A DNA stretch of 18,571 nt. Source: Candidatus Hydrogenedentota bacterium (GTDB taxonomy: Bacteria; Hydrogenedentota; Hydrogenedentia; Hydrogenedentales; GCA-2746185). Below the pieces are notes generated by a model. That model saw nothing but the letters and a program-made list of their open reading frames with translations, was not told the origin of the DNA and did not search any database. This document shows, one piece after another, positions 1-18,571 of this stretch (its first letter is position 1; each line of letters begins with the position of its first letter). Made by a program: the position numbers and the translations under genes. The stretch covers positions 1-18,571 of the forward strand of contig JAYGCN010000080.1 of assembly GCA_046583315.1 (NCBI GenBank). The letters run 5' to 3'.

Positions 1-1
1 T

Positions 2-160
2 ATTACGAACGAAGTATTGCCCGATGATCGCACGCACATCTTCGTGCCGGAGCGCACCGATATCGTTATCAACGACATTGCACTGGAACCTGCGGGTGTA
101 GAAGGTCGATATTTCCCTGAGCGCACGGCATCCGATGAAGAACAAGACACGGAAGACTGA
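2..160 (+). CDS. 3' end of an unidentified gene truncated by the window edge
   Basis: Frame 2 is open from the edge (ITNEVLPDDRTHIFVPERTDIVINDIALEPAGVEGRYFPERTASDEEQDTED*). Its TGA (158-160) overlaps the maf ATG as TGATG, typical of translational coupling. Family not recognised. Confidence 0.7.
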   Translation: MTNEVLPDDRTHIFVPERTDIVINDIALEPAGVEGRYFPERTASDEEQDTED

Positions 161-768
161 TGGACAAGCAACTCGTACTCGCCTCGAAGTCACCGCGCAG
201 GCAAGCATTACTCGAACAGCTCGGCCTCAGCGTCGAAGTCCGCGCGAGCCATGTCGACGAAACCGGGACGGGCACGCCTCCCGAAATCGCTCTGACGAAT
301 GCACAACTCAAGTGCGTCGCCGTAGCCGAGACATCCTGTTCCGATGAAATTGTTATCGCGGCCGACACAATTGTTGTGCATCAGGGCACGGTACTCGAAA
401 AACCCGCCACGCTCGACGAAGCGCGTTCAATGTTATCGCGGCTCTCCGGTGATACGCACGAAGTGCTCACGGCATTGGTCTTGTTCAACGGTTCGACCCA
501 CACGAGTTATGAAGCCGTCGAAATCACGGAAGTCACATTTCGCGAATTGACGCAACAGGAAATCGAACGGTTTGTATCCATCGTGAAGCCCCTTGATCGC
601 GCAGGTGCGTATACGGTGGACGGCCCAGGAAGCCTGCTGGTCGAACGTTACGATGGTTGCTACTACAACGTGCTGGGTCTGCCGCTGGCGCGCCTCAATC
701 ACTTGCTGTCCGACGCCGGATTCAATCTATTCGCAGCCATTGATCCGCTCAAAACACAGTTTCTATAA
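160..768 (+). CDS. maf: Maf-family nucleoside triphosphate pyrophosphatase
   Basis: LVLASKSPRR, IAADTIV, LEKP, LSGDTHEV, AGAY and NVLGLPL motifs; 202 aa. Confidence 0.95.
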   Translation: MDKQLVLASKSPRRQALLEQLGLSVEVRASHVDETGTGTPPEIALTNAQLKCVAVAETSCSDEIVIAADTIVVHQGTVLEKPATLDEARSMLSRLSGDTHEVLTALVLFNGSTHTSYEAVEITEVTFRELTQQEIERFVSIVKPLDRAGAYTVDGPGSLLVERYDGCYYNVLGLPLARLNHLLSDAGFNLFAAIDPLKTQFL

Positions 769-787
769 AGCAAAATCTACACCGCAA

Positions 788-818
788 TTGGATTACACAA
801 CCCCCGTACACGTATAAT
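788..818 (+). promoter_or_regulatory. Putative sigma70 promoter, probably giving a leaderless mRNA for the beta-CASP gene
   Basis: Perfect TATAAT at 813-818, 7 nt before the ATG at 826. The -35 is weak (TTGGAT at 788-793, 19-nt spacer). Confidence 0.55.
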
Positions 819-825
819 ACGGACC

Positions 826-2199
826 ATGTCCACCAATCCCGTACAGTTTACCTCGCTCGGGAGCGTAGGCGAAGTCGGCGCAAGTGCCCATCTGTTAACC
901 ATCGATGGCCGAACCATCCTCCTTGACTGCGGAATGCATCCCAGTAAAGAAGGGCGTTCAAAACTGCCTGACTTCTCCATGCTCAGCAAAGCGCCCGACG
1001 CCGTGATCATTTCTCATTCTCACATGGATCACTGCGGTGCATTGCCGTATCTGATGGATATTTTTCCTGACGTCGATGTTTATTGCACGCCACCAACGCT
1101 ACGCATCATGGAACGTATGCTGCACAACTGCGTATCCGTAATGGGCAAAATTCGTGAGGAACAAAACATCTGGGATTATCCCCTCTATTATCATGAGGAT
1201 GTCGATTTCGCCATCAAACGCGTTTACGACATCCCTATGTACCAGGAATTCGCCATCCATCCCAACAGCGACATCCGCATCACCTTCAGTAATGCCGGTC
1301 ACGTACTGGGTAGCGCATCGGTCACCATATCCACTCCCGATCACACCGTGTTCTACACAGCCGATATCTGCACCATTGATCAAGAGCTCATGCCCGCATA
1401 CACACCGCCGTTGAACCCTGACGACATTGACACGCTCATCATTGAATCCACCTATGGGGCCACCGAACACGCCGACACCATCGTCCACGAAGAGGAAATC
1501 GAGCGTTTCGGAAAAAGCATCAATGAAGTTCTTGAACTAGGAGGCACGGCACTCATTCCTTCCTTCGCACTGGGTCGCGCACAAGAGATTCTCAATATCG
1601 TGGCACGCCTTCAAGATGAGAATAAGCTTCCCATGGTACCCGTATATGCCTCCGGGCTCGGTCGTGCCATTTATGAAATTTACGACAAGTACTACGATCA
1701 CCTGCGTCCGGAAGCCATTCTGGTTCCACTCAATGACTTCGAAAATGTGGGCAACGTCTGGAAACCCGAAGTGGCCCGCGAAATCATCAAAGAGCCCTCC
1801 ATCATTGTCGCCACCTCCGGCATGATGATGGAAAACACCCCCTCCGCCATGATTGCTCAACAACTGGTACAAGACCCCAAGCACGGTATTTTCTTCACTG
1901 GCTACTGCGCCGAGGACACACTCGGCGCCAAGGTTAAGGCCGCCCAACCCGGGGACAAGATAATCTTCGAACTTGAAAACGAGGCGGTGGAAATCAAGCT
2001 AGACAACATTCAATCCTTCCACTTCAGTGCGCACGCCTCCCGTAAATCACTGAGTGATGTCGTCGATTCAATCCCCTCGAAAAACGTCATTTTCGTGCAT
2101 GGCGACCCGCCAGCACTCGAATGGATGGAATACAACACGGGACAGGGACGCAATAAGTTTGTGCCGTCTATCGGACAAACAATCCTTCTCGAAACCTGA
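826..2199 (+). CDS. MBL-fold beta-CASP ribonuclease (CPSF73/Ysh1-like)
   Basis: LLDCG, SHSHMDH (HxHxDH), AGHVLG, ESTYG, FALGRAQE, FSAHA and VHGD motifs all present; 457 aa. Confidence 0.9.
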   Translation: MSTNPVQFTSLGSVGEVGASAHLLTIDGRTILLDCGMHPSKEGRSKLPDFSMLSKAPDAVIISHSHMDHCGALPYLMDIFPDVDVYCTPPTLRIMERMLHNCVSVMGKIREEQNIWDYPLYYHEDVDFAIKRVYDIPMYQEFAIHPNSDIRITFSNAGHVLGSASVTISTPDHTVFYTADICTIDQELMPAYTPPLNPDDIDTLIIESTYGATEHADTIVHEEEIERFGKSINEVLELGGTALIPSFALGRAQEILNIVARLQDENKLPMVPVYASGLGRAIYEIYDKYYDHLRPEAILVPLNDFENVGNVWKPEVAREIIKEPSIIVATSGMMMENTPSAMIAQQLVQDPKHGIFFTGYCAEDTLGAKVKAAQPGDKIIFELENEAVEIKLDNIQSFHFSAHASRKSLSDVVDSIPSKNVIFVHGDPPALEWMEYNTGQGRNKFVPSIGQTILLET

Positions 2200-2201
2200 C
2201 C

Positions 2202-3134
2202 ATGAAACGGCTCTCGAAGCGATTCTCCAGATGGATGGTAGCAAGGCTGGCCATTTTCTCATTACGTTTCATGCGCTTGATCCCATTACCCATTGCGCGC
2301 AAGATCGCGCTGTTCCTCGTGCATCTGGGTTATTACTTTGTTCCGCGCATCCGACGCATCGGCATGAAAAATCTCGATATTGCGTTCAAAGACACGAAAA
2401 CGCGCTCCGAAAAAGAAGCCATTCTACGTGACTCGCTAAACAATGTCGGCTTGGTCGCTGCAGAAATGGCCCATTCCGATGTACTCTCGACGCCCCAGGG
2501 GAAAAGCCTCTACACCATCAAGGGTTTTAAACATCTCGACGCGACGAAGGGTGCCATCATGATCGGTGCACATCTGAGCAATTGGGAATGGATGGGCGGG
2601 CTTCTGGGTACCGTGGCACAGGGAGCTGCGGGCGTCGTTCGCCCCCTGGGCGATCCACTACTCAATGCCTATATCGATGCACGGCGCACGCGTCAAGGGG
2701 TGCGGACCATCGATAAGAATCATGCGGGAGCGGAAATCATTAGAGCCGTTCGAGACGGCTTATTCGTTGGGATTCTTGTTGATCAAAGTGCCCGTGAGAA
2801 CGGCGTCCCCGTACGATTCTTTGGAGAGCCCTGCTGGGCAACAATCGCTCCGGTCATGTTGGCCCTGCGCACCAAAGCACCGGTCCACCCCGTCTCAATG
2901 ACCCGTGACACAAATGGGCACTACACCATGGAATTTTTCCCCGCCATCCCGCTCGAACGAAAAGGTACGATTCACGAAGATCTCATCCGACTCACGCAGC
3001 GCTGCCAGGACGCGATTGAAGAGATGGTGCTCAAAACACCGGGTCAGTGGCTGTGGCTTCATGATCGATGGAAGCGTCGCGCAAAACTCGAGCGCGAGTG
3101 GGCCAATCGCGGGGTCAAGCTGGACTGGGATTAA
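2202..3134 (+). CDS. Lipid A late acyltransferase (LpxL/HtrB family)
   Basis: N-terminal membrane segment, catalytic H-x4-E (AHLSNWE), ILVDQ, VRFFG and PGQWLWLHDRWK; 310 aa. Confidence 0.9.
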   Translation: MKRLSKRFSRWMVARLAIFSLRFMRLIPLPIARKIALFLVHLGYYFVPRIRRIGMKNLDIAFKDTKTRSEKEAILRDSLNNVGLVAAEMAHSDVLSTPQGKSLYTIKGFKHLDATKGAIMIGAHLSNWEWMGGLLGTVAQGAAGVVRPLGDPLLNAYIDARRTRQGVRTIDKNHAGAEIIRAVRDGLFVGILVDQSARENGVPVRFFGEPCWATIAPVMLALRTKAPVHPVSMTRDTNGHYTMEFFPAIPLERKGTIHEDLIRLTQRCQDAIEEMVLKTPGQWLWLHDRWKRRAKLEREWANRGVKLDWD

Positions 3135-3150
3135 GTCTGAAGAGGGACCC

Positions 3151-3179
3151 TTGCACTGGAAGTTCAATCCAGATAGGAT
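3151..3179 (+). promoter_or_regulatory. Putative sigma70 promoter for the kinase gene
   Basis: TTGCAC (3151-3156) - 17 nt - TAGGAT (3174-3179) in the intergenic gap. Confidence 0.5.
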
Positions 3180-3205
3180 GAAGTCTCAACGCAAGGGTTT
3201 CTCAG

Positions 3206-5134
3206 ATGAGCCAACAGACCTGTACATCATGTGGACACAGCGACCCGTCCACTGAAAGCATTTGCTCCCAATGTGGAGCGCCGTATCCGGTCGACACAGG
3301 CTCGACGCGTCAAGCAACTACCCTTCGCCCCGGGGAGGTGCTCGCCAATCGATACGTGATCGAAAAAATGATCGGCAAAGGCGGCATGGGCTGCATCTAT
3401 CAGGTGCGCGACAATACGCTGGGCGAAACGGTCGCCTTGAAGACACTGCTGCCAGAATACGTAAAAGAAAAAGCCGTGGTGGAACGTTTTTTCAACGAAG
3501 CGCGAATTGCCCGCGGGCTTTCTCATCCCCATATCGTGCGTGTTCACGATATCGGGATCACGGATGGCATGGCGTATATTTCTATGGAGTTGTTACCGGG
3601 CCGGACGTTGCGCGCCATGCTCGACAAGGTACGTCCCGGACGTCGCATTCCACTCAACGCCATTTTGCGTATGTTCGATGCCCTGTGCGCCGCGCTCGAT
3701 TACGCGCACAGCTACACCATTCACCGGGACATCAAACCGGAGAACGTGATGGTGTTGCCCGATGGCACTATTAAGCTTATGGATTTCGGCATTTCTAAAC
3801 TCATGTCCAATCCGAATCTTACTTCGCCATCCATGGTGATGGGTACCCCTCACTATATGTCTCCCGAACAATTGAAGAACAGTGCGAACGTCGATGCGCG
3901 GGCCGACATTTACAGCGTTGGGATCATGCTCTACGAAGCATTAACCGGTGATATTCCTACCGGGCTCTCGCGCGAGAATGACACCCTTCGGGAGGTTCCC
4001 GCTGCACTGGACCCCATCATCGCCAAATGCTGCGACCGCGACCCCGCCAAACGCTACCAGACGGTGGCTGAACTACGGACGGCCCTACGTACGATTCGTA
4101 AACAAGTCGAAACATCGTCCCCCGAATCCACCCCCCAACCCCGAAAAAAGGGACTCGGTAGCGCATCGGGCTTGCTCAGAAAAGTTGCAGCGATCTTACT
4201 ATTGGGCCTGGTCGGAACAGGTACCTACACGCTGTGGAACAAAGCAGAAAGTCGGCGCATCGAATTGAACGCTGCGATAATTGCCGAACCACGCCAGGAA
4301 TCGATACAAAACAATAGTCTATCCTCCCCAAAGCCACCCCCAAGTCCTGATACTTTCGAAGACATGAGGCACTTGGCACAACGGGCCAAACAAAAAGCCT
4401 CTTCTGCGCTGCTGGCGATGGAGAACAGTGTTCACTGCGCGCAGGCAACCCGATGCCTTGAGGAAGCCGCAGCACACTGGGCACTCGCGCTTGAATCGGA
4501 GGACAGCGATCCAGGCTTGGCCTTCAACGAAGGTTGGCTCGCACTGCACCGATATATTGCCGTCACACGATGGCCTGAAAATATGGCCTTCATTCCTGAA
4601 CAACGAAAAAACCTTCAATCACAAGGGACGACGTATGCGTCTCCGTTCTTCGTCGATATCAACGAAGTCACAGCAGATAGTTTCAGTTTTTTTGGACAGG
4701 TGGAAAACTGGCGCTGGCCCGACGGAACTCTCTCCGGCGATCGACCGATGACCAATGCAACCTATTACGATGCCGTGGGGTACCTGAACAGTCTTATGCT
4801 GCCCAAAAAACTACCGACGCAAGATCAATGGAGGCGCGCGCTGGATCAACTGCGATCACCTGCTGAGTCTATGTCCGCCGACGAAACCTCGATCCCTGAC
4901 GCAACCATCGGTTGGTTCGGTACGCCCCTGGATGAATGGGCGCGTTCTGATTTTCGCGACCCTGACGCAACCCGTTGGTTCGGTCGGCCGATTCCGATAC
5001 TGGGTGTGACGGAAGATGGATACCCGGACGACGTCGAAGCAATGCGCTATGAACAGCGTAATCCCAGAGTGACCTTTCGCGGTGTCTGGGAGCTGCCCAC
5101 CACATTATCGGCGGTAGAAAATATGCTTCAATAG
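3206..5134 (+). CDS. Hanks-type membrane Ser/Thr protein kinase: N-terminal zinc ribbon, kinase, TM helix, C-terminal FGE-sulfatase-like domain
   Basis: CTSC...CSQC; GKGGMG, VALK, HRDIKPEN, DFG, GTPHYMSPE, DIYSVG; hydrophobic VAAILLLGLVGTGTYTLW. C-terminal FFVDINEVT, PMTNATYYDA, LPTQDQW, EW and FR match the spacing of FGE/SUMF1-fold motifs. Confidence 0.9.
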   Translation: MSQQTCTSCGHSDPSTESICSQCGAPYPVDTGSTRQATTLRPGEVLANRYVIEKMIGKGGMGCIYQVRDNTLGETVALKTLLPEYVKEKAVVERFFNEARIARGLSHPHIVRVHDIGITDGMAYISMELLPGRTLRAMLDKVRPGRRIPLNAILRMFDALCAALDYAHSYTIHRDIKPENVMVLPDGTIKLMDFGISKLMSNPNLTSPSMVMGTPHYMSPEQLKNSANVDARADIYSVGIMLYEALTGDIPTGLSRENDTLREVPAALDPIIAKCCDRDPAKRYQTVAELRTALRTIRKQVETSSPESTPQPRKKGLGSASGLLRKVAAILLLGLVGTGTYTLWNKAESRRIELNAAIIAEPRQESIQNNSLSSPKPPPSPDTFEDMRHLAQRAKQKASSALLAMENSVHCAQATRCLEEAAAHWALALESEDSDPGLAFNEGWLALHRYIAVTRWPENMAFIPEQRKNLQSQGTTYASPFFVDINEVTADSFSFFGQVENWRWPDGTLSGDRPMTNATYYDAVGYLNSLMLPKKLPTQDQWRRALDQLRSPAESMSADETSIPDATIGWFGTPLDEWARSDFRDPDATRWFGRPIPILGVTEDGYPDDVEAMRYEQRNPRVTFRGVWELPTTLSAVENMLQ

Positions 5135-5149
5135 CTGAATCCCATACAG

Positions 5150-5179
5150 TTGACACGCAATCAATCAATCATCTACCAT
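5150..5179 (+). promoter_or_regulatory. Putative sigma70 promoter
   Basis: TTGACA (5150-5155) - 18 nt - TACCAT (5174-5179), upstream of the 5257 ORF. Confidence 0.6.
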
Positions 5180-5256
5180 TAACTTGCTGGTAGGCGGGCT
5201 GCCTCGAAAAAATTCACCCGCGTTTTGAATTACATACGTGAATTGCAGGAGTTGTT

Positions 5257-5664
5257 ATGAGTCAGATGAAATGCCCACACTGTGAGTCGGAAAGACTTGG
5301 TCAGGCTCGCGTACCCAAGGGCGTTGTCGCGGTGATGCCGTGTCCTGCATGTTCTGAACTTGTCGTCCGATTCCGTCACAAAGCCATCGCGCTAAATAGA
5401 GACGTTCTGTTTCAGGGCTCCAAAGAGGAACGCAAATTGCACTTGGCCGATGTCATCGCCGAATTTATGGATGAGGATGTGCTGCAATTCGAAATGCTCC
5501 AGGCGGGAGAAGAACCGCAGAACCATCACCATGAATCTGAAGACGAGGTCGAAGCTTCGGAAAGTGATCTACCTCCGATTACTGAGGCCGAGCTGAATAA
5601 ATTCATCAACGTGGACCTCGAAAATCTCGATAACCTCAACTACTTCAAGAAACATCTGGAGTAG
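5257..5664 (+). CDS. Hypothetical protein with an N-terminal double CxxC (zinc-ribbon-like) and an acidic C-terminal half
   Basis: AGGAG RBS before the ATG; CPHC and CPAC; fills the gap between the kinase and rlmB; 135 aa. Confidence 0.85.
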   Translation: MSQMKCPHCESERLGQARVPKGVVAVMPCPACSELVVRFRHKAIALNRDVLFQGSKEERKLHLADVIAEFMDEDVLQFEMLQAGEEPQNHHHESEDEVEASESDLPPITEAELNKFINVDLENLDNLNYFKKHLE

Positions 5665-5670
5665 ATCGAT

Positions 5671-6396
5671 CTAGCGACTTGCCGTAATTCCAAACAGGGC
5701 GATACCTGTTGCAACGGCCACATTCAGGCTGTCCAATTTGTTTTCCAATGGGATAGACACCAGTTCGTCACACTGCTTGGCGACAATCGGTCGAATTCCT
5801 TTGGTCTCATTGCCGACCAACAAGGCTGTTCGTTTTGGCCAGTCGACTTCGGAGACATTTACCCTTGCCGCCGCGTCCATTCCATAGACCCAGAACCCCG
5901 CATCCTTCAATCGCTTTAAATCGTCTCCAAGTTTCGATGTCACAATGATGGGAATCTGAAATACGGTACCTGTACTCGCGCGCACGACACTGTCATCAAC
6001 GAGAGCCCCCTTGCGCACGGTCAGTATCACTGCCCCCACACCCGCACCAACGGCCGTGCGAATAATCATGCCTAGATTCTTGGGATGGTGAATCTGGTCG
6101 AGCACCAAAACAGTGGTCGTTTCAGGGCAATTTTCCAGGAAGGTTGTTAACTCGACGTACTCCACGGGACTTACCCGGGCGGCGATGCCCTGATGCTCCT
6201 GCGTGCGCGTCATTTCGTTCAATTTGGCTTGCGGCACAAAATCGAATTGAATGCCTAGCGATTTCGCCTCATCCAGAATGCGTTTACAGCCGGATGCGCG
6301 GGATTCTTTGGCCACATAAATGCGATTGATGGATCGAGCATTTCCGAGGGCTTCCTGCACCGGTTTGAGGCCAAATATAATTTCTGTGTCGGACAT
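5671..6396 (-). CDS. rlmB: 23S rRNA (guanosine-2251-2'-O)-methyltransferase, SPOUT/TrmH family
   Basis: IFGLKPVQEAL, HQGIAA, LDQIHHPKNLGMIIRTA, VGNETKGI and IPL...SLNVAVA motifs. Confidence 0.9.
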   Translation of the reverse strand: MSDTEIIFGLKPVQEALGNARSINRIYVAKESRASGCKRILDEAKSLGIQFDFVPQAKLNEMTRTQEHQGIAARVSPVEYVELTTFLENCPETTTVLVLDQIHHPKNLGMIIRTAVGAGVGAVILTVRKGALVDDSVVRASTGTVFQIPIIVTSKLGDDLKRLKDAGFWVYGMDAAARVNVSEVDWPKRTALLVGNETKGIRPIVAKQCDELVSIPLENKLDSLNVAVATGIALFGITASR

Positions 6397-6419
6397 GAAA
6401 AACGGCTAACCCCCTGATT

Positions 6420-6449
6420 TTGAACGATTTCGCGAAGCTGTGGTATCAT
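6420..6449 (+). promoter_or_regulatory. Putative sigma70 promoter (extended -10) for the ABC transporter
   Basis: TTGAAC (6420-6425) - 18 nt - TATCAT (6444-6449), preceded by TGn. Confidence 0.5.
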
Positions 6450-6517
6450 GTATATACTTCCTGTCCAGGAAATTCAATAGCATTCTGACCCTTTCCCGGT
6501 AACCTTTCAAAAGGCCT

Positions 6518-8467
6518 ATGGATACCTCCCAACTTACAGCTCAGGAAAAAGTCGAGCAATCGACCGTGAAAGCGGCGAATTTCTGGACGACCTACAGCCG
6601 CCTTCTCCGCTACATCCTTCATTACAAGGGTAAACTTGTGGCACTGGTGTTGCTTTCCTTCATCGCGGCGAGCGGTCTGGGTGCCATGCTCTTCGCGATC
6701 CCCTCCGGGATCGATGTGCTCTTCGAAGACGAGGATCAGTTGCCCGAAAAAATCGCCTATTACAAAGGGAAAGCTATCAGCCTGGATAATTCCATTGCCC
6801 AATATACCCCATGGGATGCCGATCTGCAGGCGCGCGTGGAGCCAACGATAATGGCAATGCGCGACAATCAAGGGTACGCACTTCGACTGCTGGCGGGCAT
6901 TGTCATCGGCATTACCCTGCTTGGTGGAATCGCACGCTATTTCCAGGAATATCTCGCCGGCATCATCAGCGCGGACGTGGCCATGCGCATCAGTCGAAAC
7001 ATGTACCAATCGGTAATCGGCCTCTCCCACGACTTCTTTGAGAGTCGCACAACCGGAGGCATCGTTGCGCGCTTCACGAACGATGTGGGTATGGTCAACA
7101 CGGGCCTGGCGAACGTATTTGTGCTCCTGTTCCGCGAACCCTTCAAAATTGTCGTGCTGCTCGGTGTCGCCTTTATCGCAAGCGCGAAAATCACCTTCGT
7201 CATCCTCTTCTTTATTTCTCCAATCATTCTCATCTTTCTCGTGGCCGCGAGACGCGTGAAACAGCGGGTTCGCTTTCAACTCGAGTACATCGCCCAGGTG
7301 GCGTCCGTATTAATGGAATCCATTCGCGGCATCACCGTCGTCAAATCCTTCCGTATGGAAGACACCGAAGAACGCACGATGATGCAGGCCTTGAAAAACC
7401 TGCGCAAACAGCAGATTCGTTTTGCGCGAATCGATGCGGCGGTAGCACCGGCAACCGAACTCGTCCTGGTATGCGCAACGGGTGGTCTTCTTTTTCTCGG
7501 GGAGCGACTCATTGCCTCAGAGGGACTTAGTGCAGGCGAACTCGTCGCATTGGCGGGTGCTATGATCGCCATCATCGATCCGATGCGAAAAATCGCGAAG
7601 ATGAACAACAAGGTGCAGGTCAGTGCGGCAAGTGCGGAACGCATATTCGAATTTATCGATCAGCAAGCGACCATCGTTGAGGCCGACGATGCTGTGAACA
7701 TTGGTGAAATTGCCACGGCGATTTCCTTCGACCACGTGGACTTCTCATACGACGGCCAAACGCCCGTTCTCAAAGACCTCACCTTCGAAGTTAAAAAAGG
7801 CGAAATGGTCGCGCTCGTAGGATTCAGCGGTGCCGGAAAAAGTACCGTGGCAAAACTGTTGCCTCGTTTTTACGACCCGGACTCCGGATCGATTTCGATT
7901 GACGGGGTCGACATCCGCAAGACAACCTTCGAAAGTCTCCGTGAACAAATCGGGTATGTGACTCAGGAAAACGTGCTGTTCAACCGCAGCATTCGGGAGA
8001 ACATCACCTTCGGCCGTGACAGCTATGATGACGACCGGGTGCGTGCAGCCGCGAAAGTCGCCCACGCCGACGGCTTCATAGAATCAATGAGTGATGCCTA
8101 CGATTCCTCCGTCAGCGAATCCGGCACGAACCTTTCAGGCGGTCAAAAGCAACGGATCGCCATTGCGCGTGCCATCGTAAAAGATCCCGCCATCCTCATT
8201 CTTGACGAAGCGACCTCCAGTCTCGACACAGAAAGCGAGGCGGCCATACAGGAGGCCATCGACGAATTCGTGGTGGGTCGCACGACGATTGTTATTGCAC
8301 ACCGACTCTCCACCATTCGCCGTGCCGATCGCATTGTCGTACTGAGTCACGGTGAGATCGCCGAACAGGGTACCCACCATGAGCTGCTTGAGCATGACGG
8401 CATCTACAGCCGACTCCACCGCCTACAATTCGCTGAAATGCCCGATCCCAATGACGAGGTCGCATAA
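6518..8467 (+). CDS. ABC exporter with fused permease and ATPase, MsbA-like (possible lipid A flippase)
   Basis: TM domain followed by Walker A GFSGAGKS, Q-loop VTQE, signature LSGGQKQR, Walker B ILILDEATS and H-loop IAHRL. Substrate is inferred, not shown. Confidence 0.9.
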   Translation: MDTSQLTAQEKVEQSTVKAANFWTTYSRLLRYILHYKGKLVALVLLSFIAASGLGAMLFAIPSGIDVLFEDEDQLPEKIAYYKGKAISLDNSIAQYTPWDADLQARVEPTIMAMRDNQGYALRLLAGIVIGITLLGGIARYFQEYLAGIISADVAMRISRNMYQSVIGLSHDFFESRTTGGIVARFTNDVGMVNTGLANVFVLLFREPFKIVVLLGVAFIASAKITFVILFFISPIILIFLVAARRVKQRVRFQLEYIAQVASVLMESIRGITVVKSFRMEDTEERTMMQALKNLRKQQIRFARIDAAVAPATELVLVCATGGLLFLGERLIASEGLSAGELVALAGAMIAIIDPMRKIAKMNNKVQVSAASAERIFEFIDQQATIVEADDAVNIGEIATAISFDHVDFSYDGQTPVLKDLTFEVKKGEMVALVGFSGAGKSTVAKLLPRFYDPDSGSISIDGVDIRKTTFESLREQIGYVTQENVLFNRSIRENITFGRDSYDDDRVRAAAKVAHADGFIESMSDAYDSSVSESGTNLSGGQKQRIAIARAIVKDPAILILDEATSSLDTESEAAIQEAIDEFVVGRTTIVIAHRLSTIRRADRIVVLSHGEIAEQGTHHELLEHDGIYSRLHRLQFAEMPDPNDEVA

Positions 8468-8482
8468 GCGCAAGGCATTAAG

Positions 8483-9367
8483 CTATCTCGGTGGAGGAGG
8501 AGGCCTTCTTCCACCAAATCCACCCGGCGGGGGACGTCGCCCATCACCACCCGGACCGGGGCCGCGACGCTGAAAACTGATATCAGGCGTGCCACGGAAA
8601 AATCGTGGTATAAAAGGATAAGCTTCCGTAAGGAAGTAGTGATAAATGCCCTCTGGGTGCGACGGGGTCACGCCGAAGCGTCCATTGCACTCATCGAGAT
8701 CGCCCGCGCCTGAAACAAACTCGTAATCCTGCACAAAGGTCCCGTCAAACCGACCGCCCGGACCACTCGGTCGAATGCCTTTCTTCAATCGATACGACGA
8801 ACGCATGATTTTTAGCGGACTGCGCATGTCCTTCGGGTCGCTATATGCATACGCGACGTAAATCGGGAAACCGTCAGCCGCATACCCTGCCTGCACCATC
8901 TGATTGATGTTGCTCCCTGTCGGCATGGCAAAGGGCGGCAGTCCGTGATAGTGATAGGCCCCGCCGGGTTGCACGTGCGCGCGATTGGCATCCAGCCCAA
9001 GATTGATTCGATCAGATAACGCCTCAAATTGCCAACCCGAATCGCGGTCCCGATTCCAGAATTCCATCGCACCGGGATCAAAGGGGATGCCGTTCGTCGC
9101 AACGCCGAAGGGGAACAGTTGCAACGGAGTCATGCGCGATGCCTGCACCGGATTCAGCGGCACCTTGAACGAATGGTTCTGCACCTGGATGGTATTGGGA
9201 TTGTTCGCATTGGGAAATTTACCCGTGCGATGATTCGGAATGCCGTTTGACGTGATGTGGAGATAGTGTTCATCGGTCGTGACCGTGACGCGGTTCGATT
9301 GCACGGAGACATCCAAGCTCATCAATGCGATACACAGGCTCAACAGCGTGACGCTTTTACTTCGCAT
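8483..9367 (-). CDS. Secreted YHYH-domain protein
   Basis: ATG at 9367 follows a GGAGG RBS and is preferred over the GTG at 9382. Signal-peptide-like N-terminus; GVATNGIP, AHVQPGGAYHYHG, GYAADGFPIYV and GDLDECNG motifs; G/P/R-rich tail. Confidence 0.88.
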   Translation of the reverse strand: MRSKSVTLLSLCIALMSLDVSVQSNRVTVTTDEHYLHITSNGIPNHRTGKFPNANNPNTIQVQNHSFKVPLNPVQASRMTPLQLFPFGVATNGIPFDPGAMEFWNRDRDSGWQFEALSDRINLGLDANRAHVQPGGAYHYHGLPPFAMPTGSNINQMVQAGYAADGFPIYVAYAYSDPKDMRSPLKIMRSSYRLKKGIRPSGPGGRFDGTFVQDYEFVSGAGDLDECNGRFGVTPSHPEGIYHYFLTEAYPFIPRFFRGTPDISFQRRGPGPGGDGRRPPPGGFGGRRPPPPPR

Positions 9368-9383
9368 TGATGAACCTCCCACA

Positions 9384-10580
9384 TTACTTCCAATGTTTGT
9401 CCGCGAATCTCATATACTGGCGCCAATCATATTTCGTCAAATTGTGCTTACCGGATCGAATGTGATAACCGACGCGATCACCATGAACGGGCTTGTCCAC
9501 TGCAGGAAACGAGACATCGCCAAGACCATCGTGGCCGTAGAGCTGATAAACGGGGCGTGCGTGATACGCCGACAGGAATTCCCCCTCCGGGTCAGCCCAG
9601 GAGTCCTCTTGCGCGCTGGCAATATACAGTAGTCGAGGTGCAATGAGTGCGGCCAACATGTGCTGATCCACCGGTAACTCGGTGTCACGTCCATTGTATT
9701 TCTTGTAATTCCCGTTAAACCAATGTGGGAATCCGTTATTGATTTTCTCGATGGTCTCGCCTTTCATACGACGAGCAATCGCCGCCCCGGTGCATCCGGA
9801 CTCGTTACTCACGATCATCCCGAAACGTCGATCTTCGGCACCTGCCCAGAGCGCAGTTTTGCCGCCACGGGAATGACCGACCAAGGCGACCCTCGTCTGA
9901 TCGATCCACTTGTTCCCAGCCAGATAATCCATACAGAGGCTGGCCCCCCAGCCCCACGCGGAAATCGTGCCCCAGGCATCGCCCGGACGCGGTTCGTTCT
10001 TCGGATCGAATAGACCGTGTACCCCGTTTCGGAAGCCGTCATCGTTGTCCGGGTCAACCTCGCCATTCCAGAAGGCGGCGGCAACAAATCCGCGACGAAC
10101 AATCTCGCGCCAAGGCCAGAAACCGTTATTCTCGGTTAAGTCAATGTTGGATGGATCGCGGTTGCAGATCAGCAAAAAGGCAGGTAGGGAGTAAGGTTCA
10201 GTCACATCGCTGGGATACACGACGGTCATGTTGAGTTCGCCGGAACCGCGGGGCGCGTCGTATTTAATCTGCACGTATTCCGCGCGTGCGCGTCCGTGGT
10301 CGACGTTGTCGACATCGACGATGTAGCGACGATGATTCTTGACCCAGGGACGAACGAAGTTCTGGGTCTCGCTTGCCGTCCCCATGCCCTGGGGTCGACG
10401 GCCGTATACGTGTTCACGGAATAGCTCCAGAACTTCTTCGCGGCGACCGTCTTTCCATTGGTCCAGGGTGGTGATCGCCGTACCGTCATTGGCGACCAAT
10501 GGATCGGGGAGATTCAACTCATCGGCGAGCACGGTCCCCCCTATCATAATCGCAAGTGTCGTGGTCAGTAGGATTCGCAT
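9384..10580 (-). CDS. Secreted carbohydrate esterase family 15 (glucuronoyl esterase-like) alpha/beta hydrolase
   Basis: Signal peptide; LPDPL, WGWGAS, nucleophile motif GHSRGGK, SNESGCTG, PVDQHML, WADPEGE and GKH; AGGAG RBS. Confidence 0.88.
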   Translation of the reverse strand: MRILLTTTLAIMIGGTVLADELNLPDPLVANDGTAITTLDQWKDGRREEVLELFREHVYGRRPQGMGTASETQNFVRPWVKNHRRYIVDVDNVDHGRARAEYVQIKYDAPRGSGELNMTVVYPSDVTEPYSLPAFLLICNRDPSNIDLTENNGFWPWREIVRRGFVAAAFWNGEVDPDNDDGFRNGVHGLFDPKNEPRPGDAWGTISAWGWGASLCMDYLAGNKWIDQTRVALVGHSRGGKTALWAGAEDRRFGMIVSNESGCTGAAIARRMKGETIEKINNGFPHWFNGNYKKYNGRDTELPVDQHMLAALIAPRLLYIASAQEDSWADPEGEFLSAYHARPVYQLYGHDGLGDVSFPAVDKPVHGDRVGYHIRSGKHNLTKYDWRQYMRFADKHWK

Positions 10581-10618
10581 CGTCGTTCTCCTGCACCGGA
10601 ACAGTGGTTGGCACTACA

Positions 10619-10840
10619 CTATCGGTTACGCAACTGGCTCAATACTTCCTCATCTTCAGGGAAGCGACCAGTCTCTTTTTTCGAGTAGATGGCATTGCCG
10701 TCCAGCTTGACGAGAAAAATTCCATTGCCTCCCTCGATCAATTCAGATTTCACCTCAAACTCCCGCTCTATCGCTGCGGCCAAACTGGTCGCATTGGGCA
10801 GGTAGTTTCACATCCCGCAATATTCGATGGATAGTTGCAT
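10619..10840 (-). CDS. Rdx-family (SelW/SelT/SelH-like) selenoprotein, 73 aa, Sec at codon 11
   Basis: GGGAGAG RBS, ATG at 10840, TAG at 10621-10619. Reading the TGA at 10810-10808 as Sec gives MQLSIEYCGMUNYLPNATSLAAAIEREFEVKSELIEGGNGIFLVKLDGNAIYSKKETGRFPEDEEVLSQLRNR. This has the Rdx pattern IEYCxxU-x-Y, G-x-F-x-V-x-x-DG and SK...GRFP. A SECIS-like hairpin follows the UGA. Confidence 0.92.
10775..10793 (-). promoter_or_regulatory. Putative bacterial SECIS element
   Basis: mRNA UGCGaCCA-GUU-UGGcCGCA starts 14 nt after the UGA: 7 pairs around one mismatch, with G first in the apical loop, 22 nt after the UGA. Confidence 0.75.
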
Positions 10841-10866
10841 CGTATTCTCTCCCGTTATAGTGTTAC

Positions 10867-11982
10867 CTACTCTAGTGTATCCTCAATACCCCGTTCCCGA
10901 TCAATACTCCCGCCGATAATATCCTGAACGGTCCAAAAATCATTCTCCCACGCTGAGCTGTATACCGTATCAATATCCCCGTCACTGCCGGCTACCAATA
11001 GCATGATTCGAAGATCATTCCGCTCGGCGAAATCGAGACCTTCCTCCATCCCCATGACCATCAGGGCCGTGGCGTAGGCATCGGCGTGGGCGCAATCGTC
11101 GCGCATCACCGAGGAAGACAGCAATTTGTGCGCTACCGGTTTGAGGGTCAAGGGATCAATGGTATGGGAAATCTGTACGCCGTCGATCTCCGAAAAATTG
11201 CGATAGTTTCCAGAGGTCGCGAGAGATTGATTGAGCAATGCAACTTGCGATTGAATCGCACGCACATCGGGCACGGGCTTTTCGATACCAACATTCCAGA
11301 AAAAATTACCCTTGTCGTTGTTTCCTCTCGCGCGTACCTCCCCCCCGATTTCCACGAAATAATTCTGAATGCCGCGTTCTTCAAGCAGCGCGGCTACGGC
11401 ATCCACGGCATAGCCTTTCGCGATGGCAGACAAATCACAATAGACCTTGGCGTGGTCTTTCGTGATTGTGCCGTCTGCAGATTCGATACGCAAGTGTTGA
11501 TAACCGACATACGCACGCATGGCATTGAGTTCTGAATCGGACGGCAGATCAATGTCCAACGTGGGGCCGAAGCCGTAAGCGTTTACGGCAGGACCGACGG
11601 TGATATCGAATCGGCCGTCGGTTTCTTCGGAAATTTTCAAAGCCAGGGCAAAGACCTCATACGTGTCCGGCGAAAGCGGAAAGGGTACATCGGCTTGCCA
11701 CCGGTTAAAGCGCGACAATTCCGAATCGGGATCATACGTCGACATGAGCGCATTGATCCCATCGAGGCGGTCGTCGATTTCGGACTGAAGCCCTCGCGTA
11801 CTACCCGAACCGTGCACCTTGACCATATAGGTGGTGCCCATGGTCTCACCGTTCAAATAGACACTTCCGGGTGGAGCGCCGGACGGAGATTGAGACAGCC
11901 GGTACCAACTCAGCGCAACCAAAATAAAAAGTCCCGCCATGAGCATGGCGAGACGTTTTTTGGTTAAAGGTTCGCTGGACAC
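10867..11982 (-). CDS. apbE: FAD:protein FMN transferase
   Basis: GETMGT, SELSRFN, DITVGP, DLSAIAKGYAVD, EIGGE, ATSGNY, SHTIDP and ADAYATA motifs; directly after nqrF. GTG start is uncertain. Confidence 0.95.
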   Translation of the reverse strand: MSSEPLTKKRLAMLMAGLFILVALSWYRLSQSPSGAPPGSVYLNGETMGTTYMVKVHGSGSTRGLQSEIDDRLDGINALMSTYDPDSELSRFNRWQADVPFPLSPDTYEVFALALKISEETDGRFDITVGPAVNAYGFGPTLDIDLPSDSELNAMRAYVGYQHLRIESADGTITKDHAKVYCDLSAIAKGYAVDAVAALLEERGIQNYFVEIGGEVRARGNNDKGNFFWNVGIEKPVPDVRAIQSQVALLNQSLATSGNYRNFSEIDGVQISHTIDPLTLKPVAHKLLSSSVMRDDCAHADAYATALMVMGMEEGLDFAERNDLRIMLLVAGSDGDIDTVYSSAWENDFWTVQDIIGGSIDRERGIEDTLE

Positions 11983-11993
11983 GGGCTGACCGC

Positions 11994-13226
11994 TTAGCCG
12001 CCGAAGTCGTCGAACATGATGTTCTCAGGTTCAACACCCAGGTCGGTCAACATATTAATTACCGCGTCGTTCATCATCGGCGGTCCACAGATGTAGTATT
12101 CACAATCTTCAGGGCTCTCGTGCTCTTTCAGGTATTCATCCAGCAACACCTGGTGAATGAATCCCACGTAGCCAGACCAATTGTCTTCTTCCAGCGGTTC
12201 GGACAGGGCCAGGTGCCACTCGAAATTGTCGTTGTCCTTCGCTATCGAATCAAAGTGGTCGATATAAAAGGCTTCCCGCAGACTCCGCGCGCCATACCAG
12301 AACGAAACTTTGCGATCCGTTTTGAGCGTCTTGAACTGCTCGAAGATGTGAGAACGCATCGGCGCCATACCAGCACCACCTCCAATGAAAACCATCTCGT
12401 TTTTGGTTTCGCGTGCAAAGAACTCGCCATAGGGACCCGAAATGACCACTTCATCGCCCGGCTTTAGATTGAAAATGTAGGACGACATAATGCCCGGCGG
12501 CGTTCCTTCCGGTGCGCGCGGTGGCGGCGTGGCGATACGCACATTCAGCATGATGATGTCCGATTCAGCCGGGAAGCTGGCCATGGAGTACGCGCGAAAT
12601 ACGGTATCGTTAACTACCGATTTGTAGCGCCAAATATTAAAATTGTCCCAGTCCGCCTTGTATTCGTCAGCGACCTCCATGTCCTTATAATCCGACACAT
12701 GAGGAGAGCATTCGATCTGAATATAACCACCGGCACGAAACGGTACCGCTTCGCCTTCAGGCAATTCAAGAATAAGCTCTTTGATAAACGTAGCCACATT
12801 GTCGTTCGAACGAACTTTGCAAGTCCACTTGCGCACATCGAATATCTCAGCGGGAATCTCAATCTTCAAGTCCTGTTTGACCTTGACCTGACAAGACAGA
12901 CGACATCCCTCGCGTGCTTCACCACGGTTAATAAAACTCAATTCCGTAGGCAGCATCGCACCCCCGCCCTCAAGAACTTTTACCGTGCACACGCCGCAGC
13001 TACCCTTACCCCCGCAGGCGGAAGGGATAAATATTTTCTGTTCGGCGAGCAGATTCAGCAATGTGCCGCCAGCGCTGGCCGTGATCGCCTTGTCCGGAGC
13101 GCCGTTGACCAAAACGGTCACATCGCCGCTACTGACCAGTTTGCCGCGTGCAAACATCAGCACAAACACCAGCGTCAGAATGATGCCCGTAAACATCACC
13201 ATACCCATCAAAATGGTTGTCAACAT
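11994..13226 (-). CDS. nqrF: Na+-translocating NADH:quinone reductase subunit F
   Basis: 2Fe-2S motif [12 protein letters not shown]...[25 protein letters not shown], and C-terminal DDFGG. Confidence 0.98.
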
Positions 13227-13254
13227 ACCGCGTTTCCTTCTAGCTAATTTCTAT

Positions 13255-13878
13255 TTAGAGCTGGATTCCGCCAAAGGCCATGAATCCGATCGCCATTAAA
13301 CCTGTAACAATAAACGTGATACCGAGTCCACGCAGACCTTCGGGTACGTTGCTGTACACCATCTTTTCACGTATCGCCGCGAGCAACACAACCGCAAGTG
13401 CCCAGCCGATGCCGTTTCCGAAACCGTACACAATGCTTTCAATGAAGTTGTAGTCCTTCTCCACCATAAATAACGACGCACCGAGAATGGCGCAATTCAC
13501 CGTAATGAGCGGCAAGAACACTCCAAGGGCCACGTACAGGGCCGGCACGAACTTGTCGAGAAACATCTCAAGTAACTGCACCGTCGCAGCGATGACCCCG
13601 ATGTAACTGATGAATCCGAGAAAGGAAAGGTCGTAGGTGCCGAGCGTGTCGCCCAGTCCAGGCACCCAACTCAGCGCGCCTTCCTTAAGCAGATAGTTGT
13701 ATACGAGATTATTCAAAGGCACCGTAATACCCAACACGAAAATAACCGCGAAGCCGAGCCCGATAGCCGTCTCAACTTTCTTTGAACACGCCAGGAAAGT
13801 ACACATGCCCAAAAACAGGGACAGCGCCATGTTCTCGATGAAAATCGCTTTGATCAGTATGTTGATATATTCTTCCAT
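13255..13878 (-). CDS. nqrE: Na+-NQR subunit E
   Basis: [26 protein letters not shown] and GLRGLGITF motifs. Confidence 0.98.
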
Positions 13879-13883
13879 GTCAA

Positions 13884-14516
13884 TTATCCCTCTTCAACCT
13901 GATCGGGTTTGATGGTGCGAATTCCCCAAATCATGAATCCGATGATGAAAAACGCGCCCGGCGCAAGCAGCATCAAACCATTGGGCAAATACCAGCCCCC
14001 GTCATTCACCGTCGCAAAAACGACTTTGCCGAATATCTTGCCGGCACCCAGCAATTCACGCGTTATCGCTGTGCCCATCAAAATCAGGCTGTAACCCAGA
14101 CCGTTGCCAAAACCATCCAGAAAACTCGGTAACGGCGCATTCTGCATCGCAAACCCTTCCGCGCGTCCCATCACAATACAGTTCGTAATGATAAGTCCCA
14201 CGAAGACAGTCAATTTTGCGCTCACATCAGGCACAAAAGCCTGCATCACCTGATCCGCGACGATTACAAAGGACGCGATAATACACATCTGCACGATGAT
14301 ACGAATGCTTGAAGGGATGTAGTTGCGCAGAAAACTGACCGACAAACTAGAAAAAGCCGTCACCAGTGTCAGGGCAATACACATGATAAGCGAGGGCATC
14401 ATCTGGGTCGTGACAGCAAGCGCCGAACAAATACCCAACACCTGCAACGCAATAGGGTTGTTGTTGATAAGCGGATCCAACATGATTTTCCGCTCTTCTT
14501 TGCCAAGTATCGCCAT
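13884..14516 (-). CDS. nqrD: Na+-NQR subunit D
   Basis: [18 protein letters not shown] and [15 protein letters not shown] motifs. Confidence 0.98.
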
Positions 14517-15313
14517 TATGCATCACTCCCTTCAGAATTCAGACTCGCCAGATAAGGACCAAAGCCCTCTTTACCGAGCCAGAAACGCAATAAATTTGTC
14601 ACGCCGTTACTGGTCAATGTCGCGCCGGCCAATCCGTCCACCGCATACGGTGTTTCTTCCGGAGTGCCCGCAGGACCTTTGATGACCTTTATCATCACTT
14701 CGCCACTGTCGTCATACACCTTGCGTCCCGGCCATTTGGCTTTCCAGCTCGGATTGTCCACTTCAGCGCCGAGCCCGGGTGTTTCTTTATGTTTAAAGAA
14801 CGTCAGACCACGTATCGTTTCGATGTCTTTGTCCAGCGAAACGAAGCCGTAGAGGGTACCCCACAATCCCATACCTTCTACCGGCAAAACGAGATTGTCC
14901 GCGTTTCCCTCTTCATCCTGGATGATGTATATCGGAATGTGTTTTGGGACACGTTTGACCTTGGCGAAGTTCGCATCCGCCTCGTTGCTCAACGCAGGGT
15001 TCTTCGACGCTTTCAACTGGTCATAGGTCAGCGGATCGTCTATACCGCTATCCGTCACGACTTTACCGCTTTGCATATCAATAATCAGGGATTCGATACG
15101 TGTGTCGAAAAGTACATTCACCTCATCCTGCGAAGGTTTTACACCTTCTTCGATCAATCCGGATACCGCAAGAATCTTAATCTGTTTCGCGTATAATTGA
15201 TTGGCCAGCTGCCGATCTTTCAGCAGCACTGCCGTCGACGATACCAATAACGAACAGGCCAAACAGACAACAGCAGAAAATCCGACGATGTACTTAATGC
15301 TATTCTGCTGCAT
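14516..15313 (-). CDS. nqrC: Na+-NQR subunit C
   Basis: Start placed at ATG 15313 (MQQNSIK), which follows a GGAGGGAG RBS inside the nqrB end. GLWG, ETPGLG and FMN site [11 protein letters not shown]. Confidence 0.96.
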
Positions 15314-16529
15314 AACGTGCCTCCCTCCGTTTGATGTTTTCCTGAATAAAGAAATAGTCAATCAGGGGAGCGACCATGTTCATAAACAATATTGCCAACA
15401 TCCAGCCTTCCGGGAATGCCGGATTTATCGTACGTACCAGAATTCCGAATATACCAATGAAGAAACCGTAGATGAGTTTGCCGTTATTCGTGAAGGCCGA
15501 CGATACCGGGTCGGTCGCCATAAAGACCGCCGCAAACGCAAATCCGCCAAGCACCCAGTGCCAGTAGAAGGGTATCTCGAACATGGGGTTCGTTTCCGAA
15601 CCCACCGTAGTGAGAATCACGGCCATCACAAAACTACCGGCCACGCAACCCGCCATCGTGCGCCACGAGCCTACGCCGCTGATAATCAGTACCGCCGCTC
15701 CAAAGAGGCACAACAGCGTCGAGGTCTCGCCGATAGAACCGGGAATAAAGCCCAGGAATGCCTGACCCCAAGTGAATCCGCTTTCCCGAATCCCGTCCAT
15801 GCCCGTAAGAGCCGCACGACCGAGAAGTGTGGCACCCGAATAACCGTCCGCGGTCGTCTGCGCAGCTATCCAGACTTTATCGCCGGAGATTTGCGCTGGG
15901 TATGCGAAAAACAAAAATGCGCGCCCGGCCAGAGCAGGATTCAAGAAATTCATGCCCACCCCGCCGAATATTTCCTTGGCCACAACCACCCCGAACGCGA
16001 TGCCCATCGCCACCTGCCAAAGCGGCGTGCTTGCCGGAAGAATCAGCGGAAACAACGCGCCGGATACGAGGAAACCCTCGGTAATATCATGTTTGCGAAT
16101 CACTGCGAAAAGAGCTTCGAGCAGTCCCCCCACCGTCATGGTCACGGCGTATATCGGAATATAATGTATCGCGCCGAAGAGAATGCATCCGAACCAGCTA
16201 GCCGTATTAAAGTCCCAGCCCATAAATTGATACAGATTCGTCTGCCACGTATCGCCTGGAAGCGCACCACCTTCGATGGCCAGGAAGGCCTGTAGCCCAG
16301 TGTTGTACATCGCCATCAACATACACGGGGATAAGGCAATCACCACGGTGAACATCATGCGCTTGAGATCCAGGCCGTCGCGCACATGGGACGCGCCCTT
16401 CGTCGTCTCGCCGGGAGTCAACATGAAGGTGTCGCCTGCCTCGAACAAGGGATACAGCTTTTCCAGCGGTTTCCCTTTGGCAAACAACATCTCGTGTTGT
16501 TTATCTTGTAAATCTTTCAAGAATTTCAT
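15300..16529 (-). CDS. nqrB: Na+-NQR subunit B
   Basis: HVRDGLDLKRMM, KEIFGG, NPALAGRAF, FMN site DGYSGAT and FMATDPVS. ATG 16529 follows AAGGA; TTG 16532 is an alternative start. Confidence 0.97.
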   Translation of the reverse strand: MKFLKDLQDKQHEMLFAKGKPLEKLYPLFEAGDTFMLTPGETTKGASHVRDGLDLKRMMFTVVIALSPCMLMAMYNTGLQAFLAIEGGALPGDTWQTNLYQFMGWDFNTASWFGCILFGAIHYIPIYAVTMTVGGLLEALFAVIRKHDITEGFLVSGALFPLILPASTPLWQVAMGIAFGVVVAKEIFGGVGMNFLNPALAGRAFLFFAYPAQISGDKVWIAAQTTADGYSGATLLGRAALTGMDGIRESGFTWGQAFLGFIPGSIGETSTLLCLFGAAVLIISGVGSWRTMAGCVAGSFVMAVILTTVGSETNPMFEIPFYWHWVLGGFAFAAVFMATDPVSSAFTNNGKLIYGFFIGIFGILVRTINPAFPEGWMLAILFMNMVAPLIDYFFIQENIKRREARYAAE

Positions 16530-16580
16530 CAACGTTCCTTAATAAAAGTATTTCTATTTCAAAAAATCAAGCAGTCGAGA

Positions 16581-17960
16581 TCACCCTTCCGCTTCAATTA
16601 CCGTCAACACTTCACGCAAATACGGGCCGTACTCATATTTGCCCGGACACGCGAAGGTGCATAGCGCCAGATCTTCTTCGTCAAGCTCAAGACACCCCAG
16701 CTTCTCAGCACCCTCAACATCCCCCATCACCAATGCGCGCAATAAATGGGTCGGCATGATATCCAGCGGCACGACTTTCTCGTACATACCTATCGGAACC
16801 ATCGCCCGCATTGATCCGTTCGTGGAGGTCGTGAAGTTAAACTTGTGATTCGGTCGCAACTTCGACACGAAGGTATTGATGATCGAAAATTTTTCCTGAC
16901 CCGGTCCAAGCCACCCAAGGAACACACGTTCCTTATCTTCAGCGATCACAGAAATCTGATTGTGAAAACGACCCAGATAGCCAAGTGCATCACCCGAAGC
17001 CTTACGACCGGACAATACTGACCCCGATATAACGCGATTCAAGTCGCCTTCGGTCTGACTGTCGACCAAACTATCCGTCGAGGCACCAATACGCGTCTTG
17101 AGCAGTCGCGGCTTTATTACCTGCGGCCCGGCCAGCGAAATAACTCGGCTTACATCAAGCTCACCTGTGGTTATCAAGGTACCAATGGCGATCACGTCCT
17201 GATAGCCGATATGCCAGGCCACGCGACCGCGATGAGCCGGTTTCAGCATGTGAATATGAGTTCCCGGAGCACCCGCTGGATGGGGACCGGAGAATTGTTC
17301 GTGACTAATGCCCGCATAGGGCCCGACACCGATCGCTGAATTTTCGGCTGTACACAGAAACATGTTGCCTTCGCGCAATTTTGCGATGGCCGCCATGCCT
17401 TTTTCGAAAGGCGTTTCGTTGCCGCTGAAAACCACATCCACATCCGCCGCCAAAGGATTCGTATCCATGGCCGTAACGAAAATCGCGCCAGGTTCCGAAT
17501 CAACACTCGGCACCTTGCTGAAAGGGCGCGTGCGAAATGCGGTCCACAAGCCGGATTCAATCAGTAGCGCACGCACCTCATCGCAACTGTACGACGCGAT
17601 ATCTTTATCCTGATAACTATCGAAGGCGACTACTTCCTCCTTCGAAGGTGTACCCGCACGTTCGCCTTCGGAAAGTTCAACGACAACCGATTGCAGCGCG
17701 CGTTTCTCGCCACGGTTCACAGCCGATATAGTCCCTGCCGCGGGCGAGGTATAAATGGTGCCGGGAGATTTCTTGTCTTCGAAAAGTGCTTGACCGCGTT
17801 TCACGGTATCGCCCACCGCGACAAGCATGGTCGGTTTCATGCCGACATAATCTGCAGCCATCAATGCAACATGCGAAACGGAAACGCCTGCTTCAATGAC
17901 TTGTTCGGGTGTGCCAGCAATCGGCAGGTCCAAACCCTTCTTAATCTTATGAACGCCCAT
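16581..17960 (-). CDS. nqrA: Na+-NQR subunit A
   Basis: [25 protein letters not shown] and [22 protein letters not shown] motifs; AAGGAG RBS. Confidence 0.98.
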
Positions 17961-18169
17961 CGTGCTCCTTTGTACAACTGTATCCTGAAATGGGGATCAG
18001 ACATCTGGTGAAATGAGGCATGCACCGGCGCGCCTCATTGATTTTTACAGGGAATTCGAAGGTATCGGCAAGCTCAACAAACTGCCAGAGATGCCACCAA
18101 AATGGGTCTCGCCGGCGCGCCTGACCCGTTTCGAAAAAATACGAACTATTCCACCCGAAAGACTCGCCC

Positions 18170-18199
18170 ATTTTGCCATATTGACTCCATGTCGCGCAA
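18170..18199 (-). promoter_or_regulatory. Candidate promoter of the nqr operon
   Basis: On the - strand: TTGCGC - 18 nt - CAAAAT with an extended TGn. Weak match only. Confidence 0.35.
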
Positions 18200-18306
18200 G
18201 CAAAGTTTGTGATTTCACAACATATTTTGGTGTTGCCAACGCCAGGGATTGACCAACTACCCCTTAGCTGAAACTACCAGGCCGCACAGTTGTCTGCACC
18301 CCAATA

Positions 18307-18336
18307 TTGACTCGCTGTACCCCCATTTTCTATAAT
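18307..18336 (+). promoter_or_regulatory. Sigma70 promoter of the tRNA gene
   Basis: TTGACT (18307-18312) - 18 nt - TATAAT (18331-18336), 45 nt upstream of the tRNA. Confidence 0.8.
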
Positions 18337-18381
18337 ACTCGCCTGCCAACACCTCCTTGCGCGGTGTTGGTAGTGTTTTGT

Positions 18382-18458
18382 GCCTGGGTAGCTCAGTTGG
18401 TTAGAGCGCTGGCTTGTGGTGCCAGATGTCCTCAGTTCGAATCTGAGCCCGGGTACCA
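18382..18458 (+). tRNA. tRNA-His (GUG) with an atypical acceptor end
   Basis: 77-nt cloverleaf: acceptor GCCTGGG/CCCGGGT, D arm GCTC/GAGC, anticodon arm CTGGC-TTGTGGT-GCCAG (GTG at 18416-18418), T arm CTCAG-TTCGAAT-CTGAG, discriminator A, encoded CCA. Confidence 0.97.
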
Positions 18459-18470
18459 TCACAAAACCTC

Positions 18471-18507
18471 AAAGGCCGTTATGCTCCCTGCATAACGGCC
18501 TTTTTTT
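18471..18507 (+). terminator. Rho-independent terminator of the tRNA gene
   Basis: AAAGGCCGTTATGC-tccct-GCATAACGGCCTTT stem running into a T7 tract. Confidence 0.92.
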
Positions 18508-18508
18508 G

Positions 18509-18538
18509 CTTCTTTCTCTTTTCGAAAAGAGAAAGAAG
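18509..18538. repeat. Perfect 30-bp palindrome
   Basis: CTTCTTTCTCTTTTC|GAAAAGAGAAAGAAG is its own reverse complement. Confidence 0.85.
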
Positions 18539-18553
18539 TAAAGAGAAACGGCC

Positions 18554-18571
18554 AGATCGGAAGAGCACACG
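18554..18571 (+). other. Illumina TruSeq adapter remnant (artefact)
   Basis: The final 18 nt, AGATCGGAAGAGCACACG, are the start of the standard adapter read-through sequence. Confidence 0.97.

Follow-up and report, generated by a model that had tools for sequence, protein, structure and literature searches.

The window, i.e., the whole stretch of 18,571 nucleotides that was analyzed, contains on one strand, in this order, nqrABCDEF, apbE, a short gene of the Rdx (SelW-like) family, a gene for a CE15-type esterase and a gene for a YHYH protein (Table 1). The Rdx gene begins 26 nt beyond the apbE stop and is followed after 38 nt by the CE15-type start. Its frame (minus strand) comprises 74 codons including the stop, i.e., 73 residues if the sole in-frame TGA, found at codon 11 in the context YCGM-TGA-NY, is read through; a leader sequence is absent from this protein, as judged by inspection. 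The initial annotation had described the frame with the same boundaries and codon number, a ribosome-binding site and a TGA at the second position of a CxxC-type motif, all of which proved exact. Elsewhere in the window, the plus strand carries a gene for a Ser/Thr protein kinase whose C-terminus has a weak FGE-sulfatase-like domain (3206-5134), a gene for a protein of 135 aa that has two CxxC pairs in its N-terminal part and a sub-threshold Pfam match only (5257-5664), and a tRNA-His gene (18382-18458), which is the only Rfam match in the window at gathering scores.

Table 1. Features of the Rdx gene and its surroundings (positions in the window)
Feature	Position	Strand	Basis
SelW-like/Rdx gene, ATG to TAG	10619..10840	-	TGA read through; family HMMs
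Shine-Dalgarno-like GGAG, 8 nt 5' of ATG	10849..10852	-	read in sequence; putative function
Cys8 codon TGC, first position of CxxU	10817..10819	-	Cys in 80/80 distinct TGA-type sequences
In-frame TGA, predicted selenocysteine 11	10808..10810	-	TGA in 87/87 close loci, TGC/TGT in 19/19 distant loci
Full predicted hairpin including gene-specific lower stem	10757..10807	-	lower-stem pair probabilities mostly near 1 here
Conserved apical stem-loop of predicted SECIS: 7 pairs, one internal mismatch, GUU loop 10785-10783	10775..10793	-	pairing in 80 sequences
Internal TTG-started 54-aa frame without redox motif	10619..10783	-	TTG at 10783-10781
apbE flavin transferase, upstream neighbor	10867..11982	-	PF02424, E 2e-85
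CE15-type glucuronoyl-esterase-like gene, downstream neighbor	9384..10580	-	PF22244, E 1.2e-28
nqrABCDEF cluster, upstream	11994..17960	-	Pfam NQRA, NQR2_RnfD_RnfE, FMN_bind, Rnf-Nqr (twice), Fer2/FAD/NAD binding

With U entered as C, the translation scores above the cut-offs of three family models, i.e., Pfam PF10262 (Rdx; 66.3 bits versus 22.6, E 2.9e-18, residues 3-72), TIGR02174 (59.2 versus 34.2 bits) and, marginally, NF041051 (90.6 versus 88 bits). Because the Pfam match crosses the TGA at this E value, the frame is more than a chance one, and the earlier statement that the Rdx signature continues past the TGA holds. The C-terminal part of the Rdx family (the G-x-F and K...F-P-E stretches) is conserved in the predicted protein; residues G40, F42, K54, F60, P61 and E62 are unchanged in all six aligned sequences, and the two stretches are present in the PDB alignments. 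The translation matches seven solved structures, among which human MIEN1 (2ljk) and SAV_2001 (3dex) rank best; in both of these the TGA column corresponds to the second Cys of a CxxC motif, such that C8-G-M-U11 aligns with CxxC. A thioredoxin-like fold is supported as a prediction from these matches. The genome has one more Rdx match, a weak one (contig C117, 22.9 bits, three TGA), which is not a credible gene when viewed in three frames.

The Cys-type Rdx structures (3dex, 2fa8, 2oka, 2ojl, 2obk and 2p0g) are homologous over residues 3-72 (E 1e-7 to 0.004), but have Cys in place of Sec and longer chains of 103-108 aa, and MIEN1 (also named C17orf37) is likewise of the Cys type, unlike the predicted Sec protein described here. 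In eukaryotic SelW, SelT and SelH the SECIS is found in the 3'-UTR and differs in structure from the bacterial element. Bacterial SelW-like selenoproteins (PF10262, TIGR02174, NF041051), on the other hand, share with the present gene a CxxU near the N-terminus of a single domain of ~70-80 aa, a SECIS just 3' of the UGA and marine occurrence. There is no difference in kind from these proteins; only the position after nqr-apbE is unusual, and this position is unconserved.

Homologous loci and gene neighborhood

The codon-11 column was compared over 106 homologous loci, where it holds either TGA (87 loci) or, in 19 distant homologues, a Cys codon (TGC or TGT), with no other residue; the CxxC of the latter likewise aligns with C8-G-M-U11. 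The TGA loci consist of 80 from metagenomes (the best 80 of 526 confirmed), four from named genomes (two Marinacidobacterium, SAR324 and Planctomycetaceae, all four with TGA) and three from relatives. Identities of the close homologues are ~49-69%, and they represent at least three named lineages besides that of the source. Because the loci were picked for closeness and are related to each other, the 87 TGA loci do not amount to 87 independent trials. Beyond the TGA, the frame stays open for 57-69 codons in 88/88 TGA loci, the gene described here included.

A search of 61 genomes of the same order gave a match in 23, where the source and three members of its family have TGA and the 19 more distant ones TGC or TGT. 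In a quick tree (101 rows and 76 columns, with 18 Cys-type sequences from relatives, and with duplicates and loci cut before the start dropped) a single long branch (SH-aLRT 100) separates the Sec type from the Cys type, and little else is resolved; 60 of the 98 inner branches are open, and a donor or a transfer is beyond the support of this tree. Because of this long branch, the Cys-type Rdx of the relatives is a separate subfamily and not a set of recent Sec-to-Cys swaps. Three genomes of one genus, all selA-positive (G010, G011 and G013; loci L034, L035 and L028), have a distant Cys-type Rdx, and no Sec type was found in them.

The spacing behind apbE makes co-transcription with nqr-apbE plausible; between apbE and the Rdx gene no terminator-like site was called, and a promoter scan gave nothing above shuffles. 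Given this arrangement on the same strand, one may consider a model where the selenoprotein is a dedicated, co-transcribed redox partner of the Na+-translocating NADH:quinone oxidoreductase (Nqr) or of ApbE. In a more specific form of this model, the selenoprotein was recruited in the source lineage into the nqrABCDEF-apbE transcript to assemble or protect the sodium-pumping NADH dehydrogenase, which, if true, would assign a defined client to a bacterial SelW-like protein. However, a tblastn search with ApbE, NqrE, NqrF, the CE15-type esterase and the YHYH protein gave a match in 0/87 of the other TGA loci (median length 3.2 kb, 33/88 at least 4 kb, many short), and on these grounds linkage to nqr, apbE or CE15 was not accepted as conserved. 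The flanking open reading frames are scattered (63 of 127 scanned; the commonest being AhpC-TSA, Pyr_redox_2 and epimerase, three each), and the neighbors in the three same-family relatives differ from those in the source. In view of the lack of ApbE, NqrE and NqrF matches at these 87 loci and the scattered flanks, a dedicated Nqr or ApbE partner is very unlikely, and recruitment into the transcript in the source lineage would be a similarly long shot. A full-text literature search found no paper combining at least three of the terms SelW-like, selenoprotein, Na+-NQR and apbE. At three of the loci (L089, L095 and L085) an AhpC-TSA gene lies divergently beside the Rdx gene; clustering of Prx with SELENOW-like genes is mentioned in PMC13188914.

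The predicted SECIS element

A hairpin with a GUU loop 3' of the TGA, noted in the initial annotation, is present as described, with a predicted energy of -18.4 kcal/mol and the loop 22 nt past the UGA. Limits given for bacterial SECIS (bSECIS) elements in PMC13188914 are a loop of 3-9 nt with a G in the first two loop positions, a distance of 16-37 nt from the UGA, an upper stem of 4-16 bp and an energy of at most -7.5 kcal/mol. The hairpin, with its 3-nt loop and 7 pairs, lies within each of these limits. The screen was our own loose implementation of the bacterial model, not bSECISearch, and 124/589 ordinary TGA stops as well as 395/1000 synonymous shuffles also pass it. Twelve of 1000 synonymous shuffles were as stable as the native hairpin, and the stability z-score was -1.77 at 61 nt (13/200 shuffles as stable) and -0.04 at 81 nt. 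Stability was therefore rejected as proof of a SECIS, being too unspecific, and because it is weak by itself, the argument for the element is drawn from comparison across sequences.

In an alignment of 80 distinct TGA-type sequences the seven apical pairs are formed in 92% of 560 cells, as compared to 86.7% in shuffles (0/500 as high) and 22-51% in slid controls. In 21 cells both sides have changed; the number of pairs with double changes (two) is no larger than in shuffles, 422/500 of which are as high. The pair that joins two wobble positions holds in 78/80 sequences with 14 double changes, this gene among them. The G of the loop is found in 80/80 sequences, though the residue encoded there varies between Ser, Gly and Arg, i.e., it is retained also where the residue is Gly (16) or Arg (3). 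Where the residue is Ser, the codon is AGT in 61/61 sequences, while only 95/274 Ser codons elsewhere are AGY. All 80 sequences have C at a four-fold degenerate site, and the G that pairs with it is invariant.

The RNAalifold consensus is weak (-0.73 kcal/mol), containing four of the apical pairs and no lower stem. The long lower stem does not qualify as conserved: because its pairs hold in just 26-62 of the 80 sequences, the conserved element is, on this comparison, the short apical stem-loop at 10793-10775.

Selenocysteine machinery and the reading of the TGA

The genes expected for Sec insertion were all found in the genome with scores above curated cut-offs, i.e., selA (576 bits), selB (329 bits), selD (268 bits) and tRNA-Sec (78 bits), which agrees with the earlier suggestion that the organism has this machinery. 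Adjoining selA and selB genes are located on contig C271, and selD and tRNA-Sec on contig C299; both contigs are other than that of the Rdx gene, in a genome bin with a contamination of 5.4%. The selB gene is full-length and encodes the C-terminal SelB-wing_3 winged-helix domain (SECIS-binding). The sole selD (L018, G000:C299:30080-32395), ~4 kb from tRNA-Sec, encodes an Ndh-SelD fusion with CxxC; it passes TIGR00476 and also resembles the "fusion_not_SelD" family, below the cut-off of the latter (439 versus 700). Ndh-fused SelD is described as common in marine samples (PMC2398784). Genes named from their sequences as sulfate adenylyltransferase-like lie near this selD.

Among the 61 genomes, which are kin and not independent, selA was found over its cut-off in 4/4 with a TGA-type Rdx versus 4/19 with the Cys type. 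In the survey of G001-G060 (completeness 63-100%, where a gene not found is not necessarily absent) the corresponding numbers were 10 of 13 relatives belonging to the source's family and one of 47 genomes of the 12 other families of the order that were sampled. Use of Sec thus looks concentrated in the source's family.

Readthrough of a UGA competes with termination. Such competition, together with the in-frame TTG downstream of the TGA, would allow for a situation where the main product is a 54-residue piece starting at this TTG, or a ten-residue peptide ending at the UGA, the full selenoprotein being rare or absent. The 54-aa frame is likely the product that a standard gene caller would report. 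Among the database homologues, 12/13 are only 51-60 aa long, and 8/8 of these that were viewed start at the position of the internal TTG, which bears out the earlier claim that gene callers miss the full frame. Because these 12 are short pieces that lack the active site, the annotation gap is systematic. As a functional product, however, the TTG piece would be without the first strand and both redox residues. Furthermore, conservation extends to the ten codons 5' of the TGA (Ile, Tyr and Cys in 78-80/80 sequences), and a start codon is found exactly ten codons upstream in at least 72/80. The Leu codon at the internal position is TTG in 40/80 and CTG in 40/80 sequences, which fits the hairpin and not the need for a start codon. 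These data render a short main product extremely unlikely.

An alternative explanation is that the TGA is a nonsense mutation or an assembly error in a former CxxC gene, i.e., that the frame is a pseudogene. Two other genes in the genome, of the beta-lactamase (L146, G000:C303:72758-73666) and sulfatase (L147, G000:C297:32141-33094) families, each have an in-frame TGA outside a Cys motif, within the stretch covered by a Pfam domain. These TGAs are probably nonsense changes and imply that an in-frame TGA in this genome is not always Sec; loci L145 and L148 resemble these two and match no family. At the Rdx locus, the conservation of the TGA in all 87 close loci across lineages already refutes a pseudogene, and the downstream frame and the hairpin are conserved as well. 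In addition, contigs from four runs of four studies span the codon and list no other letter, TGC and TGT included; in three of these runs from three studies (X3, X5 and X7) the contigs bridge the codon unchanged with more than 31 bases on either side. Seven contigs of other organisms from the same runs align solely over 10773-10822, i.e., over the UGA and the apical hairpin. No RNA data set containing the sequence was listed among 24 runs, which is neutral as to expression of the gene. The probability left for a pseudogene is negligible.

Equally little can be said for a genome-wide reading of TGA as Trp or Gly (codes 4 or 25), with an ordinary residue at position 11, which the W at this column in the database homologue P0002 would favor (we infer that this W stems from a code-4 gene caller) and which is ruled out by TGA ending 590/2350 long open reading frames (those of nqrA and the beta-CASP gene included, as already noted in the initial annotation), an intact release factor 2 (prfB) and a tRNA-Trp with the anticodon CCA. 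At default stringency, tRNA-Sec is the sole tRNA with a TCA anticodon, and selA, selB, selD, prfB and 4/4 molybdopterin-domain matches are without an internal TGA. Four extra TCA-anticodon "tRNAs" appeared with relaxed ARAGORN settings only, and none of them is found among the tRNA-Sec matches of Rfam over the cut-off.

We consider it very likely, with little room for doubt, that the UGA is read as Sec and that the product is an Rdx (SelW-like) protein of 73 residues, predicted to be a small thioredoxin-like redox protein with a Cys-Gly-Met-Sec active site. The selenoprotein proposed in the initial annotation is thereby supported, with incorporation of selenium as the part that we infer; the three observations that it had named as contrary (missing sel genes, a Cys codon in reads at the TGA, and homologues with neither Cys nor Sec in this column) were not made.

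Predicted function and the wider selenoproteome

The genome contains at least 12 further predicted selenoproteins. Among 26 AhpC-TSA matches, 11 carry one TGA, in each case inside a redox motif; the types include WAxxUGC-like (three, just under the cut-off), SelL-related (one, over the cut-off) and deiodinase-like (one) proteins. An AhpD-related CFYUT protein, over its cut-off, also has the TGA in its redox motif. The loci (L131-L141 and L143) are found on contigs C163, C101, C94, C272, C186, C154, C9, C318, C303, C77, C17 and C207 of G000, most of them with a G-loop hairpin; those on C94 and C272 are near-copies, possibly strain duplicates. In a set of 14 relatives, SelL-type matches with TGA (9/18) occur solely in selA-positive genomes. 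Two additional candidate loci with a UxxC-type motif lie ~4 kb apart on the minus strand, one encoding a heavy-metal-associated domain fused to the motif-bearing region (L142, G000:C186:25761-26588) and one matching no Pfam or NCBIfam family at 1e-4 (L144, G000:C186:30802-31431); they are possibly part of a metal-handling cluster. Because the genome-wide TGA scan was heuristic (125 candidates passed, of which 20 were read by eye and seven new ones scanned against families), the count is a floor. Searches with the Thioredoxin, GSHPx (over cut-off), CMD and molybdopterin families gave no extra TGA-containing members; the CMD search missed the AhpD-related gene that the TGA scan had found. The published record for a bacterial selenoproteome, 57-63 genes, is far above the count here.

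Established bacterial Sec biology suggests a sequence of events in which SelD would make selenophosphate and SelA the Sec-tRNA. SelB would then bind the G-containing loop at the apex, 22 nt 3' of the UGA, and deliver Sec in competition with release factor 2, in line with the established steps described in PMC9312934. In the mature protein, Cys8 and Sec11 may cycle between a reduced and a selenenylsulfide form, as would be expected from the family. Because of the CxxU motif and by analogy with the CxxC of MIEN1, for which a redox potential of -225 mV has been measured (PMC3527542), the most likely role of the protein is that of a general thiol/disulfide reductase of the cytoplasm or of a redox switch acting on other proteins; this assignment of a thiol/selenol activity draws on distant relatives (~35% identical). 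It would belong to a group of twelve or more selenium redox proteins in the cell and would not be a dedicated part of Nqr.

SelW-like CxxU proteins are listed under PF10262 as a bacterial selenoprotein family (PMC9312934, PMC13188914). By 2005, 48 such genes had been catalogued in the Sargasso Sea set (PMC1088965), and 427 were reported from the marine GOS set, the largest count in the corresponding table (PMC2398784). The family is thus already catalogued and has NCBIfam models; the gene described here is a further member, and its identification correctly fills a gap in annotation without being new biology. What most bacterial selenoproteins do, the SelW-like ones included, is described as largely uncharacterized (PMC13188914), and this gene gives no particular entry to the function of the family, because its neighborhood is unconserved and a cultured source is not apparent. 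It does indicate that the source's marine lineage uses selenocysteine, and following it up brought to light a sizeable set of hidden, predicted selenoproteins encoded by the same genome. In addition, the alignment of 80 sequences provides a clean case where a predicted SECIS limits the choice of codons, and even of amino acids, within a coding region.
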